Shown here piece after piece: positions 1 to 44,581 of a stretch of 44,581 nucleotides of DNA (positions are counted from its first letter, which is position 1; each line of letters starts with the position of its first letter). Both the position numbers and the translations under genes were made by a program. The notes beneath the pieces are model-generated. The model was not told the DNA's origin, did not search any database, and saw only the letters and a list, made by a program, of their open reading frames with translations. The stretch comes from Candidatus Thorarchaeota archaeon (GTDB lineage Archaea; Asgardarchaeota; Thorarchaeia; Thorarchaeales; Thorarchaeaceae): positions 1 through 44,581 of the forward strand of contig PRDH01000069.1 of assembly GCA_003345545.1 (NCBI GenBank), written 5' to 3'.

Positions 1-954
1 AACGTCTTTTCCCTTGTCCGAAACGAAGAACTCCTGAAGCGATCCCAATGGCATCCGTGTCACCTGTCCGCCAGATGCTGTGACAAGCTCATCAATGACA
101 CTCGATGTATCGATGGACGTGGCGACAATCCCGCCGCCCGCTCTCTCCACCTCGTTTCTTGCAAAGAGCGCGATGACACGGTTCTGGTCGATGAACTCAC
201 CCCGTTCATCAATCACTGCTAACCTGTCTCCATCCCCATCGTGACACAACGTCACAGCAAAGTCAGAACTGGCTGCCATCTTCATTGCATCACGAAGATT
301 CTCTGGTGATGGTTCCGCAGGTCTTCCTGGGAAATGTCCATCTTGATGAGAGTTCATAGTAGTCACAGAGAACCCCATGTCCAAGAGCAGGGATGGTGTG
401 TAATTGATAGCTGCACCATTTGCCAAGTCAAGCAATACCTTGGTACCTTTACTTCGTGTGCCTCGTTTCAATAAGAACTCCTTGAGATACTTCAGATACT
501 GACCCCTGATTTCGAGGGACTGTACCCTTCCACAACTGTCCCAGTCTGCAGCGAGGTATCGGTGCTCGGCAACACAACTCTCTATGACCGACTCCTCAGT
601 CCTGATGAACTCTCTCCCGCCAGTGAAGAATTTGAATCCGTTGTCTGTGGCTGGGTTATGACTCGCTGTCACGATGACCGATGCTGAAATACCACTGATT
701 TGACTGCAATGTGCGACTGCTGGCATCGGTGCAATTCCCAAGTCCATCACATCTGTACCAGTCGATAGAACACCAGCAACCAGCCCGTTTCTTAACATCT
801 CTCTAGAGGTCCTTGCATCCGTCCCAATTCCAACTGTTCCTTCTCCCTTCAAGAAGGTACCAAGTGCTCTGCCGAGATTCAGAGCCAGTCCGGCTGTTGT
901 CTTCTCTGTAATTGAGCCACGTATTCCCGAAGTCCCGAACAGCTTACGCGTCAT
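1..954 (-). CDS. glmM: Phosphoglucosamine mutase / phosphomannomutase family (alpha-D-phosphohexomutase), runs off the window start
   Basis: Not in the ORF track. Reverse strand from ATG at 954 reads MTRKLFGTSGIRG, then VTASHNP (phosphoserine loop) and HDGDGDR (metal loop). Exact sugar specificity is uncertain. Confidence 0.85.
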   Translation of the reverse strand, partial: MTRKLFGTSGIRGSITEKTTAGLALNLGRALGTFLKGEGTVGIGTDARTSREMLRNGLVAGVLSTGTDVMDLGIAPMPAVAHCSQISGISASVIVTASHNPATDNGFKFFTGGREFIRTEESVIESCVAEHRYLAADWDSCGRVQSLEIRGQYLKYLKEFLLKRGTRSKGTKVLLDLANGAAINYTPSLLLDMGFSVTTMNSHQDGHFPGRPAEPSPENLRDAMKMAASSDFAVTLCHDGDGDRLAVIDERGEFIDQNRVIALFARNEVERAGGGIVATSIDTSSVIDELVTASGGQVTRMPLGSLQEFFVSDKGKDV

Positions 955-964
955 GTGTATTCCT

Positions 965-1951
965 CTAGCTTTGTGGCAGTGCAAGGTCGACGATGTCCTT
1001 TGCTGCCTCGCCCATTCTCAGCAAGTTGTCAACAACATAAAGCTGAGTCTGTGGTTGTCCTTTTGGTGCTGTTATGATATGTTGTCTCAATTTTGCAGTT
1101 TCAGAGATGAGCCACCGTTCTGCGTCGATCACCGAAATTACCTTCTTTGAACTGAACTTGAATAGGTTATTCACAGCATCGGAAAGCATCTCTCGTACAC
1201 CTTTGACAACCGGTTCGAGTTTCTGTACAAGCTTTTTATCAATCGGCTCTTCAGTCCTCTGAGCGACATCTACTGCATAATCAGCTATTCGTTCAAGGTA
1301 TTGTGCTGCCAGCCTGAAATCAACAGCCTCAACTGGTGTGATTTTCATCATCTCACTCACTCTTGGATATTGGATTGCAGATCTCAGTTCTCTGACTATT
1401 AGGAAGAAGAGCCTGTCCACCTCCTCATCACGTTGAACAACATCCTCTGCGCCCTCCTTTGATCCCTCGAAATAAGCTCTTAGAGAGTCTTCGATCATCC
1501 TTGACGCAATCAAATTCATGCGTTTCATTGCAGTGCCCACAGGTAGAGTTGCAGGATCGATTAGGCATCTTAGTACTATCTGGTAGTCATCCTCCTCTGT
1601 CACCTCTAGTGCAACGAATCTCTTGATGACATTCTTCAACTGATCTCTCTGAATGTTTGTAATTGGTTCTTTACTTACAATTCGAATTTCATCAAAACCA
1701 AGCAAGTACCTACTAGTTATCTCCCACCGCAAATCATGTTCAATCTGTGTCGTTGTTGATCGTGTTTCCCCAGCCTTCGGAAGTCGAGGGTCAACGATGA
1801 GACATCCATCTTCACGTTGAATCAGAACAACTGGATCGCCTTTGCTGAGGCCCTGACTATCCACCCATTCCTTGGGCAGAATCACAAGAAACGAGCTGCC
1901 GGTCTTTCCCCCGGTCTGTTGGAGCTTTCTGATGTATACCATTAGTATCAC
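965..1951 (-). CDS. phoU: Phosphate uptake regulator: AbrB/SpoVT N-domain plus PhoU domains
   Basis: IRKLQQTGG..SFLVILPKEW AbrB motif; PhoU repeats RDEEVDRL and YLERIADYA. Confidence 0.9.
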   Translation of the reverse strand: MILMVYIRKLQQTGGKTGSSFLVILPKEWVDSQGLSKGDPVVLIQREDGCLIVDPRLPKAGETRSTTTQIEHDLRWEITSRYLLGFDEIRIVSKEPITNIQRDQLKNVIKRFVALEVTEEDDYQIVLRCLIDPATLPVGTAMKRMNLIASRMIEDSLRAYFEGSKEGAEDVVQRDEEVDRLFFLIVRELRSAIQYPRVSEMMKITPVEAVDFRLAAQYLERIADYAVDVAQRTEEPIDKKLVQKLEPVVKGVREMLSDAVNNLFKFSSKKVISVIDAERWLISETAKLRQHIITAPKGQPQTQLYVVDNLLRMGEAAKDIVDLALPQS

Positions 1952-2070
1952 CTGCTGGCGATGGTAAGCACAAACTGAGATGTAAAAGGCGCGCTTATTA
2001 CGCTTCCCGCAGGTTCGTATTGAGGCAGACGTTTAAAACAGAGATTCATCATTTCACCATTGGTGGCTGC

Positions 2071-3666
2071 TTGATATCCACAGAACGTCATAGTGTCTTG
2101 GCAATCCTCATCAAATCTGGATTTCAGATAACACCAGATGCTCTAGACTATATACTGACTTTAAGGGCTCCCGTACAGATTGTTGAGTCTATCATCTCAA
2201 CTAAGGTGCAGAGTGAGAGTCCCTCTGTTCTCACGAAAGATTTTGTCCAATCAATAGTTGAGGGGCAGCAGGTCATTACTTCCTCCAAAGAGAGAATGTC
2301 AGACGATTATCATATGCCCACTACTTCTCTTGACACTAATGAGAGTCTGAGTAGTGACTCCATCTGGCAATACAGAATAGAGAAGAGTCCACTTGAGCAG
2401 ATGGTTGGCTCTGAGGGCATCATTGATGATTTTCTTGAGTTGTTTAGAGACCGCTTCATCAGAATCAAGAAAATCTACATGGGTCGCATGGATACGCAAA
2501 ATGCAGTATCTCCAGATGTTGCCAAGATGCGGAAGAGCTCGATACCACGAAGAGCTGCAATGAATGCCGAAGGTGAGAGGGCGAAACGCCCGCCAAGTCA
2601 GGTTGTGCTTGGAATAATCAAGAACAAGAGTATCTCAAAACAACGCAACATCATCATTGAGCTTGAAGGTCACGAGGACTCATTGATCTGTGTTATTCCC
2701 TCAGGTTTCAAAGGCCTGCAGGGTCAGAAGCTCTCTGAGAAGGCAAACTCACTGTTGCTAGACGAGGTCATCTGTATCTCGGGCCATGTTGACAACGATG
2801 AACGAATGATTGCCGATGATGTTCTCTTTCCTGATATCTCAACAGCCCGCCAAGTAGGTCGGGCAAAGAGAGAGGTCTACGCCGTATTCATTTCCGATTT
2901 ACACTGTGGCAGTAAGGAATTTCTAGAGAATGAGTTTGATCGGTTCATAAATTGGATGAACGGACGTGATGTTGATTCCTCGGACGAGAATATGCTGGAG
3001 AAAATCAGGTATCTCTTCATTGCGGGAGACCTGGTCGACGGTATCAGTGTGTATCCCAACCAACGAGAGCATCTTGAGCTATCAAGTCTATACGATCAGT
3101 ATGCCGCAATCACTAGTAAACTACAGAAACTTCCAAAGAGAATCAAGATCTTCTGTATTCCAGGGAACCATGATGCATGCAGACAGGCCCTTCCCAGGCC
3201 GCCAATCCTAAAGGCGTTCGCAGAACCGCTCTACAAACTTGAGAATATGACCATGCTTGGTGATCCTAGCCAGATCCTTGTAGAGGGTGTAAATATCATG
3301 ATGACCCACGGAGACAGTCTAGACGACCTTGTGACAGCACTTCCTGGAGCCTCCTATGCAGATCCTGCAACATCCATGATAGAGTTGCTGAAGAAGCGTC
3401 ACCTAGCCCCGATTTATGGTGGCAAGACTGAACTAGCACCCTTGCATCGGGATTGGATGGTCATAGACACACCTCCCGATGTCGTCCACTTCGGGCATGC
3501 GCATCATAATGCCGTAGATAGTTACCGAGGCGTACAGATCATCAACTCAGGTACCTTTCAGTCACAGACTGACTTCATGCGTAAGCAAGGGGTGATACCC
3601 ACACCAGGTATTGTGACATTTTTGAATCTACAGACCGGTGCTCCCGACTTCAGGTCTGTCATTTGA
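2071..3666 (+). CDS. polB: DNA polymerase D small (proofreading) subunit DP1
   Basis: OB fold plus calcineurin-like phosphoesterase motifs SDLHCGS, AGDLVDG, PGNHDA, HG, GHAH, NSGTFQ. TTG 2071 follows a GGTGG RBS; the ORF is open from 2020. Confidence 0.93.
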   Translation: MISTERHSVLAILIKSGFQITPDALDYILTLRAPVQIVESIISTKVQSESPSVLTKDFVQSIVEGQQVITSSKERMSDDYHMPTTSLDTNESLSSDSIWQYRIEKSPLEQMVGSEGIIDDFLELFRDRFIRIKKIYMGRMDTQNAVSPDVAKMRKSSIPRRAAMNAEGERAKRPPSQVVLGIIKNKSISKQRNIIIELEGHEDSLICVIPSGFKGLQGQKLSEKANSLLLDEVICISGHVDNDERMIADDVLFPDISTARQVGRAKREVYAVFISDLHCGSKEFLENEFDRFINWMNGRDVDSSDENMLEKIRYLFIAGDLVDGISVYPNQREHLELSSLYDQYAAITSKLQKLPKRIKIFCIPGNHDACRQALPRPPILKAFAEPLYKLENMTMLGDPSQILVEGVNIMMTHGDSLDDLVTALPGASYADPATSMIELLKKRHLAPIYGGKTELAPLHRDWMVIDTPPDVVHFGHAHHNAVDSYRGVQIINSGTFQSQTDFMRKQGVIPTPGIVTFLNLQTGAPDFRSVI

Positions 3667-3677
3667 CACGTCCTGAA

Positions 3678-4925
3678 TCATCCCAAGACGTCCTTTGCTG
3701 CTTTGCTCAGTCTGATATCATCATCAAGAATGGTGCCTATCTGCTTCTTGTTCACAGCCAGTTTGATTTTCTTCGTACGACCATAGCGGCCCTTGGAAAT
3801 CACGGTTGTATTGATGAGCCCGAGCATGTCCAACTCTGAGATTAAATCGGAAACGCGTCTCTGTGTCAATATATCGAGAGAGAGCGCCTTTGCAAGGTCT
3901 GAGTAGACATTGAAACACTCTCCAGTGACGATATCATTGTGCCCTTTGTCAGCCAGAGCGTATACAGCAAACAGTACTGCCTTCGATTGCATTGGAAGCG
4001 TCTTTACGGTTTCAGTTATTGTGTCTCGCTCAATTACTTTCTGGGCATCTCGTACATGCTCTTGACCAACTTTTGCATCTCCCCTTCGCTCAGCTAGTTC
4101 GCCTGCAGTTCTCAGTAAATCGAGTGCACGTCGCGCGTCCCCATGTTCTTGTGCAGCCAGTGCCCCAACAAGATTGATGACTCCCTCATCTGCAATTGCT
4201 TCTCTATTGAAGGCAATTTCCACCCTCTGTTGTAGGATTCCTCTTAGTTCGACTGCATTATAGGGTGCGAAGATGACCTCTTCTTCGCCTAGCGATGATA
4301 GTACCCTAGGGTCTAGCATCTCTTTGAAAGTCAGGTCATTACTTATTCCTATAATGGAAATACGGCTTCTCTCAAGTTCTCCATTCATCCGAGTCAATCC
4401 ATATAGAATGTCGTTTCCCTGGCTTACATCCCGTTTTACAAGATAGTCCACTTCATCAAGTACGACAACCATGATGTTCTGCCCCGAATCAAGATGTCTC
4501 TTGAAGATAGACCTGATCTCATCAGTAGGTAATCCAGTAAAGGGAACATCAGACCCATCAGGCATTGTTGCATTGACGGCGTCACAGAGCGTTCTCAGTA
4601 CTCGGTAGTTTGTTCCAACTATTCGACAATTGACAAGTGCGGTCTGAGGTGGTTTGAGCCCACTCTCCTTCGCCTTCTTTACTAACAAATCCAAGACATA
4701 CCGAGCAACAACGGTCTTCCCAGTGCCGGTCTTGCCATAGCAGAGAATGTTGGATGGCGGAGCTCCCCGTAATGCTGGTCCGAGAATGGAACCTATCTTG
4801 TTCATTTGATCATCCCTGTATGGAAGACTCTCAGGCACGTATGTTGCTCGTAGCGCAGTTCTATCCCTGAAGATGTCCTGTCCCTGCAGGAATTTGTCAA
4901 ACAGTTTATCGAGAGGTTTCTCCAT
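3678..4925 (-). CDS. cdc6: Orc1/Cdc6 replication initiator
   Basis: Walker A GKTGTGKT, Walker B VLDEVD, GDARRALD sensor 2, C-terminal wHTH with SKGRYGRT. Confidence 0.97.
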   Translation of the reverse strand: MEKPLDKLFDKFLQGQDIFRDRTALRATYVPESLPYRDDQMNKIGSILGPALRGAPPSNILCYGKTGTGKTVVARYVLDLLVKKAKESGLKPPQTALVNCRIVGTNYRVLRTLCDAVNATMPDGSDVPFTGLPTDEIRSIFKRHLDSGQNIMVVVLDEVDYLVKRDVSQGNDILYGLTRMNGELERSRISIIGISNDLTFKEMLDPRVLSSLGEEEVIFAPYNAVELRGILQQRVEIAFNREAIADEGVINLVGALAAQEHGDARRALDLLRTAGELAERRGDAKVGQEHVRDAQKVIERDTITETVKTLPMQSKAVLFAVYALADKGHNDIVTGECFNVYSDLAKALSLDILTQRRVSDLISELDMLGLINTTVISKGRYGRTKKIKLAVNKKQIGTILDDDIRLSKAAKDVLG

Positions 4926-4983
4926 TTCAGACAGCTCCCAGTCGTGAATCGGGGTGTGAGAATCACAGTATGTTCTTAAACAC

Positions 4984-5046
4984 TTCCATAAGAAGTTGAG
5001 GTAAGTTCCACTGGATTTCTATTGGAACCTATGGAGCATATGGAAC
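4984..5046. promoter_or_regulatory. Cluster of mini-ORB-like boxes upstream of cdc6 (possible oriC or autoregulatory site)
   Basis: GTTCCACTGGA (5005-5015) and TTCTATTGGAAC (5017-5028), plus degenerate copies (TGGA at 5012, 5023, 5032, 5041; TTCCATAAGAA at 4984), resemble the ORB core TCCAnTGGA. Confidence 0.6.
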
Positions 5047-5141
5047 AGATAAGAGTAGGTATTACCAAATCCATACCAATAACGCTATCCATCTGCTGAT
5101 ACCGGTATGTTTGGCAATGCACACATTCTGGTGAGTATCAC

Positions 5142-5786
5142 TTGCGTCTTAAGGATCTAGAGATTGCACTCGAGTCCATATCACGTGTTGGCGAATATGA
5201 TGTTTCACTGGAGCAATACCCCACCCCGGCTCGAATTGCCTCTGCAATCCTCTTTGCGGCTCAGATGGAGTATGGTGACATAACGGATAAGACAGTATGC
5301 GATCTGGGGTGCGGGGACGGCATATTTGCTCTTGGTGCCGCTCTTCTCAACGCTGACAAGGTAATTGGAGTTGATGTACAAAGCAAAGCCTTAAAGGCGT
5401 CACAAATGAATTCACGAATGCTCGGGACAGAAGACACTGTAGACTGGGTACTAGGGGATGTTTCCTCTTTTCAGCTACGTTGTCTTGTCGACACTGTGGT
5501 CAGCAATCCTCCATTTGGTGTAAAGAGAAGAGGTGCTGACCTGAGATTCCTCCAAAAGGCGATCTCAATTGCCGATGTGACCTATAGCATTCACCTTGCA
5601 GGTGACAAGAACAGAGCCTTCCTGAAAAACGAAGTTGAAAAGCTTGGCGCAAGTGTGACACAAATCGAAACATTCCAATTTCCAATCGGTAAATTGTTCG
5701 ATTTTCATAGGAAAAGCGTGCATATGATTAATGTAGATCTCTATCGCATATGTTCAAAAGAGTGTGAACCGAATGGCCGATGTTAA
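5142..5786 (+). CDS. METTL5-like N6-adenine RNA methyltransferase
   Basis: LEQYPTP, DLGCGDG SAM motif, NPPFG catalytic motif, FHRK tail. Confidence 0.9.
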   Translation: MRLKDLEIALESISRVGEYDVSLEQYPTPARIASAILFAAQMEYGDITDKTVCDLGCGDGIFALGAALLNADKVIGVDVQSKALKASQMNSRMLGTEDTVDWVLGDVSSFQLRCLVDTVVSNPPFGVKRRGADLRFLQKAISIADVTYSIHLAGDKNRAFLKNEVEKLGASVTQIETFQFPIGKLFDFHRKSVHMINVDLYRICSKECEPNGRC

Positions 5787-6540
5787 GAGCGGTGATATTG
5801 TAGTACCCGGAGACCAGCTATGTGTTATTGAAGAGCTGAGCCCCAGTTATGGTACCTATGAAAAGGATGGCATCGTCTATGCTGCTGCGCCAGGTGCAGT
5901 GTCCATGGACCTCAAGGAGCGAATCATCAAGGTTCTCCAAACAGATGGGAAGATGAAGTTGGCGCTCCCCGTCAAGGGTGACATTCTGATGGGTGAGGTC
6001 GTCAATGCCTATGAGCAACGGGCAGAGATTGCCATAGTGCGCAGGAACGGTAAGGACTTTTACAGCGGCCTAGTAGGTGAGATTCATATCAGCAACGTCA
6101 CTCGTCGTTTCGTAAAGAGCATGCATGATGTACTAAGGGTGAGCGACATCGTACGCGCTGTAGCATTGAACACACATGAGATACCCACAACTCTGAGCGT
6201 AGTTGGGCCAGAACTAGGAGTAGTCTTCTCTAGATGTTCCAGATGTGGCAATCCCTTGACCCTTACAACATACAACAACTTGTTCTGTCTAAGGTGTGAG
6301 AACAGAGAAACGCGAGAAGTCGCTAATGACTATGGCCAGAACTATGGACTTGAAGCAAGACCTGATCTGGCACCCCGACGAAGGTCCTATGATAATCGAG
6401 GTTATGACCGAGATGACCGTCGTGGAGGCAGGCGCTTTGAAGGCGGCCGTCGTGAAAGGGACGGAGACAAGCGTTTTGGCGACAGGAGACCGGAGAGGCC
6501 TAGTCGAAGAGGAAGTGACAGCAGGAGGCGTCGTGATTGA
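5773..6540 (+). CDS. csl4: Exosome RNA-binding protein Csl4 with R/G/D-rich tail
   Basis: VVPGD N-domain, S1 domain, ELGVV followed by CSRC..CLRC..ETR Zn ribbon; conserved position before rpoL. Confidence 0.93.
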   Translation: MADVKSGDIVVPGDQLCVIEELSPSYGTYEKDGIVYAAAPGAVSMDLKERIIKVLQTDGKMKLALPVKGDILMGEVVNAYEQRAEIAIVRRNGKDFYSGLVGEIHISNVTRRFVKSMHDVLRVSDIVRAVALNTHEIPTTLSVVGPELGVVFSRCSRCGNPLTLTTYNNLFCLRCENRETREVANDYGQNYGLEARPDLAPRRRSYDNRGYDRDDRRGGRRFEGGRRERDGDKRFGDRRPERPSRRGSDSRRRRD

Positions 6541-6827
6541 AACCAAGGACAATAGAGAATACGAAGTTTGAGATGATTTTTGAGATTAGCGGAGAAGGGC
6601 ATTCGTTTCCCAATCTGCTACGTAAGACCCTTCTCGAAGAACCAGCCGTAGAGTTTGCAGGCTACAATATAGACCATCCACTCCTTGCAAGTCCTGTGGT
6701 TACTCTGAGGACACAACGTCGCCAAGCAAATGTGGTCCTTCGCGAGGCTCTTGAGAAAATGCTTGCTCGTACAGAGGAATTTCGAAAGAAGTTCAATCAG
6801 GCAATGTCTGATCACAGTACTGAATAG
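6537..6827 (+). CDS. rpoL: RNA polymerase subunit L (Rpo11)
   Basis: GEGHSFPNLL, FAGYNIDHPL motifs. Confidence 0.95.
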   Translation: MKPRTIENTKFEMIFEISGEGHSFPNLLRKTLLEEPAVEFAGYNIDHPLLASPVVTLRTQRRQANVVLREALEKMLARTEEFRKKFNQAMSDHSTE

Positions 6828-6857
6828 AGATCAATCAGTTATACAGGTGAGTCCCAA

Positions 6858-7268
6858 ATGTGGGAATCCTTCGTTCAGCATACGAGCATCGAGCAAATCA
6901 TGAATGATAAGGGACTTGCAAAAGTGGGCGACAATCTGGTGAACCTGTGTTATTCACTGGCCAAGTCCTTAGTGCTTGGGTACACGACTGGGGAGAAAGT
7001 TCGAGACAGTATACTTGCACGTGCCATACGTGGAACATCAGTTTATTCGCACATGAACAGGCGAAGCGATGTTGGAAGAGCTGCGGATGCTTACGAAGCC
7101 ATCATGGCATACCTGTGGATGACCAATAAGACGACGATCTTCGCCATGGTTGAATCCCTTGCGAGTCTCCTTGATATCGATAGCAACACCAGTCGAGTAA
7201 AAGAAGGTGAGCGTGCTGCTATCTCCTTCCAGCATCTCTTGGAACAGAACATCGTGCATCTTCCATAG
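6858..7268 (+). CDS. Archaeal mini-RNase III-like family protein
   Basis: DKGLAKVGDNLVN and ADAYEA RNase III-like acidic motifs; typical position between rpoL and tfs. Confidence 0.75.
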   Translation: MWESFVQHTSIEQIMNDKGLAKVGDNLVNLCYSLAKSLVLGYTTGEKVRDSILARAIRGTSVYSHMNRRSDVGRAADAYEAIMAYLWMTNKTTIFAMVESLASLLDIDSNTSRVKEGERAAISFQHLLEQNIVHLP

Positions 7269-7349
7269 TGTAATCACACTCACCAATGGCCCAGTCAAAA
7301 CGCTTAATTGACAACTGCATACAGCCGCTCTGAAGTGGTGTGCAATACC

Positions 7350-7679
7350 ATGGAGTTCTGTGACAAATGCGGTGCCATGATGGTGGTCTTTACGCAAGAT
7401 GATGGTAGTAAGGTCCTGAGATGTCGAAGCTGTCAACACACTAAGAAAATCAAGGGCGAGATGAGAGTATCTCAGAACATTGAGAAGAGCCCGCATGACA
7501 AGATTGTTGTTGTTGAGGATGACTCCATTCCTATGCCTGTCACGAAAGCTATTTGCCCTAAGTGCGGTAACACGGATGCATACTACTGGACCCTGCAGAC
7601 ACGCCGTGGTGATGAGGGTGCAACAGAATTCTATAGGTGTACTAGCTGCAAACATACATGGCGCTACTATGGTGGATAA
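7350..7679 (+). CDS. tfs: Transcription factor S (TFS / RpoM-like)
   Basis: Two Zn ribbons (FCDKC..CRSC; CPKC..CTSC) and QTRRGDE acidic hairpin. Confidence 0.95.
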   Translation: MEFCDKCGAMMVVFTQDDGSKVLRCRSCQHTKKIKGEMRVSQNIEKSPHDKIVVVEDDSIPMPVTKAICPKCGNTDAYYWTLQTRRGDEGATEFYRCTSCKHTWRYYGG

Positions 7680-7782
7680 ACAACCACCGCAAGAAGTGAC
7701 ATATTTATAGCCTCGCTCATGGTTCAATCAGAGGATAGTTGGTAGTCCCCATGCCTAGGACAATGAATAGGACGCTTGTGAC

Positions 7783-8154
7783 TTGACAGAGGAGAAGAAG
7801 TTCATCCGAAAGAAACCATCACGACTCACAACTATTCGTGAGATTTCCCACTCGTTTCGTGGGCCTGTCAGAGTACTGGGAATTGTTGTCGATTCCCGCC
7901 CTGGTTCAGCCCTTGTACAGGACCTCTACGATGAGGATGTCAAAAAAGCAGGACGTATATGGGTCAGCGTAGAAGGAACTCTTGAGCTCAAGAAGAAGTA
8001 TCTCATCATTGGTGAATTGACCGAGAAGACCGATGGCCAAAGCAAAACACCATGGTTGAATGCGACACTTGCGCATGATATAGATGCGCTCGATATTGCT
8101 TTGTATAAGGAAGTTCTAGACTTAGAGGGGAAGGTAACCAAAACAATGAGTTGA
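7783..8154 (+). CDS. Replication protein A small subunit (RPA14/RPA3-like OB fold)
   Basis: RKKPS..IREI..VRVLG.V..LIIG..LAHDIDALDIALYKEVLDLE resembles Thermococcales RPA14 (recalled similarity). Confidence 0.7.
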   Translation: MTEEKKFIRKKPSRLTTIREISHSFRGPVRVLGIVVDSRPGSALVQDLYDEDVKKAGRIWVSVEGTLELKKKYLIIGELTEKTDGQSKTPWLNATLAHDIDALDIALYKEVLDLEGKVTKTMS

Positions 8155-8164
8155 TGGAGGAATC

Positions 8165-8920
8165 ATGATGTTTCATGCAACACTTGATAGCACAAAGATA
8201 TGGAAACAGATTGTAGATGCGCTTGCTACACTACTCACTGAGATTCATTTTATTGTATCTGAACGTGGACTCACGTTGACACAATATGACTCTTCTAGAG
8301 CTGCCATGGTCTATCTCTTTCTACCAAACAGTGTCTTTCAAGAGTATGTCTGCACTGGGGAGTACAATATTTGTCTTGGCGTTGATGAGCTTGTGAAAGT
8401 AAGCAGGCGCATGGCTGGAGATGACCGGTTGGAGTTTGACCTGGACGAAAACGAGAAACGTCTCAAGATTCGAATGATTGGCGAGGTTGAACGAACCTTC
8501 AGACTACAACTTCTTACGCCACCAGAGGAACGAATTCAAAGCCTGAATCCGGCCTTTGAGGTTCGCGCAGAGATGTTCTCGGACAGTTTTAAGCAGGCTG
8601 TGAGAGACATAGGGGTGGTTTCAAACCACCTGCGTGTGACAGCAACAAGTGACTCATTGACATTTACTGGGGCGGGCGATACTGGAGAAGCTGAGGTCTT
8701 TCTCAAGTTGGGCGATAATTCACCACTCCATCACCTAAGTGTGAATAACAGAGCATCATCGACGTATGCACTCAGTTACCTGACAGAAATAAGTAAGGCC
8801 ATCTCTAGTGATAGTCTGACTCTGCAGATGACAGAGGACAAACCTCTCGTACTTGAGTTTGCTATTGCGGAGAATGGAGAGATGCGGTTCCTTCTTGCTC
8901 CACGAGTTGAACGGAGATGA
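8165..8920 (+). CDS. pcn: PCNA sliding clamp, paralogue 1
   Basis: DSSRAAMVYL, FQEYVC, GDTGEAEV, Y.L.YL, KPL.LEF, LLAPRVE; 251 aa. Confidence 0.95.
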   Translation: MMFHATLDSTKIWKQIVDALATLLTEIHFIVSERGLTLTQYDSSRAAMVYLFLPNSVFQEYVCTGEYNICLGVDELVKVSRRMAGDDRLEFDLDENEKRLKIRMIGEVERTFRLQLLTPPEERIQSLNPAFEVRAEMFSDSFKQAVRDIGVVSNHLRVTATSDSLTFTGAGDTGEAEVFLKLGDNSPLHHLSVNNRASSTYALSYLTEISKAISSDSLTLQMTEDKPLVLEFAIAENGEMRFLLAPRVERR

Positions 8921-9052
8921 TAGCCCCGGTTTTCGACAATATACCGGCACCAGTTTCTTCCGAGAAGTACATTTTAATGGCTATGGATACTGCTAATATC
9001 TGACGAAACGAGGTCTAGTCAAAGGTCTCTCATGTAACTGGAGGAAAAGAAT

Positions 9053-9805
9053 GTGTTCCACGCAACCTTGGACAGTACGAAAACCTGGAAGCAGATAGTT
9101 GATGTCTTAGCGACTCTTCTCACAGAGGCACATCTTCGAGTTTCTGAGTCCGGAATGACGTTACGCCAGCTAGACTCATCCAAAGCAGCAATGGTCGATC
9201 TGACTCTCCCATCTACTGTCTTTCAGGAGTATGCATGTAAGGGAGAACATGATATCTGCCTAGGAATTGATGAGCTTACCAGGGTGAGCAAGCGAATGGC
9301 CGGAGATGAACGCCTAGAGTTCAATCTCAATGAGAATCGGCTAGAGATCAAGATGATTGGTCAGGCAGAGCGAGAGTTCAAGCTTCAACTTCTCACTCCT
9401 CCAGACAGCCAGACCAACAAACCAAGTATGGCTTTTGAAGTTACGGCTGAAATGTACGCTGACGCATTCAAACAGGCAATCAAGGACATAGGTGTGGTTT
9501 CAAGCCATGTGAAAATTGTTGCTGAGAAGAACATGCTTACCTTCTCGGGAGAGGGTGATACTGGTGAGGCACGAGTCACTCTTTCAACTGAGGGCAAAGA
9601 TCCGGCTCTCTTTCAATTGAAGGTTGGAAGTGGGCAGACTGCTGCCATGTACGCGCTTAACTATCTCTCTGAGATATCAAAAGCTATTCCGAGTGATAGC
9701 ATAGTTCTCCAGCTCACTGGGAACAAGCCAATGATGCTGGAGTTCGCGATAGCTGAGGCTGGCAGTATCAGCTTCATCTTGGCACCGCGTGTTGAACGTA
9801 GATAG
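9053..9805 (+). CDS. pcn: PCNA sliding clamp, paralogue 2
   Basis: Same motifs (DSSKAAMVDL, ILAPRVE); GTG start after a GAGGA RBS. Confidence 0.95.
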   Translation: MFHATLDSTKTWKQIVDVLATLLTEAHLRVSESGMTLRQLDSSKAAMVDLTLPSTVFQEYACKGEHDICLGIDELTRVSKRMAGDERLEFNLNENRLEIKMIGQAEREFKLQLLTPPDSQTNKPSMAFEVTAEMYADAFKQAIKDIGVVSSHVKIVAEKNMLTFSGEGDTGEARVTLSTEGKDPALFQLKVGSGQTAAMYALNYLSEISKAIPSDSIVLQLTGNKPMMLEFAIAEAGSISFILAPRVERR

Positions 9806-9923
9806 ACTTGCCTGCCTACCCACTACAGGACGTGAGTTACCTACGAAAGACATCAACCCGTCCGCATTTCATTGGCCCTTATAGCAGAAATATAAAAGTC
9901 CACAAGGGGAATGGTCTTCTCCA

Positions 9924-11312
9924 ATGTCAAAAAGCACTCATGGAAGGGCAACGACAATCATGAAGCTAAGGCTTCTCTTCCACGAGTATTACCTAGAAGG
10001 CCCTCAATCCTTAGATGTACCAGAGAGAATCAACGCCCGAGAGTTTGCTTTGCAGACTTGGGAGCATAACTGGCACTGCATAGAACGGAGAGGTAAAGAC
10101 GACTCGGGCAAAGAAACTCGAACTGGCTGTGGGAAATCAGGAAAGTCTTTCCAGCCTCTGAAGGAGTGCCCGAACTGCGGGTCTGGAGAGGTCAAATCCA
10201 CCAGTTGGATTCGACATGTTGGATACCGGTCTCGAGATGAGCTCTTGGCAGGTCTGGCCAACTCTGCACCTCAGAGTGTGTACCATTCTGCAGCATTCTA
10301 TGGTGTTCCTATTGCAGCACACATGCATGAAAAGGAGTGGCAGGGCGCAGAGCTAGTCTTCGATATAGACGCAGACCACTTGGATCTGAAATGTGCGAAT
10401 GACCACGATGCGTGGCGGTGCAATAACGTGGACTGCCATAAGACAGGAACTGGGACTGCACCGGAAACCTGCCCGGTCTGTGGAAACAGTAGTTTCAGTA
10501 CGAGGAAATGGATCTGCGATAAGTGCCTCAATGCAGCACGTAAGTACACCAAGAAGCTCTATGACGATTTCTTGGTAGGGGACTTCGGATTTGATCCAAA
10601 GAAGATTCAACTCAATTACAGTGGACATAGAGGCTACCACGTGCGAGTTCGCGACCCTCAAATATACTCATTGGACTCCAATGCGCGCGTAGAGATAGTC
10701 CACTATGTGATGGGCCTCGGATTCAAAAGCGATAGGGTCATAGTCACTGAGCATGGCGTTGATTTGATACCAAGCCGCGATGTCCCTGGCTGGACTGGAC
10801 GGGTTGCTGATGCCATGATTGAGTTCATCCAAGATATCGACTCGTACCCGGGTACAGAGAAATGGGTCCCTGCCCTGAAGAATCATAGGGCTGCTGCAGT
10901 GGATGGTCTCAAACGAACCCGACCAGTCTTGAGCAAGAACGTGAAGGGAGTTGGTGTCAAGTCTTGGCAGGAGATTGCAGAGAAGGCAGTCGAGCGCTAT
11001 GGTAGTGAAATCGATAGACCTGTTACTCATGATATTCACCGGGTCATTCGTCTCATTGGGAGTCTGAATGGAAAGACTGGGTTTGTCGCATCTTCACTCA
11101 CACGCGACAACCTTGACGATTTTGATCCATTCAGCGAATCAATTGCCTTTAATCAAGGCACGATGAAGGTCATATTTCACAAAGGGTCGAATGTTCCCTC
11201 ATTCAAGATTGGCAGCGAGGTCTACGGTCCATATACGAAGGAAGAAACAGTGGAGTTGCCCATGGCTGCTGCAGTGTTTGTCCTCTGTAAGGGGGTTGCA
11301 TCGATTGAGTGA
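9924..11312 (+). CDS. priS: DNA primase catalytic (small) subunit with Zn-ribbon insertions
   Basis: REFA, ELVFDIDAD, YSGHRGYH, ID.PVT.DIHRVIRL.GSLNGKTG AEP motifs; lies between PCNA and GINS. Confidence 0.95.
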   Translation: MSKSTHGRATTIMKLRLLFHEYYLEGPQSLDVPERINAREFALQTWEHNWHCIERRGKDDSGKETRTGCGKSGKSFQPLKECPNCGSGEVKSTSWIRHVGYRSRDELLAGLANSAPQSVYHSAAFYGVPIAAHMHEKEWQGAELVFDIDADHLDLKCANDHDAWRCNNVDCHKTGTGTAPETCPVCGNSSFSTRKWICDKCLNAARKYTKKLYDDFLVGDFGFDPKKIQLNYSGHRGYHVRVRDPQIYSLDSNARVEIVHYVMGLGFKSDRVIVTEHGVDLIPSRDVPGWTGRVADAMIEFIQDIDSYPGTEKWVPALKNHRAAAVDGLKRTRPVLSKNVKGVGVKSWQEIAEKAVERYGSEIDRPVTHDIHRVIRLIGSLNGKTGFVASSLTRDNLDDFDPFSESIAFNQGTMKVIFHKGSNVPSFKIGSEVYGPYTKEETVELPMAAAVFVLCKGVASIE

Positions 11313-11952
11313 AATGAATTACAACGATATCAAGAGCGCCTGGGAAGATGAAACAGAGAAAGAAGCCCTCCAGAATCTTGCGGATCTTCGACTTAGCAAG
11401 ATGATTCAGTATCTCTCTAGCGTACGTCTATCACTTGCAGCAACCAGTGCGGATGAACCCCTTCAAGCCGACATATTGACCCAAGAGGCACTGAATCTAG
11501 AGTTTATGTTTGAAGATCTACTGGCACTTCGAAGAGATAAGATAGTTAAATCGGCACTTGTTGGACGGCGTCCAACAGGCGATATGACCCTTGCTGAGGA
11601 GGAGTTCTATAATAGGACCCAGCGTGCATTTGATGGTCACTCAGAGTTCATGAAGGAGTCGCTCACAGGATCGGTTTCATCTCAACCAAAGGCCAGGCCG
11701 AAAAAGGGCAAGGAGGTAAAGGAGCGAACCGAGGCAGTCTCAGTCAAGGCGCCTGATGAGATGGACTATGTTGTCGTGAGATTTCTCCGACCTATTGATG
11801 ATGCCTTCATGGGACTTGACGAACTGACCTATGGCCCATTCAAGAAAGAGGATGTCGCTACAATACCTGCTGCAAATGCGAGAATTTGGTTGCGTGATGG
11901 CACTGTGGCTCGTGTAGTGCTTGAGGAAGGTGTTGTAGTAGATGAAAAATGA
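11305..11952 (+). CDS. GINS complex subunit Gins15/Gins51
   Basis: Helical A-domain (LRRDKIV, MTLAEEEFY) plus B-domain VVRFL..FMGLD..YGPFKKEDVATIP..NA; follows priS. Confidence 0.9.
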   Translation: MSEMNYNDIKSAWEDETEKEALQNLADLRLSKMIQYLSSVRLSLAATSADEPLQADILTQEALNLEFMFEDLLALRRDKIVKSALVGRRPTGDMTLAEEEFYNRTQRAFDGHSEFMKESLTGSVSSQPKARPKKGKEVKERTEAVSVKAPDEMDYVVVRFLRPIDDAFMGLDELTYGPFKKEDVATIPAANARIWLRDGTVARVVLEEGVVVDEK

Positions 11953-12238
11953 GCAGGTCATTGATGAACTGAACAGCCTCCTCAAGTTCCTGAATGAGCA
12001 ACTGGATGAGATCAAGGCTCTCCATGAGAAATTTCTAGTCGCTCTTACGGGAGTTCTCAGACTAGCAAACGATGATGACTCTTTATTGACAAAGCTCCAC
12101 GGCGAACCAGAGAATCTCAAGTCCTACCTGATTCAGATGGCCATGAGAATGTCCGATACAACTACGCAATCCTATGAGACTATTAGAAAAAAAATTGAAA
12201 CCATAATCGGCTCAACACCCACGGACAGAAAGTCCTAA
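11942..12238 (+). CDS. Hypothetical helical protein overlapping the GINS stop
   Basis: 98-aa amphipathic helical ORF with an 11-bp overlap. Confidence 0.7.
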   Translation: MKNEQVIDELNSLLKFLNEQLDEIKALHEKFLVALTGVLRLANDDDSLLTKLHGEPENLKSYLIQMAMRMSDTTTQSYETIRKKIETIIGSTPTDRKS

Positions 12239-12263
12239 GAGTCAATGAGTTCAGACACAATTC

Positions 12264-12455
12264 ATGCTCGGTCGCCGAACGCTCTTTCTGGTTATTGGAT
12301 TCATCTGCATTGCACTAACCGTAATTGGCGGTCTGATGTACCCTATGAATACAATGAGCATCTTCGAGTTCAGCGCCTATGTCTTGACCGTGTCCCTTGG
12401 TATAGTTGGTCTGCTGTTTCTACTTCACCAAAGAGGCTTTGATGAATCCCTTTGA
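12264..12455 (+). CDS. Small two-TM membrane protein
   Basis: Two hydrophobic segments in 63 aa. Confidence 0.6.
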   Translation: MLGRRTLFLVIGFICIALTVIGGLMYPMNTMSIFEFSAYVLTVSLGIVGLLFLLHQRGFDESL

Positions 12456-12559
12456 ATCGACTCTGCAGTCAATGTGTCATGTCTATAAACTTTTAATACA
12501 GGCTTGGAATGCGCACTGCAACTGGCGAAGTGATTTGTCGCATGCATGTGGTGTACACC

Positions 12560-13102
12560 ATGGCTGAAACTGAAGAACGGACTGGTCCTCCTGTCACACT
12601 TATCGACCCCATTGATATGTCGAAACTGGACACAAAGTTTCGAGAGGAAATCAAGAGCATGCCAAATGGCGAGGAACTGTCGGCCTGTTTTGCGTGTTCG
12701 ACTTGCACTGCTGCTTGTCCAATTGCGAACATATGGAAATACAAGCCACATCAGTTGATCCGAATGATGCTTCTGGGGATGCGTGAAGAGGTCCTCATGT
12801 CCAATGAGATTTGGCTCTGTCTGACATGTTACCAATGTCAGGAGCGGTGTCCTCAGAAGGTTCGCGTGACTGACATCTTTTTCGATTGCAAGAACTTGGC
12901 TGCAGAGCAAGGCAAGGTTCCGCCGAAGGTTGTCGCACTTGCCAAGGAACTGCTTACTAAAGGTCAACTGTACTCAGTGACTGCAGACTGGGAACGAGAA
13001 GACATGGGCTTAGAACCTGCGGTTCCAGGTCTCTCAGTTGAAGCTGTGAAGACCATCCTCGGGAGTACTCGAACAAAGAGACTTGCGGGTGGTGAGGAAT
13101 AA
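12560..13102 (+). CDS. hdrC: Heterodisulfide reductase subunit C
   Basis: CFACSTCTAACP and IWLCLTCYQCQERCP 2x[4Fe-4S]. Confidence 0.95.
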   Translation: MAETEERTGPPVTLIDPIDMSKLDTKFREEIKSMPNGEELSACFACSTCTAACPIANIWKYKPHQLIRMMLLGMREEVLMSNEIWLCLTCYQCQERCPQKVRVTDIFFDCKNLAAEQGKVPPKVVALAKELLTKGQLYSVTADWEREDMGLEPAVPGLSVEAVKTILGSTRTKRLAGGEE

Positions 13103-13103
13103 G

Positions 13104-13970
13104 ATGCCCGTCTACAATCTATACATCGGCTGCAGCGTCCCCGTGAACTATCCGAATTATGAGGCCGCCATGCATAGAGTAGCTCAGGCTTTCGATATGG
13201 AACTTCTGTATATGGAGGGAGTGGCATGCTGTGGAAGTCCGAATCTGAGAGCCATCGACCATATGGGCTGGGTAACGGTCAATGCAAGGACCCTTGCAAT
13301 TGCTGATAAGAATGGTCATGATATTGTCACCCCCTGCAATGGCTGCTTCGGATCCCTAAAGGATGTCTATCACCTTCTCAAACACGATGACAAGCTCAGA
13401 AACAAGATTAACCAAGTGCTGAAGAAAGAAGGTCTTGAATTCAAGGGAACAACAACACCGCGTCATTTCGTTGAAACGCTCTATAATGATATTGGAATTG
13501 AGGAAATCGAGAGGAAGATTACGAAGCCCCTGGATGGAGTAGGAATTGCGATACACTATGGCTGCCATCTTCTTCGTCCCGTGGATGTCACTGAGTTCAA
13601 GCCCGAATATCTTAAAGAATTAGTTGAAGTCACAGGTGCAACAGTTGTGGAGTATCCATTATGGAAGCAGTGCTGCGGAGCCACTGTGCTACCAGTAGAT
13701 GAATCTCTTGGAATACGTCTTGCTCGTGATAAGCTGAAATCCATGAAAGAGGCTGGAGCTGTCTTTGCGACCGTGGTATGTCCTGCGTGTGGCAATCAAT
13801 TGGACCTACAACAGCTTGGTCTCAAGGAATCATACGGAGAGGAGTACAGTCTCCCTGTGTTACTCTATCCCCAGATACTGGGGTTGGCAATTGGACTTGA
13901 TGAACAAGCAGTTGGGCTCAGCATGAATAGGGTTCCTGCCAATCCAATTCTTAGCCATCTAGGTAGCTGA
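13104..13970 (+). CDS. hdrB: Heterodisulfide reductase subunit B
   Basis: Two CCG domains: GC..CCG..PCNGC and HYGCH..CCG..CPAC. Confidence 0.95.
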   Translation: MPVYNLYIGCSVPVNYPNYEAAMHRVAQAFDMELLYMEGVACCGSPNLRAIDHMGWVTVNARTLAIADKNGHDIVTPCNGCFGSLKDVYHLLKHDDKLRNKINQVLKKEGLEFKGTTTPRHFVETLYNDIGIEEIERKITKPLDGVGIAIHYGCHLLRPVDVTEFKPEYLKELVEVTGATVVEYPLWKQCCGATVLPVDESLGIRLARDKLKSMKEAGAVFATVVCPACGNQLDLQQLGLKESYGEEYSLPVLLYPQILGLAIGLDEQAVGLSMNRVPANPILSHLGS

Positions 13971-13983
13971 GGTGTGATTCATT

Positions 13984-15228
13984 ATGTCCAACCCAGTTCT
14001 TGTAATTGGTGCTGGTGTTGCAGGGATGACAGCAGCAATCGAGCTAGCAGACTCAGGAGTCAAGACAGTGCTTGTCGAGGAGCTCTCTACAACTGGTGGA
14101 AACGCTCTCGACTTGTACAAAGCCTTCCCCACTGATGACTGTTTTTATTGCTTTGAAGGAAATCGTTGGCGTCCCGGAATCCGAAAGTGTTTCTATAGGA
14201 GCGCATTGATAGACCAACCGAATATTGACCTGAAGATGAACAGTCGGGTGGAAGAGATATCCGGCAATCCGGGTAATTTTGGTATAGTACTTGCCATTGG
14301 ACCGCAGTACATTGATCCGATGAAATGCACCTTATGTGGCCTCTGTCTTGAGAAATCTAAATCCTTCAGTCTTGTGTCAGTGCAGTGTCAACCACAGGCT
14401 GTCATCTACAATCCCGACTCAAGAGACGAAGGCACTCAAATCGCTGCGAAAGAATGTCCTACACAGGCAATCAATCTTGATGCACAGGCCTCCAAAGAGA
14501 CAATCACCGTTTCTGATATCATCATAGCCACAGGCTTTCACGAGATGAAACCGTCAGCCATTGATGAGTATGGTTATGGTACGCACCCCAACATAATCAC
14601 ACAGCTTGAGTTGGCTAAGCTCTTAGACCCAAATGGTCCATCTGGAGGTGTACTTCTACGCCCATCTGACGGAGATCCGGCTAGACGAGTGATGATGATT
14701 CAATGTGTAGGTAGCAGAGATGAGAACTACTATCCCTACTGCTCAAAGATATGCTGCATATTTGCTCTGAAACATGCGAATATTCTGACCCGGGAGCGCG
14801 AGAATGTAGGAGTCAGTGTGGTCTACATGGACATACGAACCTACGACAGATATGAGAGATACTATCGTGAAACAAGGGAGTCCGGTGTTGAATATATTCG
14901 AGGACGAGTTTCACGTGTTACTCCCCAAGAAGATGGCAGCCTCTCTATAGTAGTGTACGATTCCCTCTTGAATACGTATCTCCGGTTCTCGGCAGACTTG
15001 TTTGTGCTGTCCTCTGCATTAGAGCCCTCTGCAGGAAGTGGACACATCATAGAAACTCTCAGACTGAAGTCTGCTAGCGGATTCATCGGCCCGCTATCTG
15101 CTGATGATCCGGTTGTTGTCGGAAACCATGTGTTTGCTTGTGGTACTGCGCTTGGCCCCGCTGAGGTCCCTGAGAGCGTCACGCAAGCACGGGCTGTTGT
15201 TTCTAAGATACTGCAGAGCAGGAAGTGA
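13984..15228 (+). CDS. hdrA: HdrA-family flavoprotein, short (QmoA-like architecture)
   Basis: GAGVAG FAD fold, FPTDDC..C, inserted ferredoxin CTLCGLC..CP, QCVGSRD..CSKICC; 414 aa with no N-terminal Cys domain. Confidence 0.88.
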   Translation: MSNPVLVIGAGVAGMTAAIELADSGVKTVLVEELSTTGGNALDLYKAFPTDDCFYCFEGNRWRPGIRKCFYRSALIDQPNIDLKMNSRVEEISGNPGNFGIVLAIGPQYIDPMKCTLCGLCLEKSKSFSLVSVQCQPQAVIYNPDSRDEGTQIAAKECPTQAINLDAQASKETITVSDIIIATGFHEMKPSAIDEYGYGTHPNIITQLELAKLLDPNGPSGGVLLRPSDGDPARRVMMIQCVGSRDENYYPYCSKICCIFALKHANILTRERENVGVSVVYMDIRTYDRYERYYRETRESGVEYIRGRVSRVTPQEDGSLSIVVYDSLLNTYLRFSADLFVLSSALEPSAGSGHIIETLRLKSASGFIGPLSADDPVVVGNHVFACGTALGPAEVPESVTQARAVVSKILQSRK

Positions 15229-15235
15229 TGCTAAG

Positions 15236-17404
15236 ATGAACAACGACAACAAATCAGCAGTCCTCCTATGCACCTGCGGAAAACAACTACCGCTCTTGTT
15301 TGACTTTCTGCAATCTGAGATTGACAAGATTGGCTCTGCTGCTTCGACTACGGTACACGATCAAGTATGTCAAGAGGCAGGCCTGACCAAGATTGCCGGA
15401 CTCTTAAAGGCAAATGGAGGTCGTCTTGTAATTGCAGCGTGCACCAGCCAGAAGATACAGCCTCGTATCAGCAGATATCTCAAAGAACAGGGAATTGATG
15501 GATCCCAGATTCAATATGTCAATATTCGAGAGCATTCTGCTTGGGTACACCGCGATGCTACGAAAGCAAGCAAGAAGTCTCTCGACATGATTCGTGGGGC
15601 CATTGCGAGGTCAAGAATCTCAGTACCCCTCCCATTAGAGAGCAAAGAAGTCAGTAGACATGTGACAGTGATAGGTGGCGGAATTGCTGGTATCGAGTCT
15701 GCATTAAGCCTCTCGAATCTTGGCTATGAAGTGGCCCTCCTTGAATCCAGCGATCGACTTGGTGGTCATCTTCTATACCTTCCAATGGTTGCTCCCTCCG
15801 GTAAATCGGGCATGGAAGTCCTGAGCGGAAGACTGGAAGCTATTAAGAGTGATGCTGGTATCACTGTGATGACAAGAACCTCGGTCAAATATGTGACCGG
15901 GGAAATGGGTGACTTCGCTGTAAAGTATGTCACAGAAGGCGATGATGAGAAGTCTATTAGGACCTCGGCCGTCGTCCTTGCAATGGGCTTCAAGGAATTT
16001 GAGCCAATTGGAATGGATGAGTACAGATACGGGAAGAATCCCGATGTGATCACCCAGTTTCAGCTTTCCCGCATGCTCTCCGAGGATGTTCTTGGCAGGC
16101 CATCTGATAACAGTCCCATCAAGGAGGTTGTCATGGTTCAGTGCGTAGGAAGCAGGTCCGAAGACTACAAACGTGACTGCAGCAAACTTTGCTGCACCTT
16201 TGCCATCGACAACTCCTTGGAACTCATAAAACGGATACCTGATGTCACTGTTCATGTCGTTTACATGGACATTCGAGTGCCCTTTGAGAATGAGATGGTC
16301 TACAAGGAATCTCGTGATAAGGGGGTAGACTATATCCGCGGGCGAATCAGTATGGTCTGGGAGCATGATGGCAAGACCCATGTCAGGATCTATGACTCTC
16401 TGATGGACCAGTATCTAGAGGTTCCCGCTGACTTGCTTGTTCTCTCAACTGCAATACTTCCTCCTGATGGAGTTGTAGAGCTGTCTGAAACCCTTGGCTA
16501 TGCAATTGAAGATGATGGACATGTGAAGGAACTCTACGGCAAACTTAGACGCAACGAAACTCGTCGGCGTGGGGTTGTTGCTGTCGGAGGAGTCACGCGC
16601 CCACAGTTTGTGTCTGAAGCCATCATAGATGCTCAGGCCGGAGCTCTCATGGTCCACAACGAGCTACACGGTGGAGCAATTCAATCAGTCGCACGTGGAG
16701 CTGTTCTTGACGTAGATGACTGTGTTGGATGTAGCCTCTGCGCCCAGCAGTGCCCTCGTGGAGTCCCACTCATGATTGAACAGACAGAAGCAGAAGAATC
16801 TGATGAAGAACAAAAGATTCTCTTCAAGGCTGCACTTGATACACTGAATTGCCACGCATGTGGGGTGTGTCAGAGCCTATGTCCTTCTGGAGCTACTCAG
16901 CTCAATTTTCTCTCCAACGAACAATTGTGGTCCGAGATAGCCGCAGTACTTCAGGATGCAGGGCCAGAGGATCCGATTACGCTATGTTTCTATTGCGAGG
17001 AATGTTCGGTATCGACAATAGATATTGTCGGAATCAGGAGAATGGAATACCCTGCTAGTACACGTCTGATACCAGTTCCTTGTGCCGGTCGTGTGAGTAT
17101 CATAGACATTCTCAAGGCTTTTGAACATGGTACTAGCACGGTGATGATTGCGGCATGTGAGAAGGACCGTTGTCATATTGGGGGGACTGGCAATGAGATT
17201 GCTCAGGTACAAGTCGATGTCGCTCGAGACATTCTGGATGCCATTGGTTGGAAGGGAGAACGTGTCGACATGTTCAGAATGTTCAGCGCAGAGCCTGAAC
17301 GCTTTACTAAAGCTGTTAATGAGATGGTAAAGCGCGCCAAAGATCTGGGTCCCACGCCTGTTCATGATGGCACTGCTGGCAAATGGAGGGAGGCGAGCAA
17401 GTGA
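15236..17404 (+). CDS. hdrA: HdrA-MvhD fusion (QmoB-like architecture)
   Basis: N-terminal CTCG/AAC/NIREH domain, GGGIAG, QCVGSR..CSKLCC, 2x[4Fe-4S], C-terminal MvhD (CEEC, VPCAGRV, C..DRCH). Confidence 0.9.
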   Translation: MNNDNKSAVLLCTCGKQLPLLFDFLQSEIDKIGSAASTTVHDQVCQEAGLTKIAGLLKANGGRLVIAACTSQKIQPRISRYLKEQGIDGSQIQYVNIREHSAWVHRDATKASKKSLDMIRGAIARSRISVPLPLESKEVSRHVTVIGGGIAGIESALSLSNLGYEVALLESSDRLGGHLLYLPMVAPSGKSGMEVLSGRLEAIKSDAGITVMTRTSVKYVTGEMGDFAVKYVTEGDDEKSIRTSAVVLAMGFKEFEPIGMDEYRYGKNPDVITQFQLSRMLSEDVLGRPSDNSPIKEVVMVQCVGSRSEDYKRDCSKLCCTFAIDNSLELIKRIPDVTVHVVYMDIRVPFENEMVYKESRDKGVDYIRGRISMVWEHDGKTHVRIYDSLMDQYLEVPADLLVLSTAILPPDGVVELSETLGYAIEDDGHVKELYGKLRRNETRRRGVVAVGGVTRPQFVSEAIIDAQAGALMVHNELHGGAIQSVARGAVLDVDDCVGCSLCAQQCPRGVPLMIEQTEAEESDEEQKILFKAALDTLNCHACGVCQSLCPSGATQLNFLSNEQLWSEIAAVLQDAGPEDPITLCFYCEECSVSTIDIVGIRRMEYPASTRLIPVPCAGRVSIIDILKAFEHGTSTVMIAACEKDRCHIGGTGNEIAQVQVDVARDILDAIGWKGERVDMFRMFSAEPERFTKAVNEMVKRAKDLGPTPVHDGTAGKWREASK

Positions 17405-19665
17405 GTCAATCACCACCTGAGAAGGCTATTGCACCCAAGAGACAACGAATGTTGGATATGGTATTAGCACTGGGTGGGCTCCAAGAGGAGTCCACAATTC
17501 CCCTCAGCAGAGTCAAGGATGAACTTGAGAATCTAAAGACAGAGCTTGCACCCCTGACTGACACGATCATAGCCTTTCCCGAGTCTTATTTTGACAAGTT
17601 CTTGGATGCTGCAAAGAAGAGTAACATTGTTGCTGAGATAAACGATCGAGGTATTCTGAAGCAGTCAATCTCGAATCTTGAGCAGGCACTGTCAAAAGGC
17701 GAATCGGTGTCACTAAAGGCGCTGAACAAGATACTTGCAGACACACTCGGCAGAATGACTGAGGTAAAGGAACACCAAGAAACCCGCGTAGAAATCGATA
17801 TGACCGCAACTATCTCCACCATATCGAGTCTGGTTTCTGAAATAGAGTCAATCACAGATGGCTTCGAGAAAGCCGCTAAGACAGAGGCTGAGTCTGCCAG
17901 ATCTGAATTAGTCACGCTCGTTGAGTCCCTTGAAAGCGTAAGAGAAAAAGCCGAAACAGATCCTGACACAGCTCTGGATGAGCTTCAAAAGTTAGGGTCT
18001 CAGACTCGTTACGGTCCAGGACTGAGAGCAATTGCACAAGTGAAACGAGGGAAGCGAGAAGGTCGGATTGATGATGCGCGGTTCAACAAGCTGGTCAAAG
18101 AGAATGCGCTCACCGAGGTCAACCGTGGAGTAATCCTGTTCATACTCAACAAAATGGGATCTAAGACCGTCGTACAGGTCGGAGAACTCATGCACACGCC
18201 CTCTCAAGATGTACAGAGTGCTCTCGTGACTATGATTCAGAGAGGAGAAATCGAGATGGTCGGCCTTGATAGTGATGCTCCTGTCTTTTCGAGAGTGCTC
18301 CCAGAAACGCCCAGCTCGACACTTCTTATGAAAAGGATTGTTCGACAGGTACGGGGGATGGCAAAATCCCTAGAAGGCGGGACCGCAGAGGCCGTGAATG
18401 AGCTACTTGGCAAGTTACAAATATTACTCAAACGCCTGCAGATTCTTGGGACCTACAACGAAGCTCTTCTATCTGAGCGTATCAACAAGCTTCGAGAAAC
18501 TGTTGATAGTGTCACCGAGGCAGTACTCGGTGCTCAGACTTCTGAGGATGCTGAGAATCTCAGGCTTCTCATTTCTGCCGGGCTTGAAGCATTTGCCCGC
18601 TTTCGTCTAAAAATTGCTCTAGAAAAGGGTCCCACCCTTGTATCAGATGGCAATGTCTACGGTGAAAAACTGGACCCTGAAGTCTACAAGGCCATGATGG
18701 ATACCTATCTTGATAATGAGCTTGAGAGAGGTACGATTCTGATTCTTATTCGGGAATTGGGAGCTCTCACAGCACATGACCTTGCAGAGAGAACGACTAT
18801 CCCACCAGATAGAATAGTCAGGCATCTACTCAGAATGAAGCGCGATGAACTTCTCACGATTGCTGGCGAGAATCATGGGTATATTCTCTATGATGTTCCG
18901 AGGGCTCTCTCAGAGGCTGAGATCACGATACAGACTACAAGTAGTCTGGCTCTGCAACTGTCTGAGGCCAAACAAGAGCTTCAGAGGATACTGGGCGATC
19001 TGAAAGCGACCGATATCGGCAGACTTGCCAACTCATTAGAAGTCTTTTCAAAGTCACGTGACAAGCTTGCATCAGTTCGTGTTCGTGGTACTGCAGTCGA
19101 TGAATCCACCTTGAAAGATGTGGAGGATAAGATACGGTCCGCAGTTTTACTCACCTATCGGACACGTGCTAAGATTCCAAGCACTAGACCAAAGGTGTCC
19201 ATCGAAGATCTATTGGATGTCGATGTACCGTCTGTGCTTGATGAGTACAGAAGCATGATGGGCTATGCGCCTCTTCTGGGGTTTGGAACAATAGAGTGGG
19301 AACAATCAAGGTGCCTCGGTTGCAAGTCATGTGAAATTGCTTGTCCAGAAGATGCAATTGAGCTGAAGCCACAAATTGAGATACCCCGATTCTTCGAGAT
19401 CTCTGACGATGCACTCTCCCAATTACCCTCAAACCGGTCCCTGTTCTACAAGACCATTCAGAGTCTCTCTACGATGAAGCCGATAAAGGAGATTCCCCTC
19501 GAAAAGGATGCTCCAGGATTTGGCACTATAGAGGTGGACCTCTGGTTATGCGTTGCTTGCCGTACGTGTGTAAGACGATGTCCAGGTCCTGAAGGCGGAG
19601 CCCTGGAGCTGGAGCTGAAATGGAGCCTGCCAGAGATAGTGAGGCATATCACATCGACATCATAG
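17401..19665 (+). CDS. Large coiled-coil protein with two winged-HTH modules and a C-terminal 2x[4Fe-4S] domain
   Basis: CLGCKSCEIACP and CVACRTCVRRCP; two wHTH-like segments; GTG overlaps the hdrA stop (GTGA). Confidence 0.85.
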   Translation: MSQSPPEKAIAPKRQRMLDMVLALGGLQEESTIPLSRVKDELENLKTELAPLTDTIIAFPESYFDKFLDAAKKSNIVAEINDRGILKQSISNLEQALSKGESVSLKALNKILADTLGRMTEVKEHQETRVEIDMTATISTISSLVSEIESITDGFEKAAKTEAESARSELVTLVESLESVREKAETDPDTALDELQKLGSQTRYGPGLRAIAQVKRGKREGRIDDARFNKLVKENALTEVNRGVILFILNKMGSKTVVQVGELMHTPSQDVQSALVTMIQRGEIEMVGLDSDAPVFSRVLPETPSSTLLMKRIVRQVRGMAKSLEGGTAEAVNELLGKLQILLKRLQILGTYNEALLSERINKLRETVDSVTEAVLGAQTSEDAENLRLLISAGLEAFARFRLKIALEKGPTLVSDGNVYGEKLDPEVYKAMMDTYLDNELERGTILILIRELGALTAHDLAERTTIPPDRIVRHLLRMKRDELLTIAGENHGYILYDVPRALSEAEITIQTTSSLALQLSEAKQELQRILGDLKATDIGRLANSLEVFSKSRDKLASVRVRGTAVDESTLKDVEDKIRSAVLLTYRTRAKIPSTRPKVSIEDLLDVDVPSVLDEYRSMMGYAPLLGFGTIEWEQSRCLGCKSCEIACPEDAIELKPQIEIPRFFEISDDALSQLPSNRSLFYKTIQSLSTMKPIKEIPLEKDAPGFGTIEVDLWLCVACRTCVRRCPGPEGGALELELKWSLPEIVRHITSTS

Positions 19666-19757
19666 TCCTGCAATTGGACGTCCTAGATACCATTTAGCAA
19701 CTGACTTATACCATTTGGTAAGGAGTCAAACGATGCATAATCCTCTGAGGGAACGTA

Positions 19758-20957
19758 ATGGTCGATTTCAATCTATCCAATGAACAACAAGAGCTACGGA
19801 ACAAGGCGAGAGCCTTTGCGCAGGAGTATATGATTCCCTATGCACACTACTACGACAAGACCGGTAAATTTCCACGTCCCATAATCAAGAAGTGTTGGGA
19901 TGAAGGTCTCATGAACCTCTCAATCCCGAAAGAGTACGGTGGGCCGGGTCTGGGCACAATCGAACAATGCATCACAGTGGAAGAAATGGCTGCTGGCTGC
20001 GCAGGAATGACAACAAGTATCTACGTCAACTCTCTAGGAGCCGAGCCAATCTTGGTAGCTGGTACCCCTGAACAGAAGGAGAAATATCTTCGACCACTCA
20101 CTGAAGATCTCAAGTTCGTCAGTTTCGCTTGTTCTGAACCAGGAATGGGTTCTGATGTCGCCGGTATCAAGACCCGGGTCAAGCGCGAGGGCGATAAATA
20201 TGTCTTGAATGGATCCAAGTTTTGGATCACTAATGCTCCACAGGCAGACATCTTCACTGTCTTTGCTAGCCTTGACCCGGACAAGAGACACAAAGCACTA
20301 TGCGCGTTCATTGTTGATGCTACCACTCCTGGAGTGAAGACTGGGAGGCCGGTTGAGAAAATGGGTCATAGAGCCTCTACAACATCAGCGGTCATGTTCA
20401 AAGATGCTAAGGTTCCCGTCGAAAACCTGTTGGGCACCGAGGGGGAAGGATTCAAGATAGCAATGAAGACATTCGCGATGACGCGTCCCTCGATTGCTGC
20501 ATTTGCCACTGGTCTTGCTCGTTCGGCAATGGAGTATGCTCGTGACTATGTGAGCAAGAGGGAGGCCTTTGGCGAGAAGCTCCACAATTTCGAGGCCATT
20601 CAGTTCAAGCTTGCTGAGATGTTTATGAAAATTGAGGCAGCACGACTACTCTACCTCAAGGCTGCTTGGACGGCGGATTTCGTTGGTGACTCCACTATTC
20701 CTGCAAGTGCAGCAAAGGCATTCGCTACAGATATTGCAATGGAAATAGCCAGCGAAGCTGTCCAGATTCACGGGGGTTATGGATACATAGACCAGTACCC
20801 TGTGGAGAAGCTGTTCCGGGATGCAAAGCTGTATCAAATCTATGAGGGAACGAGTGAAGTTCAACGATTAATACTCTCCCGCTACGTTCTCAGTGGATAT
20901 GAACCTGCGATGAGCAAGATTCCGCGTTGGTACAACGATGAGCCGCCTAATCTGTAA
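19758..20957 (+). CDS. Acyl-CoA dehydrogenase (short/medium-chain type)
   Basis: SEPGMGSDV, NGSKFWITN, R.AFG, QIHGGYGY, IYEGTSEVQR. Confidence 0.96.
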   Translation: MVDFNLSNEQQELRNKARAFAQEYMIPYAHYYDKTGKFPRPIIKKCWDEGLMNLSIPKEYGGPGLGTIEQCITVEEMAAGCAGMTTSIYVNSLGAEPILVAGTPEQKEKYLRPLTEDLKFVSFACSEPGMGSDVAGIKTRVKREGDKYVLNGSKFWITNAPQADIFTVFASLDPDKRHKALCAFIVDATTPGVKTGRPVEKMGHRASTTSAVMFKDAKVPVENLLGTEGEGFKIAMKTFAMTRPSIAAFATGLARSAMEYARDYVSKREAFGEKLHNFEAIQFKLAEMFMKIEAARLLYLKAAWTADFVGDSTIPASAAKAFATDIAMEIASEAVQIHGGYGYIDQYPVEKLFRDAKLYQIYEGTSEVQRLILSRYVLSGYEPAMSKIPRWYNDEPPNL

Positions 20958-21100
20958 TACCCATGATGACTGAATCCACACAGAATATGGTTCAATGGAA
21001 TTGTGGGTGTATTGCTCATTGCGCTCGGTTTCTACATGCTGTTCCCAGCATGTGAAGTAAGGATACTAATCTGAGCAAAGCAGCCGACCGCATGAAAACG

Positions 21101-21134
21101 AACAAATAAAAAAAGGGGGAGGGACAGAAGTCCC
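21101..21134 (-). terminator. Hairpin plus U-tract terminator of the small membrane gene
   Basis: Minus strand GGGAC-TTCT-GTCCC then pyrimidine/T run (TCCCCCTTTTTTTATTT) directly after the stop. Confidence 0.6.
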
Positions 21135-21316
21135 TATAGACCTGTGGTCCTGACTGCAATGATCATCAGGAGCCAACCGATTAGGAGTAGTACGAACCCT
21201 ATGAGAGCTTGATAGGCAAAGTAGGTAGCAACGTAGGTGTCAAGTAGATAAAGGAGAATGCCTATCAGTCCCAATATGAGGGCCACTATCCATGTGCTGG
21301 TTTTAATTACGTTCAT
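21134..21316 (-). CDS. Small two-TM membrane protein
   Basis: 60 aa, two hydrophobic helices, GAGAGGA RBS upstream, terminator downstream. Confidence 0.75.
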   Translation of the reverse strand: MNVIKTSTWIVALILGLIGILLYLLDTYVATYFAYQALIGFVLLLIGWLLMIIAVRTTGL

Positions 21317-21577
21317 GTTACAGTTTCCTCTCCTATGAGGATGCTACTGATTAGACTGTCGACGATACTTAAAGATTGTTATTTTAAGAATATGAGGGAG
21401 AAAAACACTGCAGCACACGACTCACACCTGGGCAGTCTGGCAAGTATTCAAGCATCTTCATGTTAGCCACTGAACTAGGAAACCTTGTTCTGAATTCAGA
21501 GAAGTTGTAGAGGGACTGAGAGTAGAGTCAACAACCAGCTATATCTGTCCAAAGTGCCATGTCTACAACGAAGCACG

Positions 21578-21946
21578 ATGTTGATTCGAAGACTGAATGG
21601 ACTCAAGACGATAAAGGCTCTTGATAACACACGCGTACGTGAGATTCTCAATCCCTTGCATGATTCGCATTCTCTCTCACTTGGTTACAGCCTAGCTCAT
21701 GCTGCACTGAAGCCAAATCAGAGATCACTCCAACACAGGTTCCACGAGGCCTCGGAGGTCTATTATGTTCTCGGCGGTCGAGGAATGATGCATATCGATG
21801 ACGAGGTGGTTGAAGTTTCGATTGGAGATACCATCTACATACCGCCAATGTCAGTGCAGTGGATTGAGAGTATGGGTCCTGATGACCTAGAGTTTCTCTG
21901 TGTCGTTGATCCTGCATGGAAACCAGACGCTGAAGAACTGGTCTAG
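21578..21946 (+). CDS. Cupin domain protein
   Basis: EVYYVLGGRG..IDDE..GDTIYIPP cupin motifs. Confidence 0.88.
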   Translation: MLIRRLNGLKTIKALDNTRVREILNPLHDSHSLSLGYSLAHAALKPNQRSLQHRFHEASEVYYVLGGRGMMHIDDEVVEVSIGDTIYIPPMSVQWIESMGPDDLEFLCVVDPAWKPDAEELV

Positions 21947-22210
21947 ACAACTTAGAAACGGTCCGAGTATGTGGGGCTCCCTAAGTCAATGCATAGGCAA
22001 TGAAGAATCCTGCTATGTCAGCCTTGGTCGAAGCATACTGACCGCAGAGAGAGGACTACGCCTCTCTCATAGATTGGCTTGACAATTTTGACACTTTGCG
22101 AAACCCTGTTCGGTCTTTGCACCAAAATTTTGGGACTTGCACAGCTGGAAAGAGAAAGTTGATGAGAAGAAGGGCCATACTATAGTGCGCTGAGTTGAGG
22201 GGACATACGA

Positions 22211-22817
22211 ATGGCTGCAGAGAACTCCAAAGCTATCTTTGTAGCAATGACCATCATAATGGGTGTTTCAGCTGCGGCCTTTTTGTCGATGTCTAACTCG
22301 GGTGATTGGATTGTAGTTGAAAACACCTTGGGCATTGCGAATCTGACAATATTGGCTAACAGTACTGGCTTACTATATCCTGAACTTTGTGAGGCGAGTT
22401 TCGTGTTTCTGGATTACGGTAGTTGGCTGGTCAATGCTAATTTCATGAATGACTCAGTCTATTGGTATGAATATCTTGAGATATATGATCGAAATTCACA
22501 GCTACTTCAGGAGAAGTGAAGTCTATAGATGATGCGCTCTATGAAGGACTGAACAAGACTTCTCCTTCTAATATTTCGGCCATGACACTATTGGACGATT
22601 CATGTCCCCACATCTGGTTCCAGATAGAAATCACATACACCAATGGTTCTTGGATATACCTCACCACGTTTCAAACAGAAATTGGCCATATCATAACCAA
22701 CCATGGCGCGGGCACTTTTGATGGGGCCTCTTGAGCGGGACCGTCTTGGAGCCATTGTCTGCTCTGGACTGTCTTGTCCTAGCCATCTATACTGTCTTTT
22801 CCAACCATCTGGGTTAG
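22211..22817 (+). pseudogene. Membrane-anchored surface glycoprotein with two frameshifts (pseudogene or sequencing error)
   Basis: ORFs 22211-22519 and 22516-22734 join by adding one base near 22495, and extend to TAG 22817 by adding one G near 22725; N-terminal TM and many N-x-S/T sequons. Confidence 0.65.
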
Positions 22818-22926
22818 AGCAGGAGTTACTCTCAATATTATCTTGGTCGTTTCGGAGATACAAAGGTCAAAAGATATAACGCCCTTCAAGATTGCCTCAA
22901 ACCAATTCTCATGTGGTGCTTAGCTA

Positions 22927-23337
22927 ATGCCTCCAAAGGACATGAACATCATCATCTTCGGTTGCCAACAATGTATGTACGCTGCCTCCGACTTAGCAGG
23001 GACCATGAAGCTGCAGTACGATGCGTCGAGCAGGATCATCAGAATGCCGTGTACCGCCAGGCTTGACATCAATTTCCTCTTGAAGGCATTACAGGAGGGG
23101 GCCGACGGGGTGCTGGTCGTTGGATGTCATCCGGGAGACTGTGCATTCAAGACCGGGAACTTGGGGGCAGAGAGGCGGGTCCGTTTCACAAAGAAGTTAA
23201 TCGAACAGCTAGGGCTTGATGAGCGCCGCGTGAAGATGGTCTTTGTGAGCGCAGCTGAGGGTGATAAGTTCGCAGCCGAGGTCAACAAGTTCGCAGAGGA
23301 AATTCGGGCAATTGGACCGAACCCACTCAGACTGTGA
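22927..23337 (+). CDS. mvhD: Stand-alone MvhD/FlpD [2Fe-2S] subunit
   Basis: FGCQQC..DLAG, RMPCTAR, GADGVLVVGCHPGDC, VSAAEG. Confidence 0.93.
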   Translation: MPPKDMNIIIFGCQQCMYAASDLAGTMKLQYDASSRIIRMPCTARLDINFLLKALQEGADGVLVVGCHPGDCAFKTGNLGAERRVRFTKKLIEQLGLDERRVKMVFVSAAEGDKFAAEVNKFAEEIRAIGPNPLRL

Positions 23338-24689
23338 TACGGTGCAAAAGCGTGGCCGAGAAGAACTCGAGTGGGAATTCAGTCTGGCTTTTGAAACGTA
23401 ATCCCTTGGTCAGAAGACTCTTCCTTGGAATCTTCACAATAGGGTTTGCGGCAGGAGCATTACGGTTTCTTTTTCCGTGGCAGGTACTGAATCTCGGCGG
23501 CACGGAATCTCTTATCTCACTAGGAGGCACTCTTTCAGCCATCGGACAGGTAATAGGACTCCTGCTATTGAGTAGGCTGTTTCGCGGCAAGAGAAGTTCA
23601 ATGCTTGTGAGTGGGTTGCTTCTTGCAGCCTTTGCACTGACAACAGCTCTTGCTCAGGACAGCTTCATTCTCACATCGGCGCGTTTGTTCGAGGGAGCCG
23701 GTGCAGGGTTGCTTGCGCTCCTTATCATCAGGGTGTCCTGCGAATTCGAATCTAGCCGCGGAGAGACTGTCGGAACATTACTCTCAGCTTTGTTCCTAGG
23801 GTCAGCAATTGGCCAAGGTGCTGCAGGGATTGCAGTAGAGAATATGTCACTGGTTCTATCATTATCGCAGCTTGCTGCAATACAGCTTCTCGGATTCATT
23901 CTATTCGTCCCATTTCTTCCTGTTCTGGGATTGATGTTACCAAGAATAGAAGATCAGCCTGTGTCCACGACAAACGAAGGCCCCAAAGAGCACAAGCACT
24001 TCCACTTCAGCCATCTTATCAGAGTCCTTCTCACAAAAAGAGTGGTACTTCTTGCAACAATCTATTTCCTCTATGACTTCTCTCACGGCTTTTACACTCC
24101 AATACTCTCTATTCTCATCAATAACAACGGAGTTCCAATCAATCAAATAGGTTTAGGATATCTTACTGGCGACCTAGTCTGGGGAGGTATTCAGTTGTAT
24201 GCTGGTCGCGTCGTTGATCGAATCGGTCACCTTTGGCCTCTCGTCCTTAGTCTGCTTGCCAAGGGGACGATAGTGTTCTTCTATGCGGGAGTCTTCTCAT
24301 TCACGTCACTTGTCCTCTTGTTAGCTCTAGCTGGAGCATCTGAAGGCTTCTTGGAACCGGCGAGAAATGATGCAGCAATGGCCTATAGTCCGACAAGCAA
24401 CCTGACTCATGACCATTCCCATTATTATCTAGTTCATGCCCCGGGCATGTCTTTTTCACTTGCAAAACATGACCATGAACATATGCATGTCACCGGTACA
24501 GATGAGGTCGTTTCTGTCTTACAGACGGTCGGACTCCTTGGTTTTGCACTTGGAGCTGGCGGAGGGGCATGGATGCTCTTGGAGCATTTTTCAATGTCAT
24601 TCCTCACAATAGTTGGAGGAGCAATTTTGATTCTAGCAGGAGTACTCTCTGCAGGTTTCCGATTTGTACGCACAGCTGAACCACTGTAG
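23334..24689 (+). CDS. MFS transporter with His-rich loops
   Basis: About 12 TM segments, ARLFEGAG and GRVVDRIG MFS motifs. Confidence 0.88.
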   Translation: MIRCKSVAEKNSSGNSVWLLKRNPLVRRLFLGIFTIGFAAGALRFLFPWQVLNLGGTESLISLGGTLSAIGQVIGLLLLSRLFRGKRSSMLVSGLLLAAFALTTALAQDSFILTSARLFEGAGAGLLALLIIRVSCEFESSRGETVGTLLSALFLGSAIGQGAAGIAVENMSLVLSLSQLAAIQLLGFILFVPFLPVLGLMLPRIEDQPVSTTNEGPKEHKHFHFSHLIRVLLTKRVVLLATIYFLYDFSHGFYTPILSILINNNGVPINQIGLGYLTGDLVWGGIQLYAGRVVDRIGHLWPLVLSLLAKGTIVFFYAGVFSFTSLVLLLALAGASEGFLEPARNDAAMAYSPTSNLTHDHSHYYLVHAPGMSFSLAKHDHEHMHVTGTDEVVSVLQTVGLLGFALGAGGGAWMLLEHFSMSFLTIVGGAILILAGVLSAGFRFVRTAEPL

Positions 24690-24706
24690 ACGATTCTCAT
24701 GAGTCA

Positions 24707-25882
24707 TTGGCAGAAGAATTATCTGATTCTGAGGTAAGTAGAAGGGTGGAGGAAAACCAGGTGTCTGAGAGTAGGTTCGCGAATAGAGTAACTAGATGCG
24801 CCGAGTTGATGCGTACTCAAAATATAGACGTGATTCTTCTGACAAGACCGTCTAACATGTTCTATCTCACTGGTGACGGTAGACTATGTGCATACGCGAT
24901 GATCTCTCAGAGCGGACAGGTTGTCATGGGCGTTCCAAAGACAGATGTTGTGGATGTCAAGTCGAGTGCCCGTTTTGACCACATCTCTGGGTTTGATGAT
25001 GAGGTGGGGATGATTCACTCTATTGGACACCATTTCGAGCATTTTGGTGTGAAGGAGGGGGTGGTCGGCCTCGAATACACGTTTCTGACACGGTCCATGA
25101 TGTCTATGATGATGCATCCCCATGCCAAGCCTGAGCATGTCAACTCGGCAGATTGCACACATATTATGTCAGAGCTGAGGTCGGTCAAGGATGAGGAGGA
25201 AATACGGTCAATCCGTGCTGCGGCGAAGGTTGCAGATAGGGGTATGAATGCGGCTATAGTCAGTTTACAACCAAGAATGACGGAGAGCCAAGTTGCTGCT
25301 GAAGCAGAGTATGCCATGCGTCAGGCTGGTGCAGAGGGCTTTTGGAGAACCTATGTTTCGTCGGGACCGAGGACGAGCATAGCTCACGGCATACCAACTA
25401 TTAGGAAGCTGAAAAAGGAGGACCTCGTGATGATCGATGTCCATCCGATAGTCCAAGGCTACAGTGCTGATATATGTCGTACGATGTGCATTGGACACCC
25501 AACCAGAGAACAGCAGTCCAGTCATGACCAGTACTTACAGGCTCAACAAGCAGCGATTGCTGAGGCACGGGCAGGAGTCACGATGGACCAGCTGGAACAG
25601 GCAATGCACGAAGTGCTAATACATGCAGGACATCAGAACCATATCTTTGGACCACCAATCCACGGTGTCGGAATTGAGTTTGAGGAAGCGCCCCTCCCCT
25701 CAGGTCATGCCTTCTTCCACGGTGAGAAGGCTCCACCTCCGCTAAAAACCAATACTGTCATTGCAGTTGGGAATTGTGGGCTCTACATAGATGACTTTGG
25801 TGTAAGAGTTGAGGACACAATCGTTATTGGAAAGGCGAAGGCTGATATCCTGACCAAACACACCCGAGAGATGAAGATGTAG
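24707..25882 (+). CDS. Xaa-Pro aminopeptidase/prolidase (M24)
   Basis: Creatinase N-domain, LRSVKDEEE, GYSADICRT, HGVG, GVRVEDT; real start may be GTG 24761. Confidence 0.9.
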   Translation: MAEELSDSEVSRRVEENQVSESRFANRVTRCAELMRTQNIDVILLTRPSNMFYLTGDGRLCAYAMISQSGQVVMGVPKTDVVDVKSSARFDHISGFDDEVGMIHSIGHHFEHFGVKEGVVGLEYTFLTRSMMSMMMHPHAKPEHVNSADCTHIMSELRSVKDEEEIRSIRAAAKVADRGMNAAIVSLQPRMTESQVAAEAEYAMRQAGAEGFWRTYVSSGPRTSIAHGIPTIRKLKKEDLVMIDVHPIVQGYSADICRTMCIGHPTREQQSSHDQYLQAQQAAIAEARAGVTMDQLEQAMHEVLIHAGHQNHIFGPPIHGVGIEFEEAPLPSGHAFFHGEKAPPPLKTNTVIAVGNCGLYIDDFGVRVEDTIVIGKAKADILTKHTREMKM

Positions 25883-25933
25883 GCTGTGCTTTCTACATAA
25901 TTGTTTTAGCAGACTATCTACATCTCAAGATAT

Positions 25934-26497
25934 GTGACAGTAATAATTGAAATCAGGCCTCTAATGAAGTTGGATTCAGCACGTCTTCATGAACTCGGTG
26001 CTGGCTATACGTCATCTGCTGTATATCATGTGGACAAGAGTGAGGACGATACACAGACTACCATCTCTCTGCATCTACAAGAGCTTGAGAACCCATACAA
26101 GAAGCACTGGCTGCCAGATGAGGTGATGGATGCTCGCTACACTAAAATGATTGAGCAGGGTCTTTCTCTGGGAGCATACGATGGGAACCGAATGGTAGGA
26201 ATTGCGATTGCTGAGAAACAGGCCTGGAACCGTACCCTCTGGATCTGGGAGTTTCATATTGATTCGGCCTATCAGAAACGAGGGATAGGCAGACAGTTGA
26301 TGGATCAAATGGCACAAGTCGGGAGAGCGGCTGGGTGTCGGGTGATGGTCTGTGAAACCCAGAACACCAACGTACCTGCAATTCGTTTCTACCGGGCGGT
26401 TGGGTTCGAAGTCGGTGCGGTCGACCTCTCATATTACTCGAACAAGGATACTACTGATTTCGAGATCGCAGTGTTCATGAAGCGGTTCATCGAGTAG
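25934..26497 (+). CDS. GNAT acetyltransferase, streptothricin acetyltransferase-like
   Basis: YQKRGIG acetyl-CoA motif; ETQNTNVPAIRFY..GF..D.SYY. Confidence 0.85.
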   Translation: MTVIIEIRPLMKLDSARLHELGAGYTSSAVYHVDKSEDDTQTTISLHLQELENPYKKHWLPDEVMDARYTKMIEQGLSLGAYDGNRMVGIAIAEKQAWNRTLWIWEFHIDSAYQKRGIGRQLMDQMAQVGRAAGCRVMVCETQNTNVPAIRFYRAVGFEVGAVDLSYYSNKDTTDFEIAVFMKRFIE

Positions 26498-26518
26498 ACT
26501 CCTACTCTTTTGGAAGGA

Positions 26519-26965
26519 CTAATCCAGTTTCTTCCTCATATGATATGCGCTGACCTTGAATCCTAGTCTCTCATAGAGTCGTCTTGCCTGCTTGGCCTTG
26601 ACCGGGCAGGTCAACCCAATCATGTCGGTACCGGCTCGTTTGAAGACATCAATCAGCTTCTCTAATAGCAGTGTACCAATTCCCTGTTCTCCATACTCTG
26701 GATTAACAACCAATAGTTCAATAGTGGCCACCTTTGACACTCCCCAGTTCTCCAAGACCGCTGTTGGTATCTCCCGAAAATACCCGTAGATGACTCCTAT
26801 CACTCTCTTGTCCTCCTCTGCAACAATAAAGCCCTCGGGAAATGCATGAGTTATCTTTAGATCGGCTTCGTTTACTGGTCCATCAAAGAAGGCATACTCG
26901 TTCGCCAGCCTAATGACTGAGTCTGTATCTCTCTTCTCGAATTGGCGTATCTGCAGCTTAGTCAC
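26519..26965 (-). CDS. GNAT acetyltransferase
   Basis: V.PEY..QGIGT.LL, ARRLYERLGF. Confidence 0.88.
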   Translation of the reverse strand: MTKLQIRQFEKRDTDSVIRLANEYAFFDGPVNEADLKITHAFPEGFIVAEEDKRVIGVIYGYFREIPTAVLENWGVSKVATIELLVVNPEYGEQGIGTLLLEKLIDVFKRAGTDMIGLTCPVKAKQARRLYERLGFKVSAYHMRKKLD

Positions 26966-27041
26966 CTACTGAATCTGACAGTGTGAGTCTATTGAACATG
27001 ACGCAACAAGAGAGACGGCTCTCACCGAGGTCATAGGGAAA

Positions 27042-27061
27042 TGTTATTAACAATAGTTAAT
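27042..27061. promoter_or_regulatory. Overlapping palindromes in the FTR1 promoter (candidate metal-repressor operator)
   Basis: TGTTA-T-TAACA (27042-27052) and ATTAAC-AATA-GTTAAT (27046-27061) just upstream of the GGAGGTGA RBS. Confidence 0.45.
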
Positions 27062-27080
27062 GACTTGGAGGTGAACAGCA

Positions 27081-27956
27081 ATGATCATCACACCGACCAT
27101 CATTTCACTCCGAGAAGGGCTTGAGGTAGCTCTGATACTTGTCATTATGCTATCCTACCTGAAGAAGACCAACCAATCTGACCTACGACGGTTTGTCATT
27201 AATGGAAGTGTATTCGCGGCAATTGTAAGTCTTGGAGTTGCAACTGTAGTAGGTTTCTTCTGGGGTGTGTTTGAAGGTGCAATGTTGAACATCTTCGAGG
27301 GTACTGTCGTTCTCATTGCTGCTCTTCTTCTCACTACAATGATTCTCTGGATGTGGAAGGCTGGTTCATCGGTGGCAAAGGATATTGAAACGTCGATGGA
27401 GAGTAGCATCATCAAACAGAGTGGCATAGGACTTGCACTCCTGAGCTTCTCACTTGTTCTACGAGAAGGTGTAGAGCTATCGTTGTTCAGTATGGCACTT
27501 CTAATCCAGGAAGGTGATTTGAGCTACGTTGGCGTTGCTCTTGGTCTAGTACTTGCTGCAGGAATCGGTTTTGGGATTTACAAGGGTTCACTTAGGATTA
27601 GCATGAGGTCTCTTTTCAATTGGACCTCAGTCTTTCTTATCCTCTTTGCAGCTGGAATGATTGCGTATGGCATTCATGAACTACAAGAAGCAGGTCTGCT
27701 ACTGATTGGGCCACTTGAAGTATGGAATATCAATCCGCCACTACTGCCTGACGGAAGTTACCCCTTGTTACACGAAAATGGGGCAATAGGTGGACTTGCT
27801 AAGGCGTTATTCGGATACAATGGCAACCCCTCTGCACTCGAAGTGGCCGCGTATCTCGCGTACATCGCAATAGCCCTCTCCTACTTCTGGCGAGAGCGAA
27901 AGACTCTGGCATCGATAGGCCAGAAGGAATCGACGAAAGTAGCTCTCGTGAGCTGA
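27081..27956 (+). CDS. FTR1/EfeU-family iron permease
   Basis: Two RExxE motifs (REGLE, REGVE), HELQEAG, about 7 TM. Confidence 0.93.
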   Translation: MIITPTIISLREGLEVALILVIMLSYLKKTNQSDLRRFVINGSVFAAIVSLGVATVVGFFWGVFEGAMLNIFEGTVVLIAALLLTTMILWMWKAGSSVAKDIETSMESSIIKQSGIGLALLSFSLVLREGVELSLFSMALLIQEGDLSYVGVALGLVLAAGIGFGIYKGSLRISMRSLFNWTSVFLILFAAGMIAYGIHELQEAGLLLIGPLEVWNINPPLLPDGSYPLLHENGAIGGLAKALFGYNGNPSALEVAAYLAYIAIALSYFWRERKTLASIGQKESTKVALVS

Positions 27957-28206
27957 TGAGAATCTGGTGTCAATCACTGCCGCCGGCATCTGCCTATTAC
28001 CATTAGTTCATATGAAGATAAATGACTCATGACAGGAGAAAAAGAAAGAATCTGACTCAGCTCATCGATTCAGTATAGACTGAGCGAAATCCCAATAGGA
28101 TATCCAACTGGTACGAATGTTACCAATTATAGATACTAGTATCTCATTTATTACCAAATCAGCTGATAACCAGACTCAAGAAAAGACATGTGAAATAGGG
28201 GGCATT

Positions 28207-29031
28207 ATGAAAGTGGCAAAGAGCCCAAAACAGAAGAATACACTAAAAGAACGGATTCACAGGCTTATCAGTGATAATGAGCGCTGTATCCTGGCGCTAG
28301 AGGAGCTTGAGAATGACATTGAAGTCCAGACCTTACTGGAAGATAGTAACAGAATGGCCATAGATCGCATGGCCTATTCAGACCATGGACATACACATTC
28401 GCTCATTGTGGCTCTTAATGGAATCAAGTTGATTCGTGCGCTCAGCAGCGGACTTCAGCCATCGATAGTCCAAGAAGGAACTGGCGACCTCAAGGATGCT
28501 GAATTGGTGGTCCTGCTTGGCGGCTATCTACATGACATCGGCATGGTTCTCGGCAGAACAAACCATGACGAGTTCTCGGTCATTCTGGCAATCCCAATCA
28601 TCGATAGAATTCTTGGAAAGGTCTACCCGAAGGACCGACACAAACAGGTTCACATACGCAATCATGTTATTCATGGCATCTATTGCCATGACAAGATTGC
28701 TCCTCCCATGACTATAGAGGCTGGTGTCATTGGAGTAGCAGATGCTCTAGACATGACGAAAGGAAGAGCAAGAATTCCATTTGAGGCTGGGAGTGTCAAC
28801 ATACACTCTGCATCAGCAATGGCAATCGAGGATGTGAAGATTCGAAAAGGCGAGACCAAGACCGTTCGCATCGAAGTCGATATGACCAATGTGTCCGGCA
28901 TATTCCAGATTCAAGAGCTCCTTGAAAAGAAGATCAGGAATGCACGGTCTCTCATAGACCACATAGAGTTGTATGCAATCATGGCACCAAAAGAGGATGC
29001 AATTCTGAAGAAAGAGCTCAGAGTGCTATAA
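28207..29031 (+). CDS. HD-superfamily phosphohydrolase
   Basis: DHGHTH, LHDIG, H, HD, ADALDMTKGRAR; ATG 28207 after AGGGGG (ORF open from 28117). Confidence 0.9.
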   Translation: MKVAKSPKQKNTLKERIHRLISDNERCILALEELENDIEVQTLLEDSNRMAIDRMAYSDHGHTHSLIVALNGIKLIRALSSGLQPSIVQEGTGDLKDAELVVLLGGYLHDIGMVLGRTNHDEFSVILAIPIIDRILGKVYPKDRHKQVHIRNHVIHGIYCHDKIAPPMTIEAGVIGVADALDMTKGRARIPFEAGSVNIHSASAMAIEDVKIRKGETKTVRIEVDMTNVSGIFQIQELLEKKIRNARSLIDHIELYAIMAPKEDAILKKELRVL

Positions 29032-29144
29032 GTGACTCGTACATTTGTGTGAAGGATGCTTTCGAAGTCACACATATCGGCTAGTATATATGCACGGAAT
29101 CGAACACGCTCTCTCGGATGTACTGCACCGCAGAGGCCTAGCTG

Positions 29145-29600
29145 ATGAAATTGGATGACATTGACTCTAAGATAATCGCGATGCTTCAAGAGGATGGGCG
29201 ACAGTCCTACAACGACATAGCAAAGGCTGTCGGACGAACTGAGGTCACAATCAGGCGCCGCGTGAAACGGCTGAAGGATGAGGGCTACATCAAGCGGTTC
29301 ACCGTGGTTCTAGATCCTATGAAGATAGGAAAACGAATTCGTGCAGTAATCCGTGTGAAGACGGCAATAAAGGAAACAACTCTCATCTCCAAGAAATTGA
29401 AGACTTTCAAGGAAGTGGACGAGGCATACTTTCTCGATGGCGCATGCGGTCTTATCATGACCGTCACGGTAGATGACCTCACAGAACTCAGGACGTTTCT
29501 CGAGAAACGCCTTGGTGGTATTCAAGGTGTTGGCGATGCAGAAACCTGCATAGTCCTTGAAGAGATTAAGTCAGCATTTTCAGACCCTGGTGCTCTATGA
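29145..29600 (+). CDS. Lrp/AsnC transcriptional regulator
   Basis: LDDIDSKII..LQEDGR.SY..IAK HTH plus RAM domain. Confidence 0.94.
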   Translation: MKLDDIDSKIIAMLQEDGRQSYNDIAKAVGRTEVTIRRRVKRLKDEGYIKRFTVVLDPMKIGKRIRAVIRVKTAIKETTLISKKLKTFKEVDEAYFLDGACGLIMTVTVDDLTELRTFLEKRLGGIQGVGDAETCIVLEEIKSAFSDPGAL

Positions 29601-30037
29601 TGCAGTACGAACTGCAGATTTCTAGTACTGACCTCACACGGCTGCAGGACCATGCGGAGAGGATGCTCCCCGATGAAGCAGTTGCTCTCCTCTTTGGAAC
29701 CATATCAGGTATCTCTGTACATCTGACCCGGGTGGAGCTCATGGAGAACACATCCACTACTGCACACACTTCCTTCTCGGTGAGCCCTGAGGTAGAGTAT
29801 ACTCTTCTAGTCGAAGCAGAGAAACGAGGTGAATCCCTAGTTGGGATATTCCACTCTCATCCTGCACCTCCTAGACCATCTCAAAGTGACCTGAGGAACA
29901 TGCGTTTCAACCCTGTTGTATGGCTAGTGGCATCAAAGCTCGCTGGAAGCTGGATTATCAAAGGATATGCTCTGGAAGGGAACGGCCCTGTGGAAGTCGT
30001 CATGCATGTCGTGAAATCTCGTGATTCAATCCCTTGA
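29597..30037 (+). CDS. JAMM/MPN+ metalloprotease (M67)
   Basis: E..GIFHSHP..PS.SD JAMM motif. Confidence 0.92.
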   Translation: MMQYELQISSTDLTRLQDHAERMLPDEAVALLFGTISGISVHLTRVELMENTSTTAHTSFSVSPEVEYTLLVEAEKRGESLVGIFHSHPAPPRPSQSDLRNMRFNPVVWLVASKLAGSWIIKGYALEGNGPVEVVMHVVKSRDSIP

Positions 30038-30326
30038 TAGTTCCAGATGTTCTCTTCGGTTCAAATGACACAGGAGTGTCTTCGATCATTCCAATCACCA
30101 CCGCTGCAGTGATGATCTGCTGCAGAGAGTCTGCACTGCATTGAAGGACACCGACTCCTGTTTCCTCATCGAAGTCGAGAAGGTACAGCCTTGAGCCTGC
30201 CGCATGAACCTCGCCATAGAGTGACAGTACACTCATCCAAAGGGCGGTAGTAAGATGCTTTTCATTGACAGGTTTTCCCTCTCTATGAAGGTGAAAGAGA
30301 AGGTATCTTCTTCGGTTCTTTCTCAT
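30000..30326 (-). CDS. rnp2: RNase P protein Pop5/Rpp14
   Basis: RRRYLLF, LYGE, TSGTIKGL. Confidence 0.92.
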   Translation of the reverse strand: MRKNRRRYLLFHLHREGKPVNEKHLTTALWMSVLSLYGEVHAAGSRLYLLDFDEETGVGVLQCSADSLQQIITAAVVIGMIEDTPVSFEPKRTSGTIKGLNHEISRHA

Positions 30327-31012
30327 GGATTCTCCTCCCCCCGAAGAATCTCGACCCCTGGACTCACAAACTCAGGTTGTCTTCTCTTCATACTTCTCTC
30401 AATGAGATGAGCAGGCAGCTCTTGAACTGCTCTCTCGGCCAACGTCCTCTCAATCCCCAACAACAATCCGATATGCACCATTGCTACTGGTGAACGCATT
30501 CCCATTGGATATGCAGCACCACTTGACAGGACCACTCCCATTCCTGCATCCAGTGCTGTGGCTACTGCCTCACGATACGTCTTCAGAATCTTTGATCTCT
30601 GTAGCCCTGAAGAGTGCAGAAGTGGCGCAATCTGAATCTCAAGAGATGTTGCAGAACCTGAGGCAAGAGATGCAGTTGTCTCACGAAGCCTATGTTCCTT
30701 TGATGGATCAAACGTGAGCAAGTCGACTCTCTGGTCTTCTACTGCCCAATTAGTGGTGTCGATTGACCCCAGCTGGATTGCAACGATGATGGCATTCTTT
30801 CTGATCCTTTGAATCTGGTTTCTTAATGAGTTGATTCCCTTTCCTGTGAGATTGACTCTCCGATAGACCGTAATACCCTCTGAAATCTCTGTCACGGGCT
30901 GGTCCATGACCCCCGAAATTGCAATTCCAGTGAACCCGATTTGGTGTGCCAATCTTCCGAACGAACCAATATCCTTCATGTCTGGAGTATTGACACCAAT
31001 ATCGACAGCCAT
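30323..31012 (-). CDS. rnp3: RNase P protein Rpp30
   Basis: AVED.RVDLL, VLSSGA..MRSP, PGVEIL; adjacent to Pop5. Confidence 0.9.
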   Translation of the reverse strand: MAVDIGVNTPDMKDIGSFGRLAHQIGFTGIAISGVMDQPVTEISEGITVYRRVNLTGKGINSLRNQIQRIRKNAIIVAIQLGSIDTTNWAVEDQRVDLLTFDPSKEHRLRETTASLASGSATSLEIQIAPLLHSSGLQRSKILKTYREAVATALDAGMGVVLSSGAAYPMGMRSPVAMVHIGLLLGIERTLAERAVQELPAHLIERSMKRRQPEFVSPGVEILRGEENP

Positions 31013-31016
31013 TAGA

Positions 31017-31475
31017 CTAACCTCCAGCAGCCCGAAGCCGATTCTCGATCATGAGCCTCACTTCTTCCCGTTTACAGCGTGGATATTGCTTGAAGTGAAA
31101 TCTTGCGCTGATTACATCAGAGTCATCAGCCAACTTCATCATACCTAGGAATGCAGCCTGCTTATCAATCCTAAGAAATAAGATGCACTTGTCATCTAGT
31201 CTGATGTCCAATGAGCGTTCTAGTGCTCGTAGGCTGAGGCTGTCCATCTGTCCTAGCATGTAGTTCAGTACACCCTCACAGTCTTCTTGACCCTCCAACG
31301 TCGCCGATATGACTACAATCGCATCGCCTGCCTGTCCTTCGGCATCGGACATAGAGATTGACACTTTCTGTCTTAGACGCTCTGGAAAGATGAACATGAT
31401 TGAGGCTGCGACCCTATCAGAGACCTCTGTTGCCCGGGCGTAAGCACGGGTTTCAATCTTAGTCACGAACGGCAT
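31017..31475 (-). CDS. Predicted exosome-associated RNA-binding protein (COG1325-type)
   Basis: ARATE..RV, EGQAGDAI, LFLRIDKQAAF.G; conserved position between rpl15e and rpp30. Confidence 0.85.
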   Translation of the reverse strand: MPFVTKIETRAYARATEVSDRVAASIMFIFPERLRQKVSISMSDAEGQAGDAIVVISATLEGQEDCEGVLNYMLGQMDSLSLRALERSLDIRLDDKCILFLRIDKQAAFLGMMKLADDSDVISARFHFKQYPRCKREEVRLMIENRLRAAGG

Positions 31476-31504
31476 GGCCGCTCCCTCAGAATCACGAACT
31501 GAAG

Positions 31505-32089
31505 CTACTTTGCTAGGTTACCCTTTGCCCCGATTGAAGGTCTGATATGTTCAGCCCCTCTGCCCTTATTATAGAGTCCTCTGCTTCTCTTGCCAGCAGC
31601 TGTTAGGCCTCTACTATCTCGACCCTTGTGAGTTGGATTGCAGATCCAGTTGATATTGGGGTCATTATATATGACTGGATGACTAGGATCTACCAGAATG
31701 ACCTCGTGCCAGATCCATTTGTGGTCTTCTCCGACCCAGTATGAGTTCAGTACTCGTAGGTTCGGATACTTCTTGGCTACTCGTTCTTCAGCAATCCATT
31801 GCCTCGATTTCTGGGGCGTGTACCGGTTGATACCAGCGCTTCTTGGCTTTCGGCCACCGTGTGGAAGGGGCTTTTCACGTGGGCCACGACCTGTTCTTAT
31901 TCGTACCATGACATAGCCTTGTTTGGCCTTGTAACCAAGTTCTCGTGCGCGGCCAAGTCTGGTTGGTCTCTCAAGTTTGACCATACTACTTAGCTTTCTC
32001 CAGACTAGTAGTCTACTTCTCACAATCTCAGAGCGTTCCTTCTGCTCCTCCACCCATGTATCGCTCATGTGTCTGTACGCGTTTGGCAT
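31505..32089 (-). CDS. rpl15e: 50S ribosomal protein eL15
   Basis: RPTRL.RAR.LGYKAKQG, AEERVAKKYPNL.VLNSYWVGED, RGLT.AGKRSRGL. Confidence 0.98.
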   Translation of the reverse strand: MPNAYRHMSDTWVEEQKERSEIVRSRLLVWRKLSSMVKLERPTRLGRARELGYKAKQGYVMVRIRTGRGPREKPLPHGGRKPRSAGINRYTPQKSRQWIAEERVAKKYPNLRVLNSYWVGEDHKWIWHEVILVDPSHPVIYNDPNINWICNPTHKGRDSRGLTAAGKRSRGLYNKGRGAEHIRPSIGAKGNLAK

Positions 32090-32130
32090 TGAATGTATCC
32101 ATCCTTTGTCGTAATAGATTCACTTTGTTT

Positions 32131-32219
32131 GTGGTTCAGCCTCAGAGGGCCACATCCCGCGCGGACGTATCCGCCAACACAAAGGAATGGTCTGGTCACG
32201 GTATTCATACCGGACCAGA
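32131..32219 (-). ncRNA. Structured 5' leader of rpl15e (eL15 r-leader-like)
   Basis: Minus strand GCGGA-TACG-TCCGC hairpin, then GGGATGTGGCCCTCTGAGGCTGAACC; upstream hairpin TCTGGTC/GACCAGA plus CGGTAT/ATACCG. Confidence 0.65.
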
Positions 32220-32282
32220 TACTCCCGAAGAGATTCGCTTAAAGATGTAACGTTTTGGATGTCTCGATGAATGATTTGGATG

Positions 32283-33194
32283 CTACTTGAGTCCATTAAT
32301 GACCTTTTGAACAGTCAGCTCCCCGATTCTCACCTGTCCCTCTTCAGTGGACGATGACAGATGTGGAGCCGCTACGACTTTCGGATGTTTCACTAATTGC
32401 CAGTCAGTTGGTGGTTCATTCTCGAAGACGTCAAGTCCTGCACCCGCGATCAGGCCTGCGTTCAGGGCATCTAGAAGCGCCTTTTCGTCAACCACGCCGC
32501 CTCGTGCTGTGTTGATGAGGAATGCTGTCTTCTTCATCTTCTTGAGCTCTTTCTCTGCAATCATTCCCTTAGTCTGGGGCAGCATAGGTACATGGAGTGT
32601 GATGTAGTCCGCTTTCTCCAGAATAGTGTTCAGGTCAGCTTTCTTGGCTCCGATTTCTTTGCATGCCTTACCGATGTCGATGACATCATATGCAAGGACA
32701 TTCATGCCAAAGGCCTTGGCTCTCTTCCCGACTTCCATTCCAATCCTGCCAAGTCCCACTATACCAATGGTCTTCTGCCAGAGTTCAGTCCCGCTGAGTT
32801 TCTTCTTATCCCAACGTCCGGCCTTCATCGAGCTGTCTGCCTGTGTGATATTTCTGGCCAGTGATAGCATCAACGAAAAGACCATCTCTGCAACCGAAAC
32901 AGTTGGAGCCTCCGGAGTGTTCTGAACCACCACTCCTTTTGCGTCTGCTGCTTTCTTGTCTACATTGTCAAGACCAACACCTGCCCTGACCACAAGCTTC
33001 AGCTTGTCTGCAGCATCGATTACCTCTTTGGTAATCTTAGTCGCACTTCTCACGACAACACAGTCGAATCCCTTGATTTGCTTCTCAATGGGTCCGTCCT
33101 TCTCTGCGTTTCTAACAACAACTTCGAGTCCTGCAGCCTTGATCTTGGCTACAGCAGACTCTTCAATTGGATCAGCAATAAGTACGCGTTTCAT
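32283..33194 (-). CDS. serA: D-3-phosphoglycerate dehydrogenase / D-2-hydroxyacid dehydrogenase (no ACT domain)
   Basis: RAGVGLDNVD, GLGRIG, INTARGG, LDVFE.EP, PHL. Confidence 0.85.
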   Translation of the reverse strand: MKRVLIADPIEESAVAKIKAAGLEVVVRNAEKDGPIEKQIKGFDCVVVRSATKITKEVIDAADKLKLVVRAGVGLDNVDKKAADAKGVVVQNTPEAPTVSVAEMVFSLMLSLARNITQADSSMKAGRWDKKKLSGTELWQKTIGIVGLGRIGMEVGKRAKAFGMNVLAYDVIDIGKACKEIGAKKADLNTILEKADYITLHVPMLPQTKGMIAEKELKKMKKTAFLINTARGGVVDEKALLDALNAGLIAGAGLDVFENEPPTDWQLVKHPKVVAAPHLSSSTEEGQVRIGELTVQKVINGLK

Positions 33195-33320
33195 CGGTAT
33201 AACCCCTAGTGGATGATGTGTTCTGCGGTCACTAGCTTGGTCTTAAACCTAATGACATTGACATGACACGAGATTGGGGAGAAACGACATTTTCTTAACG
33301 GACAGAGTAAGACACACGGT

Positions 33321-33857
33321 ATGAAACGTGAGATCACCCCTACCACTGCGCTGGTTCCATGCCCCGTTGTCCTGCTGAGTGTGTCCGGACCTGATAGACC
33401 GAATATTATCACTCTATCATGGGCTGCGAATGTCTGTAGCAATCCTCCCACGATGGTCATCGGGATACGACCGGAGCGATACAGCTACAATCTCATAAAG
33501 AGTGCAGGAGAGTTCGTCCTGAACATCCCATCAACAGACCTGATAGATGGTACAGCATTTGCTGGGACCAAATCTGGCCGTGAGTACGACAAGTTTTCGG
33601 AGTGCGGGTTTACGTCCGAGCCTGCATCAAAGGTTTCCGCTCCAATGATCAAGGAGTGTCCAATCAATATTGAGTGTAGAGTTAGGGACGTAGTCCCATT
33701 GGGTGCACACGACCTGTTCATTGTAGATGTCATATCTGTGCACATAGATGAATCAGTCCTCGGCGAGAATGGACGTCTTGATGCCTCCAAGGCTAGGCTG
33801 TTCACATATCTGCCATTGAATGGGCAATATTGGACACTAGGAAAGAAGCTCCGTTGA
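33321..33857 (+). CDS. Flavin reductase-like (flavoredoxin family) protein
   Basis: P.PVVL, GEFVLNIP, GTKSGR..DKF, ECP.NIEC, GAHDLF. Confidence 0.9.
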   Translation: MKREITPTTALVPCPVVLLSVSGPDRPNIITLSWAANVCSNPPTMVIGIRPERYSYNLIKSAGEFVLNIPSTDLIDGTAFAGTKSGREYDKFSECGFTSEPASKVSAPMIKECPINIECRVRDVVPLGAHDLFIVDVISVHIDESVLGENGRLDASKARLFTYLPLNGQYWTLGKKLR

Positions 33858-33890
33858 ACAACGCCTTTTCGGAGTCCACTTGAATGGATA

Positions 33891-35108
33891 TCACTTCTGT
33901 CCCTTGGCACTGACAATCCTGATGACATCACGGTCCTTCAGGACGTGCTTGTCTGAGATTCTCATCTTTGTTCGGGCATCCACTCCATGCACAAATGACT
34001 CCATGAGGTCGGTGTGGATAAATCCCGCGAATTCTTTTGCGGTGGTCCCTTCCGGCACAAGATAGACATCTGGTAAAACATTGCCGTCGCTATCAGTGAG
34101 CGTATTTGAATCATAGACCGGATATACCGTGATCATGTGAAGATAGTCAAATACTGCCTTGTTCAACAGGTTCTGAACGCCAGTACCACCGAACTTCTTC
34201 AGAATATGTTCTTTGAGCTTCTGTAACTGAGCAGTCTCATTCTCCTTCAGACTACCAGGTTGAAGTATCTCGAAATCATCGCTTCCGGGGATATATTTGA
34301 TAACACCCTTCTTATCGAGGTCTTTCAGAACCTTCTCTGCAAGGGCGCTGACCGGGACCACGAGATAGTCGGGGAATTCCTTCTGTAGCCGTTTCATATT
34401 CTCCTCAGCTCCCGGTCTGTCAATCTTGTTTGCCGCTATGATGATTGGCTTGGCCGCCTTCTGCAGTGATCTGACAAATTCTCGTAATTGATCCTCAGTC
34501 CAGCTATCAACTGTTTCCGACTTCAAACCGGATTGTCGCATTGCCTTGAGTATCTGCCCCCGTGTGATGTTGAGACCAGACAGTTTCTCAAGAAGCAACT
34601 CCTCTAGTTTCGCCCCCTCTGCTCTGACTCTCCCGGTGATTCTTCGCCAATCCTTCGTGACTATTCCACGCATCCATTCTACAAGCTCGTCCTCAAGGAA
34701 TCTTACATCTTCCGCAGGGTCATGAGTACCTGCGGCAACCTCTTGCCCCTCCGAGTCTAGGGCGCCACTCGCATCTACAATATGAACAAGGACATCAGCC
34801 TGCCTGAGATCATCAAGGAACTGGTTTCCCATACCTCTTCCCTCGTGGGCTCCAGGTACTAGGCCCGCAACATCAATCAGCTTGATTGGAACAAGACGTA
34901 CTCCATCGATGCAGATTGAGTTCTTGGGATTGTCTTGAACACCAAAATCCCTGCACGCACAGGCCGTCCTCACGTGGGTCACTCCAACATTGGCGTCTAT
35001 GGTGGTAAAGGGGTAGCTTCCCACCTTGAAATCGGTCATACATGCAGCATTTGTGAAAGATGTCTTGCCAGAGGACGGTTTTCCAACTATTCCGACACTG
35101 AATCCCAT
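33891..35108 (-). CDS. ychF: Obg-family YchF-like ATPase/GTPase with TGS domain
   Basis: GKPSSGKT, YPFTTI, DVAGLVPGA, ANKID, IHTD C-terminal TGS. Confidence 0.93.
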   Translation of the reverse strand: MGFSVGIVGKPSSGKTSFTNAACMTDFKVGSYPFTTIDANVGVTHVRTACACRDFGVQDNPKNSICIDGVRLVPIKLIDVAGLVPGAHEGRGMGNQFLDDLRQADVLVHIVDASGALDSEGQEVAAGTHDPAEDVRFLEDELVEWMRGIVTKDWRRITGRVRAEGAKLEELLLEKLSGLNITRGQILKAMRQSGLKSETVDSWTEDQLREFVRSLQKAAKPIIIAANKIDRPGAEENMKRLQKEFPDYLVVPVSALAEKVLKDLDKKGVIKYIPGSDDFEILQPGSLKENETAQLQKLKEHILKKFGGTGVQNLLNKAVFDYLHMITVYPVYDSNTLTDSDGNVLPDVYLVPEGTTAKEFAGFIHTDLMESFVHGVDARTKMRISDKHVLKDRDVIRIVSAKGQK

Positions 35109-35484
35109 GTTCACTCTCTCCGTTGACAGTGTCACCATTCTCAAACTAGGAGATAAACACTTCACTCCTTGAGCCATCTTTTGATATCGTTGCAGATGGT
35201 ATGCTCGGCAGAGTCATAGAGACTCTCAACAGCTAGTGTCACAATTAGGAGACTCACAACTCGATGAGGCTTAGCATATGGCCATGACCATTTGTTAAGT
35301 ACGAAATCAACTGGTTCTAGCTTCCCTTGGCTTCCACTGCATGCAACGAGATGTTCCATGTATTACTCACAATTTAGAGCCCGATTAGACGCCATAGAAT
35401 CAGACCTACAGGACTCTGTATTATTCAAGCCTCCCTTATATACAGAGAATGGGATAGGTTATTTCGGAGAGGATCACTATTCAG

Positions 35485-35898
35485 TTGGACTATTCCGCCC
35501 GGATTGATGCTATCATCGATTATGTGATTCGAAGGCCTGCCATTCCACGGTGGTGGGATCCAGTGTCACGACCTCATGTGGCTGTGCTGATGCCAGACCC
35601 ACTCTCTGGAGCTGAGATCCGATATTACCTGTCCCGATGTGGTGAGAGGAAGTCCAACGGCCGGTCTCTTCTTGAAGTCGTGAATTTTGATGGTCTTCCC
35701 GAGGGAACTCTGCTAGAGGTGCGGTTCAACGCAACGAAGGCCAACCTCTACAAGCTGGAACGTGTCGGAACCATTCCGTGCTGGCGGTGGCTTGGTCGAA
35801 GTCAAGGTCTTCCTGACTTCAATACTGATGACCCAGTCTACTGGGACCACGTATTGGACACAGGCACCTACATACCACGTGACATGCTTCTTGCCTGA
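35485..35898 (+). CDS. Hypothetical protein
   Basis: 137-aa ORF with GGAGAGGA upstream; no recognised motif. Confidence 0.55.
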   Translation: MDYSARIDAIIDYVIRRPAIPRWWDPVSRPHVAVLMPDPLSGAEIRYYLSRCGERKSNGRSLLEVVNFDGLPEGTLLEVRFNATKANLYKLERVGTIPCWRWLGRSQGLPDFNTDDPVYWDHVLDTGTYIPRDMLLA

Positions 35899-35926
35899 GG
35901 CATGCTGACGATTGATTCAGATGTCC

Positions 35927-36313
35927 TCACTGAATCAGGACTAAGAGATGCTTGACATCATTGCCTGTCTTCTCATTGATAACATCTACGAGCTGCTTGA
36001 GAAGGCGTCTTACATCCTCCCCACCAATATCGACTATAGTTCCGTTTGAACTCACGAGGTTCACATGTGGAATAGGGTTCAGTTCATACCGTGTTTCTCC
36101 TAGATAAGAAAAGCTACGCAACAGTCTTAGTTCCTCGAATGTAGCGAGGTTCTTCAGTACGGTAGACTGGCTTACGGTCGCATGTCTACTCCTGAATATC
36201 TCATAGATTTCCGAGAATGAGGGATGGTTCCTCCCATACTCTTCAAGAATACGTAGCAGTTCAAGGCGCTGAGGCGTGAGGCGCAGTCTGTTTTCTCTGA
36301 GTCGTTCTATCAC
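35927..36313 (-). CDS. Fur/PerR-family transcriptional regulator
   Basis: RLTPQR..LL, HPS..EIY, VSQSTV..L, RYEL; divergent from dpsL. Confidence 0.88.
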   Translation of the reverse strand: MIERLRENRLRLTPQRLELLRILEEYGRNHPSFSEIYEIFRSRHATVSQSTVLKNLATFEELRLLRSFSYLGETRYELNPIPHVNLVSSNGTIVDIGGEDVRRLLKQLVDVINEKTGNDVKHLLVLIQ

Positions 36314-36400
36314 ATCTCATGCGCATGCAGAAGGGATTATAAAACTATCGTAGTTAGATTTAAATAGAAGTAACTTTTATGTAGAACTAAGGTGAATAAG

Positions 36401-36952
36401 ATGGTAAAAGTCGCTAGAGAAATGGTCGAGAAGGCCGGGATTGAAGTAGACAAACTAGTCAACCTTCTGATCAAGAACGCTGCAGCTGAGCTGACGACAT
36501 TCTACTACTACACTATTCTTCGGGTCAACTTGATTGGGCTCGAGGGTGAAGGTATCAAAGAAATCGCAGAGACTGCACGCATTGAAGATAGGAACCACTT
36601 CGAGGCATTGGTACCCCGCATCTACGAGCTTGGTGGCCAGCTGCCAGAAGGGATGGTGGAGTTCCATAACATGTCTGCATGTCCGCCTGCGAAGCTTCCA
36701 AAGGACCCGACAGACGTCAAGGCGATGTTGAAGGTCTTGGTGGACGCAGAGCGATGCGCAGTCAGAGGTTACACTCAAATCTGTCACATGACTGCAGGAA
36801 AGGACCACAGGACCTATGATTTGGCATTAGCTATCCTCCACGAAGAAGTGGAACACGAGTCCTGGTTCTCTGAGTTCCTCGGTGAGGGCCCATCTGGTCA
36901 CTTCCTCCGTCGGGGCGAAACATCTCCCTTCGCTGGCAAGTTCCTTCGATAG
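36401..36952 (+). CDS. dps: DPS-like (DpsL / thioferritin) protein
   Basis: AAAELTTFYYYTILR, EDRNHFE, AERCA, ILHEEVEHE.WF, SGHF match archaeal DPSL; ATG after GGTGA. Confidence 0.93.
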   Translation: MVKVAREMVEKAGIEVDKLVNLLIKNAAAELTTFYYYTILRVNLIGLEGEGIKEIAETARIEDRNHFEALVPRIYELGGQLPEGMVEFHNMSACPPAKLPKDPTDVKAMLKVLVDAERCAVRGYTQICHMTAGKDHRTYDLALAILHEEVEHESWFSEFLGEGPSGHFLRRGETSPFAGKFLR

Positions 36953-37026
36953 AAACCGTCGAAACACACTTTCGGGAAAAGTAATGAAGAGAGCTCGCAG
37001 GCTCCCTTCTTGCTACTTTTTCAACC

Positions 37027-37278
37027 CTAGCATCCGCTCTGCCACCATCTCCACATGACATAGATTCCTCCCAGAACAGGAAGCACGCCAAAGAATATCG
37101 TGACTATCAACAACTCCATGGAATCCAGACCAACGTAGACAGTCAAAAAGGGCATGAGTATCAATACACCCTCTATGATTGTACCGCCGAACGTGAATAG
37201 GACTGCGGCCACGACGAGAAGGATGTTATTCCGCCTCCTTATTGCTTGATTTCTCGAATGGGCTGGTTCCGGTATCAA
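37027..37278 (-). CDS. Small two-TM membrane protein
   Basis: Two hydrophobic helices; TTG 37278 after GAGGTG (ORF open from 37359). Confidence 0.6.
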   Translation of the reverse strand: MIPEPAHSRNQAIRRRNNILLVVAAVLFTFGGTIIEGVLILMPFLTVYVGLDSMELLIVTIFFGVLPVLGGIYVMWRWWQSGC

Positions 37279-37386
37279 CTCTTTCCCACACCTCGTTACA
37301 TATCCTATGGCTCGTAGATTTATTTCTGTTCGCACTATGATTGAAAAAAGGAGCTCCAAAGAGAAGATGGTCGCTGATAGCTTATG

Positions 37387-37752
37387 TTAGGGAAACAATA
37401 ACACCAGCTCTACACTCGATACTGGATCTAGGCTAAGGTTAGAATAGGCCGTTCCCCTGACGATGATAGTCCAGTTGACATGGAGTCGTGTTTCAGTCCA
37501 ATAGAGTTCAATACTGCCACTCCCATCAGACATCCTCACATTTTGCATGTTACGGCCATTCAATATAACAACGATCTCCAAAATCACTCCCTTGACAGTC
37601 ACATCCGAACCGATTGGAGTGATTCCCGTATTGATCGATGAGATGGGAGTTATCCCTGTAGGATTGTCATGTACGTACATGAGGGTCAGACTAAGGGGAG
37701 CCATTATCGCTATGAGCACCAGCAATGTGGCCAGAGCTCTTTTTCGCCCCAT
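37387..37752 (-). CDS. Membrane-anchored OB-fold protein
   Basis: N-terminal TM; TPISSI..VTVKG..SDGSGSI..IIVRG OB pattern; GGAGG RBS. Confidence 0.7.
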   Translation of the reverse strand: MGRKRALATLLVLIAIMAPLSLTLMYVHDNPTGITPISSINTGITPIGSDVTVKGVILEIVVILNGRNMQNVRMSDGSGSIELYWTETRLHVNWTIIVRGTAYSNLSLDPVSSVELVLLFP

Positions 37753-37855
37753 ATTGTTCCTCCACATTGAACTCAATATAGTACTGGTCTGTGCTCATAC
37801 CACGCTTTTGTACCATGCATTGATGCTGGTGAAGTACAGGTCGACAGTCTTGTGA

Positions 37856-39688
37856 TCAGTATCTTCTTCTCGATAAGATAAGAGCAAGTCCTGCCACAAC
37901 AAGAGTGCCTCCGATTGCGATAGCCAGAGTCATTAACATATTCTCATCAATTTGTGCATCTGTTACATTAGTTACATCTGTTACATTAGGTCTTAGAACA
38001 GCATATGATTGGATTTCTGATAACTCGAGATTTCCAATTTCGTCCCTAACAATTGCTTGGTATGAAATAGTCGTACCCTCATCCTGAGGTGGAATTGATG
38101 TAGTCCATATTGGTCCATAATGAGTCATTGAGAGATTAGCCCAAGTAAGATTTCCATCTATGGAGTATGAGAGTATCACGTCTTTAACACCATCAATATC
38201 AATCACGCCCATGGTCACACTGACCGTGTCATTCTCGGTAGGTCTTGAAGGAGTGATACTGAAGCCTATCCAGAAACCAGACTCGCCAACTGGCGACACT
38301 CTTGATGGATACCTATCTATGCTTCCCGCATCTCCAGGAATGTAGTATTCTCCTGCGCCTCCATAGTCATCCCAATAGTTCCCTTGGCTCTTTCCATCAT
38401 CCCAGACACTTTGCTGACCACCGTCCCACGAGTTGCCAGCTGAAATTGTGTACCCTTCACCATTCGCGCAAATCACATTGTGGAAGTATCTATTTCCAAA
38501 TCCGCCAATAGGAGGCACAAAGATACCTATACCTTGATTCTGGTAGACTATATTGGCAGCCACAAGGGCGTTATCCGACTCTACAACTGCGATCCCCCAT
38601 TGCCTGTTGTGGTGGAACTTGCTCAGAATGACCGAACACCCCTCAGACCAACATAGAGTAGTTCCATGTCCACAGGAGTAGATTGTGCAGTTCTTTAAGA
38701 TGCAATCTCTGCAAGAGAGGAAGTCTACGCCATCTGCTGTATCGTGTATGACTCCATCTTGGACAGTCACATTGTTACAGTCCACAAGAATGACTTGACC
38801 GTAATTGCTGGGGCAAATGGTTGCATCCGAAAGATTTGCAAAGTATCCTATAGGCTTGTCATTGACTGTGTTGTTGTAGACCTGAAGGCTAGGAATCGGA
38901 GTGTAATCTAGTTCGAGACCACTGTTTATCATAGTGTTGTTGGCTACAAGGGTATCGACTGCTTCAAAGAAACTTAGATAATACGACCAAAAGCCAGCCT
39001 GACTCCCATCAATTCTATTGTTGCTTACTGTACACTCAACAGTCTCTTGAAGACAGATGTCTCCTAGAATATCGTTCCTGTCAACTAGACACTGGCGAAC
39101 ATGGTACAGATGGACCCCTTCACGACTATCATAGACAGTGTTATTGAAAATTGTACAATGCTCTGGGTACCCCTCGCCATAGGGCCCCTGCACATCTATG
39201 GCAAGACCACTGTCGTAAATCTCACACTCAATGACGCTGCAGTCTGATGAAGAAACAATGGTAACTGCTAGCCATTTCTTTGAAACGACTACTCTCTCAA
39301 CCATGCCATTGGTGACATCCCCAAGAGTGATGCCCCTATTCCAAAGTCCCTCCCACTGACTCACGGAAGAGATGAAACAGTTTCGTACAACAAAGAATAC
39401 ATCTGTGTGTGAAACATTGATGCATTCCTTACCATCTGTGATTATGCTTAGTCCTTCTATTACATATGGGTCTGTCTGAGTCCCATTTCCTAGCCATCCT
39501 TGAGTCTCAAAGTCTGCGTTCGAGTTGATTATGATAGGTGAATGCGGCACATATGATGGATTCTGTTGATCCTGAATTGTGACCATATTGCCCGCATCTG
39601 AGGTTACTAGACCACTATTCCTCGCTGTGGGTACTGAGATTGATGCAAGTACCAAGATGACTAAGACCAACTGCCACTTCCTGAGCAT
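37856..39688 (-). CDS. Cell-surface right-handed beta-helix (NosD/pectin-lyase-like) protein with Ig-like domain and C-terminal TM anchor
   Basis: Signal peptide, H.PI.I..N.DF..GW.G.GT..DPY.I, parallel beta-helix repeats, WDDG..GNYWDDY, C-terminal TM plus RRRY. Confidence 0.88.
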   Translation of the reverse strand: MLRKWQLVLVILVLASISVPTARNSGLVTSDAGNMVTIQDQQNPSYVPHSPIIINSNADFETQGWLGNGTQTDPYVIEGLSIITDGKECINVSHTDVFFVVRNCFISSVSQWEGLWNRGITLGDVTNGMVERVVVSKKWLAVTIVSSSDCSVIECEIYDSGLAIDVQGPYGEGYPEHCTIFNNTVYDSREGVHLYHVRQCLVDRNDILGDICLQETVECTVSNNRIDGSQAGFWSYYLSFFEAVDTLVANNTMINSGLELDYTPIPSLQVYNNTVNDKPIGYFANLSDATICPSNYGQVILVDCNNVTVQDGVIHDTADGVDFLSCRDCILKNCTIYSCGHGTTLCWSEGCSVILSKFHHNRQWGIAVVESDNALVAANIVYQNQGIGIFVPPIGGFGNRYFHNVICANGEGYTISAGNSWDGGQQSVWDDGKSQGNYWDDYGGAGEYYIPGDAGSIDRYPSRVSPVGESGFWIGFSITPSRPTENDTVSVTMGVIDIDGVKDVILSYSIDGNLTWANLSMTHYGPIWTTSIPPQDEGTTISYQAIVRDEIGNLELSEIQSYAVLRPNVTDVTNVTDAQIDENMLMTLAIAIGGTLVVAGLALILSRRRY

Positions 39689-40226
39689 GGCATGAAACCC
39701 CTCTATTTGAACAGAGTCCGATGCCCCACATCGGTTGTCCATTGCCATATAGGTAAAACTGCTAATTAATCATTCCAATTGAGTAGTTGGAGTTTCCAAG
39801 AGAAACATCATCAGCCGCTTTTCCGACTATTCAGTTGAACAGATAGAAAACGCTCTCGACCATTGTAGAGTACTTCATCATCTTCCCGTCGAGTTCTGTA
39901 TTGGCATGAACTTTATGAGAAAAGACAGTCCGAGATTGCAGAATGAGCCCTTCTGATACTGCAAACTCCTCTATGGCACCTGCACGCCTGCTTTGGAGAG
40001 CCTAGTCATCTATTTTGTTTGAATAAACATCTCATAGGAGATAATCGAACATTCTCTGGGTGCATGGTGGAGTTCTATTTCCTCCCAAAGACTTTGGTAT
40101 CTTCAGTGCAGAGAGATTGACGGGTATCGTTGTTGTCTGAGTTGTGGATTGGTCAATTCATTGTGGGAGCCATCTCGGCTGGCATCGTTGTCGCGCTCAG
40201 AGGAGCTACTGTCCGAGAGTGATTTC

Positions 40227-42842
40227 ATGGTCGAGCACGCCTCTGAGCGGAAACGGTGGAGGCATCCACGCGAGGGTGATGACCGGCCCGGGGAGCTGCG
40301 GAAGGCCGAGGGCGGTGTCGAGGTTCAGGAGCATGAGGCTGGGAACCGCGAGGACAGTGAAACCCGTGGGAGTGTGGAGCGTCGGCTCGGTGCTGCCATG
40401 CGGGAGCTGGAGGCTCGGGAGGGCAAGGAGGCAACGATCTCTTGGAAACTGAGAAAGGCATTCGATGACCTCGAACGGAGGGAGCAGAGAAAGGAGTCTA
40501 CCGAGGCCAAGCTCAGGGAGGCTCTGGAGAGTCTGAAGGATGATGAGGACAGCGTACAACTCACTCTTGAAGCGGCTGTTCAACTTGGCGGAACGGAGGC
40601 TGCGCGGGACAAGAACGATACGCGAGAGGGTTCTGATGTTTCAGGTCGGCATCAGATTGAAGTATCTGAGGTTGACACTGTACAGAAACGGATTGATGTA
40701 GAGAAAGAGAGTTCTCGTCAATTTGGTTATATTTCCACAAAGAATGAGTTTGATGAAGCACTTGCATGTTATCCCGAATTGGAGTTGCGTAGCAGATTTG
40801 AATCACGGTATGAAGAAGTGGTTAGATACTATGTGGCCTCCGAATCTGGGATTGAAACCTGCAAGCCAGAGCTTGTAATTGAACTTGAGAATCGTGAAGT
40901 CCGAAGGATGTATGAGGAGGCAAACGGAGGACCACCAAATGTACGAATTGAATCAATGAAAGATGTGGACGAACTAATCGAGAAACACTCTGATAACATA
41001 TCTGTATCTGAGAAGCTCTACGAAAATGCTGAAACCTACTTCAGGATCAGAAATGAGAGCGGAAAAAACCAACATCAATTGGCTGCTGAATATGGATTAT
41101 CCCAGAGCAAAATCAGCGATATTCGAAGAGGTGTTGAAACCAAACTAATCAAGACTCTTCGGATGAGAGAAGAAGAATGTACTGTCCATGATTGGGCAGA
41201 CACTCAGAGCCGTGCCCAAACGGAAAAAAACAGCACTGGACAGAGTGAGATCAAAGAACAGCGATTCTCTGTTGAAAGGTCGGCTGTGCAAAAGATTGAA
41301 CCTGAATCAATCAAAGACTCGTTCACTCAGATTCGAGAGTCTAATAGAATTGATAGAAAGAGCATCGAGGATGCCATTGAGAGAATGGTGCAAATCTCTC
41401 AAAACACAGAGAGCAGAGTGAAGATGGCGGATCTTCGACAATCTGGGATAGATTCAGTGAGAATGACCGCAGTCAGGCTAATTATTAATTTGAATACAAT
41501 GGAGATAGAGAAGCATCTCAAAGAACGCCTTAGTGTTGATGAAGTACGCATCGGATTGATTAGTGATAGGCTATATGTCTGGACCCCTAATATGTCACCC
41601 AATGATATGCTCAATGCCTGGCGAACGCAATACTTCTACCTCAACAACCATGACATGGCTAAGATGGTGGATACAGTCGGCACACATATGGACCTAGGTG
41701 ACTCAAGGCGTGAGAAGCTCAGAAATCTGAACGAGTTGATGCATCAGATGGTGCGTGTCGAAACACTATCTGATGCTATCAAGATTGATGGTGACCGTTC
41801 TCGTATGCCCGGTGAGGCTATGCATTTGCAGCGTGATATGCAAGGCATACGAAACAAGGACCTTGAAGGGATAGTCAAGAAGGTCTCTGGAATCAACGGG
41901 CACGGTGGAATAAACAATCCTAAGTTCCCAGAGGGTCACAGATTGGAGGCCCTACGCGCCAGGCTGATTGCCACCTCCCTTAGTGACTGTCATATTCGTA
42001 TTGATGCTTCAGTTGTGGAATATTATGAGCAGAACCTCCAGCGTCTTGAGCGATTAGTAAATCAAGTATTACGTGAATTTGGCGACTTTACTAATGAACC
42101 AGAATACGTGGAAAAGGACAATGTTTACAAACTAAGAATCCAGAGTCCGTATGGTCGGGCTCTAAATGAATGGGGTGTCCCATCTGGGGACAAAGCAATA
42201 CTCAATCCTTGTCTTCCAAATGAAGTCACTAAATGGTTGGCGACATCAATTATCGCATATCATGAAGATATGATTGCACAAGAGGGCCACGTTTCCCCAG
42301 GGCAAGTCAGCTGGAATCGTTCCAACACACTTCATAGTGGTGTTAAATCAGAAAAATATGACTCTGTGAACCGAATCTCGGAAGGGGAAACTAGATTGAT
42401 TCAAAGCAAGGGAAATGATTATGCTGGGAGCCCAAACGGAGCCAAGACACTACTTTGGACGACAATAGAGAATCTAAGAAAGTCGACTGAATCTGAAGAA
42501 ACCGAAGCAGCTAGAGCACTCCATGACACCATTCTAGAGAACCGTAACAAATTGATGGATGATGAGAAGAACATTGCCGAAAAACTAGGAATCGATCTCT
42601 CAATACGTCCGGTACAGGTTACATATTACCCAGAATCCGGAAGAGTTTCCGTAAAATGGGTAACTCGAACATCAAATCCTGAGGCAGTAATTCGATGGGG
42701 ACTGGTTTGTCCACCCAACCATCCTAAAAAAAGAGAGGAGCTTAAGAAGTGGATAATTGCACAGAATCCTGAAAAAGTTAGGAGAATAGCCAGAGAAGTA
42801 GAGGAGGATGGACTTCCTATTCATTCAATATGGAGGGACTAA
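40227..42842 (+). CDS. Large protein: charged repeats, HTH and C-terminal two-motif LAGLIDADG-like endonuclease domain
   Basis: HTH QHQLAAEYGLSQSKISDIRRG; RLIATSLSDCHI and IIAYHEDMIAQEGHV about 95 aa apart with GVPSGDK between. The ORF is clear; the domain call is by eye. Confidence 0.65.
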   Translation: MVEHASERKRWRHPREGDDRPGELRKAEGGVEVQEHEAGNREDSETRGSVERRLGAAMRELEAREGKEATISWKLRKAFDDLERREQRKESTEAKLREALESLKDDEDSVQLTLEAAVQLGGTEAARDKNDTREGSDVSGRHQIEVSEVDTVQKRIDVEKESSRQFGYISTKNEFDEALACYPELELRSRFESRYEEVVRYYVASESGIETCKPELVIELENREVRRMYEEANGGPPNVRIESMKDVDELIEKHSDNISVSEKLYENAETYFRIRNESGKNQHQLAAEYGLSQSKISDIRRGVETKLIKTLRMREEECTVHDWADTQSRAQTEKNSTGQSEIKEQRFSVERSAVQKIEPESIKDSFTQIRESNRIDRKSIEDAIERMVQISQNTESRVKMADLRQSGIDSVRMTAVRLIINLNTMEIEKHLKERLSVDEVRIGLISDRLYVWTPNMSPNDMLNAWRTQYFYLNNHDMAKMVDTVGTHMDLGDSRREKLRNLNELMHQMVRVETLSDAIKIDGDRSRMPGEAMHLQRDMQGIRNKDLEGIVKKVSGINGHGGINNPKFPEGHRLEALRARLIATSLSDCHIRIDASVVEYYEQNLQRLERLVNQVLREFGDFTNEPEYVEKDNVYKLRIQSPYGRALNEWGVPSGDKAILNPCLPNEVTKWLATSIIAYHEDMIAQEGHVSPGQVSWNRSNTLHSGVKSEKYDSVNRISEGETRLIQSKGNDYAGSPNGAKTLLWTTIENLRKSTESEETEAARALHDTILENRNKLMDDEKNIAEKLGIDLSIRPVQVTYYPESGRVSVKWVTRTSNPEAVIRWGLVCPPNHPKKREELKKWIIAQNPEKVRRIAREVEEDGLPIHSIWRD

Positions 42843-42847
42843 TATCT

Positions 42848-43642
42848 ATGAGCCATGATGTTGAAAATATAGTCGAAAACGTAATGGAAATATTCCTAGA
42901 ACTAAACAGGGCAATAATTCCATTAGAAGTCGTTATTGAGAAACTCTCGAACGACTTTGTAATCAAAGAAATCGAAGAAGCCATAGAGTATGCACAGGAG
43001 CGATTTCAGGTTGACAAGGTCCTCGACTATCCCTCTAATGAATGGAGTTCCTATGCTGGATATCCCCTTTGGCATTTGCTGAAACTTACTCCTGAAGAGG
43101 CTGCTAATCTTCAGAATCTGAAACCCGTAGATCGGGCGCTGCTGCGGCTCTTGAAGAATCAAAACACTGCTAAGCGCTTTGGTCAGATGAAATCTGATGA
43201 TGCAAGGGTTCTCTTGCGTGAACAAGGCTTTACAAATGGAGAAACAGAATTTCTATGGATTGAAGATGTTGTAGATAATCATTATGAATATGAAGACGGA
43301 AAGAATATTGAGTGGTGTCGCTTGATTCCCGAGAACGAGAAGACTGAGGAATACAAGAAAGCAGAAGAAGAGATACAGAAGGAGTTTGATAGAAAGGAAG
43401 CCTTCCGAATGTACATCGCAGACATTCATGACCTTGCTGACTTGATATTGAAAGCTGTGAGAGCAGCTCCAGAGGGCATATCCAAAAAAGACATCATCGT
43501 ACAGCTGTTCAAAGCCCCAACAAAGTATATCGAAGAGGCTTTTGAAATCGCAGCAGAAGAGAAAGAGATACTACCAGTCACACTCGCTAATGGGGAAGAG
43601 GGCTATCGCATCAACACTCATTTTGATGATGAGGATTGGTAA
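42848..43642 (+). CDS. Acidic hypothetical protein, probable tandem winged-helix domains
   Basis: Very E/D-rich; starts 5 bp after the upstream stop, with a GGAGGG RBS. Confidence 0.75.
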   Translation: MSHDVENIVENVMEIFLELNRAIIPLEVVIEKLSNDFVIKEIEEAIEYAQERFQVDKVLDYPSNEWSSYAGYPLWHLLKLTPEEAANLQNLKPVDRALLRLLKNQNTAKRFGQMKSDDARVLLREQGFTNGETEFLWIEDVVDNHYEYEDGKNIEWCRLIPENEKTEEYKKAEEEIQKEFDRKEAFRMYIADIHDLADLILKAVRAAPEGISKKDIIVQLFKAPTKYIEEAFEIAAEEKEILPVTLANGEEGYRINTHFDDEDW

Positions 43643-43664
43643 GGCAATATTAACTATGATTAAG

Positions 43665-43803
43665 TGGTAGCGGGTAGTGGATTTTTTGGCCGAATCATGG
43701 AAGTCATGATTCGCGAACCACCGGTCTCAGGGTTATGAGCCCTGCGGGATAGGCTTCGCCCATGGGCGGAGAATCCGCTCTAGACTGGCTTCCCCAACCC
43801 GCT
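43665..43803 (-). tRNA. Initiator tRNA-Met (CAT) with two 30-nt introns (D-loop and T-loop) and encoded CCA
   Basis: Acceptor AGCGGGT/ACCCGCT (A1:U72), D-stem GGGA/TCCC, anticodon arm CAGGG-CTCATAA-CCCTG (3 G:C pairs), T-stem GGTGG/CCACT, ACCA end; 79 nt after removing 43755-43784 and 43685-43714. Confidence 0.92.
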
Positions 43804-43918
43804 TTACTTAAACCATTGTTTGAGCAAACGCAAGTGTGTGGCCCAGAAGGACCTCTACCGGCGTTGCTTAGACGGGGAACGGCTGTGGCGAGTATTAAAG
43901 TTATTCGTAGGGCAGGTC

Positions 43919-43945
43919 TGTAGACACTCTTATCAGGCTGCAGAG
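43919..43945 (+). repeat. 27-bp direct repeat, copy 1
   Basis: TGTAGACACTCTTATCAGGCTGCAGAG. Confidence 0.85.
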
Positions 43946-43959
43946 CATAGACATGGTGA

Positions 43960-44553
43960 GTGGAGATGGGAGATTCGAGGTTACTCACACGGTTCCGCGA
44001 GTTCTGCATGGCCTATAGGGCCAAGTATGCTTTCGAAGGTGTTGTCGAGGATCTACAGTCATTGAAGCTTGTTGGGCCAGAGCGCCTCCCCAGGGGTATG
44101 TTGGTTCGTGGTACGGTGGGTCCAAGATTTGTTCAATTCGAGTCTGAGCGAATGCCTCCTGTGACCATCGGAGATACGGTCATAGTAGTGGGACTGGATG
44201 GATGGCGAGGCGAGAACAGTGTTCTTCCCGCAGTACTTCTCAATCCAACAGAAAGATATGCATGGTTCTTCGGAGACCTTCGGCATAGAATGACCTGTAA
44301 CATGGCACTCTGGAACACATCTGTGATTTTTGCTGTTGCTTTTGGTATATTCTTGATAGCGAAGCAGATTCCGCCGCTACGAGAGATCTGGAGCTATGTT
44401 CTTTCCTTGCTGTTCCTTATAGTAGCTTTCTTCGCCGAACCGTTTGTTCTGAAATACAACGAACGACCTAGATTGTATTACTGTGATGAGAAGACATGGC
44501 ATGCACTCACTGCTGAGCTAGCAGAGAGATTTGGCATTAAGGCTTCAGTATGA
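43960..44553 (+). CDS. Hypothetical membrane protein (beta-rich N-domain, two TM)
   Basis: 197-aa ORF with GGTGA RBS and two hydrophobic helices. Confidence 0.75.
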   Translation: MEMGDSRLLTRFREFCMAYRAKYAFEGVVEDLQSLKLVGPERLPRGMLVRGTVGPRFVQFESERMPPVTIGDTVIVVGLDGWRGENSVLPAVLLNPTERYAWFFGDLRHRMTCNMALWNTSVIFAVAFGIFLIAKQIPPLREIWSYVLSLLFLIVAFFAEPFVLKYNERPRLYYCDEKTWHALTAELAERFGIKASV

Positions 44554-44554
44554 G

Positions 44555-44581
44555 TGTAGACACTCTTATCGGGCTGCGGAG
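44555..44581 (+). repeat. 27-bp direct repeat, copy 2 (may continue past the window end)
   Basis: TGTAGACACTCTTATCGGGCTGCGGAG, 25/27 identical to copy 1. Confidence 0.85.

What the first reader, a model, noticed from the sequence alone, without database searches (positions are those of the whole stretch)
40227..43642. Giant free-standing HTH-LAGLIDADG-like protein paired with an acidic wHTH partner, abutting the intron-bearing tRNA
Seen: the last 300 aa or so carry two LAGLIDADG-like helices (RLIATSLSDCHI at about 41961-41996; IIAYHEDMIAQEGHV at about 42249-42293) with the intein-endonuclease-like GVPSGDK..P block between them. Acidic residues (D, E) and the Lys sit at the expected catalytic positions. 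There are no intein splicing ends or host gene. About 570 aa of charged repeats plus an HTH precede the domain. A very acidic 264-aa gene follows 5 bp later and ends 22 bp from the tRNA CCA. Inference: an undescribed two-gene module. It could be a nuclease with an inhibitor (DNA mimic), a domesticated WhiA-like regulator, or a mobile cassette using the tRNA 3' end. A role in intron spread or maturation is speculative. This is my best candidate for a new system.
Basis: partly seen in the sequence, partly recalled or inferred. Interest (0 to 1): 0.75.

Follow-up and report, generated by a model that had tools for sequence, protein, structure and literature searches.

The report
Homing nuclease and partner beside tRNA-Met
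In an Asgard (Thorarchaeota-type) archaeon, a large gene encoding an apparently active DNA-cutting "homing" enzyme and a small acidic partner predicted to plug that enzyme's DNA-binding groove form a selfish, integrase-free insertion pressed against the end of the initiator tRNA gene.

Summary
Gene A (40227-42842, 871 aa) ends in a 450-aa module that folds with high confidence (pLDDT 93) into a two-motif LAGLIDADG endonuclease: Z 17.1 to an intein endonuclease, 16.1 to I-Tsp061I, 14.4 to I-DmoI. It matches no Pfam or NCBIfam model. The catalytic Asp/Glu pair is kept in 165-167 of 167 family representatives.

Gene B (42848-43642, 264 aa, pI 4.6) is three winged helices joined by a long acidic helix.

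A is not a WhiA-like regulator. Its family is patchy within the genus (0-9 copies per genome), with fragments and pseudogenes. Its stop codon almost always faces the 3' end of a tRNA or protein gene.

A-B-tRNA-Met recurs in four other species, with A only 30-58% identical. Other species have A-less sites. Stranded copies of the tRNA's last 11 nt mark stacked older insertions. The window holds a relic of an older partner gene (39789-40006).

This layout matches yeast WHO elements, which replace a gene's 3' end.

A co-fold puts B's acidic helix on A's DNA-binding saddle (score 0.90, best control 0.00), so B may be an inhibitor. This is predicted, not shown.

Other agents of this scan noted the same kind of element on other Asgard DNA. 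I found no paper describing it.

The parts
40227..42842 (+). Gene A, 871 aa: free-standing LAGLIDADG endonuclease with a long N-terminal extension
   Evidence: ORF and start agree with the homologues. The 100%-identical database protein has no name. The nearest named homologues are hypothetical proteins of Thorarchaeota/Promethearchaeota MAGs.
40227..40736 (+). A residues 1-170: acidic/basic low-complexity region, poorly conserved and variable in length
   Evidence: Alignment A1; composition; no tandem repeat.
41046..41141 (+). A residues ~274-305: probable helix-turn-helix
   Evidence: Sub-threshold Pfam HTH_3 / HTH_ParB matches; the block is conserved in the alignment. Not folded here.
41484..42839 (+). 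A residues 420-871: conserved C-terminal module (N-terminal subdomain plus double LAGLIDADG domain plus C-terminal helices)
   Evidence: AF2 pLDDT 93.1, pTM 0.91. VIA Z 17.1 (7qsu), 16.5 (1dq3), 16.1 (2dch), 14.8 (WhiA 8dy7), 14.4 (I-DmoI). A profile search finds 653 clusters, always at the C-terminus.
41961..41996 (+). LAGLIDADG motif 1 (RLIATSLSDCHI), catalytic Asp D587
   Evidence: Model helix 151-168; D in 165/167 representatives.
42174..42194 (+). GVPSGDK block, with Lys K656 near the active site
   Evidence: G650, G654, D655 and K656 conserved. Weak NCBIfam match of the paralogue to this block in an intein-containing RtcB.
42249..42293 (+). LAGLIDADG motif 2 (IIAYHEDMIAQEGHV), catalytic Glu E686
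   Evidence: Model helix 253-263; D or E in 167/167.
42848..43642 (+). Gene B, 264 aa, pI 4.6: three winged helices plus a long acidic helix; predicted to bind A's DNA-binding saddle
   Evidence: AF2 pLDDT 89.6. WH1 Z 10.1 to the Rpa2 WH domain, WH3 Z 9.1/8.9 to cullin WHB and Rpc34. Foldseek hits STK19, TFIIIC tauB and RPC62. Co-fold score 0.90 against a best control of 0.00.
43643..43664 (.). 22-nt spacer holding the trailer motif CTTAATCATAGTTAAT (43649-43664, read on the tRNA strand), shared by element-bearing tRNA-Met loci
   Evidence: Identical in G001 and near-identical in G009 and G005. A-less loci and stranded tails carry T-rich trailers instead.
43665..43803 (-). Initiator-type tRNA-Met(CAT) gene with two ~30-nt non-canonical inserts; the presumed target or anchor of the element
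   Evidence: ARAGORN calls it only after the inserts are removed. It is conserved next to the 197-aa membrane gene across the genus.
39789..40006 (+). Frame-shifted relic of a 'short-B' gene (helix plus last winged helix) from an older element
   Evidence: tblastn: 39789-39893 matches the short B of G001 at 49% over 35 aa, E 3e-8. 39974-40006, in another frame, matches its C-terminal end, E 0.055. A jackhmmer hit supports it.
40116..40125 (+). Possible eroded copy of the tRNA 3' tail (TTGACGGGTA against TGGTAGCGGGTA); not significant on its own
   Evidence: Read from the sequence. It lies between the relic and A, where the stacking model expects an old tail. No intact 11-mer copy exists in the window.

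Best explanation
Genes A and B form the tRNA-proximal end of an integrase-free homing element that occupies the 3' flank of the initiator tRNA-Met gene.

Shown: A has a double LAGLIDADG fold. Its catalytic residues are conserved across the family. The family is patchy, multi-copy and often decayed within one genus. Its 3' end faces the 3' end of a tRNA or protein gene. A-less sites and stranded tRNA tails exist in relatives.

Inferred mechanism: A is an active site-specific endonuclease that cuts unoccupied tRNA-Met 3' ends. The break is repaired from an occupied copy. The element brings its own copy of the tRNA's last ~11 nt plus a new trailer, so the tRNA stays intact and the site is no longer cut. 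The old tail and older elements are pushed outward and decay. This is the logic of yeast WHO elements.

B is A's co-translated partner. Its long acidic helix, wings and acidic C-tail are predicted to cover A's DNA-binding beta-saddle and active site. Most likely B holds the nuclease in check as an inhibitor or 'safety catch'. Short forms of B may protect a site that has lost A.
For: Fold: AF2 pLDDT 93. Foldseek gives probability 1.00 to I-Tsp061I, intein endonucleases, I-DmoI and WhiA. VIA Z is 17.1, 16.5, 16.1 and 14.4, with 170-190 residues aligned at rmsd 2.6-3.0.

Active site: D587 in 165/167, E686 as D or E in 167/167, K656 as K or R in 166/167.

Mobility: there are 0-9 matches per genome in 16 of 24 congeners, including pseudogenes with stops, C-terminal fragments and many contig ends. 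G000 itself has three further matches: two near-identical full-length paralogues and a fragment.

Position: the stop of A, or of A+B, lies 6-73 nt from a convergent tRNA (Met, Asn x2, Phe, Ser, Arg) or protein gene (AhcY at 17 nt, and others).

Same site, different lineages: A-B-tRNA-Met occurs in G009 (58% identity), G005 (30%) and G021. G001 has a tRNA 99% identical to the window's, but its A fragment is only 43% identical and is followed by a short B.

A-less sites: G043 has the same left flank (the NosD-like gene) only 0.7 kb from the tRNA. G013 and G022 also lack A at this site.

Stacking: stranded (Y)ACCCGCTACCA tails with T-rich trailers occur in 8 relatives. The G009 module lies exactly between a tail and the tRNA, and a short-B fragment lies 18 nt before the older tail. 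The window holds a short-B relic.

No integrase-family hit was found in the island proteins tested.

B: it overlaps or abuts A in 12 of 36 full-length loci. The co-fold supports binding but does not show it. Score 0.90/0.90/0.89, best of 3 controls 0.00. The runs agree in at least 85% of contacts and the partner's pLDDT is at least 85. That mark was reached by 58 of 80 solved complexes and 2 of 110 mismatched pairs; these counts hold only roughly because my own alignments were used. The contacts fall on A's beta strands 168-181, 212-214, 269-280 and 371-393 and on the GDK loop 235-238. An intact orphan short B sits between a tail and the tRNA in G022, a genome in which no A was found.
Against: No cleavage, binding or transfer was measured.

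The window itself has no intact stranded tRNA tail, so its distal boundary is undefined.

Short direct repeats of a tRNA 3' end are also what a tyrosine integrase leaves, and some tail-bounded islands hold neither A nor an integrase.

No stranded tails were found at the tRNA-Asn, Phe, Ser or Arg copies within the DNA fetched.

Two thirds of A copies lack B, so an inhibitor cannot be essential. B-bearing copies are scattered on the tree.

Structure predictors tend to place acidic helices in DNA grooves, and no coordinates were inspected; only the contact list was.

G009 and G004 also carry 3'-truncated tRNA-Met copies 2 kb beyond the intact one. A simple tail-swap does not predict this.
Confidence: 0.6

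Rival explanations
1. The variable region beside tRNA-Met is an ordinary integrative island, moved by a recombinase encoded elsewhere or since lost. A and B are only passengers, or a selfish gene pair riding on the island.
For: Direct repeats of the last 11 nt of the tRNA bound the islands, as att sites do. Tail-bounded islands exist without A, for example 5.7 kb in G015:C162.
Against: No integrase-family Pfam hit was found in the island proteins tested or around A in the window. A always sits at the target-proximal end, tail to tail with the target, at six or more different targets including protein genes. Different A lineages occupy the same tRNA-Met site.
Confidence: 0.13
2. A and B are a toxin-antitoxin-like or defence-type nuclease-inhibitor pair. 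Their job is addiction or anti-invader defence rather than homing, and the tRNA is an incidental neighbour.
For: The genes are coupled, 5 nt apart. B is acidic. A strong co-fold places B over A's DNA-binding face. An orphan short B resembles an orphan immunity gene.
Against: About two thirds of A copies have no B. A's position against gene and tRNA 3' ends is systematic. The PADLOC library was not scanned, so defence-family membership is untested.
Confidence: 0.1
3. A is a domesticated, non-cutting LAGLIDADG DNA-binding regulator (WhiA-like), and B is its co-regulator. They might control the adjacent tRNA or replication genes.
For: WhiA is among the structural matches, Z 14.8. A carries an HTH-like segment. 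B's fold resembles the tandem winged helices of Pol III/TFIIIC factors.
Against: The catalytic Asp/Glu pair is conserved in 165-167 of 167 representatives, whereas WhiA is described as having lost these residues (my own knowledge). Copy number is 0-9 per genome, with pseudogenes and fragments. The gene is not found in a third of congeners. The HTH is N-terminal, not C-terminal.
Confidence: 0.05

Closest known systems
WHO elements of Torulaspora/Lachancea yeasts at FBA1 (Coughlan et al. 2020, PMC7282813; bioRxiv 10.64898/2026.08.13.744650)
   Same: A free-standing homing endonuclease gene lies just beyond the 3' end of a conserved host gene. Each insertion supplies a new 3' end. Old 3' ends and older, decaying endonuclease genes pile up distally, with the newest unit next to the intact gene. 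The tRNA-Met loci of this genus show the same layout.
   Different: WHO proteins are intein-derived (Hint plus LAGLIDADG) zinc-finger fusions of eukaryotes that target a protein gene. Here there is no Hint domain, the host is an archaeon, the target is a tRNA gene with a tail of only ~11 nt, and a partner protein is present. This is an analogy of mechanism, not shown homology of the element. Cleavage is untested here.
Monomeric archaeal LAGLIDADG endonucleases I-Tsp061I and I-DmoI, and intein endonuclease domains (PI-PfuI, TliVMA, PI-SceI)
   Same: The two-motif alpha-beta-beta-alpha-beta-beta-alpha x2 fold, with an acidic residue ending each LAGLIDADG helix and a Lys-bearing loop.
   Different: These enzymes are encoded inside rRNA introns or inteins and are 170-200 aa as domains. 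Gene A is free-standing and 871 aa, with a 420-aa N-terminal extension, an extra ~130-aa subdomain and inserts in domain 2. It is not recognised by Pfam LAGLIDADG models.
Free-standing LAGLIDADG_3 (PF14528) plus HTH proteins of DPANN archaea (uncharacterised ESM-Atlas clusters)
   Same: These are the nearest predicted structures (TM 0.51-0.56 by query over ~290 residues). They are free-standing and often carry HTH domains.
   Different: They are shorter (370-450 aa), match PF14528 and come from other phyla. Nothing is known of their context or function.
WhiA (bacterial sporulation and cell-division regulator)
   Same: A LAGLIDADG fold joined to an HTH in a free-standing protein.
   Different: WhiA is a single-copy, conserved protein that lacks the catalytic residues and has a C-terminal HTH (my own knowledge). 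A keeps the catalytic residues, has an N-terminal HTH, and is patchy and multi-copy.
Nuclease-immunity pairs (colicin DNase-Im, barnase-barstar) and DNA-mimic inhibitors
   Same: An acidic small protein encoded directly downstream of a nuclease is predicted to cover the nuclease's substrate-binding face.
   Different: The folds are unrelated: B is a triple winged helix. My text searches turned up no protein inhibitor of a LAGLIDADG enzyme. Inhibition is only predicted here.

Membership tests
LAGLIDADG homing endonuclease superfamily (double-motif, monomeric type) | Two alpha-beta-beta-alpha-beta-beta-alpha domains packed through two LAGLIDADG helices | tested here: met
   AF2 pLDDT 93. VIA Z 14-17 to 2dch, 1dq3, 7qsu and I-DmoI over 160-190 residues.
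LAGLIDADG homing endonuclease superfamily (double-motif, monomeric type) | An acidic catalytic residue at the C-terminal end of each LAGLIDADG helix | tested here: met
   D587 and E686. Conserved in 165/167 and 167/167 family representatives.
LAGLIDADG homing endonuclease superfamily (double-motif, monomeric type) | Match to a curated sequence model (Pfam LAGLIDADG_1/2/3, Hom_end, LAGLIDADG_WhiA) | tested here: not met
   No such hit even at E up to 10 for A, its C-terminal part or the paralogue; none in NCBIfam. It belongs to the fold superfamily but to a sequence family of its own.
LAGLIDADG homing endonuclease superfamily (double-motif, monomeric type) | Site-specific double-strand cleavage of a long DNA target | not testable with these tools
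   Needs an enzyme assay.
Intein- or intron-encoded homing endonuclease | Embedded in a self-splicing intein (Hint domain) or an intron of a host gene | tested here: not met
   No Hint or Intein_splicing hit. A has its own start and stop, with intergenic DNA on both sides.
WHO-like / mitochondrial mORF-like homing elements that replace a gene's 3' end | The endonuclease gene lies directly beyond the 3' end of the target gene | tested here: met
   22 nt from the tRNA-Met CCA end in the window. 6-73 nt from tRNA or gene ends in most genus copies.
WHO-like / mitochondrial mORF-like homing elements that replace a gene's 3' end | Stranded old 3' ends and decayed older units distal to the newest unit | tested here: met
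   Tails are present in 8 relatives, with a stacked short-B fragment before a tail in G009. In the window itself there is only a short-B relic and a non-significant tail-like 10-mer.
WHO-like / mitochondrial mORF-like homing elements that replace a gene's 3' end | Alleles or species without the element at the same site | tested here: met
   G043 has the same NosD-like left flank 0.7 kb from the tRNA. G013 and G022 lack A at the site.
WHO-like / mitochondrial mORF-like homing elements that replace a gene's 3' end | The endonuclease cuts the unoccupied allele but not the occupied one | not testable with these tools
   Needs cleavage assays on both allele types.
WHO-like / mitochondrial mORF-like homing elements that replace a gene's 3' end | Protein homologous to WHO/HO (Hint-LAGLIDADG-zinc finger) | tested here: not met
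   No Hint or zinc-finger hit. The resemblance is one of mechanism only.
WhiA | Degenerate LAGLIDADG domain without catalytic acids, C-terminal HTH, conserved single-copy gene | tested here: not met
   The catalytic acids are kept. The HTH-like block is N-terminal. There are 0-9 copies per genome, with pseudogenes.
Integrase-mediated tRNA-gene island | A tyrosine or serine recombinase gene within the island | tested here: not met
   No integrase-family Pfam hit in 10 island proteins of G015, G005 and G009, or in the proteins flanking A in the window. Only a sample was tested.
Integrase-mediated tRNA-gene island | Direct repeats of the tRNA 3' end at the island borders | tested here: met
   11-nt repeats in 8 relatives; none in the window.
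Nuclease-inhibitor (immunity / antitoxin-like) pair | Direct binding of the small protein over the nuclease's substrate site | tested here: inconclusive
   The co-fold supports binding: score 0.90, best control 0.00, contacts on the beta-saddle and GDK loop. This is a prediction only.
Nuclease-inhibitor (immunity / antitoxin-like) pair | Toxicity of the nuclease, rescued by the partner | not testable with these tools
   Needs expression tests.

The most novel reading that the evidence does not exclude
B-family proteins are dedicated protein inhibitors of LAGLIDADG homing endonucleases that work by filling the DNA-binding saddle. Short, orphan B genes kept next to tRNA-Met, as in G022, would then be immunity genes that protect an essential tRNA gene from invading nucleases. 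That would reveal an arms race between homing elements and their targets in the closest archaeal relatives of eukaryotes, possibly linked to the unusual T-loop introns of this tRNA.
Probability: 0.3. Interest if true: 0.85.

Novelty: new variant of a known kind. Interest (0 to 1): 0.72.

Why it matters
Three points matter if this is right.

1. It would extend the 'replace the gene's end' style of homing to archaea and to tRNA genes. That style is published only for a few yeasts and fungal mitochondria. It would offer an integrase-free route by which islands build up next to tRNA genes in Asgard genomes.

2. It defines a very large, unannotated family of probably active rare-cutting endonucleases: 653 clusters at 50% identity. 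Their targets can largely be read from their position, which is useful for enzyme discovery.

3. A natural protein that blocks a LAGLIDADG enzyme's DNA-binding saddle would be new biology and a possible off-switch for meganucleases.

The diversity of tails and introns in the initiator tRNA of this genus may also be a footprint of this conflict.

Tried and rejected
- ARAGORN and Rfam on the native sequence find no tRNA next to B. This was resolved by removing the two inserts.
- Pfam and NCBIfam give no family for A or B.
- There is no second copy of the tRNA piece in the window (25-mer with up to 3 mismatches; 11-mer with up to 1 mismatch) or in the whole assembly.
- No repeat pair in 36000-44581 bounds A-B.
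- The window's intergenic region 39749-40226 shows no nucleotide similarity to the NosD-tRNA spacer of G043.
- No stranded tails were found at the tRNA-Asn, Phe, Ser or Arg copies.
- The other ~250-aa genes downstream of B-less A copies are not B homologues (hhalign probability below 1%).
- The Atlas feature search of A residues 171-570 gave nothing usable.
- A search of earlier findings by sequence found nothing.
- No tandem repeats occur in A.
- Whether contigs C62 and C15 (AhcY plus A, 87% identical throughout) are a stacked duplicate or a second strain could not be decided.


Full report
**What is there**

Gene A runs from ATG 40227 to TAA 42842 (871 aa). Gene B starts 5 nt later (ATG 42848) and stops at 43642 (264 aa). 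After 22 nt comes the CCA end (43665) of a minus-strand tRNA-like gene. The start codons agree with the homologues. Neither protein matches any Pfam or NCBIfam family. The one exception is a sub-threshold HTH_3 match at A residues ~274-305. ARAGORN and Rfam miss the tRNA. Once the 30-nt T-loop insert (43685-43714) and a ~30-nt D-region insert are removed, ARAGORN calls tRNA-Met(CAT).

**Fold of A**

I folded A residues 420-871 with an 18-sequence alignment. The result was pLDDT 93.1 and pTM 0.91. Foldseek against the PDB returns only LAGLIDADG enzymes at the top: I-Tsp061I, the TliVMA, PI-PfuI and PI-SceI intein endonucleases, I-DmoI and WhiA. VIA-align gives these scores:

| Match | Z | Aligned residues | rmsd |
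|---|---|---|---|
| 7qsu (TliVMA intein) | 17.1 | 190 | 2.7 |
| PI-PfuI | 16.5 | – | – |
| I-Tsp061I | 16.1 | 184 of 204 | – |
| WhiA | 14.8 | – | – |
| I-DmoI | 14.4 | – | – |

In 167 family representatives, the motif-1 Asp is present in 165. The motif-2 acid is D or E in all 167. The Lys of the GDK block is K or R in 166. So this is a free-standing, very probably active, double-motif LAGLIDADG endonuclease. It belongs to a sequence family that curated models do not cover. The nearest predicted structures in the ESM Atlas are free-standing LAGLIDADG_3-plus-HTH proteins of DPANN archaea, and inteins.

**The family behaves like selfish DNA**

A profile search of 1.84 billion representatives finds 653 clusters, 231 of them below 1e-30. 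The module is always C-terminal, behind N-terminal extensions of 0 to ~1100 aa. The named members are hypothetical proteins of Thorarchaeota, Promethearchaeota and Sifarchaeia MAGs.

Among the window's congeners, 16 of 24 sampled genomes have matches, from 0 to 9 per genome. Many matches have internal stops, are C-terminal fragments, or sit at contig ends. The window's own assembly has three further matches. Two are near-identical 728-aa paralogues with textbook motifs. The third is a fragment.

Across 36 full-length copies, the stop codon of A (or of A+B) typically lies 6-73 nt from the 3' end of a convergent tRNA or protein gene. The tRNAs are Met, Asn (twice), Phe, Ser and Arg. The protein genes include AhcY at 17 nt.

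**The tRNA-Met site**

The initiator tRNA-Met and the 197-aa membrane gene to its right are linked throughout the genus. The DNA on the tRNA's 3' side is variable.

- A-B-tRNA-Met recurs in G009 (A module 58% identical), G005 (30%) and G021.
- In G001 the tRNA is 99% identical to the window's and the membrane gene 88%. Yet the adjacent A fragment is only 43% identical and is followed by a 100-aa 'short B'. Different nuclease lineages have therefore entered the same site.
- G043 has the window's left-flank gene (NosD-like, 65% identical) only 0.7 kb from the tRNA, with no A or B. G013 and G022 also lack A at this site.
- In eight relatives the variable region holds one to three stranded copies of the tRNA's last 11 nt, (Y)ACCCGCTACCA, each followed by a T-rich trailer like that of A-less tRNAs. 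The intact tRNA next to A/B carries a different, shared trailer, CTTAATCATAGTTAAT.
- In G009 the module DUF87-ATPase-A-B-shortB lies exactly between a stranded tail and the tRNA. A short-B fragment lies 18 nt before the next, older tail. In G005, A-B-shortB fills the 3.7 kb between a tail and the tRNA.
- Ten island proteins gave no integrase-family hit.

The window itself has no intact stranded tail. Between the NosD-like gene and A, however, it holds a frame-shifted relic of a short-B gene (39789-40006; E 3e-8 for the main piece). A weak tail-like 10-mer follows at 40116-40125. This is the footprint of an older unit displaced by the present A-B.

**Gene B**

B folds confidently (pLDDT 89.6) into three winged helices plus a 40-residue helix. 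WH1 resembles the Rpa2 WH domain (Z 10.1). WH3 resembles cullin WHB and Rpc34 (Z ~9). The whole chain resembles tandem-WH proteins such as STK19, TFIIIC tauB and RPC62. Its pI is 4.6.

B homologues directly follow A in 12 of 36 full-length copies. They are often split into a ~190-aa N-part and a ~95-aa C-part, the 'short B'. B-bearing copies are scattered over the A tree.

A co-fold of A(420-871) with B supports binding but does not show it:

- The score was 0.90, 0.90 and 0.89 in three runs, against a best control of 0.00.
- The runs share at least 85% of their contacts, and the partner's pLDDT is at least 85.
- This mark was reached by 58 of 80 solved complexes and 2 of 110 mismatched pairs. 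These counts hold only roughly, because I supplied my own alignments.

B's long helix (172-201), its wings and its acidic C-tail touch A's strands 168-181, 212-214, 269-280 and 371-393 and the GDK loop. From the known LAGLIDADG architecture, these are the DNA-binding saddle and the active-site mouth. G022, in which no A was found, keeps an intact short B exactly between a stranded tail and the tRNA.

**Mechanism proposed**

The following steps are inferred. A cuts unoccupied tRNA-Met 3' ends. Repair from an occupied copy installs the element together with a replacement tail and a new trailer. The tRNA therefore stays functional and the site stops being a target. Old tails and older units move outward and decay. 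This is the published model for yeast WHO elements at FBA1 (PMC7282813, section read). B most likely restrains A by competing with DNA.

**Alternatives and gaps**

- A lost integrase could also explain the 11-nt repeats.
- Two thirds of A copies do without B.
- Acidic helices are easily placed in DNA grooves by structure predictors.
- G009 and G004 carry 3'-truncated tRNA-Met copies that the simple model does not predict.

**Prior knowledge**

Text searches found no paper linking LAGLIDADG proteins to Asgard mobile elements. They also found none describing a protein inhibitor of a LAGLIDADG enzyme.

Earlier agents of this scan described the same kind of element on other Asgard genomes. I used those notes as leads. 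In this genus I tested their central claims myself: position against tRNA and gene ends, absence of an integrase, and stacked ends.

Noticed in passing
window 43665-43803 (-) and L099-L113, L038, L061: The initiator tRNA-Met of this genus carries a changing set of inserts: a ~30-nt D-region insert in most species, a canonical anticodon-loop intron in many, and two unrelated T-loop inserts in some. The window, G001, G010 and G017 share one T-loop type; G009, G012 and G014 share the other. The T-stem differs between species by compensatory pairs (at least six variants), while the other stems barely change.
   Followed up: partly
L038 (G009:C50) 14217-14288 and L110 (G004:C188) 3717-3787: A second tRNA-Met copy, truncated at its 3' side, lies ~2.1 kb beyond the intact one on the side away from the element. 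In G009 it breaks exactly at the T-loop insert position. In G009 a beta-lactamase-family gene lies between the two copies.
   Followed up: partly
G000 contigs C15:73.7-76.0 kb and C62:1-2760 (L069, L003): Two 728-aa A paralogues with canonical motifs (LYAMIGSDGSI, YLEELIPDEGCV) each end 16-17 nt from the stop of an S-adenosylhomocysteine hydrolase gene, tail to tail. The two contigs are colinear at a uniform ~87% identity, and both break inside A. They may be a stacked duplicate or a second strain.
   Followed up: partly
L006/L038 (G009:C50), gene before A: In G009, a 904-aa protein with a weak DUF87 (HerA/FtsK-like ATPase) match directly precedes A inside the tail-bounded unit. The window's copy has no such gene.
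   Followed up: no
L100 (G022:C7) 2202-2483: An intact 94-aa 'short B' gene is the only content of the 321 bp between a stranded tRNA tail and the intact tRNA-Met, in a genome where no A was found (87% complete).
   Followed up: partly
window 43919-43945 and 44555-44581: A 27-nt direct repeat (93% identical) brackets the 197-aa membrane gene. The second copy runs to the contig end. G001 has the first copy in the same place.
   Followed up: no
window 32128-32174 (-): There is an Rfam match to the eL15 ribosomal-protein leader of Euryarchaeota (47.9 bits against a gathering score of 33.7), here in an Asgard genome.
   Followed up: no
L007 (Thorarchaeota CP070658) 5147-6004: In this complete genome, the A homologue upstream of the B homologue is interrupted by a run of N directly after an inositol-1-phosphate synthase gene. 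Only its last ~236 residues can be read.
   Followed up: no
B residues 160-170 (window ~43325-43357): The only invariant stretch of B, IPExEKTEEYK, lies just before the helix that is predicted to contact A and is itself outside the confident contact list. Its role is unexplained.
   Followed up: no

Follow-up and report, generated by a model that had tools for sequence, protein, structure and literature searches.

Multiple introns at non-canonical sites of tRNA genes have been described in the Thermoproteales (Sugahara 2008 and Fujishima 2010, as cited in PMC4033280 and PMC4090602), which the initial annotation of the locus studied here regarded as the best-documented multi-intron case. They no longer stand alone, and Asgard archaea are now described as the most intron-rich (PMC11291895; bioRxiv 10.64898/2026.10.13.758758). 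In Atabeyarchaeia and Freyarchaeia, 92-95% of the tRNA genes are interrupted (Valentin-Alvarado et al. 2024, PMC11291895). A census of Asgard tRNA genes (bioRxiv 10.64898/2026.10.13.758758) reported repeated gains of introns and found two EndA paralogues to be usual; the standard annotator misses approximately 30% of the inserts in its three focal Asgard families, and the D-arm, with motifs weaker than those of the T-arm, accounts for half of the distinct inserts that were missed. An (alpha-beta)2 EndA with an L1 loop was identified in Asgard archaea including Thorarchaeota, and L1-loop EndA was linked to the cleavage of relaxed motifs (Kaneta et al. 2018, PMC5829648). Heavily interrupted Asgard tRNA genes and the Asgard type of EndA are already published, and no new mechanism is described here.

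This study analyzed a 44,581-nt stretch of DNA (the window) from a Candidatus Thorarchaeota archaeon, an Asgard genome designated G000 in the orthologue comparison. The results, which derive from sequence analysis, suggest with a probability of approximately 0.9 that the minus strand of this window carries a functional initiator tRNA-Met gene spliced at two 30-nt EndA-type introns. The gene and its relatives resemble the published Asgard cases (Atabeyarchaeia and Freyarchaeia/Jordiarchaeia) in having short D- and T-arm BHB introns, several per gene, in the weaker motifs of the D-arm compared with the T-arm, in being missed by gene finders, in a two-paralogue EndA, and in the differences in individual introns between closely related genomes. 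However, the Thorarchaeota genus examined here is not among the focal families, and the term "Thor" is absent from the main text of the preprint (bioRxiv 10.64898/2026.10.13.758758). Moreover, the interrupted gene is that of the initiator tRNA, which neither Asgard paper singles out, and its introns are approximately 30 nt long, whereas the published Asgard median is 22-23 nt. Heavy multi-site tRNA interruption is thereby extended to another Asgard lineage.

As the citing papers describe them, the Thermoproteales share with this genus up to three introns per tRNA gene, D- and T-arm sites, relaxed BHB motifs, and an (alpha-beta)2 EndA with the Crenarchaea-specific (L1) loop. In the same accounts, related introns recur across the tRNA genes of the Thermoproteales and are read as transposition, whereas the present introns, from a different phylum, have no paralogous copies elsewhere in the genome. 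Thermofilum pendens carries a permuted tRNA-iMet (Chan 2011, cited in PMC4090602); in that summary, as in the present locus, the essential initiator gene is not exempt from EndA-dependent disruption. The Thermofilum pendens gene is nevertheless circularly permuted, whereas the Thorarchaeota gene is collinear with two introns.

Gene layout and junction placement

The initial annotation had proposed that this region yields an initiator tRNA only when two inserts are removed, and every element that it described was found in place (Table 1). ARAGORN folded the in-silico spliced 79-mer as tRNA-Met(CAT). The cloverleaf comprised a 7-bp acceptor stem with A1:U72 as its first pair, a 4-bp D-stem (G10-A13/U22-C25, hence G11:C24), an anticodon stem with three consecutive G:C pairs (G29-G31:C39-C41), an 11-nt D-loop with G18G19, and the T-loop TTCAAAT. 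Archaeal initiator tRNA-Met is marked by A1:U72, by G:C pairs at 29-31:39-41, and by G11:C24, and all of these marks were present in the spliced sequence. The other CAT tRNA of the genome, on contig C16, exhibited arm patterns unlike those of the initiator. The anticodon arm was uninterrupted, with no insert at 37/38 in the G000 gene, as had been claimed.

Table 1. Positions in the window of the initiator tRNA-Met gene, its parts, and its upstream region
Feature	Position	Strand	Details
Initiator tRNA-Met(CAT) gene, complete	43665..43803	minus	139 nt with 2 introns; 79 nt spliced
Exon 1	43803-43785	minus	tRNA positions 1-18: acceptor 5' strand, D-stem 5' strand, D-loop to G18
Intron 1 (D-loop, 18/19)	43784-43755	minus	30 nt, relaxed BHB
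Exon 2	43754-43715	minus	positions 19-56, whole anticodon arm
Anticodon CAT (in exon 2)	43737-43735	minus	
Intron 2 (T-loop, 56/57)	43714-43685	minus	30 nt, relaxed BHB (HBh'-like)
Exon 3	43684-43665	minus	positions 57-76: T-loop remainder, T-stem 3' strand, acceptor 3' strand, A73, CCA
Encoded CCA	43667-43665	minus	
Promoter-like box with TATA-like CTTTAATA	43890..43910	minus	~100 nt upstream of mature 5' end
Long leader between box and tRNA 5' end	43804..43889	minus	~59-nt insertion

A 101-aa ORF on the minus strand (43704-44009), which shares sequence with the tRNA and lacks a Pfam match, was taken as spurious. The neighboring ORFs at 42830-43642 and 43960-44553 had no Pfam match.

We searched the 139-nt sequence against 40 related genomes and extracted the genes from the matches. 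Complete orthologues were recovered from 17 other species of the genus, giving 18 genes with that of G000. The orthologue in G001 was 99% identical across all 139 nt, and two genomes, G021 (L014) and G006 (L015), carried intronless 79-nt orthologues. The first 48 nt of the intronless gene equal exon 1, which is identical to the first 19 nt of L014, joined to 29 nt from the start of exon 2, and the first mismatch is one variable-loop base. Apart from this base and compensated T-stem pairs, the G000 exons equal the intronless orthologues, whose T-loop is TTCAAAT. The junctions proposed in the initial annotation, AGCCAG^GCCTA in the D-loop and GGTTC^AAATCC in the T-loop, are exactly the sequences that L014 and L015 carry without interruption.

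The inserts were also placed without any splicing motif, by global alignment of each orthologue to the intronless gene. This alignment located the G000 inserts at 18/19 and 56/57, with 30 nt each, so that the exon and intron borders and both lengths were borne out. The D-loop junction, which had previously been only a conjecture, is fixed because the motif-free alignment gives 18/19. Removing the inserts reduced all 18 genes to 79-nt mature sequences, which differ from one another only in compensated acceptor-, anticodon-, and T-stem pairs, in position 57, and in one variable-loop base. As judged from these alignments, the match between the inserts and the junctions of the intronless orthologues is far beyond chance, and the comparison establishes the gene structure and its junctions at the level of sequence.

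Structures of the two introns

The relaxed BHB proposed for the T-loop intron (TGGT/GCCA, TC^G/AA^A, and a 9-bp stem) was confirmed. Its central helix pairs T51-T54 with GCCA through three Watson-Crick pairs and one G-U pair, the bulges TC^G and AA^A are 3 nt each and in register, and the inner stem comprises 9 perfect base pairs closed by a 5-nt loop. The motif is classed as relaxed (HBh'-like) rather than strict because the outer exon helix next to the 3' bulge is absent. Most of this structure also emerged from the unconstrained MFE fold of the precursor, which contained the 9-bp stem, the TC^G bulge, and all four central pairs except T51-A, which is likewise available.

Homologous 30-nt T-loop introns were identified in G001, G010, and G017. 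They have a common apical CATGAYTTCCATG and three different, compensated lower stems, with the 9-bp stem kept, and in G001 one pair of the intron 2 stem is broken by a G to A change. In all three distinct genes with this T-loop intron (four genomes), T-stem positions 51-53 read TGG; this triplet pairs with the CC(A) of the intron and is needed for the central helix. In contrast, the genes without this intron carry GATG, GAAG, GAGG, or AATG at positions 50-53. The association of TGG with the intron may partly reflect shared ancestry.

An alternative to the 56/57 junction is a cut one nucleotide later, at 57/58, which would leave G57 in place of A57 in a mature T-loop of sequence TTCGAAT. A 30-nt excision moved by one base still yields a legal T-loop, TTCGAAT occurs in the intron-free T-loops of G015 and G024, and the homologous intron of G010 and G017, read by hand, fits the canonical BHB geometry at 57/58. 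In G000, however, the 9-bp stem directly abuts the GCCA segment, a 4-bp helix flanked by two 3-nt bulges can form only with the cut at 56/57, and the motif-free alignment also places the intron there. We therefore regard the later cut as improbable, and the mature T-loop of G000 would carry A57 rather than G57.

The D-loop intron has a weaker motif. Its central helix was confirmed as having only 3 bp (G15-C, C16-G, and C17-G) together with an A-G mismatch, its bulges AG^T and AA^G are in register, and its hairpin consists of an interrupted inner helix and a 5-bp apical stem. In a strict hBHBh' test, the intron fitted the relaxed class, and an outer exon helix was not clearly present. Ten other complete congeneric genes and two truncated copies carry the intron at this site, and the 3-bp helix is conserved in 11 orthologous sequences, the mismatch beside it being A-G or A-A.

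Across the 11 distinct sequences of the D-loop intron, 89.5% of the cells were paired, whereas controls with the pairing partner slid by 1-3 columns were 31-55% paired. Four pairs of the hairpin exhibited two-sided changes, and the covariation score was reached by none of 500 shuffles. Conservation and covariation of the intron are established by these comparisons, and they indicate that selection maintains the D-loop hairpin, which argues against junk or a decaying pseudogene.

The MFE fold of the whole precursor recovered the BHB of the T-loop intron but not that of the D-loop intron. The predicted energies were -42.3 kcal/mol for the hand-built double-BHB structure, -50.1 kcal/mol for the constrained fold, and -55.5 kcal/mol for the MFE fold, and the BHB conformer lies 5-13 kcal/mol above the last of these. 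This gap weighs little because the same folding program also misses the cloverleaf of the spliced tRNA.

Detection, copy number, and processing enzymes

The initial annotation had suggested that standard scans may miss the gene, and this held for the two tools used. The unspliced gene was not found by ARAGORN, with the intron mode on or off, or by the Rfam tRNA covariance model, either at the gathering threshold or at E <= 10; at E 10, the region 43500-44000 returned no tRNA and only two chance-level matches (L13 leader and sR20). As a control, the intronless sister-species orthologue was detected by both ARAGORN and the Rfam tRNA model (57.4 bits against RF00005). Because this essential gene is invisible to two common finders, automated annotation of G000 and of related Thorarchaeota may leave the initiator tRNA unlisted. 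Inspection in the published Asgard census is limited to genes detected by tRNAscan-SE (bioRxiv 10.64898/2026.10.13.758758), and the census would therefore also miss genes this heavily disrupted.

Only 23 tRNA candidates in the genome scored above the Rfam cut-off, only 10 of its tRNA genes are intronless, and many of the genome-wide ARAGORN intron calls are 28-31 nt. The proposal that translation initiation may depend on a broad-specificity EndA can stand, but with only 10 intronless tRNA genes such dependence is unremarkable. At C12:8226-8316 and C38:5729-5837, ARAGORN returned a tRNA-SeC(TCA) call and an intron-bearing tRNA-Pyl(CTA) call, the latter probably an artefact of the intron mode. 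The use of selenocysteine would agree with what has been reported for Asgard archaea.

The assembly is a metagenome-assembled draft of 82 contigs and 2.69 Mb, 93% complete with approximately 5.4% contamination. Patterns of the anticodon arm, the 5' end, and the 3' end, each allowing up to two mismatches, revealed no second initiator gene in it, and the intronless copy for which a search had been proposed was thus not found. The tRNA-Met gene is apparently the sole initiator gene of the genome, as judged from a draft of this completeness.

This copy number bears on the possibility that the locus is a decaying pseudogene with unspliced inserts and that a working initiator tRNA is encoded on unassembled DNA. 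The incompleteness of the assembly leaves room for such a gene, and truncated copies of the initiator gene do occur in the congeners G004 and G009. Against this explanation, the exons equal the intronless orthologues apart from the few differences given above, the gene is matched at 99% identity in G001, its promoter box is retained, compensatory change maintains the intron structure, and the assembly contains no second copy or fragment. We consider a pseudogene very improbable. An assembly or binning artefact, in which a chimeric contig mimics insertions, might be suspected in a contaminated metagenomic draft of many contigs but is scarcely credible, given that the 139-nt architecture was independently assembled in G001 and that, besides G000, 10 complete genes carry the D-loop intron at its site and three genomes carry the T-loop intron.

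A functional, spliced gene would require an endonuclease of broad specificity, as the initial annotation had pointed out, and such an enzyme appears to be encoded. The genome contains two EndA paralogues (188 aa at C12:16931-17497 and 212 aa at C16:41139-41777), each with N- and C-terminal EndA domains. The best matches of the 188-aa alpha protein were the crenarchaeal catalytic subunits 3p1z_B, 2zyz_B, and 2cv8_A, and its end-to-end alignments to the alpha subunits of Aeropyrum pernix, Pyrobaculum aerophilum, and Sulfolobus tokodaii had E values from 1.5e-41, for 3p1z_B, to 1.9e-33. The catalytic triad (Tyr126, His134, and Lys165) is present, and so is an ungapped counterpart of the Lys-bearing specific loop (L1/CSL-like, GQPVGIRKPKS). 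The triad and the loop, in which the protein resembles the EndA of Aeropyrum pernix and Pyrobaculum aerophilum (PDB 3p1z, 3ajv, and 2zyz), are invariant in six Thorarchaeota sequences, and relatives of the protein in Candidatus Thorarchaeota are 65-93% identical.

The 212-aa paralogue has Ala in place of the catalytic His, as expected for a structural beta subunit, and an acidic N-terminal extension. It is closest to proteins of Methanopyrus kandleri and M. jannaschii, not to crenarchaeal beta subunits. The subunit typing that had been proposed as a check therefore came out as (alpha-beta)2, with the triad in alpha and the His missing in beta, and an EndA of this type is predicted to cut relaxed motifs. 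The genome also encodes an RtcB ligase (587 bits), and the presence of the genes for both enzymes is established. The EndA beta gene (C16:41139-41777) lies within a cluster of tRNA calls (G000:C16:39353-52675) comprising Arg, Ile (doubtful), Ser, elongator Met, Leu, and Glu.

From these features, we infer that splicing occurs and that processing may proceed in the following order. Transcription from the conserved promoter-like box approximately 100 nt upstream would produce a precursor in which a long leader precedes the exons and the two 30-nt introns. The 3' segments of the introns would pair with exon bases (G15-C17 and T51-T54, respectively) to form the central helices of the relaxed BHB motifs, while the remainder of each intron folds as a hairpin. 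The (alpha-beta)2 EndA would then cut each 3-nt bulge between its second and third nucleotides, and joining of the exons by RtcB would restore G18G19 and the TTCAAAT T-loop. RNase P would remove the leader, the CCA being already encoded in the gene.

Intron and leader variation in the genus

The initiator genes of the 18 congeneric genomes carry zero to three introns at five or six sites (17/17a, 18/19, 37/38, 56/57 or 57/58, and 58-60). Only G000 and G001 among these 18 combine D-loop and T-loop introns without a 37/38 intron, whereas three introns are present in G009, G010 (L004), G012, and G014, whose genes measure 164-176 nt. The inserts are 20-22, 30-31, or 32-33 nt long, with the 37/38 introns divided between the shortest and the longest of these classes (20-22 and 32-33 nt). 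The equal length of exactly 30 nt for both introns of G000 is refuted as a rule by this 20-33 nt range across the genus. G009, G012, and G014 (L008, L011, and L013) contain a 33-nt T-loop intron at 58-60. Such a series of zero to three introns in one gene from 18 close genomes provides a compact dataset for the gain, loss, and shift of BHB introns; the arrival of introns is named as an open problem by recent literature.

The D-loop intron lies at 18/19 in most of the genomes and at 17/17a in G005 (L016), in which it is 31 nt long and has a perfect 4-bp central helix (GAAG/CTTC). This 17/17a intron is significantly similar to the 18/19 introns of G009, G010, and G011 (permutation fractions of 0.0005-0.003). 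The site of the T-loop intron likewise varies, being 56/57 in G000 and G001 and 57/58 in G010 and G017 according to the BHB geometry, as read by hand. One tentative reading, based on geometry and short alignments and given less than even odds here, is that the initiator gene represents a turnover series of BHB introns, in which homologous introns may have slid by 1-2 nt, keeping their length, through compensating indels that re-pair them with the exon. Our literature search, which lay outside the key Thermoproteales papers, returned no description of sliding in archaeal tRNA introns.

We also considered a mobile repeated intron. A genome-wide search for paralogous intron copies in tRNA-like contexts (up to 3 mismatches per 17-nt core and up to 8 per 30 nt) returned none, and mobility is unsupported, neither intron having a paralogous copy elsewhere in the genome.

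Two truncated initiator copies were found in the genus, L012 (G004:C188) and L025 (G009:C50), the latter approximately 2.1 kb upstream of the intact L008. Both retain the promoter as well as the introns of the D-loop and of 37/38 and end within the T-arm, after position 53 in L012 and at approximately position 58 in L025. The break in L025 is at or adjoining the site of the T-loop intron in the intact G009 copy; elements may integrate in the T-arm, bringing a new 5' part of the gene. In other Asgard families, the initiator genes of G030 and G040 (L017 and L018) have a T-loop intron, and that of G035 (L024) contains two or more inserts, including one in the D-arm and another ahead of the anticodon loop.

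The upstream region was compared using the window segment 43804-43925 (minus strand) together with L003, L005, L007, L008, L025, and L027. The promoter-like box, a putative promoter, lies at -41/-42 in the short orthologues and at -97 to -102 in the long ones, which include G000. The difference looks like an insertion of approximately 59 nt that duplicates the 5' end of the gene: in the sister species, the first 11-12 nt of the insertion copy the tRNA 5' end, and this copy has decayed in G000. This copy is followed in the long form by a GGGTCTTAAGACCC palindrome and approximately 47 nt of conserved sequence ending in GTTTAAGTAAA.

Elsewhere in the window, positions 32128-32174 (minus strand) matched the Rfam eL15-Euryarchaeota ribosomal-protein leader with 47.9 bits, outside the namesake taxon of that family.
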